Position numbers and translations under genes: made by a program. The notes beneath the pieces were generated by a model. The model did no database searches. It saw only the letters and a list, made by a program, of their open reading frames with translations, and was not told the origin of the DNA. A DNA stretch of 64,000 nucleotides, from the IMG/VR virus record IMGVR_UViG_3300024272_000009; one strand, given 5' to 3'. The stretch is from a virus. Its lineage: Duplodnaviria; Heunggongvirae; Uroviricota; Caudoviricetes. Positions within the stretch are counted from its first letter, which is position 1, and the number at the start of each line of letters is the position of its first letter. Of the stretch, positions 1 to 64,000 are shown one piece after another.

Positions 1-143
1 ACAGACTCAATACAGTTTTCAAGTCTACTTGGGTATTTCGTGCCCCATTTATTTATGATACTTGCTCTCGGGCACATGTGCAAGTCAGTAAAAAGTAAAA
101 TTTTCATTCCACAATTTCCTTTACAAACTTTTTTACTATACTT

Positions 144-157
144 TATATTATACAATA
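144..157 (-). promoter_or_regulatory. sigmaA-type extended -10 promoter for a gene beyond the window's left edge
   Basis: TATTGTATAATATA on the minus strand (TG-TATAAT); variants recur in about 20 intergenic gaps. Confidence 0.7.
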
Positions 158-170
158 AAATATATAGAAA

Positions 171-192
171 AAGCGGCCGTTTAAAGCCGCTT
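171..192 (-). terminator. Rho-independent terminator
   Basis: Inverted repeat AAGCGGC/GCCGCTT with T-tract on the minus strand, just past the stop of 197..769. Confidence 0.75.
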
Positions 193-196
193 ATTT

Positions 197-769
197 TTAA
201 TTAATATACAAAGCTGCCATTTCAGCCATTCTAGTAAGAGTTACTAACGGATAATTTCTAAACACCGCGTGGATATCGGGCGCAAAATCAGAAATACGTG
301 AGTATACGATAGCTTCGACCTGCTCAGTAGTAAGAGGCACAAGGTCCTTAATTTGCATATATGAGCTGAAGCCAAGGTCTCCATAAACTGGGCGGTTGAA
401 GTCTTCTTTAGTCTTGTAAGCCGGTACTGTAGCCCACTGACCTGTAGTGTCATCCTTAACGTTTTTCATATAAGCCTCATACATAGTTGCTTTATAAATA
501 TCCTTGAATAAGGCTACCTTGATAATATCTTCCGCTGAATATCTACCTGGAAAATATGCATTACACAGTAGGCCAAGCTCATTAGCAAATCGTAAAGCGT
601 ACTCACAGAGCCCGCCTGGATAAGCACCAATATACTGGGTAGTTGCAGGCTTATTAAAGTAATCGATCTGATCGAGCAGTTTTGTGATTTCCGTTAAATC
701 GATATTAAGCTTAGAGAGCAACTCCATAAATTTAATTTCATTATTATTCTTTTGTTCAAGTGTAAGCAT
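197..769 (-). CDS. Degenerate HD-domain protein, paralog of 45846..46400
   Basis: Colinear with the intact HD protein (GAYPGGLCEY vs GSYEGGLVEH; VALFKD vs VALFHD) but the metal-binding His residues are replaced. Confidence 0.7.
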   Translation of the reverse strand: MLTLEQKNNNEIKFMELLSKLNIDLTEITKLLDQIDYFNKPATTQYIGAYPGGLCEYALRFANELGLLCNAYFPGRYSAEDIIKVALFKDIYKATMYEAYMKNVKDDTTGQWATVPAYKTKEDFNRPVYGDLGFSSYMQIKDLVPLTTEQVEAIVYSRISDFAPDIHAVFRNYPLVTLTRMAEMAALYIN

Positions 770-781
770 AAAATCCTCCGT

Positions 782-1588
782 TTAAAAATCTTTTAAAATA
801 GTTTCTACGAGTTCCTGCATCATGGTTTTAGTGCACTTTTGAGCACAGTTTCCTACAGCAAAACATTTTGGCACGAGAGTGGACTCAGCCGCATGAGAAG
901 TGATGAGATAGCCAAACTCATCACGTTTTATTAGTTTTTCAGTAATAAAATCGACATCAGGTGTAGCTGCTGTTTTTACAAAGATTGCAGAGCAGTTTAA
1001 TGTAGAATAATTATCTAACTCTACTTTTTGTAGCATATTTTCTTTAATTATTACCTTTATAACTGAAGTGTTTGGCAGTACCACAAGATTTTCTGTGCCT
1101 GCAAGTTTTTTAAGATTTGCCTCTGTAATATTATTGATAGTAATATCTTTCGTACATAGATACACCTGCTTATACTTTTTGGCTACGTCAATAGCAAACT
1201 TAACTTCAGAATTTTGATTACAGATTACTACAGCAGGCTGATTTTTTGAGACCTTCGGAATATCATCAACATTATTAAATACTTGTGGAATAACCCTAGT
1301 ACCTACAGTAAATGGCGCATAAGCAACACCGGAAGCTATAACCAAATGAGTGCTGTAAAGTCTTGACCCATCTTTCAGATAAACTCCGAATAATCTATTT
1401 TTGTAGTCAGTAAATACTACTTTACCTTTTATATACTCAACGTTAATATAGTCATGGGTAGTATAGCTTTTAAAAATATCACTAACAAATATAATTTTGA
1501 TAGTTGGCTTGCTTGAAGCAACTTTATCTAAAATTTCATGGCCTACTTTACTATCACCAATAATAATAACATCAACTTGACAGTTCAT
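782..1588 (-). CDS. Thioredoxin-reductase-like flavoprotein fold, degenerate
   Basis: VDVIIIGDSKVG, LVIASG and TLVPKCFAVGNC match the TrxR layout; CXXC and GxGxxA are absent. Confidence 0.7.
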   Translation of the reverse strand: MNCQVDVIIIGDSKVGHEILDKVASSKPTIKIIFVSDIFKSYTTHDYINVEYIKGKVVFTDYKNRLFGVYLKDGSRLYSTHLVIASGVAYAPFTVGTRVIPQVFNNVDDIPKVSKNQPAVVICNQNSEVKFAIDVAKKYKQVYLCTKDITINNITEANLKKLAGTENLVVLPNTSVIKVIIKENMLQKVELDNYSTLNCSAIFVKTAATPDVDFITEKLIKRDEFGYLITSHAAESTLVPKCFAVGNCAQKCTKTMMQELVETILKDF

Positions 1589-1628
1589 TAGATTCTCCTT
1601 ACTTTTCTATATATAATAATATACAGTA

Positions 1629-2588
1629 TTAACTGGCAGAATTTTGTAAACCCTGCTGTTTTAATTGGCTAATACAAAATTGTCTATCTATTGCAACAGA
1701 CTCAAGCCCTTGCCACGTCATTAGTGTATCTCGTACATTATCGCCAGATTTTTGCCAAGTACTAAAATAAGGACAAACTGCCTCTGGCTTGGTGTCTAGA
1801 ATACTTGGATTAGTTAGAGGATTATACTCGCACCAATGACAAAGGGCTGACACAGTTGGTCTAAAGTTTTCTTTCTGGATGCCGTTAAAGAGCTTATCTA
1901 AAACTTCTTTACCTTCTTCTACAATATTATCAGAAAGTGCAGGCTGAACGATATTACATAAAGGAAGGTCATATTCACACTTAATTTTATCAAAAGGTGT
2001 GTCCCAAAGCTGCTGTGCGGCCATCATATAAACAGCAAACTGCAAAGGCGCTTTAAGTTCACTGTTTTGTGCAGGTACACTCCAAGTTTTAATATCTTGA
2101 ATTAAAATTTCACCTGTCGCAGTATTTAAAAACGCTCGGTCAATTGAACCATTAAAAGAGTGCACACCATCATAGTCGTATTCAAACTTTTGCTCAATAC
2201 CGATAATTACTAAGTTCTGATTAGCCTTCATGAATTTTTCAAGTCGATAAATTGCTGAGTCTAAATAAAGATATACCTTTTCTCTGTAGGTTCTTCCAGA
2301 TTTGTCTGGCTTGCCAAAATCATTTGGATATTTTAAAGCCAGTTTTCTACTCTCAATAATAAAATTATTTTTAAGCGCAATATAATTTATTGGCAGTTCA
2401 TTTTGAAGCGCGAGTGCTATTTGCTCTTCTGTTTCATGAACAAGTGTACCAAACTCCGTAGCGATCGACGAACTATCAATAAAGTTCTTCTCTTTATATT
2501 TTACTAAGTACTTAAAAGCACACTGTTTATAAGTACTTATTTTTGAATAGGAAAACCTATCTAAAGCTTTCTGTTCTGTTTCTTCCAT
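1629..2588 (-). CDS. PD-(D/E)XK RecB/AddB/Cas4-like exonuclease
   Basis: SYSKISTYKQC, GTLVHE, GSIDRAF, DIKT, QFAVY and CHWC...CPYF (putative Fe-S Cys set). Confidence 0.85.
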   Translation of the reverse strand: MEETEQKALDRFSYSKISTYKQCAFKYLVKYKEKNFIDSSSIATEFGTLVHETEEQIALALQNELPINYIALKNNFIIESRKLALKYPNDFGKPDKSGRTYREKVYLYLDSAIYRLEKFMKANQNLVIIGIEQKFEYDYDGVHSFNGSIDRAFLNTATGEILIQDIKTWSVPAQNSELKAPLQFAVYMMAAQQLWDTPFDKIKCEYDLPLCNIVQPALSDNIVEEGKEVLDKLFNGIQKENFRPTVSALCHWCEYNPLTNPSILDTKPEAVCPYFSTWQKSGDNVRDTLMTWQGLESVAIDRQFCISQLKQQGLQNSAS

Positions 2589-2597
2589 AGGTCCTCC

Positions 2598-3515
2598 TTA
2601 GTTAGTTATTTTATAATACATATTATTGATGATATATGTCATCATGTCACGTTTATTAAGCTCAAGTTGTGACGTTTTGAGCATCAAATCAAAGTTAGTA
2701 AGAAACTTAAGCTTCTGCTTTGCTGCTGCTACGTTAAGGCTCTTATACTTATATTTGATAAACTTAAACTGCCCAGCAGATACTCCGCACTCCTCAGCTG
2801 TCAAGTTTGCATTTTGAGAAATCAAAACGATATTTTTCAAGCTGTTAAAGGCTCTATTTACTAAAACAACTGGCTCGTGAAGGTCACAGCCGTTATGCTT
2901 CATAAAATCGTTAAGAGTCAGCATATCGCCTTCAACTAAAGCATTGACAATATCAAATAAGTCAACTTTATACAAGTCTGTCTGCGGGTCAAATCTGATA
3001 GCAGCAAGTACCTCTTTTTGCTCGTTTTTACCAAACAAAGCTACTTTATCAAGCTCATTTAAAACTCTCTCAATACTGTTATCAGACGCCTGAACAAGCC
3101 ACATAAGCTCACTTTCTTCCACATGAGGACAAAGAGTTTTAGCATAATCGCAAATCTGCCAGTCAGTAAGCTTAGGAAACTTAATAACATAATTTTCTAC
3201 GTTTTTAGCAATATCTTTTGATACTTGCTCACATACTACGATAGTATTTTCAAACTGACTGTAATCTTCCGAGCGCTCGTCAAAAGTATCAGTATATAAA
3301 ACGTTAAGAGCACCTTCAGTATTAGTAAGAAGCATGATAGATGACTGCTGGGGCTCATAGATACTGTTTATTTTATTAATGCCGCTTATAGACAAATCTC
3401 CGAGAGCTTTTACATATTGAGAAGCCAGGAACGGGCAATCCTTACTAACAAAAATCATAAAGTCTGACGGTACAATTTTGTCAGTAATAAATTTTTTAAG
3501 ATCAATTAAAGTCAT
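2598..3515 (-). CDS. holA: DNA polymerase III delta-like clamp loader subunit
   Basis: Degenerate AAA+ fold with NELDKVALF and LFDIVNAL; third gene of the dnaX operon; start moved to MTLIDL (ATGA overlap with the upstream stop). Confidence 0.65.
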   Translation of the reverse strand: MTLIDLKKFITDKIVPSDFMIFVSKDCPFLASQYVKALGDLSISGINKINSIYEPQQSSIMLLTNTEGALNVLYTDTFDERSEDYSQFENTIVVCEQVSKDIAKNVENYVIKFPKLTDWQICDYAKTLCPHVEESELMWLVQASDNSIERVLNELDKVALFGKNEQKEVLAAIRFDPQTDLYKVDLFDIVNALVEGDMLTLNDFMKHNGCDLHEPVVLVNRAFNSLKNIVLISQNANLTAEECGVSAGQFKFIKYKYKSLNVAAAKQKLKFLTNFDLMLKTSQLELNKRDMMTYIINNMYYKITN

Positions 3516-4297
3516 TGTACGGCCTCCCAAAGTGTAGTAAGATAATTTATCATCAAAATTTCTTTAATAAGATTTTGCTGTGTGGCATACTGCTTAAACT
3601 GATTTGTTGTTTTAAATACTGTTAAGCTCTGCTCAGTTTTATTACTTATATAGTCCTCTAAGGCAAGATACTCAACTGCGTCAAAAAACAGGTCAAAGTC
3701 TATTTTATTATACAGATCTTTGTAATTGATTTTTGTAGAAACTACAAGAGCATTTGGATATGTTGCTCTATTAATGCTGTGCACTACCGTATTTGCTAAG
3801 CCCATAACATCGTTAAAGCTCTGCTCTGTTAAATTAAGAAGTTTGCCAGGCGTCTGAAAAATCTTAAAAGCAAGGTCATTAACAGAAGTATTGGTAATCT
3901 GCTCAATCTGCTCTTTTGTATAAGGCTCAAGATGATATTTGATACTTCTGTTGAGAATTGTATTAAGAATGCCTGCCTCAGAGTTCGCAATCAAAATAAT
4001 ATAAACAGACTTCGAAGGCTCTTCAATAAACTTCAAAAACTGATTCTGCTGCTTTTCAGTAAACTTATTTAAGTTAATAAGATAAAGAGTATCAATAGTT
4101 TTATGTATATAATCTTCAAGGTCCTGAGCAGATACAGACTCTTCGATTTCTACAAAGTCTAGGTTAAACTCTTCTGCTACGTACTTAGCGATTGTATGCT
4201 TGCCGCATCCTGCAGGCCCGAGAAACATTAAAGTTTTAGGCAGGTACTCCATTGCATTTATTTTAGAGAGTAGTTTAGTTTGTCCAATAATATTCAT
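3512..4297 (-). CDS. holB: DNA polymerase III delta'-like clamp loader subunit
   Basis: Walker A GPAGCGKHT; QQNQFLKFIEEP; ILNTILNRS. Confidence 0.8.
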   Translation of the reverse strand: MNIIGQTKLLSKINAMEYLPKTLMFLGPAGCGKHTIAKYVAEEFNLDFVEIEESVSAQDLEDYIHKTIDTLYLINLNKFTEKQQNQFLKFIEEPSKSVYIILIANSEAGILNTILNRSIKYHLEPYTKEQIEQITNTSVNDLAFKIFQTPGKLLNLTEQSFNDVMGLANTVVHSINRATYPNALVVSTKINYKDLYNKIDFDLFFDAVEYLALEDYISNKTEQSLTVFKTTNQFKQYATQQNLIKEILMINYLTTLWEAVQ

Positions 4298-4312
4298 AAT
4301 GGCCCTCCAAGC

Positions 4313-5347
4313 TTAAACTGATCTGCAAATCTGCAAGAAATATGCTTCTACAACCGCCTTTACCGAAGTATCATACTTAATAGCATTCTTAACTTCAAGA
4401 AGCTTATTAGCAAGATTATTAAACCAACCAAGTGAATTTTCAAAACTAGTAGTAGCTTTTACGCTAATCATAAGATCAGCAGAATTCTCAAGATACGCAG
4501 GAATATTTGTTGCGCCGATATTTTGGAACAAGATATATTTAGTAAGCTCAAGAGTAAAGCTAAGATACTCATTTACAAACTGCTTAAGGTCCTTACCTTC
4601 TTGGGCGAGCGTTTCAATAGCTACAAGAGTAAACTGCTCATTATGACCAATCAAACAATTAGTCAACTTAAGCATTCTTTCAAAAGGTGCCTCACCGAGA
4701 ACAGCCTTAGTATTTTCAAGACTGAGATCATTAGACAGGTCAGCACACTGGTCAAGCATTGTAAGTGCTTCTCTCATGCAGCCATCACAAAGTTTACTGA
4801 TAAGTTCACAGGTATCTTCATAGTTAATGAAGCCTTCCTGCTGGCAAACATAAAAGAGTCTATTTTTAATTTCCTGGGCGCCAATCTTAGCAATATTAAA
4901 ACGCTGCATTCTGTTCTGAATAGTCACAGGAATCTTATTAGGCTCCGTAGTGCAGAAAATAAAGATAGTATATTCAGGGCAATCTTCAAGTCCCTTCAAG
5001 AAAGCATTCCAACCAGCGGAAGTAATCATATGACACTCGTCAATAATATAAATCTTATAATTACCTACAAGGCTTCTCTGATTAGCCGACTCAACGATAG
5101 CCCTAACCTGGTCAACTCCGTTGTTAGATGCGCCGTCAATTTCTACAGGCTCACCAATGCCACCATTAATAGCATTTGCAAAGATACGAGCACAAGTGGT
5201 CTTACCGCAGCCGGAAGGGCCTGCAAAAAGATAAGCATTTTTAAAAGCCTGTTTTTCAAGTACTTTATTAAGAATTCTTGTAGTTACATTTTGTCCAGCA
5301 ACAGTTTCAAAAGTAGTAGGACGATATTTTACAGCTAAACTTTTCAT
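4313..5347 (-). CDS. dnaX: DNA polymerase III gamma/tau clamp loader ATPase
   Basis: LAVKYRPTTF, GPSGCGKTT, EIDGASNNGVD, IIDECHM, GCMREALTMLDQ. Confidence 0.95.
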   Translation of the reverse strand: MKSLAVKYRPTTFETVAGQNVTTRILNKVLEKQAFKNAYLFAGPSGCGKTTCARIFANAINGGIGEPVEIDGASNNGVDQVRAIVESANQRSLVGNYKIYIIDECHMITSAGWNAFLKGLEDCPEYTIFIFCTTEPNKIPVTIQNRMQRFNIAKIGAQEIKNRLFYVCQQEGFINYEDTCELISKLCDGCMREALTMLDQCADLSNDLSLENTKAVLGEAPFERMLKLTNCLIGHNEQFTLVAIETLAQEGKDLKQFVNEYLSFTLELTKYILFQNIGATNIPAYLENSADLMISVKATTSFENSLGWFNNLANKLLEVKNAIKYDTSVKAVVEAYFLQICRSV

Positions 5348-5381
5348 TGTATCATTTCCTCTTTTAGATATTTTTATATAC

Positions 5382-5423
5382 TATATTATACAATAAAAGG
5401 TGACCTATTTTAATAGGTCACCT
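5382..5423 (-). promoter_or_regulatory. Fused terminator/extended -10 promoter cassette upstream of dnaX
   Basis: 11-bp stem AGGTGACCTAT/ATAGGTCACCT whose T-tract runs into TTTTATTGTATAATAT. Confidence 0.75.
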
Positions 5424-5437
5424 AAACATATTATACA

Positions 5438-6199
5438 TTAGTTGCACAGATTAGTGTTTTCTATGATTGACTCATCTATAAGATAATCTAGCAATTCTTT
5501 CCAGCTTAAATTGTGATGATCGCCATGGTTAGCAGAGTTCAAGCCTAATTGTAAAGTATACTCTTTACCATCTTGGCGAAATGGTCCTATTATACGTACA
5601 CTTGTGCGGTAGCCAAAATCTACAGACGTTATAATTATATAAAGAAGCCTTGTTCCTAAATTTCTTACTTCGTATGTAGCGAGTTTATCGGCGTCTATTT
5701 GAGCAAGTAAGCTTTTAAATCGAGGCGTGTGGTCAAACCGGCCTAATGAATCTACACTAGGTTTATTAGAACTAGTAGAATTTACAGTAGTAGTTGTTTT
5801 ATTTCCATTAACGTAAACAAATTCATGTAAGGTATCTACTTCGTTAAAATTATTTTGTAGAGAATCTACACGACTACCGTCTACAAAGAAATCTGCGATA
5901 AAATCAGCATCTGCTCCAGTTACTTCTTTTCCTACCATAGACTCTAAACGACTTATTTCATCACCTGTAAGATCAAAGAGCTCCGCCACCTCTATATCAC
6001 AATCAAAGTTAGGCAATTGTGACATAGCTTTATTATAAATGTCTACTGCTTCTTTCTCACCGTCCGAGGTCAAGCCATGCACGTAATATTTATTTGGGAA
6101 GTCGCCTGTAAGTATGATATAACGATTTTCAGTTGACGAATTAGACGGAACTTCATCCCACATAGTTTCATAAAGTTTAAATTCTTCATGTAATTTCAT
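5438..6199 (-). CDS. Hypothetical protein with N-terminal leader MKLHEEFKLYETMW
   Basis: 253-aa ORF with SD; no family recognised. Confidence 0.7.
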   Translation of the reverse strand: MKLHEEFKLYETMWDEVPSNSSTENRYIILTGDFPNKYYVHGLTSDGEKEAVDIYNKAMSQLPNFDCDIEVAELFDLTGDEISRLESMVGKEVTGADADFIADFFVDGSRVDSLQNNFNEVDTLHEFVYVNGNKTTTTVNSTSSNKPSVDSLGRFDHTPRFKSLLAQIDADKLATYEVRNLGTRLLYIIITSVDFGYRTSVRIIGPFRQDGKEYTLQLGLNSANHGDHHNLSWKELLDYLIDESIIENTNLCN

Positions 6200-6231
6200 A
6201 ATAATGTATTCCTTTTCTAAATTAAAAAATT

Positions 6232-7335
6232 TTATTTATTATTTCTGGCAGAATATTGATCGGCCCACCAGTCAAAGTCTTTATCGGTTAGCTTAATCTT
6301 AGTTAAATAAAAACCTTGTTTTGGATAATAGTGCGAATATCTATTATCTGTTAAATACGGGACAACTTTACTTAAATCATTATTGTTTGTAAAGTCAAGC
6401 TCTAAGCTAGCAAGACTTTGCACAAAATTTTTATCTGGTGATTTATCAAGTCTTTCAAACGCATACTTACCTGATTCTGTTTTAGTTGTCTTAATAAAAT
6501 ACCATGGATATCTAGATAACTTTTGTGAAAAAGCGGTTTTAGTAGTATTTAATTTTGCACCAACTACTTTTGGTCCACGCATTGCAGCAGTGCTTCCCAT
6601 ATCCCTAATTGGGAAAGTTAAATCTGGACGGTACTTAACTCTGCCAAATCGTCCAAGTCCATTATTTATATCAGCTACTACTTTTGAACCACTAAGATCA
6701 GGAAACTGCTTAGCTACGGTAGAACATGACTCAAATGGGTGCTCGTCAATATATTGCTGGACTTGCTTAATTAAGTTATTTTGGTATTTAAAATATACTG
6801 GAGGATTCTCCCCACCTGGCGTTAAATTATAGTGTTCAACTTGCAGATAAGTTTTAAGCTTATTAATATAATATCGTTCTTTTTCAATAAACCAATTTTT
6901 AACCTTATTTTCATCACAGGAAGCTAAAATGTCTTCTGGCATGACTTCTAAAACCGTCCATTTAAAAGCACCAAGCCCATGATGTTTCATAGATAGATGT
7001 AAAAATACACTATCATTCTTTTGTCGGAGTCGTGTATGACAGTACAGTCTATTTGCTAAGTTTACAGCTTTACCGACATAGGCTTGATAAGTAATTTTAT
7101 TAACAATTAAATAGATTCCAGGAACTTCGTTATATACATTTGTTCTATAGTTAGTGTTAGTCTGTCCTTCAAATTCAAACCAAGGATGCCCATAGCCAGC
7201 TTCATTCCAATAAAAAGGTACTTTATAGTCAATATTATAATAATACTTTATTTTAGCTGACTTTGTGTTAGACTGCTGGACTGCTTCTGCTTCTAGTAGG
7301 TTACTTAAGGTATTATAAGCATTTAAAAAATTCAT
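6232..7335 (-). CDS. GIY-YIG endonuclease, homing-type
   Basis: GIYLIVNKITYQAYVGKAVNLANRL, E..YI, YNLTPGG; start moved to MNFLNAY because of the SD GGAG. Confidence 0.85.
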   Translation of the reverse strand: MNFLNAYNTLSNLLEAEAVQQSNTKSAKIKYYYNIDYKVPFYWNEAGYGHPWFEFEGQTNTNYRTNVYNEVPGIYLIVNKITYQAYVGKAVNLANRLYCHTRLRQKNDSVFLHLSMKHHGLGAFKWTVLEVMPEDILASCDENKVKNWFIEKERYYINKLKTYLQVEHYNLTPGGENPPVYFKYQNNLIKQVQQYIDEHPFESCSTVAKQFPDLSGSKVVADINNGLGRFGRVKYRPDLTFPIRDMGSTAAMRGPKVVGAKLNTTKTAFSQKLSRYPWYFIKTTKTESGKYAFERLDKSPDKNFVQSLASLELDFTNNNDLSKVVPYLTDNRYSHYYPKQGFYLTKIKLTDKDFDWWADQYSARNNK

Positions 7336-7367
7336 AAAATCTCCTAAGTTATTCTTAGTATCTAAAT

Positions 7368-7376
7368 AATTTAGCA
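7368..7376 (-). promoter_or_regulatory. Putative late promoter TGCTAAATT
   Basis: One of nine intergenic GCTAAATT copies; 33 nt before the start codon. Confidence 0.65.
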
Positions 7377-7431
7377 AAAAAAATAACGAAAAGTAAACTT
7401 TGTAAGCTCACTTTTCGTTAAAGTTTTTATG

Positions 7432-7797
7432 TTATAAAGCAGAAATCTGAGTTAACTGCGCGCTATCAAGCCAGCCCGACCACATCATACTAAGATCCTG
7501 TTTAGTATCAAAATCAAAACCAATACTATCTACATAAATCATAGTGCCGAGGGCTTTAGAAATATAGATTTTAAGATATTGAGTTTTAGGACAAGTTCCG
7601 TTATTCCAGTTAACAGCTAAAACAGAATCAGTGGCATTAACAATATTCAAAGGAAGCTTAACTAAATAACAATGATTAATCTCATATGTAGGCTTAGAGT
7701 ATTTTTTAATATAAAAAGTATTTGTACTTGGATCAAAGTTATTTAAGTCAGCAAACTGACATTTTTCAAGTTGTTCTTTTATAATCGGTCTAATCAT
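7432..7797 (-). CDS. Hypothetical protein
   Basis: Coupled ORF at the end of the recA operon. Confidence 0.75.
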   Translation of the reverse strand: MIRPIIKEQLEKCQFADLNNFDPSTNTFYIKKYSKPTYEINHCYLVKLPLNIVNATDSVLAVNWNNGTCPKTQYLKIYISKALGTMIYVDSIGFDFDTKQDLSMMWSGWLDSAQLTQISAL

Positions 7798-8021
7798 TCT
7801 TCCTCCGAGCTTTCAGCTTTTGGATTTAATACAATACCATTGCGCGCCACTGGAATCCAAAGATCTGGGTAGATATTATCAATAGCATTAATAAACTGAG
7901 CAAGATTTAACTCATAAATTGTTTTGCCGTTGCAAATAACAGGCTGCGCAAGGTTTGATGCAAGAGTCATAATAATTCTATAATCTTTAGCGTCCATATT
8001 ATATCGTTTCCTCCAGCTCAT
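7794..8021 (-). CDS. Hypothetical protein
   Basis: Short coupled ORF; start may be the internal MDAKDY. Confidence 0.6.
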   Translation of the reverse strand: MSWRKRYNMDAKDYRIIMTLASNLAQPVICNGKTIYELNLAQFINAIDNIYPDLWIPVARNGIVLNPKAESSEEE

Positions 8022-8391
8022 CTAATTTATCTTTTAAGAATTGAAATAGATACTCATCAATAATATAATGATTTTCTTCGTCGGGGCCAAAGTTAAAAAC
8101 TACCGCCTGATGCGGCGTACCTGTAAGCAGACATTCTTGACGATTTTTCTCAAACCATTCTTTCTTAATAGAAATAGACTCTGAGGCAGAAGTCTTTGTT
8201 TTACATTCAAGAAGAAAGCCATTTTTTCCTGAAACTACAACATCACCTTTATCAAAAGCTGTAGCACCTGAATTCTTCTGAACCTTTCCACCAACTGCCT
8301 GTGATACAGCGGTTTCCTGTTTCTTTGAGTAATGACGAGTAGGAAGAGGTTTGGCCCCTTCCTTAGCTCGTTTTGCAGTTCCAATAATCAT
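7999..8391 (-). CDS. Hjc-type PD-(D/E)XK Holliday junction resolvase
   Basis: QETAVS...SGAT..DKGDV...LLECKT. Confidence 0.75.
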   Translation of the reverse strand: MIIGTAKRAKEGAKPLPTRHYSKKQETAVSQAVGGKVQKNSGATAFDKGDVVVSGKNGFLLECKTKTSASESISIKKEWFEKNRQECLLTGTPHQAVVFNFGPDEENHYIIDEYLFQFLKDKLDELEETI

Positions 8392-9590
8392 TAGGCGTCC
8401 TCGAGAAGAATCTTTCTCTTAGCTTCATCTTCCTGAGGTCTCTCGATAGCATCTTCCTCGGCCTCAATAGCCTTGAGAGCTTCTTTATCAAGTACGGATT
8501 TATCGTTAGAAGCAGAAATAAATTCTTTAATCATCATAAGATACTTTTCTCTGAAAGTAGGATGAGTGTGAAGATACTCAATCAAATAAGCTTTCTTGCC
8601 CTGAAGAGTTTCACCGGTTTCGGAGTCGGTAATTACTTCGCCAGTAGAAAGATTTACGAGAGCATAAGTAACATTATTAATTCTCTTAATAAAGTCAAAC
8701 TGAAGAGCAACATCAATAAGGTCGTTTACTGTATCTGCTCCGGTCTCGTACTTATAGGTAATAAATCCACCACCACGGTTGCAAGCGCAAGTCTTATTCT
8801 TAGTGATCTTAAACTTAAGTCTGAATCCGTCTGCACCTTCACCGTCGTCACCCTTGATCTCGTCTCCGTCCTTCATAAATACTCTCTTACCAAAACGAAC
8901 CTTTACAGAAGCATAATAACGAGGTGCGTCTCCGCCGGGCTCCTTATAGATTGCAGCACCAGTAAAAGTAGTACCAGCCACACGAACCTGGTTAATCATA
9001 ATCATGATATTACCGTTACGAGCGAGCTTATCACACATAGTGGGGCAGAACTTATGAAGGCCCTTAGCCATATTGCCGCGCATACCCATGTCCTTTGTGA
9101 ACTCATTCTCCATAATAGACTGCGGAACGAGAGCGGGAATAGAGTCAAGAACAATAAGGCCAATATCATCTGTATCCTCAAGTTCAAGAATCATCTCAAG
9201 AATCTGCTCGCCTGACATGCCTTCAGGGCTGATGTAGTACAAACGCTCAAGGTCAATTCCATTCATGAGTGCCTGGAACTGAAGATCGAGAGAGTGTTCG
9301 ACGTCAATATAAACACAAATCTTATCAGGATTCTCACGCTGATATGCAGCAAGCTCTGCACAGGCTGCCGTAGTCTTACCAGAGTGCTCGAGGCCTGCAT
9401 AAACCATCATTCTACCATAGGGAAGTCCTCCGTAAAGAGGATAATCCATTCCCATCATACCTGACGAAAGTCTCTTATAAACCGGTACTACATCAGACTT
9501 AATAACAAGATTGTTGTTATTATACTCCTTATTAATTTTGCGGGCAAAATCCGCCATTGTAAATGACTTCTTTTCTGTATCTTTAGCCAT
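8391..9590 (-). CDS. recA: RecA/UvsX-family recombinase
   Basis: GGLPYGR, GLEHSGKTT, YIDVEHSLD, IVLDSIPAL, INQVR, PGG, KNK. Confidence 0.95.
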   Translation of the reverse strand: MAKDTEKKSFTMADFARKINKEYNNNNLVIKSDVVPVYKRLSSGMMGMDYPLYGGLPYGRMMVYAGLEHSGKTTAACAELAAYQRENPDKICVYIDVEHSLDLQFQALMNGIDLERLYYISPEGMSGEQILEMILELEDTDDIGLIVLDSIPALVPQSIMENEFTKDMGMRGNMAKGLHKFCPTMCDKLARNGNIMIMINQVRVAGTTFTGAAIYKEPGGDAPRYYASVKVRFGKRVFMKDGDEIKGDDGEGADGFRLKFKITKNKTCACNRGGGFITYKYETGADTVNDLIDVALQFDFIKRINNVTYALVNLSTGEVITDSETGETLQGKKAYLIEYLHTHPTFREKYLMMIKEFISASNDKSVLDKEALKAIEAEEDAIERPQEDEAKRKILLEDA

Positions 9591-9603
9591 ATTTTATCCT
9601 TTC

Positions 9604-10092
9604 TTAATCTGCCATACTTGTGGCACTAATCTTAGCTTCCTGCATACGGCTCATCAAAATGCTCTTGAGCGAATCAATAAGCCTGAGGCACATATCAACC
9701 TTAGTTTTAACCAAACTTGCTACGAGATCATAGAGACACTGAGCAACGATATTTTCTGAAATAGCAAGAGTAGTGTTAGAGTCCTTTACTCCAGCAGTTC
9801 CTTCCTGCAATACATACGAAGAAGCATAAGCCTCTTTCTTAATTGCTTCAGCACAAACTGCTTTAATACCAGATCTATCTCTAAGCTCACTCAAAGAATA
9901 AACTGCAAGCTGAAGTCTCAGGATAGAATCTCTAAGCATTTCAATAGACATAGACTCAATATTATATTGAATCATTTCTACAATTCTATTAGGCTCTTCA
10001 AAAGGCCCAGCTAGCATACTGTCAGCAATTTCTTTAATCTGACCGTAAGTAAGCTCAACTGCTTCGAGAGCTTTATTTAAATCTTTAGCCAT
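9604..10092 (-). CDS. Hypothetical helical protein, possibly a recombination mediator
   Basis: Sits between recU and recA; all-alpha pattern; function inferred from position only. Confidence 0.6.
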   Translation of the reverse strand: MAKDLNKALEAVELTYGQIKEIADSMLAGPFEEPNRIVEMIQYNIESMSIEMLRDSILRLQLAVYSLSELRDRSGIKAVCAEAIKKEAYASSYVLQEGTAGVKDSNTTLAISENIVAQCLYDLVASLVKTKVDMCLRLIDSLKSILMSRMQEAKISATSMAD

Positions 10093-10579
10093 TCAAAACC
10101 TCCACTAAATAATTATAATCAGTTTCCATAAAAGTTCTAAGTTTCTTTGAAGGAAGCGTTATAATATTATACGATTTTTTATAAGGCTTTTTGTCGTCAA
10201 TCATTCTCAGACCAATACTCTTTTCGCCGTCAAGCCTCATCTTTTCCATTTCTTCAATAGACACCCAGATGACAATATCCTTCTCATAGAACCACACCAC
10301 GACGCCCGGAAACGTCTTATGGAGGCCTTTAAAATCAAGCATCTTATCATACTGCCTGATATCATTAAAGCTGATAGAAGCGCCTTTATGAGCCTTACAT
10401 TCAACCATTAAAACACAACTTCCTGGATAACACATAAAGTCACAAGGGTTGGAAGAGCCTCCGCCTGCATAACCACTTTGCTGGTCTGGCAGGCGGTAGA
10501 TCAGGGTACCTGGAAAGCAGTTTTGATAGTCTTTTTTAAAGCGGTCCTCAAACTTTTTTCCAATATCCGTATTTGCCAT
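10085..10579 (-). CDS. recU: RecU-like Holliday junction resolvase
   Basis: GKKFE, IYRLPD, NPCDF, VECK. Confidence 0.75.
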   Translation of the reverse strand: MANTDIGKKFEDRFKKDYQNCFPGTLIYRLPDQQSGYAGGGSSNPCDFMCYPGSCVLMVECKAHKGASISFNDIRQYDKMLDFKGLHKTFPGVVVWFYEKDIVIWVSIEEMEKMRLDGEKSIGLRMIDDKKPYKKSYNIITLPSKKLRTFMETDYNYLVEVLNG

Positions 10580-11718
10580 TATTCCTTAGTCCTCGTCTCA
10601 GCAATAACATTACTAATGTTAGCACGGCAGACAATAATAGACTTGTGGTTGCCGCAGTTTACAGTAATATGTTCATTCTTACAAGAATCAAGAACTGCCT
10701 TAAGGTCAATGAGGTTTACGCCCATGGAATAACCGCCGGGAGTCGAGCTACCGTTTTCGATAGTAATAACTTCCTTATTATCACCAGAAAGGTCGGAGAT
10801 AGTAAGCTCAGTATTAGAAAAATCTACAGAAGCAGGAACGAAAGAAAGGTCTGCCTTTGCGCTGCTATTCTTATGGAACATAAGAAGTCTGCTGATTGCT
10901 GCAGAAAGGTCAGTAGCGGAAAGTACGAGATTGTGCTCATAAACTTCCTTAGCAAGCGCCTTCATTGCATCACAAGGTGCTTTAACCTTCTGAATACAAG
11001 TTTCATCGCTAAGAAGTCTAGTTGCTACGTAAACGTCCTCGGTCTGGAAGACAACGATAGGCTGAAGAGAGCTATCAGTGTTTACGATATGGCCGTAAGA
11101 CAGGAAAGCATCAGAGCCAAAGAGCTTAAAGAGCTTTACTACCTTATCAGTAAGAAGAAGCTTGATAGGCTTTTCAAGGGTGAAAGCATTGATACAAGCA
11201 CCGGTAGTAAAAGTAAAGCAACCAGTCTCATCAATGTAATAATAACGCTGAAGCTCGTTTACTTCAACCTTCTTAGCCTTCTGGACCTCGCGGCTGTTTA
11301 CATTGAGGATGCTCATAAGAATATCATTAGAAATATTCATACTAACAGTGATCTGCTCAGGGTCAAGCTTAATGATAGGAAGCTTCATGAGCTGATCATT
11401 TTCATAAATCATAGCGAGCTTATAAGAGCTTCTGCCTGCCTTTACTACAACAACAGTGTCCTTAATCTCAAGTTCAAATTCTTCAGTGCTGATACCTGAA
11501 ATAAGATTAAGGAAGAGGTTTGCATCTACTACTGCACGGAATTCAGTGGGATTCTCAAGGTCAAACTTGATTGCCGTATACCACTCTCTGTTGGTAACTC
11601 TAAGATAGAGTGCAGTATCCTTAGCTGCAAGCTCAAGATTTGCTGCTGCCTTATCTACTCCAACTGCCAAAAGAATCTTATTAGCTGCTTCCTGGAAATT
11701 CTTTGTCTTTAAAATCAT
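10579..11718 (-). CDS. dnaN: DNA polymerase sliding clamp, beta-type
   Basis: About 380 aa with three-domain beta-clamp-like pattern (LYLRVTNREW, LSATDLSAAISR, GVNLIDLKAVL); cognate clamp loader nearby; start moved to MILKTK. Confidence 0.7.
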   Translation of the reverse strand: MILKTKNFQEAANKILLAVGVDKAAANLELAAKDTALYLRVTNREWYTAIKFDLENPTEFRAVVDANLFLNLISGISTEEFELEIKDTVVVVKAGRSSYKLAMIYENDQLMKLPIIKLDPEQITVSMNISNDILMSILNVNSREVQKAKKVEVNELQRYYYIDETGCFTFTTGACINAFTLEKPIKLLLTDKVVKLFKLFGSDAFLSYGHIVNTDSSLQPIVVFQTEDVYVATRLLSDETCIQKVKAPCDAMKALAKEVYEHNLVLSATDLSAAISRLLMFHKNSSAKADLSFVPASVDFSNTELTISDLSGDNKEVITIENGSSTPGGYSMGVNLIDLKAVLDSCKNEHITVNCGNHKSIIVCRANISNVIAETRTKE

Positions 11719-11808
11719 TTTATAGTTTCTCCTTATTTTATTTTTACATACTATATAATACAATAAAAGACGAGCTATTTTATTAACTCGTCTTTAAAAA
11801 AGGTTTAT

Positions 11809-12873
11809 TTAATTGTCAAGTTCCCATTTACCATTGTCCCAGAAAGTTACGTAGTACTCACCGTTGTCATTCGGGCCGTCTTCGTCATAAACTTTTCCAA
11901 GTTTTTTGTAAAGTCTGATAGCACCGTCATTTTTAGCATCTACAAAGCAATAAATAAGGTCATATTGATTTTTGTACTTTTCTACAATATTTTGAATTAC
12001 TGCTGAGCCAAGACCTTTACCGCGCTCGATAATCATAAAATTGCCGATGCCGAGACACTTACTTCCGTTTTCCTCATATTCAGAAAAACCGATATAGCCA
12101 GCAAGCTTTCCTTCAGAATGAATTTCTTTAATAGAGCTTTTAATATCTGCATCAGACATATTTCCATATCCGTCTAAGATATCGTCAGCATATTCTTTAA
12201 AAAGCTCTATATCTGAAACCGGAAGATAATCAATTTGAGAATTGCTATTTACAGACTCTTCAAGCGGAACATCAGACTCCATAATATTATTAGAAATATC
12301 AAAAGTATATTTTACAGGAAGTTTATAACATTCTTTAGCAAGTCCCCAGTTATCAACGCCTGTGATAACTTTATCCATCATTCTTACTTCAAGAATATCT
12401 GAATTTTTATCATAGCGCCACCACTGATTAGCAACGTCCTGAAGAAGTGCTTCTAAGGAAGTATATTTATGAATACCTCTGGCATGCTGCATTGAATGCT
12501 CAAACCAGCAGTAATTTTTACCTTCTTTATAAACTAAAAACACATGAGCAGAACCCTCAGCACCGTATTCTTTTTTAGAATTATTCTCTTTAACCATTAC
12601 TAAGAAAGTCTCATAGCCAAGGTCCTCAAGAACTTCTTTTTCGAGATAGGACTGTTCAGCGCAATGTCCAGTGCCAGTTTTTAAAACTTCTTCTGCTGTT
12701 TTAGTAGGAACTCCGTTACTGTTAGAATACTCATCATCTACAAGTTCATAAGTAATGTTTTCATTCATCCAGTCCATTAACTCTTCTGGCGAAGAAACAC
12801 CTTCTATAGATAATGAATCTCCGTTTATCTCACTAAGCTCTTCATAAAGCTCCATAAATTCTGTTTTAATCAT
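11809..12873 (-). CDS. Transglutaminase-like (Cys-His-Glu) domain fused to a GNAT acetyltransferase
   Basis: EEVLKTGTGHCAE...AHVFL...WFE; C-terminal RGKGLGS and NDGAIRLYKKLG; SD GGAG. Confidence 0.75.
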   Translation of the reverse strand: MIKTEFMELYEELSEINGDSLSIEGVSSPEELMDWMNENITYELVDDEYSNSNGVPTKTAEEVLKTGTGHCAEQSYLEKEVLEDLGYETFLVMVKENNSKKEYGAEGSAHVFLVYKEGKNYCWFEHSMQHARGIHKYTSLEALLQDVANQWWRYDKNSDILEVRMMDKVITGVDNWGLAKECYKLPVKYTFDISNNIMESDVPLEESVNSNSQIDYLPVSDIELFKEYADDILDGYGNMSDADIKSSIKEIHSEGKLAGYIGFSEYEENGSKCLGIGNFMIIERGKGLGSAVIQNIVEKYKNQYDLIYCFVDAKNDGAIRLYKKLGKVYDEDGPNDNGEYYVTFWDNGKWELDN

Positions 12874-12905
12874 AATAATCTCCAATATTGAATATTAATC
12901 ATTAT

Positions 12906-12914
12906 AATTTAGCA
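12906..12914 (-). promoter_or_regulatory. Putative late promoter TGCTAAATT
   Basis: 33 nt before the TGase-GNAT start. Confidence 0.65.
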
Positions 12915-12916
12915 GA

Positions 12917-14068
12917 TTAAAACTCAAGATCAATGCCTTCAGTGATAGTTTTATAAATAGCTTCTTCAGGAAGCTCAGGGTGCTTTGCATAAAGCTTCTT
13001 AAATGCTTCATCTCTACCAAGCCCTTTATCAGTTAGCTTCTTAAACTCAGACTGAACTGCTACAGCATACTCAGAAGTATACCAACGAGACTCAATGGCA
13101 GGGTCACATTTCATAGGCACATCAATATAAGGGGCAGCAGCATCAATCATAATTCTAGGAAGAATTTCAGAAGCCTGTTCTGCATACAAGGCAGGGCACT
13201 CCAACATAACTTCATCGTGAATAGTCATAACAAGCTTTGCATCAATATCTTTAAGTTCCTGACTATTATGAATCTGAATCATTGCAAGCTTAGTAAGTGA
13301 AGCTGCAGATCCCTGAATTCTTGCATTAAGGCACTGTCTTTCTGCCTGAGCAATTCTACCGGTATTGGCAGACAGAATAATTCCTTCTTTTGCAGCCAGC
13401 TTAGCAAGCTCATCAAATTCTTTATTATTCTTAGTTGTCTTAGCTCTATTTATCCAAGAAGTGAGCTTATCATCTACAAGTGGGCGGCTTTCACAACCAA
13501 GAATAGGATTAAAAGTCTGAGCAATCAGTTTGTCAGGATCCATATAAGAAGCTTCATAAGGATTAAGGAAGTAGTCAGTCAAATGACGTCTTCTGCCGGC
13601 CCAATCTTCTACATAACCGTGAGTTCTCAAGAATTCTTTCGAGCTATTAATAAGCTCTTCAACTTTCGGGAAGCTCTTGAAGAAGTTATCAAAAATCTCT
13701 TGTGCTTCCTGATTTGTTTTATTAATACGTTTTGCAAGTGTCGACGGACCCATTCCGTAAGTAAGGGCGAGAAGTACCATCTTCGCTACAGAACGTCTTT
13801 CCTTACCTTCTTTGTTCAAGTGAGTCTTATAACCGCATACGGTCTTATTTCCGTCAAGCTCGAGAACGGTGCCTTCAGGATAATGCTCAAGATTATCCTC
13901 ATACTTGTTATTATAAATATTAGAAGCAATAACGCAATAGAGGTCCTTACCTTCAAGATAAGCTGCTCTCATTGCGGGGTCACCACTAAGGAAGGTTGTT
14001 ATACGGGGTTCTTGCGCACTATAGTCCGACCCGACGAGTTTATATTGAGTTCTTGTTTTTACTTTCAT
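12917..14068 (-). CDS. polA: Family A DNA polymerase, C-terminal (palm/fingers) subunit
   Basis: Motif A DYSAQEPR, motif B RSVAKMVLLALTYG, NARIQGSAA, motif C IHDEV. Confidence 0.92.
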   Translation of the reverse strand: MKVKTRTQYKLVGSDYSAQEPRITTFLSGDPAMRAAYLEGKDLYCVIASNIYNNKYEDNLEHYPEGTVLELDGNKTVCGYKTHLNKEGKERRSVAKMVLLALTYGMGPSTLAKRINKTNQEAQEIFDNFFKSFPKVEELINSSKEFLRTHGYVEDWAGRRRHLTDYFLNPYEASYMDPDKLIAQTFNPILGCESRPLVDDKLTSWINRAKTTKNNKEFDELAKLAAKEGIILSANTGRIAQAERQCLNARIQGSAASLTKLAMIQIHNSQELKDIDAKLVMTIHDEVMLECPALYAEQASEILPRIMIDAAAPYIDVPMKCDPAIESRWYTSEYAVAVQSEFKKLTDKGLGRDEAFKKLYAKHPELPEEAIYKTITEGIDLEF

Positions 14069-15936
14069 TAATGCTTCCTCACAATAAATTCGTATTCTTT
14101 CTTTAAAACATTGTAATTAACCATTTCAATAAGAACAGGTCCTACATCAGTAAGTACATAGTCTTTGAGTGCTACAAGGTCTTTACCATATTTCCAACCG
14201 TCAACAGTTTCAATCTCTGCTGTTTCATGTACTGTAAAACGGTCTACCTCAACTTCAATATCAGCAAATTCTTTCTTAGCTTCAAACAGAAGTCGAGTAA
14301 TTTTACCGTCACCTCTTGAAGGAATATTCTGACTGTTAAATCCAGAAATTTCCACAGGCTCATCACCGTCAAGGAACTTAAATTCACCACCAGAAGAGAA
14401 ACGGCCTGTGTCAGTACCAACAGAATTAAGCTTATAACGAATACGTCCATCAGGCCAATGGCGTGCAAGAGCAGGCAGAACGTCAATATAAGTAGAGATA
14501 AGTTTAACCACGCCACGACGCTCCAAAATTAGCTTACAGAGCGCGATATCAGTTCTCTCAGCTAAAGCCTCAAGCTCATCTTTTCCGGTTCCTCTGGGCG
14601 ATTTTTTGCTTACCGTAGGACACTTCAGAATATCATAAAATAGGATAGCAAGCTGGGTAGGCGATGCAAGGTTGATAGGATCGGCAAGCTGCTCAATCTT
14701 AGACTTGCCTACCTTATATCTCTTACCTGTCTTTTCGTCTACATAAGGATACTTCTCTTCAAGTTTCGCAAGTGAGAGAGTTGTCTTCTTAGGTTCAAAC
14801 TGCTTAGTTCTATCAGTAGCATCCTTGCTGCTCTTCCACTTTGTAATAGTAGGCTTGAGAGCCTCAAGTTCTTGCTCAATTCTTACGTCAATATCTTCCA
14901 AATTTTGATTAAACTTAAGACGAAGTCTTTCGCCAAATTCCTGGTCAATACAAACACCAATAAGCTCCATATCGCCTGCAACTTTTACAATCGGCATTTC
15001 GATAGTCTTAAACATCCAATAAAGTCTTTCGTTGCCAGGTGCTTCTAAAATAGCTACCTGATATACATAAAGTTTATCAGTCATCATTGAGTCAGTTGCG
15101 GCGTAGAGAGCGAAAATATCTGGTTCTACATACTTATAAGGAACGATGAACAAGCTTTCGATATCATACTTTTCCTGAGTAGGGTCAATCTTATTAATGT
15201 ACTGCCACTTCAAGCTCATCTTTTCGTTTTCATTGATAGTATGGGCGCCAATCATAGTATCCCAGTCAGGCTCAATTTCAATACCACAAGTACACTTAAT
15301 AACTTCATAATCGAACTTACCATTATGCATTACAACAAAAGTGCCGGCATCTTTAATTCTCTGAAGCTGCTCTCTGCAGTCTGCCTCAGTAAGCTGCCAG
15401 TCAAGATGTTCGCCCGTTTCAGGATTAACATGATTGATAGGAATATAAGCCTGCTTGCCGCCCTCATAATACAAACAAAGACCCATTAACTGACAAGTCA
15501 TGGGGTCAGTAGAGTTATTGGTCTCAGTATCTATTGCAATTCGACCGAACTCGATAGCCTTAGAAATATAGTCTTCAAAAGTCGCCTTGTCCTTAATAAC
15601 AATAACGTTCTTTTTCTGCTTGCCGAGTACTTCAAGTACCTTAATTTTAATTAAGGCGAGCTTTTCAGCAAGAGAGACCTTCTTAGACTTAAGTACCTTA
15701 GCTGCGTCTACTTCGCCTTCTTCGGTATTAGCAATCTTACGAGCCAAGGCTTCAGGCTTAGGCTTATTAAGTTCTACATTAAATTCAGATAATTCTTCAG
15801 AGGCAAATAAGCTCTGGTTAGTTATCTTCTTAGGCTCTGCCACAACAGTTGGTGTTGCTTTTTTAATAAGAGCTTCAGGTGATACTTTTGGCTTTGCACT
15901 AACAGATAAGTCAAAGCCACCAAATAAACTATTCAT
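14068..15936 (-). CDS. polA: Family A DNA polymerase, N-terminal subunit (3'-5' exonuclease, thumb) with a C-terminal Hint-like tail
   Basis: AIDTET, HNGKFD, YAATD; INLASPTQL, TDTGRFSS, NSQNIP. Confidence 0.92.
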   Translation of the reverse strand: MNSLFGGFDLSVSAKPKVSPEALIKKATPTVVAEPKKITNQSLFASEELSEFNVELNKPKPEALARKIANTEEGEVDAAKVLKSKKVSLAEKLALIKIKVLEVLGKQKKNVIVIKDKATFEDYISKAIEFGRIAIDTETNNSTDPMTCQLMGLCLYYEGGKQAYIPINHVNPETGEHLDWQLTEADCREQLQRIKDAGTFVVMHNGKFDYEVIKCTCGIEIEPDWDTMIGAHTINENEKMSLKWQYINKIDPTQEKYDIESLFIVPYKYVEPDIFALYAATDSMMTDKLYVYQVAILEAPGNERLYWMFKTIEMPIVKVAGDMELIGVCIDQEFGERLRLKFNQNLEDIDVRIEQELEALKPTITKWKSSKDATDRTKQFEPKKTTLSLAKLEEKYPYVDEKTGKRYKVGKSKIEQLADPINLASPTQLAILFYDILKCPTVSKKSPRGTGKDELEALAERTDIALCKLILERRGVVKLISTYIDVLPALARHWPDGRIRYKLNSVGTDTGRFSSGGEFKFLDGDEPVEISGFNSQNIPSRGDGKITRLLFEAKKEFADIEVEVDRFTVHETAEIETVDGWKYGKDLVALKDYVLTDVGPVLIEMVNYNVLKKEYEFIVRKH

Positions 15937-16026
15937 GTATAACCTCGCTTAAAATATATTTCATATAATATAATACAATAAAAGACGGACCATTTTCAGA
16001 CCCGTCTTTTAAATTTGTTTTAATTA

Positions 16027-16935
16027 TTAGAAGCTGAAGCCAGAGAAGTTTCTTACAGGAGTCGTTGCTGCGTTAGCAGGTGCTGCTGTTGCGGGAGTAT
16101 TCATGGGAGCATCAGGGGCAGTATACTGAGGTGTGGCAGGAGCAGTGTAAGCAGGAACTGTCTGAGCGGGAGCTGCCTGAGCAGGTGCCGTATAAGCAGG
16201 AGTAGCAGGAGCTGCATAAGCGGTAGCAGTATTTGCCACAGTATTTACAGTCTGCTGATTGTTTGCCTTAGCAACCTCAGGGAACTGACCGGTAGCAAGG
16301 AAGGTGTTAATTTCCTCAACAGACTTCTCCCAATAAGAATGCTTAGCGATATTAAAGTTATTGAAAGCACTGAAGTCAGCGGGAATCATCTCAGGCTTAA
16401 ATACAGGATGAGTTGCAGGAAGAACGTCTACAGAGTAAGTAGTCTGCATGTCGCCAGCCTTACCGTTACGAGTAATAAGAACAAGAACATCCTTAAGATT
16501 ACCTGCTACCATAAGCTTATTTGCAAGTTCACGAGAGAACTGAGCAGGACGGTCCCAAATAACGGGAGTAACAGGAGTGTAACCGGTTGCGGACTGAGGA
16601 TCGCGATAAGAAACAAGCATAGGAATAAACATCTTCTTAGCAGACTTACCGATAGAGCCCTTAGGATTTGCCTGATTTGCAGAGCAAAGAGGACAGCCGG
16701 CTGCATTCATGCCGAGAGGATTGTGGCAGCTTACCTTCATCCACTTACCACCGACCTGAAGTGTATGAACTGCTGCGAACATAAACTCATCGGTAGAACC
16801 GAGGTTGATACGAGCGATAGCGATGTCGCCATCATCCTTGAGCTTGAAGTAACCAATCTTAGTGCCGTCACCGGACTGGGTCTGCTCCTGAGCTGCGATC
16901 TGCTGATACTGTGCGAAATTGAAAGTACTTGACAT
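16027..16935 (-). CDS. Single-stranded DNA-binding protein (gp32-like) with Ala/Pro/Thr-rich tail
   Basis: YFKLKDDGD, H...C...CPLC Zn-like site; YTAP repeats; position in the replisome cluster. Confidence 0.7.
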   Translation of the reverse strand: MSSTFNFAQYQQIAAQEQTQSGDGTKIGYFKLKDDGDIAIARINLGSTDEFMFAAVHTLQVGGKWMKVSCHNPLGMNAAGCPLCSANQANPKGSIGKSAKKMFIPMLVSYRDPQSATGYTPVTPVIWDRPAQFSRELANKLMVAGNLKDVLVLITRNGKAGDMQTTYSVDVLPATHPVFKPEMIPADFSAFNNFNIAKHSYWEKSVEEINTFLATGQFPEVAKANNQQTVNTVANTATAYAAPATPAYTAPAQAAPAQTVPAYTAPATPQYTAPDAPMNTPATAAPANAATTPVRNFSGFSF

Positions 16936-17026
16936 TTTTAATTTTCTCCTTTGGTATTGTTTAGTATTTTTTATTTATTTTTTATATTTATCGGATGTCA
17001 GCCGATATTATATAATACAATGTGAT

Positions 17027-17998
17027 TTATGAATTTTTAGCCTCATTCATAACTTTTTGGAATTCGTCATATGAATGTTCATTTGGGTCTTTTTTATTTG
17101 GAAGCCAATGAACTTCTTTTATGATAATTCTTGGGTCAAGGCCAGCTTTGATAACATTAGCCATTCTTTGTCCTGCCCAGTCATTATCCATAGCAATATA
17201 GAGGACCTTAATAGGTGATTTATTAATAGCGTCTATCTGTGAAGGCGAAGGATTACCCCAGGTACCAATTGCAGGATACCCGTAGGTGTAGCAAGTAAGC
17301 ACGTCAATTGGGCCTTCACAAATCATTGCAGTTGAAATATTATTTTTTATGATATAGTCAAGACAATAAACAGGCTTATCTTGATCTTTATTAATATAGA
17401 AAGTTTTGTTATAAATAGACCTTCTCGGAGCCATAATAATTTTTCCAGCAATATCAAAACACGGAAAAACTATCTGACTTGTTTGCGGGTCATATTTTAC
17501 TTTGAAAAGCTCACAAACTTCTCTTGAAAGCTTTCTTTGAGCTAGATACGGGTGCCAGTCCTGAAAAGTATCTAAGTAACTTGCTGGCATACGGACAGGC
17601 ATTTTATTTTGCTTTATAACAATATCGTCACACAAAACAATGCCTGAGCTTGAAATCTTGCCATATTTGTCCTTAAGCCAATTCTTAGCAAATTCTTCCG
17701 AGCACTCAAAACACTCAGCAACAAACCTAACAAAACTGCACTGGAAGTCACAGGACCAGCATTTGCAATATCCATACGGAATCTTTGAGCTATTTCCAAC
17801 ATAGATATTCATTGCCGCATGTGCTTCACGACCGTTCTTATGATGTCGGTTGGGGCAGGTGACAACGATATTGTCATCACCTTCGCTCCAAGACTTTATT
17901 TCTCTTAGTTTACCATTTGTTAACGCCATCTTGAGTTGACATACTATCTCATAAAGAGGCGTTTCAATTATATAATTATCAACTCTAAGTACTGGCAT
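17027..17998 (-). CDS. dnaG: DNA primase (Zn finger + TOPRIM)
   Basis: CPNRHH...CWSC; ICEGPIDVL; IAMDNDWAG; KKDPNE. Confidence 0.92.
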   Translation of the reverse strand: MPVLRVDNYIIETPLYEIVCQLKMALTNGKLREIKSWSEGDDNIVVTCPNRHHKNGREAHAAMNIYVGNSSKIPYGYCKCWSCDFQCSFVRFVAECFECSEEFAKNWLKDKYGKISSSGIVLCDDIVIKQNKMPVRMPASYLDTFQDWHPYLAQRKLSREVCELFKVKYDPQTSQIVFPCFDIAGKIIMAPRRSIYNKTFYINKDQDKPVYCLDYIIKNNISTAMICEGPIDVLTCYTYGYPAIGTWGNPSPSQIDAINKSPIKVLYIAMDNDWAGQRMANVIKAGLDPRIIIKEVHWLPNKKDPNEHSYDEFQKVMNEAKNS

Positions 17999-18008
17999 AA
18001 TCTACTCC

Positions 18009-19325
18009 TTAAAACGGGCATTCATCATCAGTTACGGGATAATCTGCACTGTAGCTGTTTTCAATCTCTTCAAAGTCTTCTTCTGAGGTTACTCCATCAT
18101 TACCGTTTGAAATATAACGATAATCACCTGTGTTGAAGTTCCACAAGTAGTCGAGCTTTCTACCGTCGCCACCATCTCTAGACTTTACAATATTAACTGT
18201 TACCTTATGAGCTCCAGGATGATTAGGGTCTTCAGCATCCTGCTTATCAAGCATCAGAATAACAGTAGCATCCTGTCCAATACGGTCAGAAAGTGCAATC
18301 TGAGTAGTATCCTGAGACTTATCTTCATTCTTAGTTCTGTTCATCTGAGATACTGCAATAATCGGGATTTGCTTGAGTACCTGCAGGTTCTTAATAGATT
18401 TGGAGATATTAGCAACCTTTTCATGAGCTACCTTGGCTCTACTATTATCTTCCAAAAGTGAATACTGGTCTACAAACAGAATATCAAGATTTTCTTTCTC
18501 AATAAATGCCTGAAGAGCATCTACAGTTGCGGGACCTGCAATATCATTTGGCGTAAGTACCTTAATCGGTCCATAGCCAGAACATTTAAGACTGTCCAAA
18601 TAATTCTTATAATGGTCCTTGTAGTAAAGGTCACCACGGGAAATCTTCTTGTTATCAATCTTACCAAGAAGAGTATCAAGACGATAAGCTACCTTGTCTA
18701 CTGACATCTCACCTGAATAAATACCAACTGTAAGGCCCTGCTTGGCAGCTGCTGCGGCAATCAACAACATAACCCAAGACTTACCTACACCTGAACGAGC
18801 TGCAATAACCATATTCTCATTTCTACGGTCGATACCTGTAATAATCTTATCAAGCTCAGGGAAGCCAGTAGAAATAAAGTATTTAGACTGATTTGCAATC
18901 ATATCAAGATAACGATCATATCTTGAAGTATCTGACATAATATCGGTGCACTGAAGTGCTGAGCCAGTGTGAAGCTTCTCAAGGGAATCCTTAAAGTACT
19001 GCATTGCTCCAGCAGTATCATCAGCTTCCAAAAGCTTCTTAAGATTATTAAGACGAGTAGCAAGATAACTCTGGTTGTAGTCATTATAAAGCTGCTCAAT
19101 CAAATAATTATCAGGCTCATTTACGTCCTGAATAACGAACTCAGGAAAGTGCTGAACGAAAGTAAGGCGGTCGGGAACAGTGTGATAAGTATTGTAGTGA
19201 GCCTTAATAAACTCATACTCTGCTTGATAACCATAGAAATGTTCAGCAGTAAGGTTATTTAGAGTGATAAAAGAATAGTCCTTGTTTTGAAGAACTTTAT
19301 TAATAATCTGAAACTGTGCAATCAT
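18009..19325 (-). CDS. dnaB: Replicative DnaB-family helicase
   Basis: AARSGVGKS, YSGEM, LFVDQYSLL, VSQMNR, SDRIGQDA, KSRDG. Confidence 0.95.
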   Translation of the reverse strand: MIAQFQIINKVLQNKDYSFITLNNLTAEHFYGYQAEYEFIKAHYNTYHTVPDRLTFVQHFPEFVIQDVNEPDNYLIEQLYNDYNQSYLATRLNNLKKLLEADDTAGAMQYFKDSLEKLHTGSALQCTDIMSDTSRYDRYLDMIANQSKYFISTGFPELDKIITGIDRRNENMVIAARSGVGKSWVMLLIAAAAAKQGLTVGIYSGEMSVDKVAYRLDTLLGKIDNKKISRGDLYYKDHYKNYLDSLKCSGYGPIKVLTPNDIAGPATVDALQAFIEKENLDILFVDQYSLLEDNSRAKVAHEKVANISKSIKNLQVLKQIPIIAVSQMNRTKNEDKSQDTTQIALSDRIGQDATVILMLDKQDAEDPNHPGAHKVTVNIVKSRDGGDGRKLDYLWNFNTGDYRYISNGNDGVTSEEDFEEIENSYSADYPVTDDECPF

Positions 19326-19331
19326 TTATAT

Positions 19332-20009
19332 TTATTCTCCTAACTTCAAAATTCTTTTATCTGCTCCACGCAGCTCTACGTCAACTGACATGTTTGCAAT
19401 TCTACTAGTAAGTCTCTCACCGAGAGCTGTATAAAGCTGCTGACGGTTAAGATTAGATGTATAGATATTAGACTTACCAAGAGCAAGTCTGTTATCAATA
19501 ATATTAAGTAGATGAGTTAGCTCAAATTCTGAACCCATCTTAGCAGCAATATCATCCCAAATTACCAAGTCAGCCTCAAGAACATTTTCTTTGATATAGG
19601 CAACATAAGCATTTTTGGTAGTAATATCATCTTTGAGAGCAAGTAAAAATCTGGGAACACTTATAAAAAGTACTCTACACTTTACTTCTGTACGAGCCCA
19701 GATCTTATTGAAGTAAGCTTCAGCAAGTCTAAGGCTCCACGAAGATTTTCCATTACCACAGTTTGCGGAATGAATATACAAATTTCTACCTTCGTTAATA
19801 AATGATACGATATTCTGCTCAATAGCTGCAAGCTGCTTGAACTGCTCAAGATCTGTTCCGTCCTCATCCACTCTAAGAGTGATATGCTTCTTCTGACTTT
19901 CAGTCATAAGAGCTGCAGAATAAAGTGAATCCATTTTATATTTTCTTAAACAGAAATCCTTATCACAATCTTTGTGATTACAGACGTCATACAAAAAACA
20001 AGTTGACAT
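19332..20009 (-). CDS. DnaC/IstB-like helicase loader ATPase
   Basis: N-terminal Cys cluster, CGNGKSSW, VIWDDI, IYTSNL, LGERLTSRI. Confidence 0.85.
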   Translation of the reverse strand: MSTCFLYDVCNHKDCDKDFCLRKYKMDSLYSAALMTESQKKHITLRVDEDGTDLEQFKQLAAIEQNIVSFINEGRNLYIHSANCGNGKSSWSLRLAEAYFNKIWARTEVKCRVLFISVPRFLLALKDDITTKNAYVAYIKENVLEADLVIWDDIAAKMGSEFELTHLLNIIDNRLALGKSNIYTSNLNRQQLYTALGERLTSRIANMSVDVELRGADKRILKLGE

Positions 20010-20031
20010 TAGTTCCTCCTAAGTATAGCAA

Positions 20032-20562
20032 TTAAACGCCTGTTGAACCGAAAGCTCCTTCTCCACGATTGGAAAATTCAAAATCTTTATAGAACTCATC
20101 AAGCGACATATTATTATACACTTCAACAGGAGAAATATCGATAAGTCTAGGAAGAAATTGTACTGCCTTCATACCATAAGGAAGCTCAATAACCTTACTC
20201 GTAGTGTTAATAAGACTAATGTGAATAATACCCTGATAGTTTGCATCAACTACGGAAGCGCCATAGACAAGACCATACTTGGTGGCAATACCAGATTTAT
20301 TCTGAGCCTCAAGAGCTACGTTAGGACTGATAAAACTACGAATACCAGAAGGAATATTAACACGTCCATGAGGCATAATACGAATAATTCCGACGCCATC
20401 AATATCAGTACTCAGATATGCCTGGTCAGGGTTGTTCTTAGCATTAAAAGCCTCTGCAAAAGCTTTGTTATAATTAGGAATGAAGAAGTCAATTCCAGCA
20501 TTTCCATAGTCTCTTACAGGTGCCTTAACGTCATAGCCAGGTTCAATAAAAAGTTTAATCAT
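20032..20562 (-). CDS. dut: dUTPase
   Basis: AGIDF, KSGIA, VVDANYQG, RGEGAFGSTG. Confidence 0.95.
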   Translation of the reverse strand: MIKLFIEPGYDVKAPVRDYGNAGIDFFIPNYNKAFAEAFNAKNNPDQAYLSTDIDGVGIIRIMPHGRVNIPSGIRSFISPNVALEAQNKSGIATKYGLVYGASVVDANYQGIIHISLINTTSKVIELPYGMKAVQFLPRLIDISPVEVYNNMSLDEFYKDFEFSNRGEGAFGSTGV

Positions 20563-20641
20563 TAGTTTAACTCTCCTTTAAAATTTATATACAAAATATA
20601 ATACAGTAAAAAATCGATAAAATTAGGAGTTAAAATAAAAA

Positions 20642-20668
20642 TACCGCTTAGAAAAATCCTAAGCGGTA
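20642..20668 (-). terminator. Rho-independent terminator
   Basis: 10-bp stem TACCGCTTAG/CTAAGCGGTA followed by TTTTTATTTT. Confidence 0.8.
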
Positions 20669-20800
20669 CTAAAAAGATTAAAGTATTAAATTATAAATAT
20701 CTTTTATTTATTGTATAAACAGTATCTTTAATTTATATTTTTGTATCTTTTTAGTATCACTTGAATTCATCTTTTAAGCTGGCCCGAAGGCCTTCTACTT

Positions 20801-20808
20801 AATTTAGC
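20801..20808 (-). promoter_or_regulatory. Putative late promoter GCTAAATT with no obvious downstream gene
   Basis: Motif followed by a C(UUCG)G hairpin and an AT-rich repeat tract. Confidence 0.5.
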
Positions 20809-20816
20809 GAATAATT

Positions 20817-21005
20817 TTATCGCTTTTTATCCCAAGATCTTAACGACCTTTGCGCAGGCATGCTAGCCGCATTATTTCTAGTTTTTAAGTACTGGTAGTA
20901 CTCATCGTTTGCTTCTTTACAATAATGCGAATTTGGCGTTACCATGCAGCCGCGGCCTGTCCAATATCTACAAAACGAACATTTAGTTTTAAGTTGATTG
21001 TTCAT
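20817..21005 (-). CDS. Small Cys-rich hypothetical protein
   Basis: CSFC...C...C; SD GGAG. Confidence 0.7.
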   Translation of the reverse strand: MNNQLKTKCSFCRYWTGRGCMVTPNSHYCKEANDEYYQYLKTRNNAASMPAQRSLRSWDKKR

Positions 21006-21017
21006 CTTTTCTCCTTG

Positions 21018-22028
21018 TTAGCTAAAAAAAGAATAAGTAACTTTACCGGTAGTAGTATCAATATTATAAATTTTAATATACTGCCTTGGATTAGCTTTTA
21101 GTGCAATCTTGAACAACTCAATAAAATTCTTAAACTCCTCTGTATCTTCTATTTTAATACCATCGATAGGGTCAAAAAATCGTCCACCCTTAACCTTACC
21201 TGCATCAAGAAGTGCGGATGCGAGTATAATTTCAGCATCATGTGGATTTTGTTCTTCTATTGACTCAAAGCTAAGGTCATGTAATAACTTTAAATCGAGG
21301 CGAGTAGTAACTTTAACGCCATTTTTAAGCGTAATAGTTAAATCATAGTCAGCTAATTGACCAGGGTCACCTCTATAAAGATAATCATCAAAACAATCAA
21401 GCTGACGTAGTTCTACGAATGGGCACTCTGCTGCAGCTTTTTCGAAAAGTTTTTGTTGTCTAAAACTATTAAGTTTGTATTGAGTTTTAGACTCTGCAGT
21501 TCCGATCCAAGCGACAGACCCAATACTGTTTAATTTTCTGGCAATTCTAGGGTCAATTACGCCATTATTAATAATAGCATTATAAATAGTATCACAAAGC
21601 ACACCATCAATACCTTTTATAGCATAAATCTTTGTACCATCTTTAGATTTTTCATTTATAAAAATATCAAGTTTATGCTTTATAAGGTCTGGTCCGGTAA
21701 ATTCTAACCAAATCAAATAACTCGTATTATTCTTATTAAAAGTACCGCACAGTGACGCTTTCGTATTTATCTTTAGGTTTTTACCGTAAGCAATCAATGC
21801 CTGTTTTTCGGTCTCCCATTCAGCTGCAGATAAAATTTGTCTATTTATAGTACTTTTTGGACATTTCCAATTATTTTCAGCAAACCATAAAATTGTATTA
21901 ATAGGCATAGTTACTGTTATATACTGATTTTCAAAACTATTAATATTTTCATTTGTATCTATAATAGCTGAGTTTACCGAATAGTCTCGTAAAATAGTGT
22001 CTTCTACTGGTATCTTTGGTATAAACAT
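21018..22028 (-). CDS. Hypothetical protein with a possible C-terminal PD-(D/E)XK motif
   Basis: ADYDL...RLDLK; start moved to MFIPKIP to avoid overlap with folA. Confidence 0.55.
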   Translation of the reverse strand: MFIPKIPVEDTILRDYSVNSAIIDTNENINSFENQYITVTMPINTILWFAENNWKCPKSTINRQILSAAEWETEKQALIAYGKNLKINTKASLCGTFNKNNTSYLIWLEFTGPDLIKHKLDIFINEKSKDGTKIYAIKGIDGVLCDTIYNAIINNGVIDPRIARKLNSIGSVAWIGTAESKTQYKLNSFRQQKLFEKAAAECPFVELRQLDCFDDYLYRGDPGQLADYDLTITLKNGVKVTTRLDLKLLHDLSFESIEEQNPHDAEIILASALLDAGKVKGGRFFDPIDGIKIEDTEEFKNFIELFKIALKANPRQYIKIYNIDTTTGKVTYSFFS

Positions 22029-22044
22029 AAAACTATAGTATCCT

Positions 22045-22536
22045 TTATTTTCTTGTGTAAGTATAAAGCTGGGTAAGGTACCCTTCATCCTCAACCGCTG
22101 GCAAAACATGAGTAACCTCGTAAGCGGTATTTGCATCAAGATTAGGGAAGTATACTTCAGCCTCTCCGTCAGCGTCTACCATATTCACATACACCTTATC
22201 ATAATAAGGAAGCATACTCCGATAAAGCATAGCTCCACCAATTATAAATACAGGATGATTCTTGGCAAGCTCCTTAACAAGTCTTATCATTTCATCAAAA
22301 TCGTGAATACAGAAGCAGTCGTCTCTTTCTACTTCTTCGGGGCAAAGACAAATTGTCGAGCGGCCCTTGAGAGGCTTACTTCCAGGAAAACTCAAAAGTG
22401 TATTATATCCACACACTACAATACTGTCTGCAGTAGTCTGTCTAAAGAACTGCATATCCTTCTTCAAGTGAAAAAGAAGATCATTCTTCTTTCCGATACC
22501 CCATTTGTTATCTACACAAACAATTCCAATAATCAT
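22045..22536 (-). CDS. folA: Dihydrofolate reductase
   Basis: WGIGKKNDLLF, DMQFF, GYNT, PLKGR, IIGGA. Confidence 0.95.
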   Translation of the reverse strand: MIIGIVCVDNKWGIGKKNDLLFHLKKDMQFFRQTTADSIVVCGYNTLLSFPGSKPLKGRSTICLCPEEVERDDCFCIHDFDEMIRLVKELAKNHPVFIIGGAMLYRSMLPYYDKVYVNMVDADGEAEVYFPNLDANTAYEVTHVLPAVEDEGYLTQLYTYTRK

Positions 22537-23003
22537 TATTTAGTCTCCTTTTCAATCAGTTGAAGCAAAAGATTACTATGCTCTGAACGTAAATAAATAA
22601 CGCCTTTACTATTTATAATACTATTTATCCCGGCATTTTTTATAAGTCTTAAGCAAATTTCACAAGGCCATGCTTCACATTCAACTGCTTCGCCTGTTCT
22701 AACATCAAAGCCAGCAAGGTAAAGATCAGCTCCAAGCATTTCATTTCTACTTGCAGAAATAATTGCATTCATTTCTGCGTGAACAGCTGGGCAGTCAATA
22801 TAAGTCGAAGCATCTTTGCCATTTTTACATTTAGTACACGTATAACAGTGAGGCTCTCCACGAGGCGGGTTGTTATAACCAGTGCTTACAATTTCTCCAT
22901 TTTTTACGATAACTGCCCCGTAGTGTTTTCGAATACAGGTAGACCTTGCTGATACGGCTTTCGCAATACCAAGATAATATTCATCAATAGAAGGTCGTGT
23001 CAT
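22536..23003 (-). CDS. dCMP deaminase
   Basis: RSTC, GAVIV, TGYN, HAEMNA, PCEIC. Confidence 0.92.
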   Translation of the reverse strand: MTRPSIDEYYLGIAKAVSARSTCIRKHYGAVIVKNGEIVSTGYNNPPRGEPHCYTCTKCKNGKDASTYIDCPAVHAEMNAIISASRNEMLGADLYLAGFDVRTGEAVECEAWPCEICLRLIKNAGINSIINSKGVIYLRSEHSNLLLQLIEKETK

Positions 23004-23044
23004 TTTAAATCCTCCATAAACTTTTATATTATAATATACAATAA

Positions 23045-23073
23045 AAAGCAGGCTATTTTTTACAGCCTGCTTT
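23045..23073 (-). terminator. Terminator closing the NAD operon, fused to the next promoter
   Basis: 10-bp stem AAAGCAGGCT/AGCCTGCTTT followed by TTATTGTATATTATAAT. Confidence 0.8.
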
Positions 23074-23078
23074 AATTA

Positions 23079-23627
23079 TCACATTTCGCTATAAGTTTTT
23101 CTAAGAAAATCTTTATTATTTTTGTACCATTCAAAGAAAGCTTCTTCGCCACATGTTACTAAATTTTTAATTTGAGCATCTAAAAACTTAACAGAAGCCT
23201 CATGCATAATTCGCTTACCAACACATTTATTATTCCAGTAGTCAAGAAGCATTTGAGGTTCCCAACTATCTGGATTATATGCCTTGCTAGCGCCTAGCAT
23301 ATCACAAAAACTTTCAATAAGATACTTATAGGGCATCTTCATTGGAATGATTTTACCTTCTTCATCCTCATCCCACCAAAACTGAAAGTGATGTTTATTC
23401 ATGTGATAGTGATGAATCCAGCTGGGAGAATAGCCAAGCTGTTCACGTGCCACTTGATGCGGACTGCCTTTACCTGTGTAATATTTACACATACTAAGTT
23501 CGGTAATAGAATACTTACTCAAGTCATGAGTCAAACCTTGCCAAAATAACCCCATTTTAAAACAAGCTTTTCTAACAAACTTTCTATGAATGTGTACAGT
23601 TTTTAAATGTTTAAATAAATTTTTCAT
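23079..23627 (-). CDS. DUF5662-like HD-related metal-dependent hydrolase
   Basis: H..HR, HDLSK, HHYHMNKHH, IESFCD; start moved to MKNLFKH. Confidence 0.75.
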   Translation of the reverse strand: MKNLFKHLKTVHIHRKFVRKACFKMGLFWQGLTHDLSKYSITELSMCKYYTGKGSPHQVAREQLGYSPSWIHHYHMNKHHFQFWWDEDEEGKIIPMKMPYKYLIESFCDMLGASKAYNPDSWEPQMLLDYWNNKCVGKRIMHEASVKFLDAQIKNLVTCGEEAFFEWYKNNKDFLRKTYSEM

Positions 23628-23637
23628 ACTTTTCCTT

Positions 23638-24351
23638 TTAATACGACTCCACTTTAGGAGGCATTTGTCTCTTGTGTTCTGCCCAAGCAATCATGTTTTT
23701 AATCTTATCGATGTTAGGGCCCTCAATGCCGTACATAAGGTAGTCATCGAGTTCATCATAGGTGAAACCAAAGTTATCTTCGTCGGTCTTACTGGTAAGT
23801 CCGTCAGCAGGTTTCTTAATGATATAGTTAATATCAAGACCGAAATCCTCAGCGAGTTCCTTACCGATCTCGATTACTTCACGACAAGTAAGGTGTCCGA
23901 TAGGATTGAAGTCGCAAGCAGAATCACCAAACTTTGTAGTCCAGCCAATCATAGCCTCGGACTTATTGCCGGTGCCAATAACGAGATAGCCAAGGGACTG
24001 AGCAATAGCGTAAAGCACCGTCATTCTGATACGAGGTGCGATATTAGTCTTTGCTTTGTCAGAAATATTCATATAAGTGTCATGAATAAGAGTATCAAAA
24101 GTATTCTGAATATTTACCAACGGCGAAGTCAATTTCAAAGTCGTAATAATATCTCTAACATCACCAATATCAGACTGTCTGCCATTAGGCATAGATACAG
24201 CAATTACATTATCACCAAAGACCTTCTTTGCAAGCATTGCCACTACTGTAGAATCTTTTCCCCCGGAAAGCCCAAGGACTACACCTTTAACACTATTTTT
24301 CTCTTTAAACTCATACATCCAGTCGATAATTCTATTTAATTTCTCAGACAT
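23638..24351 (-). CDS. nadE: NH3-dependent NAD+ synthetase
   Basis: GLSGGKDS, NIAPRIRM, GTGNKSE, TKFGD, KPADGL, TDEDNFG; no glutaminase domain. Confidence 0.95.
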   Translation of the reverse strand: MSEKLNRIIDWMYEFKEKNSVKGVVLGLSGGKDSTVVAMLAKKVFGDNVIAVSMPNGRQSDIGDVRDIITTLKLTSPLVNIQNTFDTLIHDTYMNISDKAKTNIAPRIRMTVLYAIAQSLGYLVIGTGNKSEAMIGWTTKFGDSACDFNPIGHLTCREVIEIGKELAEDFGLDINYIIKKPADGLTSKTDEDNFGFTYDELDDYLMYGIEGPNIDKIKNMIAWAEHKRQMPPKVESY

Positions 24352-24362
24352 TTGAGCACTCC

Positions 24363-24878
24363 TTAAACTACGTTTACCTGACAACTCTTCATAACCTCAA
24401 TAGCTGCTGCATGCTTTTCAGGAGAAAGCCCTGCACAAAGATTCTCGATAACAGTTACCTTAAGCTCTGGATAAGCGGCCTTAATTGCAAGTACATTACT
24501 TACTACACAAATATCAGTACAGGTTCCGACAACAACTACTTCATTGAAGTGATTATCAAAACCATACTGACCCCAGTTAGCAAAACCAAAAGTAGGTTTA
24601 AATACTGTGTAGTTAACTCGGTCATTAGTTACAGCCGCGATTTGTGCATTAAGCCTGTGACCTTCTGTATTAATAATACAATGTGCGAACGGAAGATTCT
24701 TACCTTCCTGAGTCTCAAGATAATTCTCCTGATGAGTATCATAGGTTACACAAAGCTTACCTGTCCAATTTTTAGCAAGCTCTACAATACCTGTAACGAT
24801 TGCCTGCGCAGCAGGATTTGCAAGCGCGCCGTCAATAAAGTCATTCTGCATATCAACAATAATAAGTAACTTATCCAT
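24363..24878 (-). CDS. pncA: Nicotinamidase (isochorismatase family)
   Basis: IVDMQNDF, DTH, HC, FKPTFG, GTCTDICV. Confidence 0.9.
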   Translation of the reverse strand: MDKLLIIVDMQNDFIDGALANPAAQAIVTGIVELAKNWTGKLCVTYDTHQENYLETQEGKNLPFAHCIINTEGHRLNAQIAAVTNDRVNYTVFKPTFGFANWGQYGFDNHFNEVVVVGTCTDICVVSNVLAIKAAYPELKVTVIENLCAGLSPEKHAAAIEVMKSCQVNVV

Positions 24879-24879
24879 A

Positions 24880-25419
24880 TTATACCTCTTCTAATATATT
24901 TTTATATTCTTTGAACTTGTCAAACAACTCATAAGGAACCATTTTACACCACTGTTCGTAATCATTTGCAAGTAGCGCCTGACGGCACCAGGTACCAGAT
25001 ACGTCAATATTTTTACGAGTCATTCTTAATTCATCTGTATTTGGCGCAATAACATCTGTAAACCAAGAAGCACGTTCTTTTTCGCAGCCGGTTACATAAA
25101 GGTCAGGGAGTCGGTGAAATTCTTTATTAAAAGTATTCATTACATACTCTCCCCAAGAAGAGTTATTACCTGCACCGATATCAGGAAGCGGACGAATCAA
25201 AAGCTTTTTACAAATGCATTCCGCAACAAAAACTCTTTCAAACATCTCAACGCGTTCTTCATAACTAAAAGGGTTGGTAGTAGTGCGCTGCTCTTGGCTT
25301 GAGCCGATATAGACAACTACCTGGTCACAAAACTCAAGAGCATGCTTTACCATTGCTACATGTCCCTTATGAAGCACTTGGAAACGGCCGAGGACCATTC
25401 CTAAATTATAAAGCTTCAT
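24880..25419 (-). CDS. NadM-type NMN/NaMN adenylyltransferase
   Basis: GRFQVLHKGH, IGSSQ, NPFSYEER, VSGT; TAATG overlap with pncB. Confidence 0.9.
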   Translation of the reverse strand: MKLYNLGMVLGRFQVLHKGHVAMVKHALEFCDQVVVYIGSSQEQRTTTNPFSYEERVEMFERVFVAECICKKLLIRPLPDIGAGNNSSWGEYVMNTFNKEFHRLPDLYVTGCEKERASWFTDVIAPNTDELRMTRKNIDVSGTWCRQALLANDYEQWCKMVPYELFDKFKEYKNILEEV

Positions 25420-26618
25420 TAGTGCTCCATTCTCCAAGTGATGGTTCGATTAAGGTAGTCTACATAATCCTGATTCTTGCACATTCCCTTACCGGGGACG
25501 TCAGAAATCTTAGCAACGTCGGTACCATTACACTTAGTAGTTTTCATAACGATGTTAAGAGCGGGCATATCAGTGTCATTAGAGATATATGTACCAATAC
25601 CAAACGCGGGCTTAGCTTTATCCTTAAAATACTTGTTAAGGGCTGTTGCCTTCTCAAAGTTAAGACTGTCACTAAAAAGAAGAGTCTTACCCTTAGGGTC
25701 AATACCGAGAGACTTGTAGTGCTCAATCATGAAGTCACCCCATTCATAAGGATCACCGGAATCGTGTCTAACGCCACTAAAAAGAGTAGCATAAGTGAGC
25801 TGGAAGTCCTTAGCAAAACACTTAGTAGTAATAGTATCAGTAAGCGCGATACCATTGAGGATACCATATTCCTTAACCCAAGCATCGAGAGCGTACCAGT
25901 TCGAATAAGCAGGATTATGCTTAAGATTACCTTGACCGGTGCACATAATCCATTCATGTGCCATAGTACCTACAGGAGTCAAACCATACTTCTTTGCAAG
26001 ATATACATTAGAGGTGCCAATGAAGTGAGAAGTTTCGGAAGAGGTAGCTGCAAGCTTCTGAACAGCCAGCTCCTGAGCTTCACTGGACAAACGTCTTCTG
26101 AGACCAAACTCACTATAAGTACCGAGGAAATACTCTTTATCAATCTTGTCGATCTTTTCATCGAGCTTTTTCTTGAAGCTCTCAAATCTTTCCTCGTAGC
26201 TGTAGTTCATTCTAAAATAAACTTCATTAACGATTGCGAGAGTAGGGATCTCATACATAGAAGTATTCAACCAAGAGCCGTCTGTCTCAATCGCGAGACC
26301 GCATGCTGCATCGGTAGTAATTGTGAAATCCTCAAATCTCGGCTGCCAGAGACGAAGGAAATTAATATAAGAAGGCTTAAACCACTTAATATTTCCGAGG
26401 TAGGCAAGCTCATCCTCAGTAAAACGAAGTTTGCAATAAGCTCTAAGTTGCTCTTTGATTTCCTCTACCATCTCCTGAGTGAAGAAAACATCCTTGTTTC
26501 TGCACTTAAAAGTCCAAGTTGTCATGTAACTGGGGAACTGATGATAGATTGCCTGACCCATGGAAAACTTGTAGAGGTCAGTTTCAAGCAACGAGTTAAT
26601 AATAGGATTAAGTTTCAT
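25419..26618 (-). CDS. pncB: Nicotinate phosphoribosyltransferase
   Basis: LLETDLYKFSM, EFGLRRR, GTMAHEW, ALTDT, GVRHDSGDP, FSDSL, FGIGT, KISD (E. coli PncB-type). Confidence 0.93.
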   Translation of the reverse strand: MKLNPIINSLLETDLYKFSMGQAIYHQFPSYMTTWTFKCRNKDVFFTQEMVEEIKEQLRAYCKLRFTEDELAYLGNIKWFKPSYINFLRLWQPRFEDFTITTDAACGLAIETDGSWLNTSMYEIPTLAIVNEVYFRMNYSYEERFESFKKKLDEKIDKIDKEYFLGTYSEFGLRRRLSSEAQELAVQKLAATSSETSHFIGTSNVYLAKKYGLTPVGTMAHEWIMCTGQGNLKHNPAYSNWYALDAWVKEYGILNGIALTDTITTKCFAKDFQLTYATLFSGVRHDSGDPYEWGDFMIEHYKSLGIDPKGKTLLFSDSLNFEKATALNKYFKDKAKPAFGIGTYISNDTDMPALNIVMKTTKCNGTDVAKISDVPGKGMCKNQDYVDYLNRTITWRMEH

Positions 26619-26647
26619 AATTCATGTTACTCCTGTTTATTATTTTT

Positions 26648-26693
26648 ATATTATATAATACAATAAAGGTAGGCTATTTTTCAAGCCTACCTT
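26648..26693 (-). promoter_or_regulatory. Terminator/promoter cassette upstream of the NAD operon
   Basis: Stem AAGGTAGGCT/AGCCTACCTT then TTATTGTATTATATAAT. Confidence 0.75.
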
Positions 26694-26702
26694 AACATTA
26701 TT

Positions 26703-26912
26703 TTACGTTTTATCCAGCATTTTTTGTGCTTTGATATATTCTTTTTTGAAGTCTTTAAGAAAAGCAATAGCGTCTCTGCACTCATCACAAACCCAAGGTG
26801 TACTGCAATAAGTCATTCCTTCCGGAAGACGTCTTGTGTTTTCACAGCACAAACATCGTTGGGAATAGTAAATTGTTGAACCTGTAGAAGTATGAATTGA
26901 AGCAGTTCCCAT
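26703..26912 (-). CDS. Small Zn-finger-like protein
   Basis: CLCC...CDEC; TAATG coupling to thyA. Confidence 0.65.
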   Translation of the reverse strand: MGTASIHTSTGSTIYYSQRCLCCENTRRLPEGMTYCSTPWVCDECRDAIAFLKDFKKEYIKAQKMLDKT

Positions 26913-27757
26913 TACTCCGCTACCTCAAACTTAGTAGCAAGCTTAGTAGACTGATAACCAATAAGCTCAAAGTCATCTTCTGTAAAGTCATAAAAATCCT
27001 TTACGTCTGGATTAAGCTTAAGCTGAGGACCAGGATATTCAGGATTTTCCATAACTTCCTTAACAAGGTCTACATGACGGTCGTAAATATGAAGATTATT
27101 TACAATATGGACAAGTGTACCAGGCTGATAACCACAAACCTGTGCAAGCATATGTACCAAAACTGCATATTGAATAGTATCCCAACCACCAGAGGCAGCA
27201 GCTGCAAGCAAGTCACCTGAACGCTGAATTACGGTACAATTAAGCTTTCCGTCAGAAACATCCCAAAGAGTCTCATACACACACGGAGGAAGATTCATCT
27301 CATTAAGGTCCTGAGGACACCACATAGTAGTAATCATTCTGCGGTCCATTGGCTTATTCTTCAAAAGATAAATAAGATTATCTACCTGGTCAAACTTGCC
27401 GTAGCCATAATCAGATACCTTACCAAGCTGATAGCCATAGGTCTTACCAATAGTTCCGTCTTCACCTTCCCAAGCTCTCCAAATAGAAGCAGATTTGCCC
27501 AGTTCATTTACAACATTAGACTTCTTCTGCCACATCCATAGAAGCTCTCTTACCACGCCCTTAAAAGCCTGAGTTCTGAGAGTAAGAATAGGAAATTCTT
27601 TAGAAAGGTCGTAAGTTCTAACTGCACAGAAAGTCTTAATTGTGTGCGCAGGAGTGCCGTCGGGCCACTTAGGTCTTACGGGATAATCCTTGTCATTAAA
27701 ACCATTAGTAAGAAGTTCGTTTACTTCATCTTTAAAATAAAGATCTGCAATGCTCAT
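26912..27757 (-). CDS. thyA: Thymidylate synthase
   Basis: EFPILT, DRRM, LPPC, QRSGD, HIYDRH. Confidence 0.96.
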   Translation of the reverse strand: MSIADLYFKDEVNELLTNGFNDKDYPVRPKWPDGTPAHTIKTFCAVRTYDLSKEFPILTLRTQAFKGVVRELLWMWQKKSNVVNELGKSASIWRAWEGEDGTIGKTYGYQLGKVSDYGYGKFDQVDNLIYLLKNKPMDRRMITTMWCPQDLNEMNLPPCVYETLWDVSDGKLNCTVIQRSGDLLAAAASGGWDTIQYAVLVHMLAQVCGYQPGTLVHIVNNLHIYDRHVDLVKEVMENPEYPGPQLKLNPDVKDFYDFTEDDFELIGYQSTKLATKFEVAE

Positions 27758-27787
27758 TTAATATAATTCCTTTCAATTAATACTATA

Positions 27788-28195
27788 TTATACACTAAAT
27801 TTTGTTTGATTTAGTTTAATTTTTGCGGCCATTTCTGGAGAATAATAATCGATATTAGCTTCCCAATCAGGTTTATTATAAATATACTGCATGTACTTTT
27901 CTACTGCGTATGGAAGCTTTGTAATATAGTCTGTTAGAAAAACAAGAAGCTTTTCCCACTCTGCATCCTGTTCAAGTCGACCTTTTACTCTGCCTCCGAT
28001 AAAAAGTCTTTCTTGAATAATCTCATTAGTCAACTGTTCTGCAGTATGAGTTTTCCACTGTGACGACATCTCAGGAAGGTAGTCCATAACGTGCTGTACG
28101 CAACCTCCTGGAGCAAGGTGGTTATCTCTATTTACGGCATACCTAAATTCTGCAATTAAAAGCTGATATAAATCTTTTTCATCAAGCTTTACCAT
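27788..28195 (-). CDS. Hypothetical protein
   Basis: SD GGAG, own promoter. Confidence 0.75.
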   Translation of the reverse strand: MVKLDEKDLYQLLIAEFRYAVNRDNHLAPGGCVQHVMDYLPEMSSQWKTHTAEQLTNEIIQERLFIGGRVKGRLEQDAEWEKLLVFLTDYITKLPYAVEKYMQYIYNKPDWEANIDYYSPEMAAKIKLNQTKFSV

Positions 28196-28273
28196 TTTAT
28201 TCTCCTTGGTAAATTAAATTTATATTATATAATACAATAAAAAACGGCCACATTTAGTGACCGTTTAATTATT

Positions 28274-28990
28274 TTAGTTATAATCTTTGTATTGCTCTGG
28301 AATATCGTAGTAGCTATGATATATATTTGGCTTAAAGAGCTTAAGAATACTAAATTTCTCAAGTTTTACTTTACAGTGATTTATTGCTTTCCAGCAAGGG
28401 AAAGGTACCATATAGCCGACAATATCACAGTGATCATAGAAGTTATAAGCCTCTGCACAGCAAGATTTTACAAAGTTATATGTATCTTTACCAAAGAAAG
28501 GCTTAACACTTCCATAGGTATAAAGGTATGGTTTAATACCAAACTTAAAATAAATATCTTCTGCACAAAGTTGTGCTAATCCGGAACCAAGGGACCAGCC
28601 AAAAACTTCTATAAAGCAATCAGGATGCTCTTCTAATAAAGTGGCAATTTTAGCTCTTACCGTCTGCTGACATACAAGCCACATTCCACCCCAACCTCTA
28701 TGTACTTTTAGCTGAATTAGCTTGCCGTCAAAAGTAAACTTGTCATAAATTTTAGAAGCAAAATTAAAATTTACGCGCCAGTCTGATTTTGTAGAAGTTT
28801 GCTCAAAAAGCACTTGGATGCAATTTCTTGTTGTATCAAAGCGTACTTGATATTCCGCTAAATAATCTTTGCCGCGATAACTATAGGGTATACTTTCATA
28901 TTTAGCTATTTCTAGGTCAGTTGCTCGCCCATTACAATTTTCAGAGCATATTATAAAGTAGTCCTCAAAATTTAATCTTTTATAATCCAT
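28274..28990 (-). CDS. Class 3 lipase-like alpha/beta hydrolase
   Basis: VHRGW, GWSLG nucleophile elbow, TYGS, D.VG.MV, H near the C-terminus; start moved to MDYKRL. Confidence 0.85.
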   Translation of the reverse strand: MDYKRLNFEDYFIICSENCNGRATDLEIAKYESIPYSYRGKDYLAEYQVRFDTTRNCIQVLFEQTSTKSDWRVNFNFASKIYDKFTFDGKLIQLKVHRGWGGMWLVCQQTVRAKIATLLEEHPDCFIEVFGWSLGSGLAQLCAEDIYFKFGIKPYLYTYGSVKPFFGKDTYNFVKSCCAEAYNFYDHCDIVGYMVPFPCWKAINHCKVKLEKFSILKLFKPNIYHSYYDIPEQYKDYN

Positions 28991-29013
28991 ACTAAGTCCT
29001 CCTGTTTCTATAT

Positions 29014-29022
29014 AATTTAGCA
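29014..29022 (-). promoter_or_regulatory. Putative late promoter TGCTAAATT
   Basis: 24 nt before the lipase start. Confidence 0.6.
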
Positions 29023-29043
29023 CTTAGTATAGATATATAAATT

Positions 29044-30429
29044 TTAGATAAATTTAGTAGTATTTTTAGAAACTTCTTTAAGTACCTTTGTTTTTACAGT
29101 CTTATACTTTTTAGCAAGCATTTCAAAAATATCTGACTGGTCATTTTCTAGTTCAGCAATAATATTCTGAAGGTCAGTAATTTCTTGATCATGTGCTTTT
29201 GTTAAGTACGACATTGGCTTTCTAAGAACTTCTTTTGCAATTTCTTCTGTACAAGCTTTAAATCTCATTGCTATAAAATTTACTGCATCGACATACGACA
29301 AATCAAAGATATCCTTCCAGTTATTTGTTTTCTTAAGGCTTTCAATAATTTGAAGCACGAGAAGCTTTTCTCTATTATCTGCAATCTGATGTGTTAGACG
29401 ATTAGTGTGTGTTTCAATCAGATAATTAAGATTAGACTTTACTACCAAGTCAAAGCTACAAGGAACATAAATATGGTCCTGGTCGAAGAAAGCCAGATTA
29501 TAGGTTTCAGAAGCCTGAAGTTTCTTATAAAGTCTATCAAAAAGCTCTTGCATATCGCACTGCTTCTTAAATACTTTCTCAATAACAATACGTGTTTCAT
29601 AAGTAGACTCATCACGCATATCTACTTTATCAAGCAAAATTTCTTTTTCAATGATCTTTCTAACATGCTCTGCTGACTTAGAAGAAGGCATCGCAGTGAT
29701 AGTGATAGTACCATTTTTATCAATAGTCATCTCAGGTGCAAGTCTGACAGTGCCTTTACCAGTCCTGAGCACTTCTTCCCACTCTGTCTTAGTCGACAAA
29801 ATCGGCACACCAACATTAGGAATAGGGAGCTTTTTAGGTACCCAGTTAAGGTCCTTATGCTTAAGGATATCAAGGTAGTAATCAAACATACCTTCAATAT
29901 CCAAACTGGGAATATTGAGCTTGGGAAGACCTGCAGGAATACCAGACATTGAATTAAGGAAACAAAGAGGAAGCAAGGTAGGCAGGGCAATAGGTTCAGG
30001 CTTATCAAGCTCACCGGTCATAGTAGGACAATACTCAACGCCGTCACAGGTAAGATCAATAGCAAGATCTGATAGTCTACAACCAATATAACGTGGAGCT
30101 GAAGCTTCAATATTCTTAGCTCTGTTACCAAAGTTTCCCTGCTTATCAAGGAAGTTAAATTTATTACTTGTATCACCGAGAGATACAATAACCTCAGGAA
30201 CTGCTGTAGGATGCGGGTGCATATCAAGACAATAGCCAGCCGCTTCTGCTACCTTAATAATAGATCTAGGTGCCTTCTTATAAAGAGAATAAATAACTCT
30301 CTTCTGAACGCTTTTCGCACCGTCAATAACAGATCCATAGGCACGACCAGCAGCAACATAAACGCTATATTCTTTATAATTCTCTGAAGCAAGCTCCAGA
30401 GCATCTTTTGTAGGAATAACTTTACTCAT
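29044..30429 (-). CDS. Type IIA topoisomerase subunit A, lacking the C-terminal pinwheel
   Basis: DGAKSVQKR, HPH, QGNFG, catalytic APRY; only 461 aa. Confidence 0.92.
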   Translation of the reverse strand: MSKVIPTKDALELASENYKEYSVYVAAGRAYGSVIDGAKSVQKRVIYSLYKKAPRSIIKVAEAAGYCLDMHPHPTAVPEVIVSLGDTSNKFNFLDKQGNFGNRAKNIEASAPRYIGCRLSDLAIDLTCDGVEYCPTMTGELDKPEPIALPTLLPLCFLNSMSGIPAGLPKLNIPSLDIEGMFDYYLDILKHKDLNWVPKKLPIPNVGVPILSTKTEWEEVLRTGKGTVRLAPEMTIDKNGTITITAMPSSKSAEHVRKIIEKEILLDKVDMRDESTYETRIVIEKVFKKQCDMQELFDRLYKKLQASETYNLAFFDQDHIYVPCSFDLVVKSNLNYLIETHTNRLTHQIADNREKLLVLQIIESLKKTNNWKDIFDLSYVDAVNFIAMRFKACTEEIAKEVLRKPMSYLTKAHDQEITDLQNIIAELENDQSDIFEMLAKKYKTVKTKVLKEVSKNTTKFI

Positions 30430-30440
30430 ATATTTCCTCC

Positions 30441-32525
30441 TTAGTCAAATAGCCCGTCAAACAAATTTGGCATAGCAGGTTTACCGGTGCCAACTATTGC
30501 AATCTTTTTTGTAGAGCTTTTCTCAGCGGGCTTCTTTCTAGGTTTTGTAATTTTTTCAACAGGAACAGGCTCTTTAACAGTAAGCACAGGACCGTCGACA
30601 GTAACAGGCACAATATTATTGTCCCGCTTAACTACAGGCTCAGGATTAGTAAATACCTTCGTCTCAGAATTAAGAATAATTCCAAGGTCCTTAAGAAGAC
30701 TACCCTTACCTTCAGAGGTACCTAAAATTTTATTAAACTCATCAATATCAGAAGGGTATTCAATCTGAAGTACATTTCTAGTATTCTTATCTACAAGGAA
30801 GTAATAAAGCTGGTCATCGTTCATTTCTCCAAGACCTTTGAAGCGGTGAACATCTTTTGCAGTAGCAGGAATATCCTCTACCTTATTACACCAGCCGTAA
30901 TCCTTGGCACTCTTGCCCCAACAATAAAGAGGTGGCAAAGAAACAAATACTCTTCCCTGCTTAACCATGTCAGGAAACAGGTTAATAAATACTGCAAGAA
31001 CAAGGCAGTTAATCTGAAGTCCGTCAGGGTCGGCGTCGGCAGATATAATAATTCTCTCATATCTTGATTTTGAAGCATCACACTGAGCTCCAATACCACA
31101 ACCAATAGAGTTTGCAATATCACAAATTTCTTTGTTCTGAATTACTTCCTTAAGGTCCTTATAAGTAGTATTAAGAATCTTACCTCTGATAGGAAGTACT
31201 GCCTGGGTTGCTTTATCTCTTACATAGAGGTACGGGCCCATAGCTGAATCACCTTCAACAATAAAGAGCTCTGTATCATCTCTCTTTCTGGAAGTACACT
31301 CTACAAGCTTACTTACTACAGAACGACGTCTGATATTATCACCAGAGTCCTCATTAATCTTAATCAATGAAGAAATTTCCTTACGAGAAAGCAAGGCATT
31401 TTGAGCTACACGATACTCCTCAAAGCGCTTTATAAGCTGCTGTGCAACCTCAATATTGTCAGTGAGGTACTTTACTAGGCTCTTGCTGAAAGCTTCCATA
31501 AGGTCGTCAAAATAAGCCTTATTAACGACCAATTTCTCCTTCGTCTGAGAAGAAAACTCAGGGTGAGAAATAAATACAGCACAAATACCTCTGAGGCCTA
31601 CGAGGTAGTCTGAAGACTTAAGCTCTACAGCAGGTCTCAAATTTTTATATTTACTAATTAAGGTTTCCCATGCAGAAATAACCGTTTTAGAAAGGCACTG
31701 AACATGGGTACCTCCGAGGTAGTTTGCAAGAAGGTTAGTATAACCAAAGTATCTATCCTTAGTATCAGAAGTATATCTAAGAGCTACTTTCATAGACTCG
31801 CCCGCTTCGTTCTGTACCTCAATGGTTGGAATATCTACATAAGTAGCGATCTTAGTATCTTCCTCTTTGATCAAATCAAAAATGGTACAATTAGTATCTT
31901 GCTCTTCACCATCAATAATGCAGCGCGCTCTAAAACCAAGTGCCGACGCAATTTTACAACGGCTAAGAATAAAATCCTTAGGAATTTTTACAGAGTGGAA
32001 GTACTTTTTGTTAGGAATAAATGAAGCCGAAGTGCCATGAAGCTCTTCTGTTTTACCTTTTTTAAGCTCAGTTTCCGCGGAACCGTGAGTAGTTACCTCA
32101 ACAAATTTACCGCTTCGTCTGGACCTAACTGTAAACGTTTCAGATAAAGCGTTAGTAACAGTCATACCGACACCATTAAGGCCGGCAGAATAATTATAGG
32201 AATTATTATCAAATTTACCGCCTGAGTTAGCAACGGTCATAAGGACTTCGATTACTTCCTTTTCCTCGCCGTTCTCGAGCTTTTTCTTGCCGTGAGGGAT
32301 TCCTCGGCCAAAGTCATGAACAGTGTATCTGTTTTCTTTGGTATCAACTTCTACAACAAGTTCAGTGGAATGCCCGGCGCTTACCTCATCCATGGCATTG
32401 TCGAACATCTCAGAAAACAGAGATCTAGGGTCATTGGCTTCGCCAATATACATACCAGATCTTAGCTGAATATGCTCGATGTCATTTAAAACTTTAATAT
32501 TATCAGAAGTGTATTGTTTTGACAT
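30441..32525 (-). CDS. Type IIA topoisomerase subunit B
   Basis: RSGMYIG, EMFDNAMDE, GLNGVG, EGDSA, PIRGKILN, DADPDG, RFKGLGEM. Confidence 0.95.
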   Translation of the reverse strand: MSKQYTSDNIKVLNDIEHIQLRSGMYIGEANDPRSLFSEMFDNAMDEVSAGHSTELVVEVDTKENRYTVHDFGRGIPHGKKKLENGEEKEVIEVLMTVANSGGKFDNNSYNYSAGLNGVGMTVTNALSETFTVRSRRSGKFVEVTTHGSAETELKKGKTEELHGTSASFIPNKKYFHSVKIPKDFILSRCKIASALGFRARCIIDGEEQDTNCTIFDLIKEEDTKIATYVDIPTIEVQNEAGESMKVALRYTSDTKDRYFGYTNLLANYLGGTHVQCLSKTVISAWETLISKYKNLRPAVELKSSDYLVGLRGICAVFISHPEFSSQTKEKLVVNKAYFDDLMEAFSKSLVKYLTDNIEVAQQLIKRFEEYRVAQNALLSRKEISSLIKINEDSGDNIRRRSVVSKLVECTSRKRDDTELFIVEGDSAMGPYLYVRDKATQAVLPIRGKILNTTYKDLKEVIQNKEICDIANSIGCGIGAQCDASKSRYERIIISADADPDGLQINCLVLAVFINLFPDMVKQGRVFVSLPPLYCWGKSAKDYGWCNKVEDIPATAKDVHRFKGLGEMNDDQLYYFLVDKNTRNVLQIEYPSDIDEFNKILGTSEGKGSLLKDLGIILNSETKVFTNPEPVVKRDNNIVPVTVDGPVLTVKEPVPVEKITKPRKKPAEKSSTKKIAIVGTGKPAMPNLFDGLFD

Positions 32526-32638
32526 CTTTTGGTATCTTCTCCTTCAATATCTTTATACTTTATATTATACAGCATATAATCTTAAAATTTAACAAATAAA
32601 AAGGGCCCATCTATTGACGGACCCGTTTTAGCTTAATA

Positions 32639-33343
32639 TTATAATCTTCTACTCTGCATTAATTCAAGTAATTTTTCTTTATTGCTCATAGGAATTACTT
32701 CAAGTCTATTCATTGCAGGAAGCACTTCACTGTGTACGTAGTCATTACCATTCAATGCTTCATAGTCTTTGACTAATTTGAAGAATGCATGATGCTCCAT
32801 CTCAGACCAAGCCTGCATAGGATTTTTATGCTCATCTGTAAATAATCTAAATTCATCTAAGAGTTTTGCACGTATTGCATTTTTCTCACGATCTTCAAGA
32901 CGGTCAAGGCGAGTATTTAAGATATTTTGGTTTTCTTTTATACCACCTTTAATCTCTGTTAATGCAACTAAAATTTCTTGGTCGGTAGACTGCAGTTGTT
33001 GCTGAATCTGCAAACTCTGTGCTCTATAACCAGGTAGTGCGTCTACTGCTGCTTCTAACGAAAGAATCCTAGCTTCCTTTGCTACAAGCTCACATCTAAG
33101 CTGGTCTTCTACCGCTCTAGCCGTTGCGCGCTCATTTGCAATTTCTGCTTTAAGAGCATCTACTTCTGCTTTTCTAGCAGCTTCTTTTCTAGACTCTTCT
33201 TCAGCTTGCCGAGCTGCCTCTGCCTCACGTTGCTTTCTCAACTCTTTTGGAAGTGCTACTAATTTATTAAATAATAATGTAATTGTCAGTGTTAATAGCA
33301 CTGAACCCGCCGTGCTTAGCACAGTTATTAACCAACCTGGCAT
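32639..33343 (-). CDS. Membrane-anchored coiled-coil protein, holin-like/lysis-associated
   Basis: N-terminal TM helix, coiled coil, C-terminal YEALNGN motif typical of Bacillota phage holin-like proteins. Confidence 0.55.
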   Translation of the reverse strand: MPGWLITVLSTAGSVLLTLTITLLFNKLVALPKELRKQREAEAARQAEEESRKEAARKAEVDALKAEIANERATARAVEDQLRCELVAKEARILSLEAAVDALPGYRAQSLQIQQQLQSTDQEILVALTEIKGGIKENQNILNTRLDRLEDREKNAIRAKLLDEFRLFTDEHKNPMQAWSEMEHHAFFKLVKDYEALNGNDYVHSEVLPAMNRLEVIPMSNKEKLLELMQSRRL

Positions 33344-33389
33344 TTAGTGTTTCTCCTTTGACTAAATAATAAGCATAATTTTATCATTT

Positions 33390-33397
33390 AATTTAGC
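33390..33397 (-). promoter_or_regulatory. Putative late promoter GCTAAATT
   Basis: 47 nt before the holin-like gene. Confidence 0.6.
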
Positions 33398-33433
33398 CAA
33401 TAATTTGTAGCTCTTTATTAAATTAACAAATTA

Positions 33434-34618
33434 TTAATCTGTCGTAGTTCTAACACGCAAAATTTGTAACTGGAACTCACCACTACCAGATTCTACAAGC
33501 GTTATAGCAGGTACCGGGTAGTTTGTATCTTCTATTTTTTGTATAAAAGTTGGAGCAGTAACAGTTCCTGCTGCTGCTGAAATTACTGAAGTATCGCTAC
33601 CGACAGAAAGTGCTGTTGCGTTTATTTTTTGTGCCCACATTTCGGGTACTTTACTGTCTACTGTACCAATTTTACCGGAGCCCTCAATACCTTCTTCAGC
33701 AGTAACAAGAATATTTTTAGCAGATAGGCTACCTATCTCTGCCATTGGTGCAGTTACTTTGTTATTTGCATCAAGATTATTAGCACTAATAGCATCACTA
33801 GAAAGAATGGCGACCTTTACAGAGTGAGCATCAGGGCCATGTGAAATTTCAGGTAATAGCGCTTGATTATAAAGTTTCCACTCACCCTCAATCTTTTCAA
33901 ATAGGCGTAATGAAATACAGGTTTGATTAACAGTAGTAGTATCTCTTTCAACAGCTAATGGTTTTACATAATATGGTACATCATCTGGAATTGAGCCGGC
34001 AAGCGGCGCTACTGAAAAAGATAAACCTGAAAAATAGTAGTCTGCAGGATTTTTTGCATCTACAGTATCTACAGCTTGACCGGCTGTTGTACTACGGGCA
34101 GCCCTTAGTAGGTCCAAGGAAGTTTCCGGAGTCTCTCCTGCAGAGTCCTTCTGGTTACGAAGAATTCCTGTAAAGTACTCCTGGAAGCCTGAATAAAGGT
34201 GTACATCTTCAATCAAAATATTAGCAAAAATGTAGCTTGGCTCAGTCACACCTAAACTGATTAATAGTTTCTCACAAAATTTATCTACTGAAGCATAAGA
34301 ATCGTCATTGTCCCGCAAGTCAATACTAAATAAATACCCACCCAAAGCAAGCTCAAATAGATTACTATTATCATCATTAAATTGCTTAATATAAGTTTGT
34401 GTATATCCATTCATACTGGAATGTTTTAATGCATTAGCTTCAGTATTTAAACGTGCCTCTGGGTCAAAAGGAATGCGGTACTTATCCTCTGTTGTTATAT
34501 TACTACCATCACGGTCGATCTCTGTGCTACGTCTACGACCACATGGGTAGGCTCTAACATTGCCACTTTTTATAAAAGCTAAAGTTATATCATTATCTGA
34601 GTGTGTTTCAATAAACAT
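33434..34618 (-). CDS. Putative tail/baseplate structural protein
   Basis: In the baseplate operon; C-terminal repeats resembling a beta-helix. Confidence 0.55.
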   Translation of the reverse strand: MFIETHSDNDITLAFIKSGNVRAYPCGRRRSTEIDRDGSNITTEDKYRIPFDPEARLNTEANALKHSSMNGYTQTYIKQFNDDNSNLFELALGGYLFSIDLRDNDDSYASVDKFCEKLLISLGVTEPSYIFANILIEDVHLYSGFQEYFTGILRNQKDSAGETPETSLDLLRAARSTTAGQAVDTVDAKNPADYYFSGLSFSVAPLAGSIPDDVPYYVKPLAVERDTTTVNQTCISLRLFEKIEGEWKLYNQALLPEISHGPDAHSVKVAILSSDAISANNLDANNKVTAPMAEIGSLSAKNILVTAEEGIEGSGKIGTVDSKVPEMWAQKINATALSVGSDTSVISAAAGTVTAPTFIQKIEDTNYPVPAITLVESGSGEFQLQILRVRTTTD

Positions 34619-34635
34619 GAGAAGTCTCCTTTAAT

Positions 34636-35154
34636 TTATTCTTGTACAGAGCTGTTAGAAATAATTAGTTCCCAGTCTACTACAAGAGCAGTATTGATCA
34701 AGCTGTTTGTAGTTACACCTAACTCACAATAAGCTGCAAAAGCCTCTGGAGCGGTTTCGGAATATGAGTATAATCCTATACCAAGATTATCTAAACTTAT
34801 ACCCTCAATCATATCTTGCGGTATAATAAAACTATAACGAACTCTACAATTTAAACCAGAACTTGCAACATCATATACCTTTTCTGGGTCTGTTAGCAAA
34901 AAGATAAAACCGGAGGCACTTGTATAAGTATAATCACCTGAACCGTTTGCAGTACGAGATATTAGCATAATTTTACTTGGTTTATTTGACCTAGCAATGG
35001 TAAAATCTCCTACTAAGCAATCTGCTAGAAAATTAAATAGTGAGTTGCCGCCTTCATTATGAAGCGTAGCAACTTTATACTTTTTTTGGCCTATGTACTG
35101 TGATAATGTCACTACACCAGTATAGGCGAGTGTATTTATTGCGGTATTTTTCAT
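34636..35154 (-). CDS. Putative tail structural protein
   Basis: In the baseplate operon; beta-rich. Confidence 0.55.
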   Translation of the reverse strand: MKNTAINTLAYTGVVTLSQYIGQKKYKVATLHNEGGNSLFNFLADCLVGDFTIARSNKPSKIMLISRTANGSGDYTYTSASGFIFLLTDPEKVYDVASSGLNCRVRYSFIIPQDMIEGISLDNLGIGLYSYSETAPEAFAAYCELGVTTNSLINTALVVDWELIISNSSVQE

Positions 35155-35188
35155 AAAAATTTTCTCCTTGTATATACCATAACTATCA

Positions 35189-35229
35189 CTAACTACCTAT
35201 AATCTTTTATTTTTATTATAGGTAGTTAG
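35189..35229. repeat. Perfect 15-bp inverted repeat (terminator/processing hairpin)
   Basis: CTAACTACCTATAAT ... ATTATAGGTAGTTAG. Confidence 0.75.
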
Positions 35230-35246
35230 CGTTTTAATATATTGAT

Positions 35247-36020
35247 TTATTCTTCGGTATCAGTATCACCGCTAGAGGCCGTAATAGCCTCGTAATTTGA
35301 GTCAGGATCTGCTACAGCTTCATCCAAAGTGGGAATAATATTATTATCTAGCAAGCCAATATTTAGTGTATTAGTATCACCGTCTGTAAAGTAGTTAGCA
35401 AAACTAGGCTCTGCGTTAACAAAGTTTGCACCAGGCTCTTCGTACATAGCAGATATACCAGTAATAGCATGACTTTTACTATCCCAGGTAATATCTGGAT
35501 AAAACTCTGCAGTAAGTTTGTCAGAATAACGAACTTCAGTAGTATATCCTTTTGATACAATATTGGTATTTAATATACGACAGGTAATTCCCGCAGGCAC
35601 AATATAAGGAAGCAGGTCAGTAAATAGTGTTACATCTATAAGTTTTTCAGGAAGGCACACTTCTAGCACACCGTCAGAAAAGGTACTCAAAAAAGTACCA
35701 GATGAACCAACAGCTGCGATCATCGCATTACCAGCGGTATCTACTGCAGTTTTTGTACCTTTATAACGTATAATTATTGGCAGCACTGCAACTAGTGCAG
35801 CAAGCTGTTTTTGATCGTAGTTACGCTTTACTTTAAAACCAAGCGTAGCAGCAAGCAATTCTGTTAACTTTGGATTTGCACTTGTGGCAGGTAAATTATA
35901 CAGGCTGTCAACATTGTGCTTAACATAATTAAGCACAATGTTAATTAGCCAACTCAAATACTGAAAGTCTCTTGATGCACTGGTGTACACAGAAGGAACT
36001 TGATTATAAAAATTAATCAT
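35247..36020 (-). CDS. Baseplate protein, gpI/gp7-like
   Basis: LTELLAATLGF, IIRYKGTK, ILPYIVPAG-like pattern; follows the J-like gene. Confidence 0.65.
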   Translation of the reverse strand: MINFYNQVPSVYTSASRDFQYLSWLINIVLNYVKHNVDSLYNLPATSANPKLTELLAATLGFKVKRNYDQKQLAALVAVLPIIIRYKGTKTAVDTAGNAMIAAVGSSGTFLSTFSDGVLEVCLPEKLIDVTLFTDLLPYIVPAGITCRILNTNIVSKGYTTEVRYSDKLTAEFYPDITWDSKSHAITGISAMYEEPGANFVNAEPSFANYFTDGDTNTLNIGLLDNNIIPTLDEAVADPDSNYEAITASSGDTDTEE

Positions 36021-36031
36021 GCCAAACCTCC

Positions 36032-39000
36032 TTAGCTAATACGAGACGAACGAGCAATCTGTAAACCGTTAGAAAGCTGATTAATATCAAGTTTTGAAAT
36101 AACAAAGTTGTTATTTATATTATTAATATCATAGCTAATAAACGGATTTAATAGCGTATCAGGCGTAACAGAGCTTTCATCAAAATCAATTGCAATGCTA
36201 GACTCAACTGGTACGTTATAATAAAACTCACCATCCTTGTCAATAGCACGAATATCAGTTAGTAGCTGGGACTCGCCAGAAGACTCCTCAATAGCAAAAT
36301 AACCTATTTGCTTAATATTTAATCCCATAGAATTATCGTCTGTCACGTCAATAAGACGCAGGTTATCAAAGCAAAGAGTGCCCTGTGAGCTGCTATCGGT
36401 TTTTATGAATAAATCACAAGTAGAAGCAATCTTTATGCAATTTAATCCAGCTTTGAGCATTATCTTATTACCCTCTACAGTTTTTGATGTGTTTAGTAAC
36501 TCGATATTGTCTAGGCTTGCACCTGGTAATAGCTCTATCCAAGTATTAGCATTACTACTATTTTCTAGGTAAATACTGAAAATACCATAGGTATTAGGCA
36601 AAGTCACTACAGAAAACTTTATAGCATTTTCATAGTCATCCGTACTAGTTGCTAATGCCTTAAGCCCAACAGCACTCCATAGCTTATTATAAGTAGTAAC
36701 AAGCGTCTCAATAGAAGCAGGCAGTTTTGCCATATCAACAGGTCCAGCGGTCTCCAAGTAAGGTATAACAGTTCCAGGTTTTGTTTTTATAACAGACGGA
36801 GCATTATCCGCAAATACCTTAACTTCAAAATGATCTAAGTTATTTGGATTATTATACAAGTCTGATAGTTTAATCGAGCTGCCGCTGGTTTGACAAGCTA
36901 AATTTGTCTTAAATGAAATAGGATAACCTTCTTTTGGCTCAAGTACCGTTTCTTCTGTTGTATTGGCGGCCTTAAGGGTTACGCTTGTCGTAACTTTATC
37001 AGTTTTACGTAATGTCTGAGGATTATTTGGGGACACATTTAACTCTAAAATGCTGCATACTTCCCAGCCATTACCAGCAGAATCATCATCATAAATACTA
37101 ATAGGCGCTAAACTAACAGGATCTTCTGCACCTGCAGGTAGATACTTAACATTATCACAGTACTGCCACTTCGAACTTAAGTAGTTATCACGGCTATCTT
37201 TTGACCCAACAATAGTAAGATTTTTTAAAGTATCTCCAGGGCCCAGCGTAATGTACTGGTACTCAACAAGCTCAATACTGTCATTTCCAGATAAGCGAAG
37301 CGGCGTCCAAGGAATATCTTGAGGACCATTGTCAAGAATTGTAGCGATATCAATAATATCTTTTTGAGGAATCTTAGTATTACCTTTTAATACAATTTCA
37401 GTACCTGAAGTAAAGCAAGCATACTCTGCTTTATTTTCATCAGTATAGAAAACATACTCGCCGTCTTTTAGCGTATAAGAATTATTTACTCTTAGTCCAC
37501 CATTATATTCTGCCTTTTCAAGCTCACCACACTCAAAGTTTTTATAAACGTACACAACAGGTGACGTTTTAAAAGTTTCTTCATTTAGGGTTACTTTTGC
37601 AAAATCTCTAATCTCAATCTGCTCATTCGTGCCTAGGCTGTGCATACCGATTCTATTTGTTTCGTTGAATACTACCTCCTTAAATGGGGTATGTGATTCC
37701 GCGTAAGCAGTAGAATCCATCAAACCAGCCTCAAAACCAAGAGGTCTGATAATAGTACCAGCTTCATAAATTTCTTGAACTGCGTCACCGGTTTTAGTAG
37801 AGCCGTCTTCAGCAGTAGAGGAAGGTGTATATTCTATGTATAAGCGTTCACCAGTACGAAGCATGTACTCAGTATTATCGCTGATAGTATTAGCTTTAGC
37901 GTCTACTCCAAGGTTTGTTGCTACATAAATACCGTGAAGTCTGGTAGGATAGTTATCTAACAGTCCAAAATAACTGCTTGTAAAACTGATAAGCTTAGAA
38001 GTATTTGCCATAACACCTCTACCAGGTGTATAACCATCACCATAAGCGCGGAATAAGTAATTTCCATGCTCAGAGACGGGCGAAATTGCCAGTGAGTCGT
38101 TTTTAATAAAATCATTCCACTTTGGCAGAGTCTCATGCGCAAAAGGCACATACTCGAAAGTATACTTTATATAGCAGTCAGCTCCTACGGCTTTAAAATC
38201 CTCAGCATTAGCTATAATATAAGTATTAACTTTATCTTTTATGTCTGTAAAAGTACCTGCGGTAAAAATATAGTCAGAGCCATTTGTAAACTTAATTTTA
38301 AAGTTATTTACATTGATATTGCCAGGAGCTGTTTCGGCTTCAGTACCAGCTTCACTACAAAGACCAATTTCAGGCACGCCGCCGTGTGATAGCTTTATAC
38401 AACCGCTTTGCATAAGTATTTCTGCAAAAGAGTATTCTGGGTCTACTCCAGGATTATCGACATCTTCCATAGGGGTATCAGCCGTGGTGCTCTCAGTCTC
38501 TGGATCATATATAACTTTTTGAGTTAATGTAATTGTTCTAGTAGTACCATTAAAATAATCAAATACCTTTTGCCAGTTTTCCTTGTTATCTGATAGGATT
38601 GAAGATAATGACTTAGCTTCAGCTGCTTCTGCCTCACTAACCGTACTATTCTGTAGGGCTAGGTGATAGTTAACATAGGCAGGATAAGTTTTAGTAGTTA
38701 TAAAGTTCTTAGCTCTAAATCTAATAAACTCTCCAGTTGAGAGTTCAACATCTGATACCTGATAACTGGTACCGGTCACGTCATTAAATGTTTCAGAAGC
38801 GTTTACTTTACAGCTTGTAGTTATCTCTGTAATCTTATTGTCAGCATTACTGATAATAACTCCGTTGCTATAAGTATCTGGCACATAAGTTTTTGTATAA
38901 ATAATTGGTGCAGGTTCTGTATCCGGGTTCACATCTGTATCGACTTCAGGTTCATTAGTTCCTTGATACTGACCTGTATATATAATACCCTTATCATCTA

Positions 39001-41065
39001 TTTTAATTACAAATGGATTATCGGCAGTAGGCTCATCAAAGCCTTCTGGCATATCGCCGAGAGTAAGTGGTTCACTTTCGATTGGGTCACTTTCATTCTT
39101 CTTTTTCTTTGAAGTAGTAACTCTATAAGCTCCTTCAGAAAAGCTTGAATCAAAAGTAGTATTATAGTTAAATAATGGTACTCTACCAGCAAGTACATTA
39201 CGGAGAGCTAATTTATTATAAATCTTTTTAGCATCCTCGGAATTAAAGTATTTACTAATATAGTTACCTTCCTCATCTTTTGCCATTTCAAAACGGCCTG
39301 TTACTGCAGCCTCATCAGCTTCGAACCACTTAGAAGCAACAGCGTATTCCTTAATTTGAGCTGTACCGTCTAACTCGTCAATGCTCTCAAAAACAGAATA
39401 AGTTGTGTATAGGGCAGGTTCACTTAAAGATACTATTTTAATTCTTGGGTCGGCATTTTCAATAACTTCTACAATACTTTCAAAAGGAATTTCTTCACCA
39501 AAGTCAAGCTCACGCATATTAAAAGCATTAGCAAGAGCTATTTTAATAATTTCTTTTAGAATCTCTCCTTCTTCTACTGTAACTTTAACAGTAGTACCTA
39601 TCATAGCACTCAGTCTTAGATAGTTATTGATACTAACAACATCACCTACACGAGGAGGAATAATATTATGCGCGATAGTTTTAATATTAAGACTATTAAT
39701 CTGAGTTTCTACTGCAGTAAAACTTTTTGCACTATAAGTAAATGAGTCATCATAGACTTTTTGTATATCTTTTACATTGTTTTTAATCTGAGAATATGAT
39801 TTAAATGGGTACAAAACAAGGTCAAAGTAATTGATTGCCGGAGTCGTATCTTCTACTTCCACAGTCTCATCAGAATTTTTTAGTTTAAGAATTCTTGTTT
39901 CTGTTGTAGTTAAAGGAGTATCTTTATAGAAAATACCATTAGTATCGCAGCTACAAAGTGTAATAGCTCTATTTAAGTCATTACGAATATCAGTAACAAG
40001 TGCATTAGAAACAATAGCCTTACCATTACTGTCAGTAAGGGTATAAATCTTGTTCATGTAGTCTCTGCAAGTAACAAGAGTTTCAAAAGTACCTATAGTC
40101 TTTTTAAAGTTATTATAGGCCTGCTTAATTGTTTCAATATTTGCACCAGTGGTTGCCGCAAAGGTATTCTCAACATTAAAGTTCTCTGATGCTACGCCCT
40201 CCCAGGTGCTTGGTATCTCAAGATTAGTCAGGGTTCTTGGTGAAACATTTCCACCAGCACCACTTGTTCTTGTATAATAAATAAATAGACCTTCATTTAT
40301 CAAGTCACTATAGTCAGCAGGAAATTCAATGTATGGGCGGCTCTCATAGGAATCATAACCAAATTTAAACACACGAGATCCACGAGCTTGAATATTTAAG
40401 TTATCAACTCTCTCCCAGTGCGTACCGTCACACAAAGTTTCACCTTTACTATAAACGTTATAAACAAAAATACCATTTTCAGCTATTTGTGCTTCTGGTA
40501 AATAAAATCTATTATTTTCAGAGATATGCTCTGCGGTGATTACATTATTATCAGTAATACTTTCGCACTTAACAACCTGACCTTCCATACACTTAATTGT
40601 TATGTAAGGAGAAATGGTAGAAATATAATAAGGCTTTTGATTAGTAGTAAAATAACTAACGTCCTTATCAGCATTTGTAATTACCGTAAATTTTGGAATT
40701 TCCCAAAAACCATCCTCAGCATCGTCTTCTAACTTATGATATCTGATAGTGACATCTGTTTCTGCTGAACGATAATACTTGACATTATAACCAAGCATAT
40801 CACACAACTTACGCATAGAGTCTTCCTGTGCTGCAGTTGGCATAAATGCTTCAAGAGTATTCTTATCGATATTGTAGTTAAGCTTATCGGCAATACCAGT
40901 AAGTGCTTTAAGAATTACAATACCAGGGTCACTCTCATTTGTGCTGGTGGGATCCCAGCGTTCAGAAAGCTTTCCGGCTACATCAAGCAACTCATTCCAA
41001 ATCTGAACGAAATCCTTTTTTGTTGGGGATAAGTTTAAGGCTGCAACTTCGTTTTTTGTAAGCAT
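36032..41065 (-). CDS. Large baseplate wedge protein, gpJ/gp6-like
   Basis: N-terminal KDF..I, DPG, AQEDS..KL...LGY, TLVT..DY; 1677 aa. Confidence 0.8.
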   Translation of the reverse strand: MLTKNEVAALNLSPTKKDFVQIWNELLDVAGKLSERWDPTSTNESDPGIVILKALTGIADKLNYNIDKNTLEAFMPTAAQEDSMRKLCDMLGYNVKYYRSAETDVTIRYHKLEDDAEDGFWEIPKFTVITNADKDVSYFTTNQKPYYISTISPYITIKCMEGQVVKCESITDNNVITAEHISENNRFYLPEAQIAENGIFVYNVYSKGETLCDGTHWERVDNLNIQARGSRVFKFGYDSYESRPYIEFPADYSDLINEGLFIYYTRTSGAGGNVSPRTLTNLEIPSTWEGVASENFNVENTFAATTGANIETIKQAYNNFKKTIGTFETLVTCRDYMNKIYTLTDSNGKAIVSNALVTDIRNDLNRAITLCSCDTNGIFYKDTPLTTTETRILKLKNSDETVEVEDTTPAINYFDLVLYPFKSYSQIKNNVKDIQKVYDDSFTYSAKSFTAVETQINSLNIKTIAHNIIPPRVGDVVSINNYLRLSAMIGTTVKVTVEEGEILKEIIKIALANAFNMRELDFGEEIPFESIVEVIENADPRIKIVSLSEPALYTTYSVFESIDELDGTAQIKEYAVASKWFEADEAAVTGRFEMAKDEEGNYISKYFNSEDAKKIYNKLALRNVLAGRVPLFNYNTTFDSSFSEGAYRVTTSKKKKNESDPIESEPLTLGDMPEGFDEPTADNPFVIKIDDKGIIYTGQYQGTNEPEVDTDVNPDTEPAPIIYTKTYVPDTYSNGVIISNADNKITEITTSCKVNASETFNDVTGTSYQVSDVELSTGEFIRFRAKNFITTKTYPAYVNYHLALQNSTVSEAEAAEAKSLSSILSDNKENWQKVFDYFNGTTRTITLTQKVIYDPETESTTADTPMEDVDNPGVDPEYSFAEILMQSGCIKLSHGGVPEIGLCSEAGTEAETAPGNINVNNFKIKFTNGSDYIFTAGTFTDIKDKVNTYIIANAEDFKAVGADCYIKYTFEYVPFAHETLPKWNDFIKNDSLAISPVSEHGNYLFRAYGDGYTPGRGVMANTSKLISFTSSYFGLLDNYPTRLHGIYVATNLGVDAKANTISDNTEYMLRTGERLYIEYTPSSTAEDGSTKTGDAVQEIYEAGTIIRPLGFEAGLMDSTAYAESHTPFKEVVFNETNRIGMHSLGTNEQIEIRDFAKVTLNEETFKTSPVVYVYKNFECGELEKAEYNGGLRVNNSYTLKDGEYVFYTDENKAEYACFTSGTEIVLKGNTKIPQKDIIDIATILDNGPQDIPWTPLRLSGNDSIELVEYQYITLGPGDTLKNLTIVGSKDSRDNYLSSKWQYCDNVKYLPAGAEDPVSLAPISIYDDDSAGNGWEVCSILELNVSPNNPQTLRKTDKVTTSVTLKAANTTEETVLEPKEGYPISFKTNLACQTSGSSIKLSDLYNNPNNLDHFEVKVFADNAPSVIKTKPGTVIPYLETAGPVDMAKLPASIETLVTTYNKLWSAVGLKALATSTDDYENAIKFSVVTLPNTYGIFSIYLENSSNANTWIELLPGASLDNIELLNTSKTVEGNKIMLKAGLNCIKIASTCDLFIKTDSSSQGTLCFDNLRLIDVTDDNSMGLNIKQIGYFAIEESSGESQLLTDIRAIDKDGEFYYNVPVESSIAIDFDESSVTPDTLLNPFISYDINNINNNFVISKLDINQLSNGLQIARSSRIS

Positions 41066-41082
41066 CTTTATTTTCCCTTTCT

Positions 41083-41475
41083 TTATGCTATTTGACGAGA
41101 TTCATCAAACAATAGTAAATTAAATGTATTATGTGTATAGTCAATTTGGTTTATTCCAGAAAAACGGCAGTAAAGTTTACCTCGTTGTATATCTGATATA
41201 ATATCGATAGAATTTCTAGAAATTTTAATCTGTGGTAAAAAGATTGCTATTTGAGTATAAATTGTATCAATTAGCATATCCTTTAAAATATAGCTATTTT
41301 GATTAAACATATAATGTTTTAGCAAAATACCGAAATAAGGATCACACTCAAATTCTCCACGCTCTGACTGCAGGAGTAGGACGGCATTCTGTCTAGTTGC
41401 CTTACCGTATTCATCTTCTCGCCATACTTGCGAGCTATTTGAATTAAACATTTTTGGAAATTTATATGAACGCAT
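41083..41475 (-). CDS. gp25-like baseplate wedge/sheath initiator
   Basis: LLQSERGE..DPYFG, IYTQIAIFLPQI. Confidence 0.85.
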   Translation of the reverse strand: MRSYKFPKMFNSNSSQVWREDEYGKATRQNAVLLLQSERGEFECDPYFGILLKHYMFNQNSYILKDMLIDTIYTQIAIFLPQIKISRNSIDIISDIQRGKLYCRFSGINQIDYTHNTFNLLLFDESRQIA

Positions 41476-41489
41476 GTTAAGCTCCTATT

Positions 41490-42137
41490 TTAATTATTTG
41501 GATAAGTTTTATCTAATAAAACTTCTGGATAACTGCGCAACTTCTTTGAGCAGTTCTCACCACAAACATCGCACTGTTCATGTTCATTTTGATACAAGAA
41601 AGGCGTAGTAGACGGACCGACATCGAGGTCCCCATCGTCTATTTCAACATTTTCAGCTTTAAATTGCCACTGTGTCCAGTTCTTAAAACATCTAAAGTTA
41701 TCGTCTAATTGCTTTCTTGAATTTTTTGTAAGACGCTCCAACCATAAAATATAATCAGCAATATCTTTTGGAGTAGTAAAATTTTTATAGACATCCTGGT
41801 TTCCAGTTGAATATTTAAATAAAGTAGTTGCTGGTAAGGTGGCATCAGAGTTCACTTTTAATGAGTTAAAGTTTCCGCCACCACCGCGTGTACTAGCCTC
41901 AAATTGGCCTCCTCTAAATAGCTTACCTAAGATGATTGGCCGTTCAATCGCATTTTCCTCAAAGCCAATAAATACTATATCACCAGCAGTTAAGCCATTA
42001 TAAACACCTGGTGTAATATTAACAAGCGCAGTTGTTTCTACTATACTATTATTACCCGCTGATTCAAATAATGGTATTCTTACCATACAACGGTCACCTG
42101 TGCTATTAATCGACTGTACTATAGCTTTAGTAATCAA
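41490..42137 (-). CDS. Baseplate spike/puncturing protein with N-terminal OB fold (gp5/gpV-like)
   Basis: RCMVRIP, GDIVFIGFE...PIILG; TTG start with SD GGAGG. Confidence 0.7.
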   Translation of the reverse strand: MITKAIVQSINSTGDRCMVRIPLFESAGNNSIVETTALVNITPGVYNGLTAGDIVFIGFEENAIERPIILGKLFRGGQFEASTRGGGGNFNSLKVNSDATLPATTLFKYSTGNQDVYKNFTTPKDIADYILWLERLTKNSRKQLDDNFRCFKNWTQWQFKAENVEIDDGDLDVGPSTTPFLYQNEHEQCDVCGENCSKKLRSYPEVLLDKTYPNN

Positions 42138-42175
42138 ACCGACACCTCCTACTTAAATAAACTACGTTATCAAAT

Positions 42176-42184
42176 AATTTAGCA
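42176..42184 (-). promoter_or_regulatory. Putative late promoter TGCTAAATT heading the baseplate operon
   Basis: 39 nt before the spike gene. Confidence 0.7.
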
Positions 42185-42254
42185 AATAGATTTAATAAAA
42201 ATATAAAGTTAAACCATATTTATATTATACAGTTTAACTTTATATTATTAATTA

Positions 42255-44480
42255 TTAAATTTCATGGAAAGTTCGACTAATAACTTCTCTTTGCTGCTCT
42301 CTAGAAAGTGTATAGAATTTAACAGCATAGCCAGAAACTCTGATAGTAAGATTTGGATACTCCTCAGGATTCTCATATGCCTTCATCAAAGTTTCACGAT
42401 TCATTACATTTACATTGATATGATGTGCTTTTTGAGCAAAGTAACCACCGAGAATTGCAACCAAGTTATTAATTTGCGCTTCTTCGCTGTTTCCAAGCAT
42501 CTGCGGAATTATAGAAAAAGTATTAGAAATACCATCACGACAGTCATCATAAGAAAGTTTTGCGACTGAATTAAGAGAAGCAAGAGCTCCGTTTCTTTCG
42601 CGATTGTGCATAGGATTTGCTCCAGGTGCAAAAGGCGTGAAAGCGGGTCTACCGTCCGGGGTAGCTCCGGTATTTTTGCCATACATTACGTTTGAAGTAA
42701 TAGTAAGTATAGAAAGTGTGTGCTCTGCGTTTCTGTAGGCAGGCGTTTCCCTGAGCTCCTCTATCATCCTATGACACAAAGCCTTAGCAATATTATCTAC
42801 GCGGTTATCATCATTTCCGTATTTAGGAAAGTCACCGGTAGTCTCAAAATCAACTATAAAACCATTTTCATCCTTAATTGGCTTAACATTTGCATAGTAA
42901 ATAGCACTAAGTGAATCAGCAACTACAGAAAGTCCGGCTATTCCAAAAGCCATAAAACGATGAACGTCTGTATCGTGAAGAGCCATTTGAATTTTCTCAT
43001 AACAATACTTATCATGCATATAATGAATTACATTCATTGTATTTACGTAAAGATTACAGAGCCACTTCATATAAGTCTTAAACCGATCAACGACTTCAAG
43101 GTAGTCAAGTTTTTCAGTGTCCATAACGGGCATCTGAGGACCAATATGAATTCCACTTGTAGTATCATAGCCGCCATTGATAGCAACTAAGAGTAATTTT
43201 GCGAGATTACAACGAGCCCCGAAGAATTGCATTTGCTTACCTACTTTCATAGCAGAAACACAGCAAGCGATAGCATAGTCATCACCATAAATAGGACGCA
43301 TGATATCATCATTTTCATACTGAATTGAATCGGTATCAATAGAAACTTTAGCACAAAATCTCTTAAAATCTTCTGGAAGTTCCTCAGACCAAAGAACTGT
43401 TAAGTTAGGTTCTGGAGCCGGGCCAAGATTATAAAGAGTATTAAGTATACGGAAGCTACCTTTTGATACTAAAGTTCTTCCATCTTCTCCCATTCCGCCA
43501 ATTGCTTCAGTAATCCACATTGGATCTCCGCCAAAGAGCTCATTATACTCTGGTGTTCTGAGGTGTCTAGCGAGTCTCAACTTAATAACAAAGTCGTCAA
43601 TAAGCTCCTGTGCAGACTCTTCTGTAAGAATTCCGTTAGCAATATCTCTTTCAATATAAATGTCAAAGAAAGTGCTCACGCGTCCCAAAGACATCGCAGC
43701 GCCGTTTTGCTCTTTGATAGCAGCGAGATAAGCAAAGTAAGTCCACTGAATTGCTTCTTTTGCGTTAGAAGCTGGTGCACTGATATCATAACCATATCCC
43801 GCTGCCATTTCTTTTAGCAATTTAAGTGCCTTAATCTGCTGAGAGAGCTCTTCAGAAGCTCGCACTTTATCAGCGTCAAAGTTCCCGTTGAGGGCCTTTT
43901 TATCAATTACCTTCTCTTCAATGAGTCTGTCAACTCCATAAAGAGCAACACGACGATAATCTCCAATAATACGACCTCGGCCGTAAGCATCAGGAAGTCC
44001 AGTGATTATATGACTCTTTCTCGCTGCTCGCATTTCGTCAGTATAAGCACTAAATACTCCGTCATTATGAGTAATTCTGTCTTTAAATTTGTTTTCAATT
44101 TCTTCACTTACTTTATAACCGTAAGCTTCGCAAGCTTGTCTAGCCATTCGCATTCCGCCATATGGGTTAATACCTCTTTTTAGTGGCTTGTCTGTCTGAA
44201 GTCCGACAATAATCTCATTATCTTTATCAATATAGCCTGGCTGAAAACCTGTAATTGAAGTAATAGTTTCGGTATCCACCGCAAGAACTCCGCCATTCTG
44301 TCTTTCCAGTTTAAGCAGTTCTTGAATTATTTGTATCAACCACTTAGTTCTTGCGGTCGGTCCTGCAAGAAAGCTATTATCTCCTTCATAAGGAGTATAA
44401 TTAGTTTGAATAAAATTACGAACGTCTATGCTATTTTGCCAAGGCCCTGAGGCAAAGCCTGACCAGTTTACATGTTCCAT
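42255..44480 (-). CDS. pflB: Pyruvate formate-lyase (glycyl radical enzyme)
   Basis: [44 protein letters not shown]. Confidence 0.96.
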
Positions 44481-44515
44481 AATAAAAGCCTCCTTTATAA
44501 ATTTTGTGGGTAATT

Positions 44516-44550
44516 AATTTAGCAAAGCTAACATAATATTATACAATAAA
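44516..44550 (-). promoter_or_regulatory. Tandem sigmaA-type and putative late promoters of pflB
   Basis: TTTATTGTATAATAT (44535-44550) followed by TGCTAAATT (44516-44524). Confidence 0.6.
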
Positions 44551-44593
44551 AATAAAAGAAAGCTGGCTATATAAAACCAACTTTCTTTTGCCT

Positions 44594-44806
44594 TTACTCC
44601 TTAACTTCAACAAGCTCGAAAGTAACGAGCTCAAGTGTACCGTGGTGTTCTCGACGGCCATAATAAGAAGTTCTATTGTTATAAGCATTAATAGCATTTA
44701 AACAGTTGCCACGCGTTTCCCAAAATTTACGTCCAGGATTTGTTATATCATTAACAAGCTTTCCTGTCGAGGTATCTCTAGCACCATAAAGAAATTTCTT
44801 ATCCAT
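44594..44806 (-). CDS. Hypothetical protein
   Basis: Coupled short ORF. Confidence 0.7.
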   Translation of the reverse strand: MDKKFLYGARDTSTGKLVNDITNPGRKFWETRGNCLNAINAYNNRTSYYGRREHHGTLELVTFELVEVKE

Positions 44807-45066
44807 TAGTCAATACACAAGGTATAACCCTTCGCCTCCGGCATATTATGTTCGATAAACTTATTAATATCGTGAATATATACAGGCTTGCCAGCAAGGT
44901 AGATATCGCCATATCCTACAATATCGAGTCCCGTAATTCCGTATCTATGAGCCCTGTCTCTCATTGCATCAGGGTCTTTACAAACAACAATGCAGTTTTC
45001 CGCAGAAGCTCTTTCAAGAAGTGCTCTAGTCTTTCCAGTTCCTTTTCCGCCACTAACAATAAACAT
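44806..45066 (-). CDS. Small P-loop-like hypothetical protein
   Basis: GGKGTGKT. Confidence 0.65.
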   Translation of the reverse strand: MFIVSGGKGTGKTRALLERASAENCIVVCKDPDAMRDRAHRYGITGLDIVGYGDIYLAGKPVYIHDINKFIEHNMPEAKGYTLCID

Positions 45067-45849
45067 TTAGTCAGTCTCCTTATTTAAAAAATTATCTTCA
45101 ATTACCAAAACATTTACTTTTCCTGTATGAGCTGTGCACTTATCAATTCCGATAATTTTCCAGTCATCATTTTTGTAAATGTCCCAGCAAGCATTTTCGC
45201 CGAACTCACTAAGCTCTCCGTCGCTGCTAATTAAGTGTCCCAAAGAGCAATGCCAATGACCAAATACAATATATTTACCGGTCCTATTCATACCGTCCTG
45301 AGCCTTAAAGAACGGATTTCCCCACATAGCTTCTTCCCACTCATTTCTTGTAGCCTCACGCCAGTCTTCCTTATATTCATAATACTTATTAAGCGTATGC
45401 CAAGGCTTACTAGCACCTTCCGTAATAGTAGGAATCCAACTATGTACAAATATATAATTCTCAGTTTCAAAATAGTTTACAAGTGAAGCACGATAGGCGG
45501 CTGTTCTATTCCAAGTATTTCTACAGCAGTCATCAAAAGGGTAGCCTTCTCCCGCACCGCCAATGTCATTTACGGTACGAGTAGTACCGTTAGAAAAGTC
45601 ATGACTATAAGGAAATTCTCTCATACAAAGGTCATCAAGTAGAAGGTCATGATTACCTTTTACGAGAATCTTTCTTTCAAGTGACATGAGAAAATGAAGT
45701 ACTTCTTCGCTCTCATGGCCTCTATCAAAAGCATCACCGCAAGAAATTAACCAATGCTCTGGATTATTTCGGTCAAAGCCGGCCTCATCTAAAGCTTTCT
45801 TCAGTGCAGAGTAATAAGAATGTATATCTGAAACGCAGAAAAATTTCAT
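45067..45849 (-). CDS. Calcineurin-like metallophosphoesterase
   Basis: SDIHS, CGDAFDRG, GNHD, FVH, FGHWH. Confidence 0.93.
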   Translation of the reverse strand: MKFFCVSDIHSYYSALKKALDEAGFDRNNPEHWLISCGDAFDRGHESEEVLHFLMSLERKILVKGNHDLLLDDLCMREFPYSHDFSNGTTRTVNDIGGAGEGYPFDDCCRNTWNRTAAYRASLVNYFETENYIFVHSWIPTITEGASKPWHTLNKYYEYKEDWREATRNEWEEAMWGNPFFKAQDGMNRTGKYIVFGHWHCSLGHLISSDGELSEFGENACWDIYKNDDWKIIGIDKCTAHTGKVNVLVIEDNFLNKETD

Positions 45850-46400
45850 CTCTTTGCCTCCGTAATAAAGGTTGCACTCTCATCTGCAACGTGAAGAAGC
45901 CAAGCTAAAGGACAATGCTCAAAAGCAGGTCCGATATTAGGGTTATCTTCCCAAGAGCCCATATGGCAATTAATAGCAACTGCTTCTTCAGGAGTCAGCT
46001 TAATAAAGTTCTGAAGAATAAATACTGACTTACTCCCGTGTCCGCCATAATGTAGCTTTTCATTATGAGTATAAGCCTCGTAAGGCTCCCACTTACCGTT
46101 TTCATCCTTACGGTAGCGGGTCTCTTTCTCATACATATTTACTTTACAAAGATCATGGAAAAGAGCTACGATAGCAACGCTTTCTTCAGATACCTGAATC
46201 TCAGGATAAATTGTAAGTAGCTTTACAAGGGCGTCGTATACGTTCAAAGAGTGCTCTACAAGCCCACCTTCATAAGAGCCATGATACTTTGCACTCGCCG
46301 GTGCAGTAAAGAAATCACTACTCTCGAGCCATTCAAAAAGTTCTGCTTTGCCTGTACGATTAAACGTACAAAGTGAAATAAATCTTTCTCTATTTGTCAT
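45846..46400 (-). CDS. HD-domain phosphohydrolase
   Basis: YHG...GGLVEHS, LFHDLCK, GHG, HMG, HVAD. Confidence 0.9.
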   Translation of the reverse strand: MTNRERFISLCTFNRTGKAELFEWLESSDFFTAPASAKYHGSYEGGLVEHSLNVYDALVKLLTIYPEIQVSEESVAIVALFHDLCKVNMYEKETRYRKDENGKWEPYEAYTHNEKLHYGGHGSKSVFILQNFIKLTPEEAVAINCHMGSWEDNPNIGPAFEHCPLAWLLHVADESATFITEAKR

Positions 46401-47222
46401 TTAGTTCTCCTTAGGAAGAAATCTTTCAATATAGTTTCGGTCCTGTGTAAAAATAGGACACTCTTTGTCAATATACCATTCAGTTCTTGCTGCGCCGTTT
46501 ACTTCGATAGCTCTCTTATAACAGCAGATACCACGCTTAAACTCAATAGGCATATCATTGAAATTAATGCCTTTCTGCCAAAGCATTTCCTGAATCATAT
46601 CAGTCTTCTTTTTATGCAATTCATTATGATTAAAATAAGTCTGGCCAAGCATCTGAATTGCGTTTCGAGTAGCATCTTCTTGCCTCCACACAAAGCAATT
46701 CACAACTTCAGAAGCAGGAATATTAAAGCAGCGAGCATCAAACATCGCACCCTTATCACAACACTTCTTTAGTGCTTCAGAATATCTTTTAATAGGCTCC
46801 TCAAAGTAATGATTACACCACAAATCAGATTTATGATAATCATCTACAAGCATATTAAATGACTTATTGAAAATCATTGTTGCCATAGAAGCCGCAACAG
46901 AGCAGATCTTTTGCACGTTATAATCAAAGAAGGCATCAGTAGTCAGAGTATCATAGTCAGTCAACAGAAGCGAAATTTCATCACTCTGCGTATAACCAAA
47001 CTTACAACCCTGAATATTTTTACAAAGATACTGCAAAGTAGAGTTCATTGCCTTATGAAAAATCTCATCGTAAGGCTTTTGCAAATTACTAGTAAAGCTA
47101 TGGAAAGCCTTACCGTCCAAACGAATAATACAAGGCGTACGTCGTGTCAGATAAGTTTTACTACGATTCTCGTAGTTTTCTTTCATACGATCGCCAAGAG
47201 AATCTTTTTTATTATTTCCCAT
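46401..47222 (-). CDS. thg1: Thg1-like tRNA guanylyltransferase / 3'-5' polymerase
   Basis: IIRLDGKAFHSFT, YTQSDEISL, FDAR, WRQEDATRN. Confidence 0.93.
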   Translation of the reverse strand: MGNNKKDSLGDRMKENYENRSKTYLTRRTPCIIRLDGKAFHSFTSNLQKPYDEIFHKAMNSTLQYLCKNIQGCKFGYTQSDEISLLLTDYDTLTTDAFFDYNVQKICSVAASMATMIFNKSFNMLVDDYHKSDLWCNHYFEEPIKRYSEALKKCCDKGAMFDARCFNIPASEVVNCFVWRQEDATRNAIQMLGQTYFNHNELHKKKTDMIQEMLWQKGINFNDMPIEFKRGICCYKRAIEVNGAARTEWYIDKECPIFTQDRNYIERFLPKEN

Positions 47223-47255
47223 TATTATATTTCCTTTACTTTTTATTATAATATA

Positions 47256-47810
47256 TTATACAATATCAGGAATAGCAATCTTTAGCTCAGAAATAAGTTC
47301 ATAAAAATCTTCCCACGAAACTACTCTAAAGTCTGCAACAGAAGTATTTTTATTGTAAGGCGCGTCAAAAACTACTTTAATTCCTTTAAAATTTACTAAG
47401 TTATGTTCAGCGTCGTCAAGCAGAAGATCACAATTAATAAGTGATTTATTATATGTAATAATTATATTTTCTTTTTTTAAAAAAGGAAAATGAGCAAAAA
47501 GGCATTTGTCTAACTTATACGGAAGTGTTCTATAATGAGAACTGGTAATTATATAAACTTCATCACCTTCAGAAATAAGCTTTTCAATAACTTCAACAGC
47601 GCCAGACTTAATAGAAACTTCATCCCAATACTCTGGTGTGTTCAAAGGCTCAAACAGCTCACGTTTTGATAATGTTGGAAATACTTTTTCAAGTTCCCAC
47701 TCGACTATATCAGATAACTGTACACTAGTTCCGTGCTTTCTATTAAGCCACTCAACCCAAGTAATAAGCATATCATTGATTGTTCCGTCGAAATCAAGTC
47801 CAATTACCAT
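47256..47810 (-). CDS. 5'(3')-deoxyribonucleotidase (HAD, NT5C-like)
   Basis: LDFDGT, LLLDD, FDAPYN. Confidence 0.88.
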   Translation of the reverse strand: MVIGLDFDGTINDMLITWVEWLNRKHGTSVQLSDIVEWELEKVFPTLSKRELFEPLNTPEYWDEVSIKSGAVEVIEKLISEGDEVYIITSSHYRTLPYKLDKCLFAHFPFLKKENIIITYNKSLINCDLLLDDAEHNLVNFKGIKVVFDAPYNKNTSVADFRVVSWEDFYELISELKIAIPDIV

Positions 47811-47834
47811 CTGCTTTTCTCCTAAAAATAAAAT

Positions 47835-47981
47835 TGGCCCACAACCCGGGATTCGAACCCAGATGATACACTCGTCAGCGCATCGCTGCTTCTCCGCGGT
47901 GCGTCTACACCAAAAGGACTTACAGTTAATTCTGCCTTTAGTCAGGACTTACATTTGTGTCGCCTGTTCCGCCAGTTGTAG
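47835..47981 (-). ncRNA. 147-nt tRNA-like RNA with an expanded core
   Basis: Acceptor CUACAAC/GUUGUGG + G + CCA; T arm CUGGG-UUCGAAU-CCCGG; D-like GCGGAACAGGCGACAC; ~94-nt interior with no clear anticodon arm. Confidence 0.55.
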
Positions 47982-48097
47982 ATATAGAAGCGGGGTGCCT
48001 TTACCTCAGCACCCCTTATAGAGGCCTCCCACCTAACCTCCATCGCAGTATGTCTCGTCTTCCTCGGCGATACCGAGCCTGCGCCCACGGCCATTAC

Positions 48098-48157
48098 TCA
48101 GCGTCCTGAGCAACCAATAATGTTGGGTGGAGTGTCCTCACAAATAACGAAGTACAT
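48098..48157 (-). CDS. Possible 19-aa micropeptide MYFVICEDTPPNIIGCSGR
   Basis: SD GGAG 9 nt upstream; not in the ORF track. Confidence 0.25.
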   Translation of the reverse strand: MYFVICEDTPPNIIGCSGR

Positions 48158-48192
48158 AAATAAGGTCTCCTTCCTCAAATAAAATATTTTGT

Positions 48193-48353
48193 AGGCTGTT
48201 CATCACACTCCATTTACCACAGCGCTTTTGACAATCCCGCAGAGGTTCCGCCCCGCTAAGTTTAAACGTGTTACACGGCCTGCTTGCACCCCGATTCATC
48301 CGGACATTTCGAGTGCCCTAGAGCTAACGGCTTAAGGATCCTTCGTGGCACCT
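48193..48353 (-). ncRNA. Scaffold-repeat unit 4 (161 nt)
   Basis: 5' AGGUGCCACGAAG ... GCUGUGGUAAAUGGAGUGUGAUGAACAGCCU 3'. Confidence 0.7.
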
Positions 48354-48463
48354 ACAATTAAATTGCTTGTTGCTGAGCACCCAAGCGAAGGTGAACGGGG
48401 AACTTCCCACGTCATTCGACTCAGCTGTATAAAATAAGGCTAGCTAATCCTACATTTTATACT

Positions 48464-48589
48464 AGGCTGTTCAACTCTCTCCATTTACCACAGCTTCTGC
48501 ATCCCGTCTTTCAGTCCCCGGCCGTGCTAGCTTCTTAGGCTGCTTTTGTTCCGGCTTACTAACTGAATCCATAGGGCTTCGTGGCACCC
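48464..48589 (-). ncRNA. Scaffold-repeat unit 3 (126 nt)
   Basis: 5' GGGUGCCACGAAG ... GCUGUGGUAAAUGGAGAGAGUUGAACAGCCU 3'. Confidence 0.7.
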
Positions 48590-48597
48590 CAAAAATC

Positions 48598-48740
48598 AGG
48601 CTGTTCATCAAACTCCATTTACCACTGCATTTTGTCGCCTCACAGAGCTTTATCTCGTTGACGGATTGGTTACCTTGTAAAACAACGAGCTAACTTCATC
48701 AAGAAGTATTCACTCCCAAGTTATTGGCATCGTGGCACCT
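48598..48740 (-). ncRNA. Scaffold-repeat unit 2 (143 nt)
   Basis: 5' AGGUGCCACGAUG ... GCAGUGGUAAAUGGAGUUUGAUGAACAGCCU 3'. Confidence 0.7.
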
Positions 48741-48751
48741 CTAAACATATC

Positions 48752-48852
48752 AGGCTGTTTATCGCATTCCATTTACCACTGCTTCTGAATCTTATTGGTA
48801 CCCGGTATGACCCATAATCAATCATCCGACCAAGCTAAGCTTCGTGGCACCT
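48752..48852 (-). ncRNA. Scaffold-repeat unit 1 (101 nt)
   Basis: 5' AGGUGCCACGAAG ... GCAGUGGUAAAUGGAAUGCGAUAAACAGCCU 3'. Confidence 0.7.
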
Positions 48853-48870
48853 GATATTATATAATACGAT
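48853..48870 (-). promoter_or_regulatory. -10 promoter directly upstream of the repeat array
   Basis: CGTATTATATAAT-ATC-AGGTGCC; predicted +1 falls at the conserved 5' motif. Confidence 0.65.
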
Positions 48871-49140
48871 TTATTGATCGTATTTTTCAAAGTGATCCCA
48901 ATCTTTTTTCCACTTTTTGGAATATTTGTCAAGAATCTGCTCTACTACACAGGCATTACACTGCTCCACACTCACGGGATCAACTACATACCAATCATCA
49001 CCAAGAAGATAGCTGGTAAGTATATCAAGAGCTTCCTGAGCGTTCATTGGTGCAGGGCAAAGACCGTAAGACGTATCGCAGATATTATTCTTTATGGCTT
49101 CAAAGCCTTCATTATACCTGTATTCTTTCTTAGTCTTCAT
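48871..49140 (-). CDS. Hypothetical protein
   Basis: Coupled ORF with SD. Confidence 0.75.
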   Translation of the reverse strand: MKTKKEYRYNEGFEAIKNNICDTSYGLCPAPMNAQEALDILTSYLLGDDWYVVDPVSVEQCNACVVEQILDKYSKKWKKDWDHFEKYDQ

Positions 49141-49426
49141 TTACTATCTCCAACTTTTCAATAGTAATATCCTGAATGCCATGCGGGTGAATAGGCACAA
49201 ATACACAATTAGTCAATCCATGCTCAGCGAAGTCTTCTTTTAGTTGTCGAAAAATAAAATGAGCTTTATCCATTGGAGCATCTGGCAACTTGACTTTAAC
49301 CAAGTTAATAAATTCTGCGTCAGAAGATACTGATTCAAAGGCATGAGATACTGCTTTTTCCCAGTCTTCCTTTTGTGTATTGTCTACAAGATCGATAGTC
49401 AAATTTTTAATATTAAGTTTCTTCAT
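49130..49426 (-). CDS. Hypothetical protein
   Basis: Coupled ORF; start moved to MKKL. Confidence 0.7.
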   Translation of the reverse strand: MKKLNIKNLTIDLVDNTQKEDWEKAVSHAFESVSSDAEFINLVKVKLPDAPMDKAHFIFRQLKEDFAEHGLTNCVFVPIHPHGIQDITIEKLEIVNED

Positions 49427-49796
49427 TACGGTATTCCTCAATAAGTTTTTCCAAACCGAGCTTAGCTGATTCTTCAGAAAAGAAAACTAGACTACCAAAA
49501 TGTTCTTTATAGACAACTTCCTTAGAAGTTTTGTTTGAGCCCCACATTTTATCAATTACTCCGTTGGCAACGCTGATTCGGTCTACATCATACTCTGTAA
49601 TATTATAAAAACCTGGAACATTAAAAACTAACCAAAATTTCTTAGGCAACTCAATAATAGTAGAAGCGTCTTTAAAGTGCTGACAGTCCACTGCTGCAAT
49701 ATCAAGATCCGCACCGCCTCTATTCTGCATACAAAGCTCCGCATGTATACACTTTGTACACTTCAGTTCTTTCCAATGATCAAAAGGATTATACAT
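49413..49796 (-). CDS. Hypothetical protein with a Cys-rich N-terminus
   Basis: CTKCIH..LC...C. Confidence 0.7.
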   Translation of the reverse strand: MYNPFDHWKELKCTKCIHAELCMQNRGGADLDIAAVDCQHFKDASTIIELPKKFWLVFNVPGFYNITEYDVDRISVANGVIDKMWGSNKTSKEVVYKEHFGSLVFFSEESAKLGLEKLIEEYRNEET

Positions 49797-49974
49797 TAGG
49801 CGCCTCCGTCTTCATAACGTACTCAAGTAGTCTCACACAATCATCACTGAAATTTTTTACATCTGCATCCTGTACTTCTCTCGGCTTATCAAACCAAAGC
49901 TCTCTTCCTGCCCGCTGGCCGTAGAAAAAATCAAACTTATTTATAATATCAATTGCCTGTTCTTTTGTAATCAT
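49789..49974 (-). CDS. Hypothetical protein
   Basis: Coupled ORF. Confidence 0.7.
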   Translation of the reverse strand: MITKEQAIDIINKFDFFYGQRAGRELWFDKPREVQDADVKNFSDDCVRLLEYVMKTEAPNV

Positions 49975-50330
49975 ACGGTAGCATACCTCTTTTTATGGTC
50001 TCTGTTTAGAGCCAAGTTTGCATTAGTAATATCAAGAATTTCATCCCAGCGAGAAGCACCCTCACGGAAGTGCATAATACCAGGTTTATGTTTAAGCTGG
50101 TCAATAATTCCCAATGACTGATTTAGAGTCATCATATCATTATAGCCCATAGGCGGAAGGTCAGGAAATCTGAGATTCTGACACAGAAAATTAAGTTGTT
50201 CGGTCATAGTAATTCTCAAAGTAGTCGCCGGTGTTTCAACGTCAATAAAATGATCTTCAGACATATACAGATATCTATACAAAGTACAAATATCATTAAA
50301 ATCTGTCAATAGAGTATCTATCGTTCTCAT
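49971..50330 (-). CDS. Hypothetical protein
   Basis: Coupled ORF. Confidence 0.7.
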   Translation of the reverse strand: MRTIDTLLTDFNDICTLYRYLYMSEDHFIDVETPATTLRITMTEQLNFLCQNLRFPDLPPMGYNDMMTLNQSLGIIDQLKHKPGIMHFREGASRWDEILDITNANLALNRDHKKRYATV

Positions 50331-50875
50331 ATAATAATCTCCTTGCGATAATCTTTACTTTTTCTGTCCCAAAACGATCCACCGTGACCTACGTCTCTCA
50401 TATAAAGTTTCTCAAAAGTAAAGAAATCTGCCTCGTTAAAGCCGCCATGAGCGTCAACAGTCTGAATAAAATGTTCTCTTTGTACGTCATTAATTGGCAC
50501 ATTCTCATCATCTAGGATCATAAAATAGTTAATTTCAGGATGCTCGTCAAGATATTTCTGAATCTCATGACCGCGAGACCAACCTTCTGATACCTCAAGA
50601 TGCTCTGTCTTACCAAGAATTTCAATACCCTCTCTGAGACCACCATTAATAAGGCATTCCTTGTAGTTTTTATCTCTACGCCAAGTAGAAGTAACTACAA
50701 TATCATAATGAAATTTCTGGCAAGCCTCAGATAGCCACTGTACTGCTTGAAAATTATTTACTTTTCCGTGGCTCGGCCAATTGTAATTACAGTGGGTACC
50801 CTTCTCATTCCACATAGGAGTATTCACGACACCATCATAATCAAGAAATATTACTCTAGAATTCACTTTATACAC
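50327..50875 (-). CDS. HAD phosphatase, Swiss-Army-Knife RNA-repair-like
   Basis: IFLDYDGV, VVTSTWR, RG.EI..YL, ILDDE. Confidence 0.82.
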   Translation of the reverse strand: MYKVNSRVIFLDYDGVVNTPMWNEKGTHCNYNWPSHGKVNNFQAVQWLSEACQKFHYDIVVTSTWRRDKNYKECLINGGLREGIEILGKTEHLEVSEGWSRGHEIQKYLDEHPEINYFMILDDENVPINDVQREHFIQTVDAHGGFNEADFFTFEKLYMRDVGHGGSFWDRKSKDYRKEIII

Positions 50876-50886
50876 TCCTTCTGCGA

Positions 50887-51525
50887 TTACTTTACTCCAT
50901 ATTTATCTACAATATAGCCAAGAAGCGCTCGGTGCTGGTCATCATCAATATAAATATACTCAGCATCATTCCAAAGATATGTAGGTTTAAGTTTATCGTA
51001 AATACTCAAGTCGCCTTTACACTCTTCGTAATCTTTGATAAGGCCTCCGGAGGTATCTTGAAGATTAGGATTTTCTTTATTATACTTTTTACAAGCATTC
51101 ACAAAATAAGTCATTCCAGAGCCGTTAAGAATTTTAAGCACCACAGCATTATCAACTTCGTAAGTACGCTCACCACTATCGTTATACATAAGGCAATACT
51201 TTGCTGCATCAGCCATATGCTTTTCAGCCTTGCCGAGTTCGTCAAAAACTTCTCCGTCAGCAGTTCTATAAACCATTTCAATACCGTCAGGAAGTGCTTT
51301 TACTGGCGGTGTAAAATCAAAAGCCTTCTCAAAAGCAATAGCATAACAGTCATCACACATAGCCTCAGATACCCAGCTAGGACCGCCAAGGTTCACATGC
51401 AAACTTACATAAGAAGAACCTTTATCGATTGAATGCTTACACTGCCTACAAACATGAATTTTCTTAGACTTGCTTATTCTTTCAGCCCAACCATTTGCTA
51501 CAGGACAATAAATACGATTATTCAT
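50887..51525 (-). CDS. Hypothetical protein with a Zn-finger-like N-terminus
   Basis: HVCRQC...CDDC; YRTADGEVF. Confidence 0.72.
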   Translation of the reverse strand: MNNRIYCPVANGWAERISKSKKIHVCRQCKHSIDKGSSYVSLHVNLGGPSWVSEAMCDDCYAIAFEKAFDFTPPVKALPDGIEMVYRTADGEVFDELGKAEKHMADAAKYCLMYNDSGERTYEVDNAVVLKILNGSGMTYFVNACKKYNKENPNLQDTSGGLIKDYEECKGDLSIYDKLKPTYLWNDAEYIYIDDDQHRALLGYIVDKYGVK

Positions 51526-51592
51526 TTTATGTACTCCTTAATATTTACTATTATATAATACAATATACGGTAAAGAAAAATCAGACATTCTT

Positions 51593-51904
51593 TTAAAATG
51601 CCTGATTAAAAAATTCATCTGCCAAAGCAAGGTCTGCAATAAATTCTTCTTCTGTTTTATTGTGTAATCTAAGCTGACGTCTTACTTCTGCCTGGTAGTC
51701 TTCATTTATACCATCCGGCCAAGGTCCTGCACAAGAAATATCATTAACCATATGCTGATATACTTCTCTGCCCTCTGAAATACAACTTAAACAAATTGCA
51801 TCAGAAAACGCTCCAAAGCCTGAGCAGACTACAAAGCCTTTAGTATTCTTTGCTCCACAAGCAGCACACTTTTCAATATTCTGAGGTTCAAGCTTCGGGA
51901 TCAT
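51593..51904 (-). CDS. Hypothetical Zn-finger-like protein
   Basis: CAAC...CLSC. Confidence 0.7.
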   Translation of the reverse strand: MIPKLEPQNIEKCAACGAKNTKGFVVCSGFGAFSDAICLSCISEGREVYQHMVNDISCAGPWPDGINEDYQAEVRRQLRLHNKTEEEFIADLALADEFFNQAF

Positions 51905-52145
51905 CTTTTACCTCCTGATGGCGGCCACTTACAAAATATTCCTTAATACTGTTCAAGATGGGCTTCTTTACCGCGGGAACAATAAGGTAATAAGGTGTAA
52001 GTTTAGGCTCCCAACTACCCCAATCAATAAATTCAAGAGCTTTTTCAGCCTGCTCCTGAGTCATGTGCTCATCGTCATAAAAAACGTAGTACTCATTGTA
52101 GCCAAACCAATAGTCTTCTAGTTTAATATTAAGCTGCTGAAGCAT
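51888..52145 (-). CDS. Hypothetical protein
   Basis: Coupled ORF. Confidence 0.65.
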   Translation of the reverse strand: MLQQLNIKLEDYWFGYNEYYVFYDDEHMTQEQAEKALEFIDWGSWEPKLTPYYLIVPAVKKPILNSIKEYFVSGRHQEVKDDPEA

Positions 52146-52528
52146 TAAATACCTCCATTAACAAAGATAACAAACGTAGCTGTAATCTGAACTAAGTGAC
52201 AAGCCTGATCTGTCCAAAGATTGATCCAGTGTTTATTTGCTTTACAGTCATCAACAAAAGCATGCATAATCATATTAAAAACAAGCATACCGACAAACGC
52301 ACCACTGATAGCAAAGCTGTTAAATAATGCAATAGGCAGCATAATCATAAAAGACCAGCTAAAGGAGTGCATAATCAAAGCCCAGATATAGTCAAATCTG
52401 TAGAGCTTCTCAGGTGCATTATCCTTCCACCACTGCTTCTGCTTAGCCGACGCAAGCCAGCCCTGAAGGTAGTAATCATCTACAATATGACAAAAGATCA
52501 TAAGAATAAGAACAAACAAAATATTCAT
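52145..52528 (-). CDS. DUF3307-like membrane protein
   Basis: HIVDDYYLQ, LIMHS, HAFVD..K, DQACH. Confidence 0.85.
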   Translation of the reverse strand: MNILFVLILMIFCHIVDDYYLQGWLASAKQKQWWKDNAPEKLYRFDYIWALIMHSFSWSFMIMLPIALFNSFAISGAFVGMLVFNMIMHAFVDDCKANKHWINLWTDQACHLVQITATFVIFVNGGI

Positions 52529-52707
52529 GACATATACTCCTTATCAATAACAGTTAAATCTTTAAGATAATAATGATCAATCTTACCATGCTCATTTACT
52601 ACCAAGGCACCAGGCAAACCATCTTTCCACTCAATTTTTATAATATTTACATACTTTGGCGGGTGATAGTAATAATCTGGGTCATGCCATTCTGCTCTAA
52701 TATTCAT
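52525..52707 (-). CDS. Hypothetical protein
   Basis: Coupled ORF. Confidence 0.65.
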   Translation of the reverse strand: MNIRAEWHDPDYYYHPPKYVNIIKIEWKDGLPGALVVNEHGKIDHYYLKDLTVIDKEYMS

Positions 52708-52709
52708 GC

Positions 52710-53096
52710 TTAAGCCTCTCTTACAAACTTAACACCGTTAATTTCTACGGTATCGATATTGTCAATATTCTCAGAAATATCTACTGTAATACCAAGACTT
52801 CTCTGCTCCAGAGTAATCTTATCACAGTTAATAACCAAGGACTTCAACATTGGCTCCGCACTACCAACGGCAAAAGCAGCTTCCTTAGTGAAAAGCTGCG
52901 GCTCTTCTTTAAACATATTTTCGTTGCAGCTTGGACAGTAGTCTTCCAAACCACGAATCTTTGTAGTAAGTGTCTCAATATCAAAACCAACAGCTACTGG
53001 CTGACAATAACCACAAACAGAACATTCAGCTTCATGCAGGCCAGCTCTCTCTTTGACCCACCACTTGCCAGTATTGACGCCACCAAAATCATTCAT
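52710..53096 (-). CDS. Zn-ribbon hypothetical protein
   Basis: GKWW...CSVCG...YCPSC; start moved to MNDFGG (SD GGAGG). Confidence 0.7.
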   Translation of the reverse strand: MNDFGGVNTGKWWVKERAGLHEAECSVCGYCQPVAVGFDIETLTTKIRGLEDYCPSCNENMFKEEPQLFTKEAAFAVGSAEPMLKSLVINCDKITLEQRSLGITVDISENIDNIDTVEINGVKFVREA

Positions 53097-53185
53097 ACCA
53101 AAAACCTCCAAAATATTATAATATATAATAAAAGCTGCCTCAAAGCGAAGCAGCTTTAGGACTATTATATTATACGATACGGTAC

Positions 53186-53392
53186 TCAATAGTTTTGATC
53201 ATCAGACAAAATTTCTGCAAACTGTTTCATTAAGTTAGCAGCTTTATTAAGCTTCTCTTTAAGTCTAGTATTCTCGCCCTCAACGTAATTAATATGATTT
53301 ATAAGATCATCTGTTCGCTGCTGAAACTCTGCCTGCATCTTGCCAGCCTCTTCAGCTGCAGCAAGTAAAGCTCCCTGTAAATCAAAGGTCAT
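53186..53392 (-). CDS. Coiled-coil hypothetical protein
   Basis: Heptad pattern; coupled ORF. Confidence 0.7.
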   Translation of the reverse strand: MTFDLQGALLAAAEEAGKMQAEFQQRTDDLINHINYVEGENTRLKEKLNKAANLMKQFAEILSDDQNY

Positions 53393-53637
53393 TACATATC
53401 CCTCTCTTTACTCATATTTCGAGCAAACTCTTCCCAATCGTTAGCTCTTTTATTTGCGTCAGCAAGGTCTTTTTCCATAACATTAATACAGTTCATAGCT
53501 GCTGACATAAGCTGATAGGTACACTCCTCATGTGGTCCCTTCTCGGGTCCCATATACAAAGGACAACCACTACAATTTCTATAAACTGTACAGCAAATAA
53601 GCCCCTGTTTAAGCTCTCCATAAGTGAATTCTCTCAT
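53392..53637 (-). CDS. Cys-rich hypothetical protein
   Basis: LICC...CSGCPL; start moved to MREF (TAATG). Confidence 0.7.
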   Translation of the reverse strand: MREFTYGELKQGLICCTVYRNCSGCPLYMGPEKGPHEECTYQLMSAAMNCINVMEKDLADANKRANDWEEFARNMSKERDM

Positions 53638-54047
53638 TATGCTTCCTTCCATTCACTCATATCAGGTGCGTCTACATACACAACAATACATCTTTTCATA
53701 TACTTTGCAGCCATTTCATCAAGGTACTTCTCAAGTTCTGCTTCTGCAAGGCAGTTAGCAGCAAATTGCTCCTGAGTGTACTCTCCACGCTCTACACTTA
53801 CAGCACAGCACCTGGGCTCATAATTAAACTTCTCACAAAGCTCATCTGCGTACTTGTCGTAATATACTTCAGTAAAGCTATCCTTATCGTCATACCAATG
53901 GTCACCGATAAGACCGACTGACTCAATACTTGCAGCAGAAAAGCTCGCCATCCAATAACAACTATCATCCCAACAAACTTCACCATTTACCATAGCCACA
54001 ATAGGCAGGTCAGGATTTGCCGCAACAAGTTCTAAAAGTTCTTTCAT
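53637..54047 (-). CDS. Hypothetical protein
   Basis: LLELVAANPDLPIVAMV; SD GGAG. Confidence 0.75.
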   Translation of the reverse strand: MKELLELVAANPDLPIVAMVNGEVCWDDSCYWMASFSAASIESVGLIGDHWYDDKDSFTEVYYDKYADELCEKFNYEPRCCAVSVERGEYTQEQFAANCLAEAELEKYLDEMAAKYMKRCIVVYVDAPDMSEWKEA

Positions 54048-54109
54048 AATTATCTCCTAATGTTTATTATTTTAAACGAAAAGCTCAGTTTTGTTTATAA
54101 ATATAAACG

Positions 54110-54337
54110 TTAATCAATAGTAAATGTCTTAATACTGGAATAGATGTCCTTGTCAGACTCGCACCAAAGCTCGTCAAAGTCTCTAGCAGCAACAAGGCCA
54201 AGGAAAGACTTTGCATTAATGCAACAACGATCACCGTCAGTTACATATACCTTATCATTTTTACTGGTTGCGTGGGAAACTGCAACTACAAAATTACCAA
54301 TATCGGTAATAGTATCAAGCTGAATTTTTACTCTCAT
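54110..54337 (-). CDS. HPr-family phosphocarrier-like protein
   Basis: INAKSFLGL (Ser46 motif); no His15. Confidence 0.8.
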   Translation of the reverse strand: MRVKIQLDTITDIGNFVVAVSHATSKNDKVYVTDGDRCCINAKSFLGLVAARDFDELWCESDKDIYSSIKTFTID

Positions 54338-54339
54338 TT

Positions 54340-54816
54340 TTAAATCTCCTTCTTTATTCTCTGATATTTATGTCTATAATTCCAAGTAAAATCTACTATC
54401 TCGTCAAATCTGAACATTAGCTGATCAAAGATATCAAATTTTACATAATCACGATTATTTTCTTTGTCGTGCCAAGCGTGCTCGCTCAACATCTTCTTAG
54501 CAAAAGCTGGCCAGTTAAGTATCTGGTCATCTGTAATATCAATTTTACCTTCTCTAAAGATTCCACACCAAGGTTCAAGATATACTCTATTGTCTTCAAT
54601 ATAAAGAATCATCTCATACTCAGCGCGCGACCAATATTGCCACTGAAGCTCTAACTTCAGAGCATCTGCAAATTCTTCTTTAGTTGTATATTTCTTTTTA
54701 AGTTTCTTTACACGGTCTTCTCGATAAGCCAAGACATCATGAACTTTTACTGTCTTTGCATTAAAATCATGTATAAGGGTCGGCCAAGTAAAAGGTGGCC
54801 TAACAACTTTACTCAT
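54340..54816 (-). CDS. Hypothetical protein
   Basis: YWSRAEYE; SD GGAG. Confidence 0.75.
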   Translation of the reverse strand: MSKVVRPPFTWPTLIHDFNAKTVKVHDVLAYREDRVKKLKKKYTTKEEFADALKLELQWQYWSRAEYEMILYIEDNRVYLEPWCGIFREGKIDITDDQILNWPAFAKKMLSEHAWHDKENNRDYVKFDIFDQLMFRFDEIVDFTWNYRHKYQRIKKEI

Positions 54817-54825
54817 CTTATCTCC

Positions 54826-54984
54826 TTAATATGACTGTATAAAATATCTATACCTTGTACCGACCTTACCCATTCCCCAAGGATGACAACTATCCTTGCC
54901 TAAGTTCTTTTTAGCCCAATCGTAAGCATTGGCAGCAGTAGGAAAACCCGACTTTACTGGAATAAAAAGCTTTTCTGAATCCAT
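54826..54984 (-). CDS. 52-aa hypothetical protein (MDSEKLFIP...), below the ORF-track cut-off
   Basis: Open frame filling the gap between two genes. Confidence 0.55.
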   Translation of the reverse strand: MDSEKLFIPVKSGFPTAANAYDWAKKNLGKDSCHPWGMGKVGTRYRYFIQSY

Positions 54985-54995
54985 AATTTTAAACA

Positions 54996-55190
54996 TTATA
55001 GTATCTCCTCATATACAACCATAATAGCGTCATTAGACCCGCCAGCATAATGAATAGACAAAACTTTAATATCTTTACGATTAATAAATTTTTCCACCTC
55101 ATCGCAAGCCCAAGTTGCAGTGATATAGCTCGAACCGGACGGATTTACACAATGTTCTTCATGGTTTTTGAATATTTTAATTTTCTTCAT
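54996..55190 (-). CDS. Hypothetical protein
   Basis: EVEKFIN..DIKV...IMVVYE pattern; TAATG coupling. Confidence 0.7.
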   Translation of the reverse strand: MKKIKIFKNHEEHCVNPSGSSYITATWACDEVEKFINRKDIKVLSIHYAGGSNDAIMVVYEEIL

Positions 55191-55525
55191 TATCTTATCT
55201 CCTTCCAGCCATTTGCTTGAATAATAGCTCTCATGTTAGCAACTCCAACCGGGTTAGCTGAATGTAAAGAAAATCTATAGTTAATACAGTGTTCCAACCA
55301 ATATGCACGCTTTAGTGCATTACCAGAGCGGCATAGTCTCTCAAGCTCTTTAAGAACTTCAATAAAGTCGCCGCCCTCAAAAGCATAGTCACCAGCATCA
55401 TGATCAAGGGCAATTTCTTCGATATCATCAGCATTATGATAAATGGTGTGAAGTGCATTCAAAGTCGACTTACACCAAATATAGCCTTCTGGTGCAGGTC
55501 TAACATCATCAATCCATAGTTTCAT
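55190..55525 (-). CDS. Cyclic-phosphate-processing receiver-like domain
   Basis: MKLWIDDVRPAP, IALDHDAG, HSANPVG; start moved to MKLW. Confidence 0.8.
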   Translation of the reverse strand: MKLWIDDVRPAPEGYIWCKSTLNALHTIYHNADDIEEIALDHDAGDYAFEGGDFIEVLKELERLCRSGNALKRAYWLEHCINYRFSLHSANPVGVANMRAIIQANGWKEIR

Positions 55526-56093
55526 GTGAACCGCCCTCCTTAATATAAACCTCTGCATAGTAACGAGCCAGGTTGGCAATGTCTACACTTGACATAGGAT
55601 CCTTAATACAGGCTCTAATCTTCTCCTCAAGCGGATGTGCCGCTCTCCAAGCCTCAGCAATCTTTTTCTGCTCTTCATTATACGCCTTCAAGTCTTTAGT
55701 AGCCTCTGCCCAAAGCTCTTCTTCATGCTCTCGTCGGTAGTCCATAAGCTCTTCTGAATATTTCTGTTCAGTGGGCCAGCAAACAGCATTAGCAAAAATA
55801 ATGCCACCAACAAAAAGAATAGCACCAACAGCTGTTCCAGCATAAAACCAGCTACTAAAGCAAGCGGCGAGAACACTGAAAGTAATCATAAAGATTAAGC
55901 CAATCATACATCCCCAACCGATACAGCGAAATCCAATACAGCTCCATTTATATGCCTGCTCACGAAGGTGTGTTTCAGGTTCAGTTCGCGGTCTACTACA
56001 TTTTACCTTTTCAATAGAAAAATAATTCTTTCCAGGCTCAAAAGTCTCTTTGTCAAAATACATTTCCATAGTAACCATATAAAAATCCTCCAT
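55509..56093 (-). CDS. Membrane protein with two TM helices
   Basis: Hydrophobic hairpin followed by a coiled coil. Confidence 0.7.
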   Translation of the reverse strand: MEDFYMVTMEMYFDKETFEPGKNYFSIEKVKCSRPRTEPETHLREQAYKWSCIGFRCIGWGCMIGLIFMITFSVLAACFSSWFYAGTAVGAILFVGGIIFANAVCWPTEQKYSEELMDYRREHEEELWAEATKDLKAYNEEQKKIAEAWRAAHPLEEKIRACIKDPMSSVDIANLARYYAEVYIKEGGSHETMD

Positions 56094-56165
56094 AAATAGT
56101 AAAAACTTCCTATATTATAATACAATACAGGAAGTCTTATTTTTATGATACTTTAGAAATTTATT

Positions 56166-56456
56166 TTAATTTACAGGATTATCTTTAATCATTTGGAAAA
56201 GTATACGAGCTTTTTCATAATCTGTCTTAGGCTCCTCGGGCACTGCCATTGTAGTAGGCTCGCTTAAATACTTTTCAGTCTCAAGCCCGAGCTCTGCAAG
56301 ATAAACAACCCACTTAAGCCAATCAGCTTTATTAGCATTCATCTTTCTAATACCGGCATTTTTACCACAGTCTTCAAGATGAAAAGCATAGCTAAGCTCG
56401 TTTCGCGCCTTTTCAAGAGCTGCTTCCTTAACAGCAATCATATCATTATTAGCCAT
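56166..56456 (-). CDS. Hypothetical protein
   Basis: Start moved to MANNDM; the track's extension overlaps the AbrB gene. Confidence 0.65.
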   Translation of the reverse strand: MANNDMIAVKEAALEKARNELSYAFHLEDCGKNAGIRKMNANKADWLKWVVYLAELGLETEKYLSEPTTMAVPEEPKTDYEKARILFQMIKDNPVN

Positions 56457-56769
56457 TAGTGGGCTCCTTATCAAAAATGTATTCTTTAAGGTCTCGCTCA
56501 AGTACGTGAAGCAGAGCCTTAATAGAAGCGGCCTGTTCTTCAGGAAGGTCTTCAACGGGACTAGCTTCTCCATAAATAACTGCGTGCAGACCCTCAATTG
56601 CACCCTTAAGCTCCGGCTCAGTAGAATACCTTCTAAAACAAACGTATTCTCCTTCCATAAAAAGCTCAAGAGGGTCGCCTTCCTTAAGGCGCATAGTGCG
56701 TCTTACTTCCTTAGGAATAACTACTCTTCCAAGGTCATCAATTCTTCTTACAATTCCAGTTGATTTCAT
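56449..56769 (-). CDS. AbrB/SpoVT-family transcription regulator
   Basis: MKSTGIVRRIDDLGRVVIPKEVRR..L.EGDPLE. Confidence 0.92.
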   Translation of the reverse strand: MKSTGIVRRIDDLGRVVIPKEVRRTMRLKEGDPLELFMEGEYVCFRRYSTEPELKGAIEGLHAVIYGEASPVEDLPEEQAASIKALLHVLERDLKEYIFDKEPTNG

Positions 56770-56771
56770 AG

Positions 56772-56942
56772 TTAAATCTCCACTTTCTTTAAATATTTAA
56801 AAGGTACAACGGTACAGTTATAATCAAAATTGCCTTCGTCCCATTCAACATCGGCTTCTTCTTTCTGATAATTAATATAAGTAATCCAACCGATAATGTA
56901 TCCATTATAGGCTTCTACCATATCTCCGACTTTAAATTCCAT
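56772..56942 (-). CDS. 56-aa SH3-like hypothetical protein (MEFKVGDMV...), below the ORF-track cut-off
   Basis: FKVGD.V...G.I...DVEW pattern; fills the intergenic gap. Confidence 0.65.
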   Translation of the reverse strand: MEFKVGDMVEAYNGYIIGWITYINYQKEEADVEWDEGNFDYNCTVVPFKYLKKVEI

Positions 56943-56950
56943 AAAGCACT

Positions 56951-57184
56951 TTAAAAAATTCCATGAGTTTCTTCAAGTCTTACTTCCTCAATGTGATAAA
57001 TAGGAAGCGCCTTAAGCTTTTCCTGATAGCGAGCAATTCTCTCACCTCTGCAGCCAATAAGCGGACCTGGACGATCCGTATAAATAGTAAGCACATTCTT
57101 TCTAAGACTGTAAAGCATAAGATGGCTTACCTTAGCATCATCCTTCCACTCCTTAAGAACATCGCGAACCATAGAATCATACAT
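56951..57184 (-). CDS. Stand-alone type II KH domain resembling ribosomal protein S3
   Basis: LTIYTDRPGPLIGCRGERI vs S3 consensus VTIHTARPGIVIGKKG; SD GGAGG. Confidence 0.75.
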   Translation of the reverse strand: MYDSMVRDVLKEWKDDAKVSHLMLYSLRKNVLTIYTDRPGPLIGCRGERIARYQEKLKALPIYHIEEVRLEETHGIF

Positions 57185-57314
57185 AATAAATTCCTCCATA
57201 ATTGTTATATTATATTATACAATACAAATATTGCCGATTTCAATATTTTTAATAAAAAGAAGGCATATATTTCAATGCCTTCCTAGATAGCCTAAATTTC
57301 GCTTATATTGAGCT

Positions 57315-57983
57315 TTAATGCTTACCCTTACAGTTTTTCTTACCGTTGCATTTATGCTCGCCAGAGCAAGAATTACAGCTCTTTACAGCGTTAGATCCAG
57401 ATGTCGGAGGAGCTGGTGGTGTTGACGAGCCATTTTTAGGGCTATACCCAGTATTATTCGTCGCGATGCCGTTGGTATTAGCCTCACAACAACTCAAGAT
57501 AGTTTTCATTACTTCGCCATTTGCTACGTCGTCAGAGCAATTGTGAGCAGTAGTATACTTAGTACCATTAAGCTCACTTGAGGTAGAAGTAGTCAAGTAA
57601 GTGTCCAACTCACTAACACAGGGAGTAGTATAGTCGTTCAAGCGGGGCTGCGTGCAAGTAATACTATTAAACTTATTCTTATTACACCAAGTACAAGGAG
57701 TATCTCCTACATAAATACCGTCTCTTAACAAGTTCTCTCTCCAAACACAGCCCGCACAAGGGTCAGTGCTGTCTGACGGCCACTGATAGCCAATACCGCC
57801 AGGAATAGTAGGGTCCTGAACCATACTTTGATGATGATAATCCTTACCACAGGTAGGACAACTTACCTTATCAGAAGTTGCAGAAAGCTTTAAGTCAGAG
57901 ATTTCATATGTGAATTCACAACCACACCACTTGCAAAATGCGTGGAATTCTTTCTGACCTGGTTTAGTAATTTTAATTGCCAT
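57315..57983 (-). CDS. Cys-rich Zn-ribbon protein
   Basis: CKWC, CPTC, CAGC, CTWC, C-terminal Cys cluster; start moved to MAIK. Confidence 0.7.
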   Translation of the reverse strand: MAIKITKPGQKEFHAFCKWCGCEFTYEISDLKLSATSDKVSCPTCGKDYHHQSMVQDPTIPGGIGYQWPSDSTDPCAGCVWRENLLRDGIYVGDTPCTWCNKNKFNSITCTQPRLNDYTTPCVSELDTYLTTSTSSELNGTKYTTAHNCSDDVANGEVMKTILSCCEANTNGIATNNTGYSPKNGSSTPPAPPTSGSNAVKSCNSCSGEHKCNGKKNCKGKH

Positions 57984-58194
57984 TATTTTTCTCCTTAGTA
58001 TCTTCCTCATCGGAAGTTTTATGTTTAAATTCGTAGGTAGGAACTAGCTCCACCGCTAGAAGCAAAAATAGCAGCCAGAGGCAGCCAAGGCTTCCGGTAA
58101 GTACTACCATAAAGTATACAAAAGCAAGAACGGCCACGATGGCGAGTAGCCTGCAGACTATTGAAGCTATAATGCACATCGTCCAATTTTTCAT
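57973..58194 (-). CDS. Small membrane protein
   Basis: Two hydrophobic segments. Confidence 0.6.
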   Translation of the reverse strand: MKNWTMCIIASIVCRLLAIVAVLAFVYFMVVLTGSLGCLWLLFLLLAVELVPTYEFKHKTSDEEDTKEKNNGN

Positions 58195-58769
58195 TTACTA
58201 TATTTCCTCCAGCAAGCATAGCAGAATGCTCTGTATTTATCATTTCCGCCAATATCAACTTGATCGCCCTCTGTTACTATACTACCATCTTTAATACGTG
58301 CATTAATAACAGCAAAGTTACCGCAGTCACATATAACTGGAATATCTTTAATAATACTTGCAAGCTCAAATAATCTTTTAGAGCCCTCAAACAAATGAGA
58401 GGTAAAGTCCGTTCTTAAACCATAACAGAGCACCTGAATATCTTTTTCATCAGCAAGAATCTTAAGTTCTTCTACCTGTGCTTTTGTAAGAAACTGTGCT
58501 TCATCACATATAACAGTATTAGTTCCTTCTGGCGGAACTAACTTGTCAGTAGCACTGATTGCATCAGCCCAAGCGCTAATTCCAACCCTGGACCTAATTA
58601 ATGTTTTAATTGCTTTACCATTGTCATACTGCATTTCTTCTCTGGTGTCAATCTCAGGCTTAATCAACCAAACATTCTTACCTTTTTCAGTATATTGAAA
58701 ATTTGTCATTAGAGCATGAGCTGTTTTAGAACTGCCCATAGGGCCTGTATAAAAAATTAGCTCTGCCAT
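58191..58769 (-). CDS. tdk: Thymidine kinase
   Basis: GPMGSSKT, SRVG, DEAQF, YGLRTDF, LFEGS, CDC...CYAC. Confidence 0.95.
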   Translation of the reverse strand: MAELIFYTGPMGSSKTAHALMTNFQYTEKGKNVWLIKPEIDTREEMQYDNGKAIKTLIRSRVGISAWADAISATDKLVPPEGTNTVICDEAQFLTKAQVEELKILADEKDIQVLCYGLRTDFTSHLFEGSKRLFELASIIKDIPVICDCGNFAVINARIKDGSIVTEGDQVDIGGNDKYRAFCYACWRKYSK

Positions 58770-59338
58770 TAAATCTCCTTCTTATCTTCAATAGCCGCAA
58801 CTGCTGTTGCATTCAAAGTTCTAATTACATACAAACCACACTGAGTTGCTGCGTCCTCGAACCACATTGAATCATAAGGCTTTCTTTCTTTAACAGGCTT
58901 TGCATTACGTGTATGGTACCAGGTTACCGAGGGCAGACCAACAATAAATGGAAATAGTGGACCAAACAAGCAATTTTGGAAAGTATGACCAAATTCATGA
59001 GCATCAAGAGCACCACGAGACTTATGGTCTCTCAAGAAACAAAGACCGCACTCAAAGCCTCCCCAAGAGTCAGGACCAACAGAAATGCTATAAATCCAAT
59101 GATAAGGCTTAAAAGTGATCTTTACCTTTCCGAACGAGCACAGCTTTACTAGATAAAGCGCTCCTGAAATAACTGCGCCAACCAAGGTCATGATAAAGCC
59201 CCAAGTGCAAGCAAGAATATAGTATAGTTTTTGATGTTTCACAAGGAACTTAGTCCAAATAGCACACAAATTAAATAAAAATGTTCCAGCCTTAGTGTGC
59301 TGATAGGCTGCTTTGATTTCTGGAATAGGGGTAGTCAA
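58769..59338 (-). CDS. Membrane protein with a HEXXH zincin motif
   Basis: TM segments, HEFGH..Q, WFE. Confidence 0.7.
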   Translation of the reverse strand: MTTPIPEIKAAYQHTKAGTFLFNLCAIWTKFLVKHQKLYYILACTWGFIMTLVGAVISGALYLVKLCSFGKVKITFKPYHWIYSISVGPDSWGGFECGLCFLRDHKSRGALDAHEFGHTFQNCLFGPLFPFIVGLPSVTWYHTRNAKPVKERKPYDSMWFEDAATQCGLYVIRTLNATAVAAIEDKKEI

Positions 59339-59431
59339 AATAAATCTCCTTTATATAAATAATTACTATTATAATATACGATAAAAAAAAGAGAAAAGTC
59401 ACTCAAAACTGAATAACTTTCCTCTTAAGTA

Positions 59432-59506
59432 TGGAGCTGGCGAAGGGAATCGAACCCCCAACCTGCTGATTACAAGTCAGCTGCTCTACCGTTGAGCCAC
59501 GCCAGC
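59432..59506 (-). tRNA. tRNA-Thr(UGU)
   Basis: Full cloverleaf, anticodon TGT, encoded CCA. Confidence 0.95.
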
Positions 59507-59511
59507 ATATT

Positions 59512-59588
59512 TGGTTGCGGGAGTAGGATTCGAACCTACGACTTCTCAGGTTATGAGCCTGGATTGCTGACCTCTGCATCATCCCGCG
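59512..59588 (-). tRNA. tRNA-Met(CAU), initiator-like
   Basis: Cloverleaf, anticodon CAT, C1:A72 mismatch, CCA. Confidence 0.88.
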
Positions 59589-59595
59589 ATATATG

Positions 59596-59958
59596 ACCTA
59601 GCTAAATACTATTTGATGTGGATTACGACAGTCAGCCAGGACGACTGATAATCGTCTCCACGCATTACCTTCTTTAAGAAATAAGCATAGGTTCTAGAAA
59701 AAATAGGCTCGACTATTTATGTATGCCAGGCTACCTCTATATTCCAGAAGGATATATAGATACCCGGCCGAAGTCTTTTGTTAGTATTAGAAATAAGTAC
59801 GAGCTCTTTTTAATTTAGCAAATAAAATTTGGCCTAACTGTCTTTACTATTTACCCTTTTAAATATCATAAGAAATAAGTATAGGCTCTATTTTATATAA
59901 TTGGCTTGGCTACTTTACTAAATATCAATTATATTTCAAAGAAATAAGCACAAGCTCT
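59596..59958 (-). repeat. Four-unit structured RNA repeat (AGARCYYRTRCTTATTTCT plus a co-varying 3' arm)
   Basis: 19-mers at 59940-59958, 59871-59889, 59789-59807 and 59677-59695, each with a compensatory downstream partner strand. Confidence 0.75.
59812..59820 (-). promoter_or_regulatory. Putative late promoter TGCTAAATT inside the repeat array
   Basis: Motif between repeat units 2 and 3. Confidence 0.5.
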
Positions 59959-59973
59959 TAATTATATTTTAAA

Positions 59974-60153
59974 TTATTCTGTTACTTCTACAGCAGGTGC
60001 AGAAGTAGTTTGAGTCTTAAGTTGCTCATTTTCTACCACTACAGTATTGTACGACTGAACTAAACTAGCTAAAGCGCCGCAAAGCTCATTAGCCAGAGCA
60101 GGCGCGCCGCTCTCAATAATCTTACAAATTAATTCAAACTGAAAATGGGTCAT
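59974..60153 (-). CDS. 59-aa hypothetical protein (MTHFQFEL...), below the ORF-track cut-off
   Basis: SD GGAG and upstream promoter. Confidence 0.7.
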   Translation of the reverse strand: MTHFQFELICKIIESGAPALANELCGALASLVQSYNTVVVENEQLKTQTTSAPAVEVTE

Positions 60154-60217
60154 TTTAAAATATCTCCTAAATAATTTTTATATTATATTATACGATATTT
60201 ATTTTATTTTATTTTTA

Positions 60218-60292
60218 TGGTGACGCCTACGGGAATCGAACCCGTGTTACCGCCGTGAAAGGGCGGTGTCTTAACCGCTTGACCAAGGCGCC
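60218..60292 (-). tRNA. tRNA-Glu(UUC)
   Basis: Cloverleaf, anticodon TTC, CCA. Confidence 0.96.
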
Positions 60293-60515
60293 ATATTTTT
60301 GGGAGTTTATAATTATTTATGACCCAAAACCCATCGGAAAAAAGGTCGAATATAGTATCTACATATACCATATTCACAGTCAACTGTATTTAACGTTTTT
60401 CAGGACCCCAGGAACGGCTTTTTCTTCCCTCTTTAATGTAGCAGAGTTCGGGAGTTTCGCATCTCGCAGAGTTTTTAGTAATTGCAATTTACTTAGGATT
60501 TCTCATTAACCTTAC

Positions 60516-60591
60516 TGGCTCCCCGAGCAGGGCTCGAACCTGCGACATCATGATTAACAGTCACGCGCTCTGCCGACTGAGCTATCGAGGA
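60516..60591 (-). tRNA. tRNA-Asn(GUU)
   Basis: Cloverleaf, anticodon GTT, CCA. Confidence 0.96.
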
Positions 60592-60713
60592 ATATAAGCT
60601 TCTGCATCCCTATAAAGAGTCACACCAAGCAGGTGGTGGTTGTTATTGTTTCCGTATAGTCTGCAACTTTAACAAGATCTATACAACCGTTTATAACGCA
60701 ACGGTAAGTAACT

Positions 60714-60790
60714 TGGCGACGGTAAGGGGGCTCGAACCCCTGACCTCCAGCGTGACAGGCTGGCGCTCTAACCAACTGAGCTACACCGCC
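60714..60790 (-). tRNA. tRNA-Asp(GUC)
   Basis: Cloverleaf, anticodon GTC, CCA. Confidence 0.96.
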
Positions 60791-60795
60791 ATATT

Positions 60796-60877
60796 TGGTG
60801 CGGGATGTGGGACTTGAACCCACACGAATTAACATATGGTCCTAAGCCATACGCGTCTGCCATTCCGCCAATCCCGC
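60796..60877 (-). tRNA. tRNA-Leu(UAG)
   Basis: Type II cloverleaf, anticodon TAG, CCA. Confidence 0.94.
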
Positions 60878-60878
60878 A

Positions 60879-61340
60879 TTAAGAGGTAGTATAACTACCT
60901 GCTGCAGCACCTGCATTAGGTGCTTTAATTGCATGACAATTTGGACAAGCAATCTTTAAGTTGGAAAGCTCATTATTGTAGTGATTACCATCTTCATGAT
61001 GAAGCTCAAGAGGCAACTTAACACCCAGCCAATGAGAATTTCCACAGTACTCACACTTATCTTCTTTTAAACCGTCACGAATAAGTTTTAACTTTAACTT
61101 ATGTGAAGTAATGGGAAGCGCATTCGGACCTAAATAGTAAGAAGAATCTTTATAAACATTACTACCCTTTTGCTGACCTTTTTTAGCCTGCTGTCCGGAA
61201 TATGTAATATTCATTTTAGCTAAGTAAGCATTAAGTGTTTCCTGCTTACAGCCTAAACGTTTTGCCATTTCGCGCTTAGGGAGCTCTTCAGCAATCCATT
61301 CTAAAATTAGCTCTTTCTTATTAATCAAGTCAGTACGCAT
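60879..61340 (-). CDS. HNH endonuclease with an N-terminal HTH
   Basis: EMAKRLGC; CEYCG...LELHHEDG...N..SNL...CPNCH; start moved to MRTDL. Confidence 0.9.
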   Translation of the reverse strand: MRTDLINKKELILEWIAEELPKREMAKRLGCKQETLNAYLAKMNITYSGQQAKKGQQKGSNVYKDSSYYLGPNALPITSHKLKLKLIRDGLKEDKCEYCGNSHWLGVKLPLELHHEDGNHYNNELSNLKIACPNCHAIKAPNAGAAAGSYTTS

Positions 61341-61369
61341 TTTAAATATCTCCTTTATTTGCATCATTA

Positions 61370-61378
61370 AATTTAGCA
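61370..61378 (-). promoter_or_regulatory. Putative late promoter TGCTAAATT
   Basis: 30 nt before the HNH start. Confidence 0.6.
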
Positions 61379-61452
61379 AATATTTTTGGAGAACTTTCAA
61401 AAAAGTTGAACTGCGTGTTTACCAGTTTCAATGTCTTAAATACATATTAAAT

Positions 61453-61642
61453 TGGTCGCTAAGGAAGGACTCACACCTTCTTTTAAACTCATCATTGAAT
61501 AGTTCCGTAGAGTTTTTCATCTAGTTATTATTTTGATTCCAGTAGATAGTTTTCTATTCTACTCGAGATACCTTCGAACTTATCTACAACGTTGTCACAG
61601 GTTATGATGCCTGCCGAGCTCGATTCTTTGCCCTTCTTAGCA
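61453..61642 (-). ncRNA. 190-nt tRNA-like RNA with a giant variable region
   Basis: Acceptor UGCUAAG/CUUAGCG + A + CCA; D stem GGGC/GCUC; anticodon stem GCAGG/CCUGU with 8-nt loop CAUCAUAA; ~116-nt insert; T arm GAAGG-UGUGAGU-CCUUC. Confidence 0.65.
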
Positions 61643-61648
61643 ATATAA

Positions 61649-61732
61649 TGGTGGGCCAGGTTGGACTCGAACCAACGAAGCCTGAGGCGGCGGATTTACA
61701 GTCCACTGCAATTGCCGCTATGCGACTGACCC
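61649..61732 (-). tRNA. tRNA-Tyr(GUA)
   Basis: Type II cloverleaf, anticodon GTA, CCA. Confidence 0.95.
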
Positions 61733-61742
61733 ATATTAAACT

Positions 61743-61833
61743 TGGCGGAGGAGGTGGGGTTCGAACCCACGCACCGTGTTACCGGCCTAACGCGTTAGCA
61801 GTGCGTCCTCTTGACCAGCTTGAGTACTCCTCC
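61743..61833 (-). tRNA. tRNA-Ser(GCU)
   Basis: Long variable arm, anticodon GCT, CCA. Confidence 0.94.
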
Positions 61834-61899
61834 ATATAATATATTATACAATATATTTTTTAAATTTTATCATAAAAATTAGGTTTTCGTTATTTACCT

Positions 61900-61990
61900 C
61901 ATACCCTAGTGGAATCGAACCACGCCCTTCTCGCTTTTAACCTAAATAACTCCACGAGAATGAACCCCTGAGTGCAGAATTGAACTGCAA
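61900..61990 (-). pseudogene. tRNA 3'-half remnants (two T-arm hairpins)
   Basis: TGCAG-TTCAATT-CTGCA and GTGG-TTCGATT-CCAC, without matching 5' halves or CCA. Confidence 0.4.
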
Positions 61991-62031
61991 TAACGGTGTT
62001 TATATTTATATATTATATAATACGATATATC

Positions 62032-62850
62032 TTAAATCTTTTTAAAGAGCTTTCTAAAGAAGTTTGCAATAGCATTAATAATAGGCGCAAAAGTTTTTAC
62101 AAACCAGCTATCTTCAGGTCTGATAACATCTCCTTCGCCTTTGATCTCATCAGTTACTGCCCAGGCTTCACGCCATTTAAAGTCAAATGGCATAATAAAT
62201 CTACCTTTTTTACCCCAGCTAGAACCCCAACTATTGTGAACAAGCCAACCTTCTTCACTCCAGCCATAAATAACCATACAATGGTAACCACTTGTCTCAT
62301 CAGAACTGTGAGAATATACTCCATTCTTAAGCTTGTAGTCCTTATACCATGGCATAGAAATTACTACATAACCAAAATCCATTAACGCCTGCTTAATCTC
62401 TTCAACAGAATTAACTTTTGCATAAGTAGAAATTCTATGTGGGTAAGCTTTGTCTTTAAGTTCTTCAAGTCTCGCTTCGACAGCTTTTATAGCTTCTGGA
62501 CATTTATGATTTCCCTTAAGGTCCGCAACAGGACAATCGCCTATTTCACGTAAAGTCTTAAGAGCATTACGAATATACATGCCTTCCCCTACATAATAAC
62601 CTGCCGGACGATAACCGTAAATAAACTCGGTACTAAATACAACATCGGTACCTTCCTGTCGTTTATTATGAAACTCTACCACAGAAGAACAAGCATGAGC
62701 AACACAGCTGCCAGTGCTTCCCTGATTTTTTACCGAAACCTCAGGAAGTACAAAAGTTTCTGGAAATTCAGTCGCGGTTACAGCTATCTTATAGTCTCTT
62801 ACATCAAAAGGTGAAACTAGATTACTAAAGGCACGGTCAGTCACTTTCAT
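62032..62850 (-). CDS. Papain-like C1 cysteine peptidase
   Basis: NQGSTGSCVAHA, GYHCMVIYGW, HNSWG..WG..G. Confidence 0.92.
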   Translation of the reverse strand: MKVTDRAFSNLVSPFDVRDYKIAVTATEFPETFVLPEVSVKNQGSTGSCVAHACSSVVEFHNKRQEGTDVVFSTEFIYGYRPAGYYVGEGMYIRNALKTLREIGDCPVADLKGNHKCPEAIKAVEARLEELKDKAYPHRISTYAKVNSVEEIKQALMDFGYVVISMPWYKDYKLKNGVYSHSSDETSGYHCMVIYGWSEEGWLVHNSWGSSWGKKGRFIMPFDFKWREAWAVTDEIKGEGDVIRPEDSWFVKTFAPIINAIANFFRKLFKKI

Positions 62851-63092
62851 TTATTAAGCTCCTAAATTTTTAGTACATTGCCAGTGGTATTTCAGACTGC
62901 TTTTAGCGTACTATCTCAAAGATCTACTTGCTTCAACCACGGTCGTACAGTCACGGCCTTTGGACTCACTCTACTAGCTTCCTCCCTGTAATATGATACA
63001 AGTCTATGTAGAGGTTTGGTGATGCCACTTTTATACCGCTGCTTTCCCTCTTCCCTTGCGGTGACCGTTTATTCTTAGCTACGGACAAACTT

Positions 63093-63168
63093 TGGTGCAC
63101 CTTCAGGGATTCGAACCCGGGACCCACTGATTAAGAGTCAGTTGCTCTACCAACTGAGCTAAAGGTGC
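63093..63168 (-). tRNA. tRNA-Lys(CUU)
   Basis: Cloverleaf, anticodon CTT, CCA. Confidence 0.96.
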
Positions 63169-63208
63169 AAAGCAAAATGCACAGAGGCTGTCTGTGCATT
63201 AGATTATA

Positions 63209-63814
63209 TTAATCTTCGTGCTCATCTAACATTCTAGCAGTATTAAGAAGAATCTGCCTAAGTTGTCCATCCATATGGAATCTTTCTGCATTAGTCTCAA
63301 TACTCTTGAGAAGGTTACCGTCATTGTGTCTTAAGGTACTTGCCTTCCAGTCACAGAACATTTCAATGATATCTACAAGAGTCATATCATTAATACCATT
63401 TACAAAATGTTCAGGATGATGCCTATTGGAAGCATAATGGTGATCCAATGCAGACTTCATACCTTCTAAATTCTGGTAATATTCTTCACTACCGAATGTT
63501 GTATTATTTAATTTTGGAGTGTATTCTGCGAATACTTCTACTTCAGGAGATTCTAGCTTAGAAGCATCATGCTTAACGCCGCGCATTTCAATCTTATCGA
63601 TCATAAATCTGATATACTTGCGGACTGCTTCGATATGCTTTTGAGTCTCTACTTGGCACTCTGCAACAGTCAAAGTTTCAGTTTGTTCTTCATTTAAAAT
63701 GAGCTGATCTTCTTTACCACAGTTTTCACAAACTTCAAGCTCTTGACTAATAGAAACGCTAGTAGGAAGACTTCCATATCTCAGCTTATAGCACTCTGTA
63801 CAAAGCTTTGACAT
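63209..63814 (-). CDS. DUF5662-like HD-related protein with an N-terminal Zn ribbon
   Basis: CTEC...CENC; HDASK, HHYASNRHHPEH, IEMFCDW. Confidence 0.85.
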   Translation of the reverse strand: MSKLCTECYKLRYGSLPTSVSISQELEVCENCGKEDQLILNEEQTETLTVAECQVETQKHIEAVRKYIRFMIDKIEMRGVKHDASKLESPEVEVFAEYTPKLNNTTFGSEEYYQNLEGMKSALDHHYASNRHHPEHFVNGINDMTLVDIIEMFCDWKASTLRHNDGNLLKSIETNAERFHMDGQLRQILLNTARMLDEHED

Positions 63815-63853
63815 ATTCTCCTCCTTAACTAATGATAGATTTAATAAAATTCA

Positions 63854-63929
63854 TGGTCGGAGAGACAGGTCTCGAACCTGCGGCCTCATGGTCCCAAACC
63901 ACGCGCTCTACCATCTGAGCTACTCCCCG
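63854..63929 (-). tRNA. tRNA-Pro(UGG)
   Basis: Cloverleaf, anticodon TGG, CCA. Confidence 0.96.
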
Positions 63930-64000
63930 AGGAAATAATATAAAATTTTGGCAACCAGTGGGCTACATACCTTTCTTACTCTTTGAGTTTGCAACCTCTC

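Follow-up and report, generated by a model that had tools for sequence, protein, structure and literature searches.

The 64,000-nucleotide stretch of DNA analysed here (the window; bases 64001-128000 of a 220-kb phage genome) carries four members of a family of real, strand-specific, structured, non-coding RNAs. The family occurs widely among large phages of the gut and the rumen, in several unrelated lineages; it is usually embedded in phage tRNA arrays and has no consistent phage-encoded partner. It is apparently uncatalogued, with neither an entry in Rfam nor a record in the literature as far as this can be searched. The reading that we favour, albeit tentatively, is that tRNA-type operons give rise to them as stable RNAs, with a junction on which a conserved factor, probably supplied by the host, would dock; as part of that reading, the four units would be paralogous genes of one stable non-coding small-RNA family.

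The four-unit array and its surroundings

The array spans 48857-48189 on the minus strand. Each of its four units opens with GGUGCCACGA and has a 3' end composed of GUGGUAAAUGGA, 7 nt and RAACAGCCU. The sequence GGTGCCACGA occurs exactly four times, always on the minus strand (48851-48842, 48739-48730, 48588-48579 and 48352-48343), as does GTGGTAAATGGA (48779-48768, 48625-48614, 48491-48480 and 48220-48209), and no further exact copy of either was found in the rest of the window or of the 220-kb genome. The four copies of a 5' and a 3' motif described in an earlier note, made from the sequence alone, are thus confirmed, on the minus strand. The six-nucleotide spacer that it gave for the 3' motif needed correction, as the distance between UGGA and RAACAG is 7 nt and the spacer itself is conserved as R-U-K-N-R-A-U. 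A search of the whole genome with the covariance model R1 recovered the four units and nothing else convincing.

Unit 1 (48747..48857, minus strand; model R1 83.9 bits, E 1.7e-19) is closed by the outer helix P1, which pairs AUAUCAGG (48857-48850) with CCUGAUAU (48754-48747) around a core at 48849-48755 that holds a 56-nt insert. Its ortholog in the related locus L009 (1666-1760) has an almost unchanged insert, with P1 swapped for GUGAG/CUCAC. Unit 2 (48598..48740, minus strand; whole-genome search, 52.8 bits and E 6e-11) has a P1 of AGG/CCU only, a core at 48737-48601 and a 98-nt insert; its 5' and 3' motifs read CGAUGC and GCAGUGG, and a similar unit is present in L073. Unit 3 (48463..48590, minus strand; 57.1 bits, E 1.4e-12) also has a short P1, GG(G)/CC(U), with a core at 48586-48467 and an 81-nt insert resembling that of the first unit of L007. 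In unit 4 (48189..48357, minus strand; 60.6 bits, E 1.7e-13), P1 is formed by UUGUAGG (48357-48351) and CCUACAA (48195-48189) and encloses a core at 48350-48196 with a 116-nt insert, of a type (GGAUC...AAAUAGC) that recurs in L005, L052 and L100. The pairing of unit ends proposed in the earlier note is borne out by the outer helices of units 1 and 4 and by GCCAC/GUGGU pairing, which is found in all four units.

The same note had taken the units to be adjacent throughout. Units 3 and 4 are separated by a structured spacer RNA of 111 nt (48463..48353, minus strand), which lies outside the family. This spacer has an MFE of -33.5 kcal/mol (z -3.38; none of 200 shuffles folds equally well), and its ACGUGGGAAGUUCCC...CUUCGCUUGG block is kept in L007 and L009. 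Downstream of the array lies a further RNA region outside the family, given here as context (47835..48188, minus strand). It is ORF-poor apart from an SD-led micro-ORF (48157-48098), and on the same strand it holds a hairpin or terminator-like site (48015-47992) and a tRNA-like RNA of 147 nt that ends in GCCA (47981-47835). Within the array stretch there are no ORFs of 40 aa or longer except two short spurious ones.

A promoter-like site (48861..48890, minus strand) is predicted from the sequence just past the stop of a Tad8-like gene. It makes 10 of 12 consensus matches, with a -35 box of TTGAAA (48890-48885), an 18-nt spacer and a -10 box of TATTAT (48866-48861). The earlier note had placed the transcription start from a TATAAT box at 48861-48856, which TATTAT overlaps; a -10 box is indeed present, but TATTAT fits the 5' end of the outer helix better. 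The -10 box upstream of the array is conserved here and in three related phages, and the TATTATATAAT box also lies upstream of unit 1 in L007 and L009.

A Tad8-like gene of the anti-Thoeris kind lies upstream of the array; NT5C, Thg1-like, HD and metallophosphatase genes lie downstream, with HAD_SAK_2 nearby. The array is separate from the tRNA array of this phage (59.4-63.9 kb, same strand) and stands behind its own promoter-like site. Syntenic arrays are present in the closest phages (L005-L009), which were found via relatives of the Thg1-like gene, and there the order is Tad8-like gene, terminator hairpin, TATTATATAAT box and four to five units.

A structured handle on one strand

The conserved part of each unit, which we call the handle, has a consensus of about 45 nt. 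Its 5' side consists of P1 (5-11 bp of free sequence, closed by G-C, G-C), a U, the P2 strand GCYAC, GA(A) and the P3 strand GC. The variable arm of 30-130 nt follows, and then a conserved AGNA, the P3 strand GC, W and the P2 strand GURGU. The 3' end reads AAAUGGA-R-U-K-N-R-A-U-R-AACA(G) and runs into the 3' strand of P1. P3 is a helix of 2 bp, set off from P2 by the GA bulge. On the 5' strand P1 passes into P2 unbroken, whereas the 3' strand holds a 19-nt insertion between P2 and P1; this segment, AAAUGGA-RUKNRAU-RAACA, is purine-rich and almost invariant.

Evidence for the helices came from two alignments. In A1 (38 sequences aligned with MAFFT; controls of 500 shuffles and of slid partners), 89% of cells are paired and the covariation score is 0.397, against a shuffled mean of 0.137 (0 of 500 shuffles reach 0.397), with all slid-partner controls at or below 0.128. 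In A2 (84 distinct sequences aligned to model R1) the corresponding values are 93% and 0.414, against 0.137 when shuffled. As the A2 alignment is fitted to the model, A1 is the cleaner test of covariation. Three helices are supported in this way, P1 and P2 covary strongly, and RNAalifold returned the same three helices unaided. In the arrays of relatives, P1 is replaced wholly and yet remains paired (GUGAG/CUCAC, GUAGG/CCUAC and the 11-bp AAAUUUAAUAG/CUAUUAAAUUU), while in P2 GCCAC/GUGGU becomes GCUAC/GUAGU; the Y:R pair of P2 is U-A in 52 sequences, C-G in 28 and A-U in 1. Since P2 also contains an invariant G.U pair, only an RNA of the minus strand is compatible with the pairing. The exchange of AGC/GCU for UGC/GCA, put forward earlier as covariation, proved weak across the family (A-U 19, A.A 18). 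Single local units fold no better than shuffled sequence (z -0.6 to +2.0), so the structural evidence is comparative rather than thermodynamic. No canonical K-turn was found in the handle by inspection.

The 19-nt strand carries a covariation of its own, which is not of Watson-Crick type. Its positions 13 and 20 are G/G in 56 sequences and A/A in 26, with 8 exceptions (5 of them A/G), and their mutual information of 0.65 equals that of the P2 base pair. Within the same strand U9-A24 and G10-C23 could pair, one copy has A12 changed to U opposite A21, and divergent copies vary in loop length while keeping AAAUGG and GAACAG. Based on these pairable positions, the loop-length changes and the A12 to U change, we infer that the segment may fold as a mini-hairpin (U-A, G-C, G.A, A.A and R.R, with a 6-nt loop). 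This predicted fold draws on the invariant bases and on one purine-purine covariation; with it, the handle would form a three-way junction.

The 3' strand can also be read as protein. AAAUGGA contains an invariant AUG, translation of the four local copies gives M-E-x-x-(K/E)-Q-P, and the earlier note had raised the possibility that each 3' motif encodes a micropeptide (MExDEQP...). This has next to no probability in our view. An in-frame TGA stands at codon 3 in 31 of 90 family members, ME*DEQP being the commonest reading, and this refutes a micropeptide, save in the case that TGA is a sense codon for these phages; the window has no suppressor tRNA. The apparently synonymous G/A changes that had seemed to favour coding are the correlated R13/R20 pair. 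What had been taken for a Pro codon is the first base pairs of P1, changing with the partner strand, and the codons after Q track the covarying P1 helix (CCU, CUC, CUA, CCG...). In the local copies the frames stop after 12-20 codons, and no SD precedes them, as the note itself had remarked.

Distribution, tRNA context and the variable arm

A search of IMG/VR contig stretches with the 3' pattern at its corrected spacing matched at least 116 stretches. Among 96 distinct pattern matches, 81 had the 5' motif 50-145 nt upstream; the remaining 15 lie in coding DNA and look like chance. Model R1 gave 122 copies (84 distinct) in 100 loci, with unit sizes across the family of about 90-190 nt. The fixed scaffold with unrelated interiors that had been described for the four local units is thus confirmed and extends to some 100 additional copies from other phages. 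The picture of an array of interchangeable cargo survives in part: scaffold and inserts stand, but the array is atypical, as the 11 complete carrier genomes have one or two copies each. The four-unit array is consequently unusual, and the largest arrays seen are the four units here and the five units in L007 and in L009. Core genes in common with this phage are present in only 4 of the 11 complete carriers, from which it follows that the RNA crosses phage lineages.

In a collection of species genomes, the first 100 pattern loci included 20 strong model matches (E 1e-9 or lower), and the other pattern matches were about as many as expected by chance. All 20 lie on MAG contigs binned as Clostridia, Christensenellaceae, Bacilli, Acholeplasmatales or Bacteroidales, many of them of phage-genome size, and these MAGs come from the guts of sheep, goat, rabbit, mouse and human. 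Among GenBank phages, blastn with the array and with a consensus-like unit gave no match. The handle motif and matching tRNA-array RNAs were not found in the literature, as far as it can be searched; the one paper that contains GTAGTAAATGGA has it by chance, within a Lactobacillus read.

The earlier note had recognised no Rfam family in the units, and searches of Rfam 15 agree. Only tRNAs reach the gathering score in the window, nothing matches the four units at E values up to 10, and nothing matches about 12 units from eight other loci at E values up to 5. ARAGORN and Rfam find no tRNA or tmRNA within 48189-48857. The note had also set CRISPR aside, and rightly so. A CRISPR array has identical direct repeats of one length with unique, similarly long spacers between them, and usually cas genes; here two different motifs pair across the variable part, the inserts vary and measure about 30-130 nt, and copies are few (1-2 per complete carrier).

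The association with tRNA genes is close. Across 77 loci, a tRNA gene lies within 1 kb of 64 of the 91 units and is on the same strand in all 64 cases, the nearest tRNA being at a median distance of 278 nt where a locus has a tRNA call. In some cases a unit starts 6-17 nt past the CCA end of a tRNA or stops 11-20 nt ahead of the next one; based on this spacing, it seems likely that unit ends are set by tRNA processing. The RNAs would be transcribed together with the tRNAs, and in this phage and its closest relatives from their own promoter instead, downstream of the Tad8-like gene. Their release may be due to the same nucleases that mature the neighbouring tRNAs, or to cleavage within AU-rich linkers, and P1 would clamp and protect both RNA ends.

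The inserts that make up the variable arm are hypervariable. The 95 distinct units fall into 73 insert sequence classes, no motif is enriched among the inserts across the family (including the UUAGC seen in the four local units), and inserts as a class fold no better than shuffles (mean z -0.18, p 0.18), so that a structured cargo is not general. An interpretation of the interiors as guide-like RNAs found no support. Complementarity or identity of the four local inserts to their own phage genome is at chance level only, and inserts from just 2 of the 95 units match any tRNA at E 0.01 or better, one in the sense direction over the T-arm region (L072) and one antisense over 14 nt (L055). Orthologous inserts are nevertheless conserved with compensatory changes (L068/L123/L124, L110/L127, and local unit 1 compared with unit 1 of L009), which indicates that the inserts are selected and are not filler.

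This turnover bears on the possibility that the RNA is an anti-defence decoy or sponge, which would titrate or mislead a host RNA-targeting nuclease, with the variability of the arm reflecting an arms race; a tRNA anticodon nuclease or a type III toxin would be example targets. We regard such a role as quite unlikely. It would suit the extreme insert turnover (73 classes in 95 units), the location in tRNA arrays and the invariant AAAU of the 3' strand, as well as the position of the array here, directly after the Tad8-like anti-Thoeris gene and near the Thg1-like, HD, metallophosphatase and HAD_SAK_2 RNA-repair genes. That neighbourhood, however, is not general: the metallophosphatase occurs in 7 of the 11 complete carriers and the other RNA-repair neighbour genes in five at most. 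Resemblance to tRNA is likewise confined to the two inserts named above. ToxI-like antitoxins consist of tandem, near-identical repeats of 34-45 nt directly upstream of an endoribonuclease toxin gene. A ToxI-like array was rejected here, as the local units measure 95-155 nt, their interiors are unrelated without ToxI-like repeat regularity, and the downstream genes are NT5C and Thg1-like, with no toxin gene among them.

Proposed docking, rival readings and known RNAs

A co-occurring protein gene, suggested in the earlier note as a check, did not emerge. Neighbour-gene clustering over 77 loci found the commonest protein family in 9 of them only. When all 564 ORFs of this genome were compared by tblastn with the 11 complete carriers, none was common to more than seven, the most widely shared protein of this phage being present in 7 of the 11. 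This genome lacks RtcB as well as L7Ae-type (K-turn-binding) proteins.

The interpretation that we favour is that the RNAs dock a conserved factor, probably one of the host. The handle is nearly invariant even among phages without any core genes in common, which points to an interaction that is conserved and probably involves the host cell. Since no phage protein accompanies the RNA, the factor would probably be encoded by the host. The invariant junction would be the docking site for one conserved trans-acting factor, and the hypervariable arm would give each RNA a function specific to its lineage or paralogue. The proposed logic is that of Y RNAs and other scaffold RNAs.

A rival reading would make the family a Y-RNA-type partner of a Ro60-like ring protein, whether a phage DUF2828 protein, a phage TROVE protein or the host Rsr. 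We consider this very unlikely, even though its architecture of a handle with a variable body matches and the 5' strand YACGAAG comes near both the proposed Rsr-binding motif GNCGAAN0-1G and the vertebrate GGUCCGA (PMC4201824). In 6 of the 77 loci the RNA has a DUF2828/DUF7788 gene no more than 4 kb away, but this genome has no DUF2828, and DUF2828 is found in 5 of 31 carriers against 17 of 34 Thg1-bearing control phages (only 2 of those being carriers). Neither this genome nor any of the 31 carrier genomes has TROVE (0 of 32). A Ro60-like partner encoded by the phage was rejected on these grounds, with no TROVE in the carriers and DUF2828 no commoner than in controls. The likeness of YACGAAG to the proposed Rsr-binding motif leaves some chance for a host Rsr, but the Rfam YrlA model matches no unit, and the inserts are not tRNA-like.

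The main rival to docking is that the junction itself is active, as a small ribozyme, an aptamer or a tRNA-binding module, with the insert as a dispensable peripheral stem; in its ribozyme version it might, for example, process itself within tRNA-array transcripts. We judge this to be rather improbable. Positions that do not pair stay invariant, whereas the length of one arm ranges between 30 and 130 nt, and a small ribozyme or a ligand-binding aptamer would equally well show a near-invariant core and a single variable arm. The one or two copies per genome would suit a housekeeping element, the inserts taken together show neither significant structure nor a common motif, and theta HDV-like ribozymes beside phage tRNAs offer a precedent (PMC10879173). 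Against this, no Rfam ribozyme or riboswitch model matches, even at E values up to 10, and only nested helices are supported, with no HDV-type pseudoknot. The conservation of orthologous inserts with compensatory changes shows that they are not neutral filler, and the local tandem units have no conserved nucleotide at their boundaries. Readings as a hammerhead, hairpin, twister, pistol, hatchet or HDV ribozyme had no Rfam support, and by eye their core sequences did not fit.

There is also a modest chance that the predicted three-way-junction handle is a new functional RNA module: a small ribozyme of a new class, or else an adaptor for docking of universal use. If it were an adaptor, the handle would dock a host tRNA-processing or RNA-quality-control machine, and unrelated large phages would be exchanging it and feeding arbitrary RNA inserts into that machine. 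tRNA islands take up kilobases in large phages, and the non-tRNA RNAs within them are almost entirely unexplained. Naming the partner would reveal roles of these islands beyond codon supply. The family is well suited to such work, with a consensus of about 45 nt, a covariance model, more than 80 distinct variants and a natural array of four to five units behind its own promoter-like site. A rare purine-purine covariation and three covarying helices define it precisely, and it merits an Rfam entry, lest regions of this kind be read as junk or as micro-ORFs.

Among known RNAs, the bacterial Y RNA YrlA (Rfam RF02553) carries GNCGAAN0-1G near its 5' end and is encoded no more than about 4 kb from the Ro60/TROVE gene, whose strand it shares (Chen et al. 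2014, PMC4201824). YrlA also has a tRNA-like domain with mimics of the D- and T-arms. As in YrlA, the ends of the units pair into a stem by a conserved motif, the body is variable, and there are one to several tandem paralogues. YACGAAG resembles GNCGAAN0-1G at 6 of 7 positions but has C or U in place of the first G. Contrary to YrlA, the units have no tRNA-like domain and no match to RF02553, and TROVE is missing from this phage and the 31 carriers; the conserved 19-nt 3' strand, for its part, is missing from Y RNAs.

Theta HDV-like ribozymes lie beside gut-phage tRNAs (Kienbeck et al. 2024, PMC10879173), and they resemble the present family as small, conserved, structured gut-phage RNAs adjoining tRNA genes. 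HDV-type ribozymes have a nested double pseudoknot and cleave themselves, whereas in the present family only nested helices covary, and no HDV-type model of Rfam matches. GOLLD and ROOL are single RNAs of 500-800 nt, borne by phages or prophages and often near tRNA genes (PMC12286853). They share with the family this phage or prophage setting and the frequent proximity to tRNA genes. Their Rfam models match nothing here, and the units form individual RNAs of 90-190 nt that each have a closing helix of their own.

The species 1 and 2 RNAs of phage T4 (rnaC/rnaD) are small, stable, non-tRNA RNAs inside a phage tRNA cluster. Like the units described here, they lie on the same strand as the tRNA genes, are packed between them and are presumably freed by tRNA processing. 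The present family has no similarity to any GenBank phage record by blastn, and it is further distinguished from the T4 RNAs by the combination of an invariant handle with a hypervariable arm, which recurs across several unrelated lineages of gut and rumen phages.

Protein genes around the array

The gene directly upstream of the array (window 48871-49140, minus strand) matches Tad8 (Pfam PF25189, E 4.5e-23), a type II Thoeris inhibitor. On the same strand, a repair-type cluster for RNA and nucleotides (45067-47810 and 50327-50875) comprises NT5C, a Thg1-like 3'-5' polymerase, an HD protein, a calcineurin-like phosphoesterase and an HAD_SAK_2 protein, while a Pnkp-like kinase and RNA ligases are encoded elsewhere in the same phage genome. 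Directly downstream of the tRNA array, we found an ORF of 189 aa with an HEFGH motif (58769-59338, minus strand). It was present in 7 of the 11 complete phage genomes that carry the handle RNA, and is among this phage's two most widely shared proteins.

An interposed RNA and a micro-ORF

Between units 3 and 4 lies an independent RNA of 111 nt (48353-48463, minus strand), for which no Rfam match was obtained. Compared with shuffled sequences its folding is stable (MFE -33.5 kcal/mol, z -3.4). Two close relatives with syntenic five-unit arrays, L007 (core at about 1460-1500) and L009 (core at about 2060-2100), have kept its core, ACGUGGGAAGUUCCC...CUUCGCUUGG.

Downstream of unit 4, a micro-ORF (48098-48157, minus strand) has counterparts in both relatives (L009 2251-2304; L007 about 1651-1695), its length being 14-19 codons across the three phages. 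It is preceded by a good SD (GGAGA plus 8 nt), the peptide core (I/F)CEDTPP(N/V) is common to all three, and synonymous codon changes occur between them (GAC/GAU, CCA/CCG, CCC/CCU). From these sequence features, it looks like a truly translated small peptide.

tRNA-like RNAs

The tRNA island is reported to contain, on the minus strand, a second RNA repeat array (59596-59958) and a tRNA-like RNA of 190 nt (61453-61642). Neither was matched by R1, the covariance model of the handle RNAs, and we therefore regard both as belonging to different families.

In L135, a member of the handle RNA family is followed immediately by a pair of tRNA-like genes of excessive length, 118 and 109 nt (117-349). 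YrlA matches weakly across both, at 27 bits, which is under the gathering score. The insert of the L072 member (5576-5655) holds a T-arm-like hairpin, AUAGG-UUUGAAU-CCUAU; no other insert in the family matches a tRNA in the sense orientation.

After the fifth unit, L009 (2727-2790) and L007 (about 2220-2285) carry a mini tRNA-like element of roughly 65 nt, with an acceptor GGGUCAUU/AAUGACCC, a T arm AUGAG-UUCAAAU-CUCAU and a shortened middle; the window lacks this element. The window encodes a tRNA-like RNA of 147 nt (47835-47981, minus strand; counterpart L009 2798-2930), called by neither ARAGORN nor Rfam, in which the T arm is canonical and the terminal GCCA is encoded. Covariation between the phages is seen in the acceptor stem, which reads CUACAAC/GUUGUGG in the window versus CCAAGGC/GCCUUGG in L009. 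Inside this RNA, a short frame, G(D/N)TN(V/I)SPD-stop, is kept with synonymous changes, and recalls the tag frame of tmRNA.

What the first reader, a model, noticed from the sequence alone, without database searches (positions are those of the whole stretch)
59596..59958. Second RNA repeat array with clear compensatory base changes, upstream of tRNA-Met and tRNA-Thr
Seen: four copies of AGA-RCYYR-U-RCU-UAUUUCU at periods of 69, 82 and 112 nt. The variable positions pair with a downstream arm in every unit: GCUUG/CAAGC, GCCUA/UAGGC, GCUCG/CGAGC, ACCUA/UAGGU. After a bulged U the next helix also co-varies: GCU/AGC, ACU/AGU, ACU/AGU, GCU/AGC. Three units also pair UAUUU with AAAUA. The enclosed apical regions differ in length and sequence. 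A GCTAAATT motif lies between units 2 and 3, and the last unit ends ~7 nt before tRNA-Met. Inference: a conserved bulged helix recognised by a protein or nuclease, e.g. a processing signal, a pseudo-antitoxin/decoy RNA, or an RNA anti-defence element.
Basis: partly seen in the sequence, partly recalled or inferred. Interest (0 to 1): 0.72.

Follow-up and report, generated by a model that had tools for sequence, protein, structure and literature searches.

The report
Y-RNA-like array before phage tRNAs
Four small folded RNAs in a large gut or rumen phage share one conserved closing stem that, across phages and many gut bacteria, travels with one unstudied protein, so they are probably members of an undescribed RNA-protein particle built like Ro60 with its Y RNAs.

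Summary
Observation confirmed. Four minus-strand units (56, 59, 102, 101 nt) share a closing stem: AGA, 5 bp, bulged U, 3 bp, invariant UAUUUC. The 220-kb phage holds nine copies. The other five lie around a 660-aa helical+TerD gene 12 kb away, and two enclose YrlA-type permuted tRNA modules. All 58 distinct 5' arms from related phage loci have their own 3' partner (7.7% when swapped); 6 of 8 pairs covary. The upper UAUUU/AAAUA pairing is not conserved. The array recurs before tRNA-Met in five other phage arrangements. Variant stems lie beside homologous genes in 64 of 80 Clostridia loci and in cultured Rhodococcus phage Weasels2. Best reading (0.6): Y-RNA-like small RNAs whose stem binds that protein while the apical part is a swappable module. 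They are not members of YrlA/Ro60: no GNCGAA motif, no TROVE or vWA by sequence, only a weak fold likeness. Antitoxin and CRISPR readings are unsupported. Binding and expression are inferred, not shown. The scan found this family before on other DNA (49 notes, at least 40 genomes); I found no paper on it.

The parts
60186..60196 (-). Early-type phage promoter box (extended -10, TCGTATAAT) that probably drives orf59, units 1-4, tRNA-Met and tRNA-Thr
   Evidence: Sequence; same box repeated genome-wide (family D1/D7); same position in L007 and L048. Function inferred.
59974..60153 (-). 59-aa ORF of unknown function, first in the probable transcript
   Evidence: no Pfam or PHROG hit; a similar ORF precedes the array in L007, L031 and L048 but not in L005, L037 or L050 (by eye)
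59903..59958 (-). Unit 1, 56 nt: stem GCUUG-U-GCU / AGC-CAAGC closing a short AU-rich hairpin
   Evidence: model R1 63 bits (the unit is in the training set); orthologous units in L007 and L031 with a compensatory G-C to A-U change
59831..59889 (-). Unit 2, 59 nt: stem GCCUA-U-ACU / AGU-UAGGC closing a hairpin with a GGG-containing loop
   Evidence: GGG occurs in 17 of 49 short units against 3.9 expected from shuffles
59812..59819 (-). GCTAAATT box, probable internal (late-type) promoter placing +1 at the start of unit 3
Evidence: Box lies 4-6 nt before a unit in the window, L007, L031 and L037; 4 of 85 units against a 0.3% background rate.
59706..59807 (-). Unit 3, 102 nt: stem GCUCG-U-ACU / AGU-CGAGC closing a long irregular hairpin
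   Evidence: 37.7 bits, not in the training set; orthologous cargo in L007 and shorter CCUGG/CCAGG versions in L005 and L031
59595..59695 (-). Unit 4, 101 nt: stem ACCUA-U-GCU / AGC-UAGGU closing a long irregular hairpin; ends 6 nt before tRNA-Met
   Evidence: 37.9 bits, not in the training set; orthologous unit in L031 keeps the hairpin with a different sequence
59512..59588 (-). tRNA-Met(CAU), initiator-like (C1:A72 mismatch); its RNase P site would free the 3' end of unit 4
   Evidence: processing inferred
59432..59506 (-). tRNA-Thr(UGU), last gene of the tRNA cluster
59389..59426 (-). Intrinsic terminator-like hairpin with T-run closing the probable transcript
   Evidence: 17 pairs, T tail

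Best explanation
The four units are genes for small Y-RNA-like RNAs of one family. Each has a constant closing stem (the 'handle': 5'-AGA, 5 bp, bulged U, 3 bp, single-stranded UAUUUC) and a variable apical module. SHOWN: the stem is under selection as RNA structure, is always on the transcribed strand, often starts at a promoter-defined +1, closes YrlA-type tRNA mimics in other copies, and is co-inherited with one ~660-aa protein family (helical N-terminus, TerD-fold C-terminus; genome 135976-137958, P0001). INFERRED: a precursor (orf59, units 1-4, tRNA-Met, tRNA-Thr; a second start at unit 3) is cut by host RNase P at tRNA-Met and in the AU-rich 10-23-nt linkers. Each released RNA binds P0001 through the handle, as Y RNAs bind Ro60. 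The protein shields the RNA ends and the apical module tethers or occupies a second factor (a nuclease or tRNA-binding protein). Units 1 and 2, which are nearly bare handles, most likely load or titrate the protein; units 3 and 4 present long hairpins to an unknown partner. The particle probably serves RNA surveillance or repair during infection.
Confidence: 0.6

Rival explanations
1. The stem is a cut or cut-and-ligate signal. A nuclease cuts both strands of the handle, with or without ligation, to release or circularise the enclosed RNA or to mature neighbouring tRNAs; permuted tRNA modules could be matured this way.
For: Units often sit in tRNA spacers and unit 4 abuts tRNA-Met. The phage has an RNA ligase and end-healing genes. 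Several enclosed permuted tRNAs carry an anticodon-like loop, some handles enclose whole tRNAs, and one unit is nested inside another.
Against: The distance from handle to tRNA module varies (about 2-6 nt on the 5' side, 4-9 nt on the 3' side; read by eye). The two modules of this genome have no complete anticodon loop. Many units begin at a promoter +1 and one looks like a stand-alone gene. An interrupted 8-bp helix is short for RNase III (own knowledge); an ACCU/AGGU Mini-III-type site (motif from memory) is in only 4 of 85 units.
Confidence: 0.12
2. The handle is only a cis-acting operator by which P0001 controls its own mRNA; distant copies are sponges that tune this loop.
For: In Clostridia and most phages one or more handles lie just upstream of the gene; in this genome one ends 94 nt before the start codon.
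Against: The window array has no coding gene downstream in its transcript; the Weasels2 array lies after the gene; conserved tRNA and anticodon mimics inside handles would be unnecessary.
Confidence: 0.1
3. The handle binds some other, host- or phage-encoded protein, and P0001 is only a frequent neighbour.
For: G011 has a handle without a detectable P0001 homolog; binding is unshown.
Against: The pairing persists at 24-45% protein identity across gut phages, Clostridia and an actinophage, and the handle sequence drifts with the protein subfamily.
Confidence: 0.07
4. The array is a pseudo-antitoxin or RNA anti-CRISPR that directly neutralises a host type III toxin or Cas protein.
For: Tandem structured units in a phage, with their own promoter boxes.
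Against: No Rfam antitoxin or CRISPR match even at E 10; no ToxN, Abi_2 or Cas1 in the genome; units are end-closed stems of unequal length; bacterial copies sit beside P0001 homologs.
Confidence: 0.08
5. The arms are DNA elements (operator, iteron or ends of a miniature mobile element).
For: Imperfect inverted repeats, variable copy number, one nested copy.
Against: Strict strand bias, G-U pairs tolerated especially in bacterial copies, sequence free to vary while pairing is kept, no target duplications seen, RNA-type cargo.
Confidence: 0.03

Closest known systems
Bacterial and phage Y RNAs YrlA/YrlB/Yrn2 with Rsr (Ro60); Rfam RF02553; PMC4201824
   Same: RNAs closed by a 5'/3' stem with a bulged helix and a conserved 5'-strand motif; several per genome; at least one with a T-arm-then-D-arm tRNA module and others without; polycistronic with tRNA; encoded near one protein gene; present in phages.
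   Different: Handle motif is RCU-UAYUUC, not GNCGAA (0 of 85); both strands covary; up to nine copies, some 12 kb from the gene; cargo includes isolated anticodon stem-loops, whole tRNAs and plain hairpins; the partner has TerD instead of vWA and no detectable TROVE sequence.
Thermus phage phiLo Ro60 with Yrl1/Yrl2 (PMC12135203; PDB 9l5y)
   Different: phiRo60 is a canonical HEAT+vWA ring reading CGAA and recruits PNPase; none of this is shown for P0001.
MXAN_6230/SCO0854 family RING-domain proteins (NCBIfam NF041916; Pfam PF14447 carriers)
   Same: P0001 residues 274-570 are homologous (E 3.5e-21) and the whole model matches such a protein (TM 0.79 over 629 residues). From memory, unverified here: Pfam describes these as RING plus ROT/TROVE-like repeats plus C-terminal TerD.
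   Different: P0001 lacks the RING hit and scores 75 bits against a cut-off of 600; I found no paper giving this family an RNA partner.
Type III toxin-antitoxin repeats (ToxI and phage pseudo-ToxI) and CRISPR-derived RNA anti-CRISPRs
   Same: Tandem non-coding RNA units in a phage.
   Different: No toxin or Cas1 gene, no Rfam match, units of unequal length closed by a split repeat.

Membership tests
YrlA-type Y RNAs (RF02553) | Stem formed by the 5' and 3' ends with a bulged helix | tested here: met
YrlA-type Y RNAs (RF02553) | GNCGAA motif near the 5' end | tested here: not met
   0 of 85 phage units; motif defined in PMC4201824
YrlA-type Y RNAs (RF02553) | tRNA-like module with T arm before D arm in at least one RNA of the genome | tested here: met
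   Genome 135491-135592 and 135657-135762; absent from the four window units
YrlA-type Y RNAs (RF02553) | Score at or above the Rfam gathering threshold (69 bits) | tested here: not met
   40.6 and 34.6 bits for sister copies; no hit on the window units; sub-threshold hits also arise in control genomes
YrlA-type Y RNAs (RF02553) | Encoded near a TROVE-domain Ro60 ortholog | tested here: not met
   No PF05731 match in the genome or four related complete phages; control rang in Deinococcus
YrlA-type Y RNAs (RF02553) | Bound and stabilised by the Ro60 ortholog in vivo | not testable with these tools
   Needs pull-down or EMSA
Ro60/Rsr (for P0001) | TROVE sequence family | tested here: not met
   Pfam none; hhalign against 120 Ro60 sequences probability 0.1%, same as reversed control
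Ro60/Rsr (for P0001) | HEAT-repeat ring like Ro60 | tested here: inconclusive
Ro60/Rsr (for P0001) | C-terminal vWA domain | tested here: not met
Type III toxin-antitoxin antitoxin | Cognate toxin gene next to the repeats | tested here: not met
   No ToxN (PF13958) or Abi_2 (PF07751) in the genome; the neighbours are tRNAs; TenpN and CptN were not searched
Type III toxin-antitoxin antitoxin | Near-identical head-to-tail pseudoknot repeats | tested here: not met
   Units are 56-102 nt with unrelated interiors; no Rfam match
CRISPR array | Constant repeats with spacers of regular length, cas genes | tested here: not met
   Periods 69/82/112, split repeat; no Cas1; cargo has no 13-mer match elsewhere in the phage
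MXAN_6230/SCO0854 family (NF041916) | Full-length score above 600 bits with RING finger | tested here: not met
   75 bits, residues 274-570 only

The most novel reading that the evidence does not exclude
An independently built or very deeply diverged counterpart of the Ro60/Y RNA particle, in which a TerD-capped helical protein reads one RNA handle and phages expand the handle into a library of swappable modules. Some modules are anticodon-loop decoys: 22 of 85 phage units carry a CU-NNN-AA loop against about 1 expected, 13 of them UUU, UGU or GUU, the anticodons cut by the PARIS nuclease AriB in E. coli (10.1101/2025.02.04.636281). The system would be an RNA-based counter-defence that holds host tRNA nucleases on a protein scaffold, with the window's four units as loaders and adaptors for other targets.
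Probability: 0.25. Interest if true: 0.85.

Novelty: new variant of a known kind. Interest (0 to 1): 0.62.

Why it matters
Y RNAs are known only with Ro60. A second protein family with its own Y-like RNAs, spread through large gut and rumen phages, Clostridia and at least one cultured actinophage, would show that the handle-plus-module design is more general. It would give a function class to an unannotated family of more than 1000 clusters and a testable role for TerD domains and for tRNA mimics in phage tRNA clusters. This array adds that handles are also deployed far from the gene, at a conserved place before tRNA-Met, with non-tRNA cargo. Weasels2 and cultured Eubacterium strains make the idea directly testable.

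Tried and rejected
Rfam at gathering and at E 10: only tRNAs in the window. First idea, that the sister copies are spliceable permuted tRNAs: lowered once they matched the YrlA arrangement and the spacing proved variable. Sequence searches of P0001 against Pfam and PDB gave nothing; Foldseek of the N-terminal model gave nothing below E 0.05; hhalign with Ro60 negative. TROVE was absent from 44 Clostridia genomes with a P0001-type gene, which says little because Ro60 is rare. Antisense or guide role of units 3 and 4 on phage genes: no 13-mer match elsewhere in the genome. The sigma-70 scan was at chance level. Mutual information is circular (units picked for pairing) and alignment A4 also holds picked units; one search is the non-circular test. 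The first bacterial partner count (55 of 131) used too narrow a filter and was redone. Six unpaired arms from the collection scan lie in unrelated contigs and look like chance. The Aravind-group papers on ROT/TROVE-TerD architectures and the 2020 Ro60 review were not held. Literature searches found no description of this RNA-protein pair, but the library is incomplete. No complex prediction was run because the tool does not take RNA partners.

Full report
Setting. The window is part of a 220,023-base virus record, 96% complete, with 29 tRNA genes on the minus strand. Its closest relatives come from metagenomes and the homologous bacterial genes are from gut and rumen Clostridia, so a clostridial host is likely but not shown. 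The finding lies at the downstream end of the tRNA cluster.

Observation. Four 19-nt arms begin at 59958, 59889, 59807 and 59695 (minus strand), with periods 69, 82 and 112. Each arm has its exact 8-base complement downstream, followed by C. Shuffle probabilities are 0.005, 0.006, 0.0003 and 0.002. The units are 56, 59, 102 and 101 nt long with linkers of 13, 23 and 10 nt, and unit 4 ends 6 nt before tRNA-Met. Each unit folds into the stem alone; in the precursor units 1 and 3 dominate while units 2 and 4 compete with other folds. Rfam has no match. The probable transcript runs from a promoter box at 60196-60186 through a 59-aa ORF, the four units, tRNA-Met and tRNA-Thr to a terminator at 59426-59389. 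A GCTAAATT box sits 4 nt before unit 3.

Other copies in the genome. The arm occurs nine times, always on the gene strand, with none in the reversed control. Five copies lie outside the window. One, at genome 142425, is followed directly by a terminator-like hairpin. One ends 94 nt before a 660-aa gene (P0001, genome 135976-137958), and three follow that gene. Two of those three enclose a tRNA 3' half followed by a tRNA 5' half. This is the arrangement of YrlA Y RNAs, and they score 40.6 and 34.6 bits on RF02553, below the 69-bit threshold. The third encloses a lone Lys(UUU) anticodon stem-loop. A kinase-HD gene lies just upstream of P0001; an RNA ligase, RlaP and Thg1 are elsewhere in the genome.

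Conservation in phages. All 14 loci fetched by the protein carry the stem. Of 58 distinct arms chosen by their 5' sequence alone, all 58 have their own 3' partner, against 7.7% when arms and downstream regions are swapped. In 32 short units the eight pairs are 100% paired and six show two-sided changes, well above slid controls; the upper UAUUU/AAAU register is 69% paired without covariation. UAUUUC is therefore invariant in sequence without a kept partner, as expected of a protein-read strand. Arrays of two to four units directly before tRNA-Met recur in L005, L007/L048, L031, L050 and L037/L055, with compensatory changes between orthologous units and with the GCTAAAT box 4-6 nt before a unit in four arrays. 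Eighteen of 85 units start 3-8 nt after a promoter box, against a 0.7% background, so AGAG is often the 5' end. Cargo varies: short hairpins (17 of 49 with GGG, 3.9 expected), anticodon-like loops (22 units, about 1 expected; 8 UUU, 3 UGU, 2 GUU), permuted or whole tRNAs, long hairpins, and one nested unit. The four window units carry no tRNA or anticodon mimic. Of 22 further contigs found by the DNA pattern, 7 encode the protein. Most of the rest are short fragments or hold unpaired chance arms, but one complete 230-kb phage has a paired stem and no detectable homolog.

Conservation beyond. The protein family has 1076 clusters at 50% identity. In 80 Clostridia loci the core RCUUAYUUY is found 52 times in the 600 nt upstream on the sense strand, 3 times antisense and 3 times in twice as much DNA further away. 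A variant handle (AGCUAG, 7-bp helix, UAYUUC) occurs 124 times in 64 loci; 106 have a complete partner against 8.9% swapped, and some enclose YrlA-type modules. Cultured Rhodococcus phage Weasels2 (NC_041887) has four units at 85491-85824 right after a 24%-identical homolog, one with a YrlA-type module and a CUCUUAA loop.

Mechanism. Best reading (0.6): the units are released from the precursor by RNase P at tRNA-Met and by cuts in the AU-rich linkers. Each binds P0001 through the handle, and the apical module engages a second factor, as Y RNAs tether Ro60 to PNPase (PMC4201824; PMC12135203). Units 1 and 2 would mainly load or titrate the protein; units 3 and 4 would present long hairpins. Structure, strand, synteny and gene linkage are shown; transcription, processing, binding and function are inferred. 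Rivals are a cut-and-ligate signal (0.12), a pure autoregulatory operator (0.10), an antitoxin or anti-CRISPR decoy (0.08), another binding protein (0.07) and a DNA element (0.03). No ToxN, Abi_2 or Cas1 was found.

Membership and novelty. It works like Y RNA with Ro60 but fails the defining tests: no GNCGAA motif, sub-threshold Rfam scores, no TROVE and no vWA. I file it as a new variant of a known kind. I found no paper on the pair. I had reached this reading before opening earlier notes (stated). The scan has reported the same family on other DNA in 49 notes from at least 40 genomes; the word 'handle' is borrowed from them, and their agreement is not independent evidence. What this locus adds is a gene-distant, syntenic array with non-tRNA cargo and an internal promoter box, the statistics on anticodon-like loops, and a cultured phage in which the idea can be tested. 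Counts across related phages are not independent. Interest 0.62.

Noticed in passing
window 48188-48870 (-): A different four-copy RNA family (GGUGCCACGA ... GUGGUAAAUGGA ... AACAGCCU scaffold) unrelated to the handle described here.
   Followed up: no
window 59512-59588 (-): tRNA-Met has the initiator-type C1:A72 mismatch but an odd D arm, a C27:A43 mismatch and AGG instead of three G-C pairs in the anticodon stem.
   Followed up: no
window 60879-61367 (-) and genome about 134950-135420: HTH plus HNH-like genes inserted in the tRNA cluster, probably homing endonucleases (weak Pfam hits for the first).
   Followed up: partly
L044 10894-11072: One handle unit is nested in the acceptor-stem loop of a YrlA-type unit.
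   Followed up: no
L009 18338, L035 2504, L012 11970: Handles enclosing whole tRNA-like sequences in normal order; the L009 one has a 6-nt anticodon loop.
   Followed up: no
L038 744-684 (G011, complete 230-kb phage): A paired handle between tRNAs in a genome with no detectable P0001 homolog, TROVE or YrlA module.
   Followed up: partly
L158 3397-3747 (NC_041887 85491-85824): Unannotated four-unit handle array after gp266 of cultured Rhodococcus phage Weasels2, each followed by a GCUCRCC motif.
   Followed up: partly
L005 about 12060-12200: After tRNA-Met, the tRNA-Thr-like gene breaks off at the anticodon loop and ARAGORN does not call it; it may hold an insertion or intron.
   Followed up: no
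window 46401-47222; genome 138392-139324, 184212-185880: RNA-repair gene set: Thg1, kinase-HD, RNA ligase and RlaP-type nucleotidyltransferase.
   Followed up: partly
(BFVD): Structural relatives of P0001 in Campylobacter phages IBB35 and CP21 and Lactobacillus phage LpeD; their flanks were not checked for handles.
   Followed up: no
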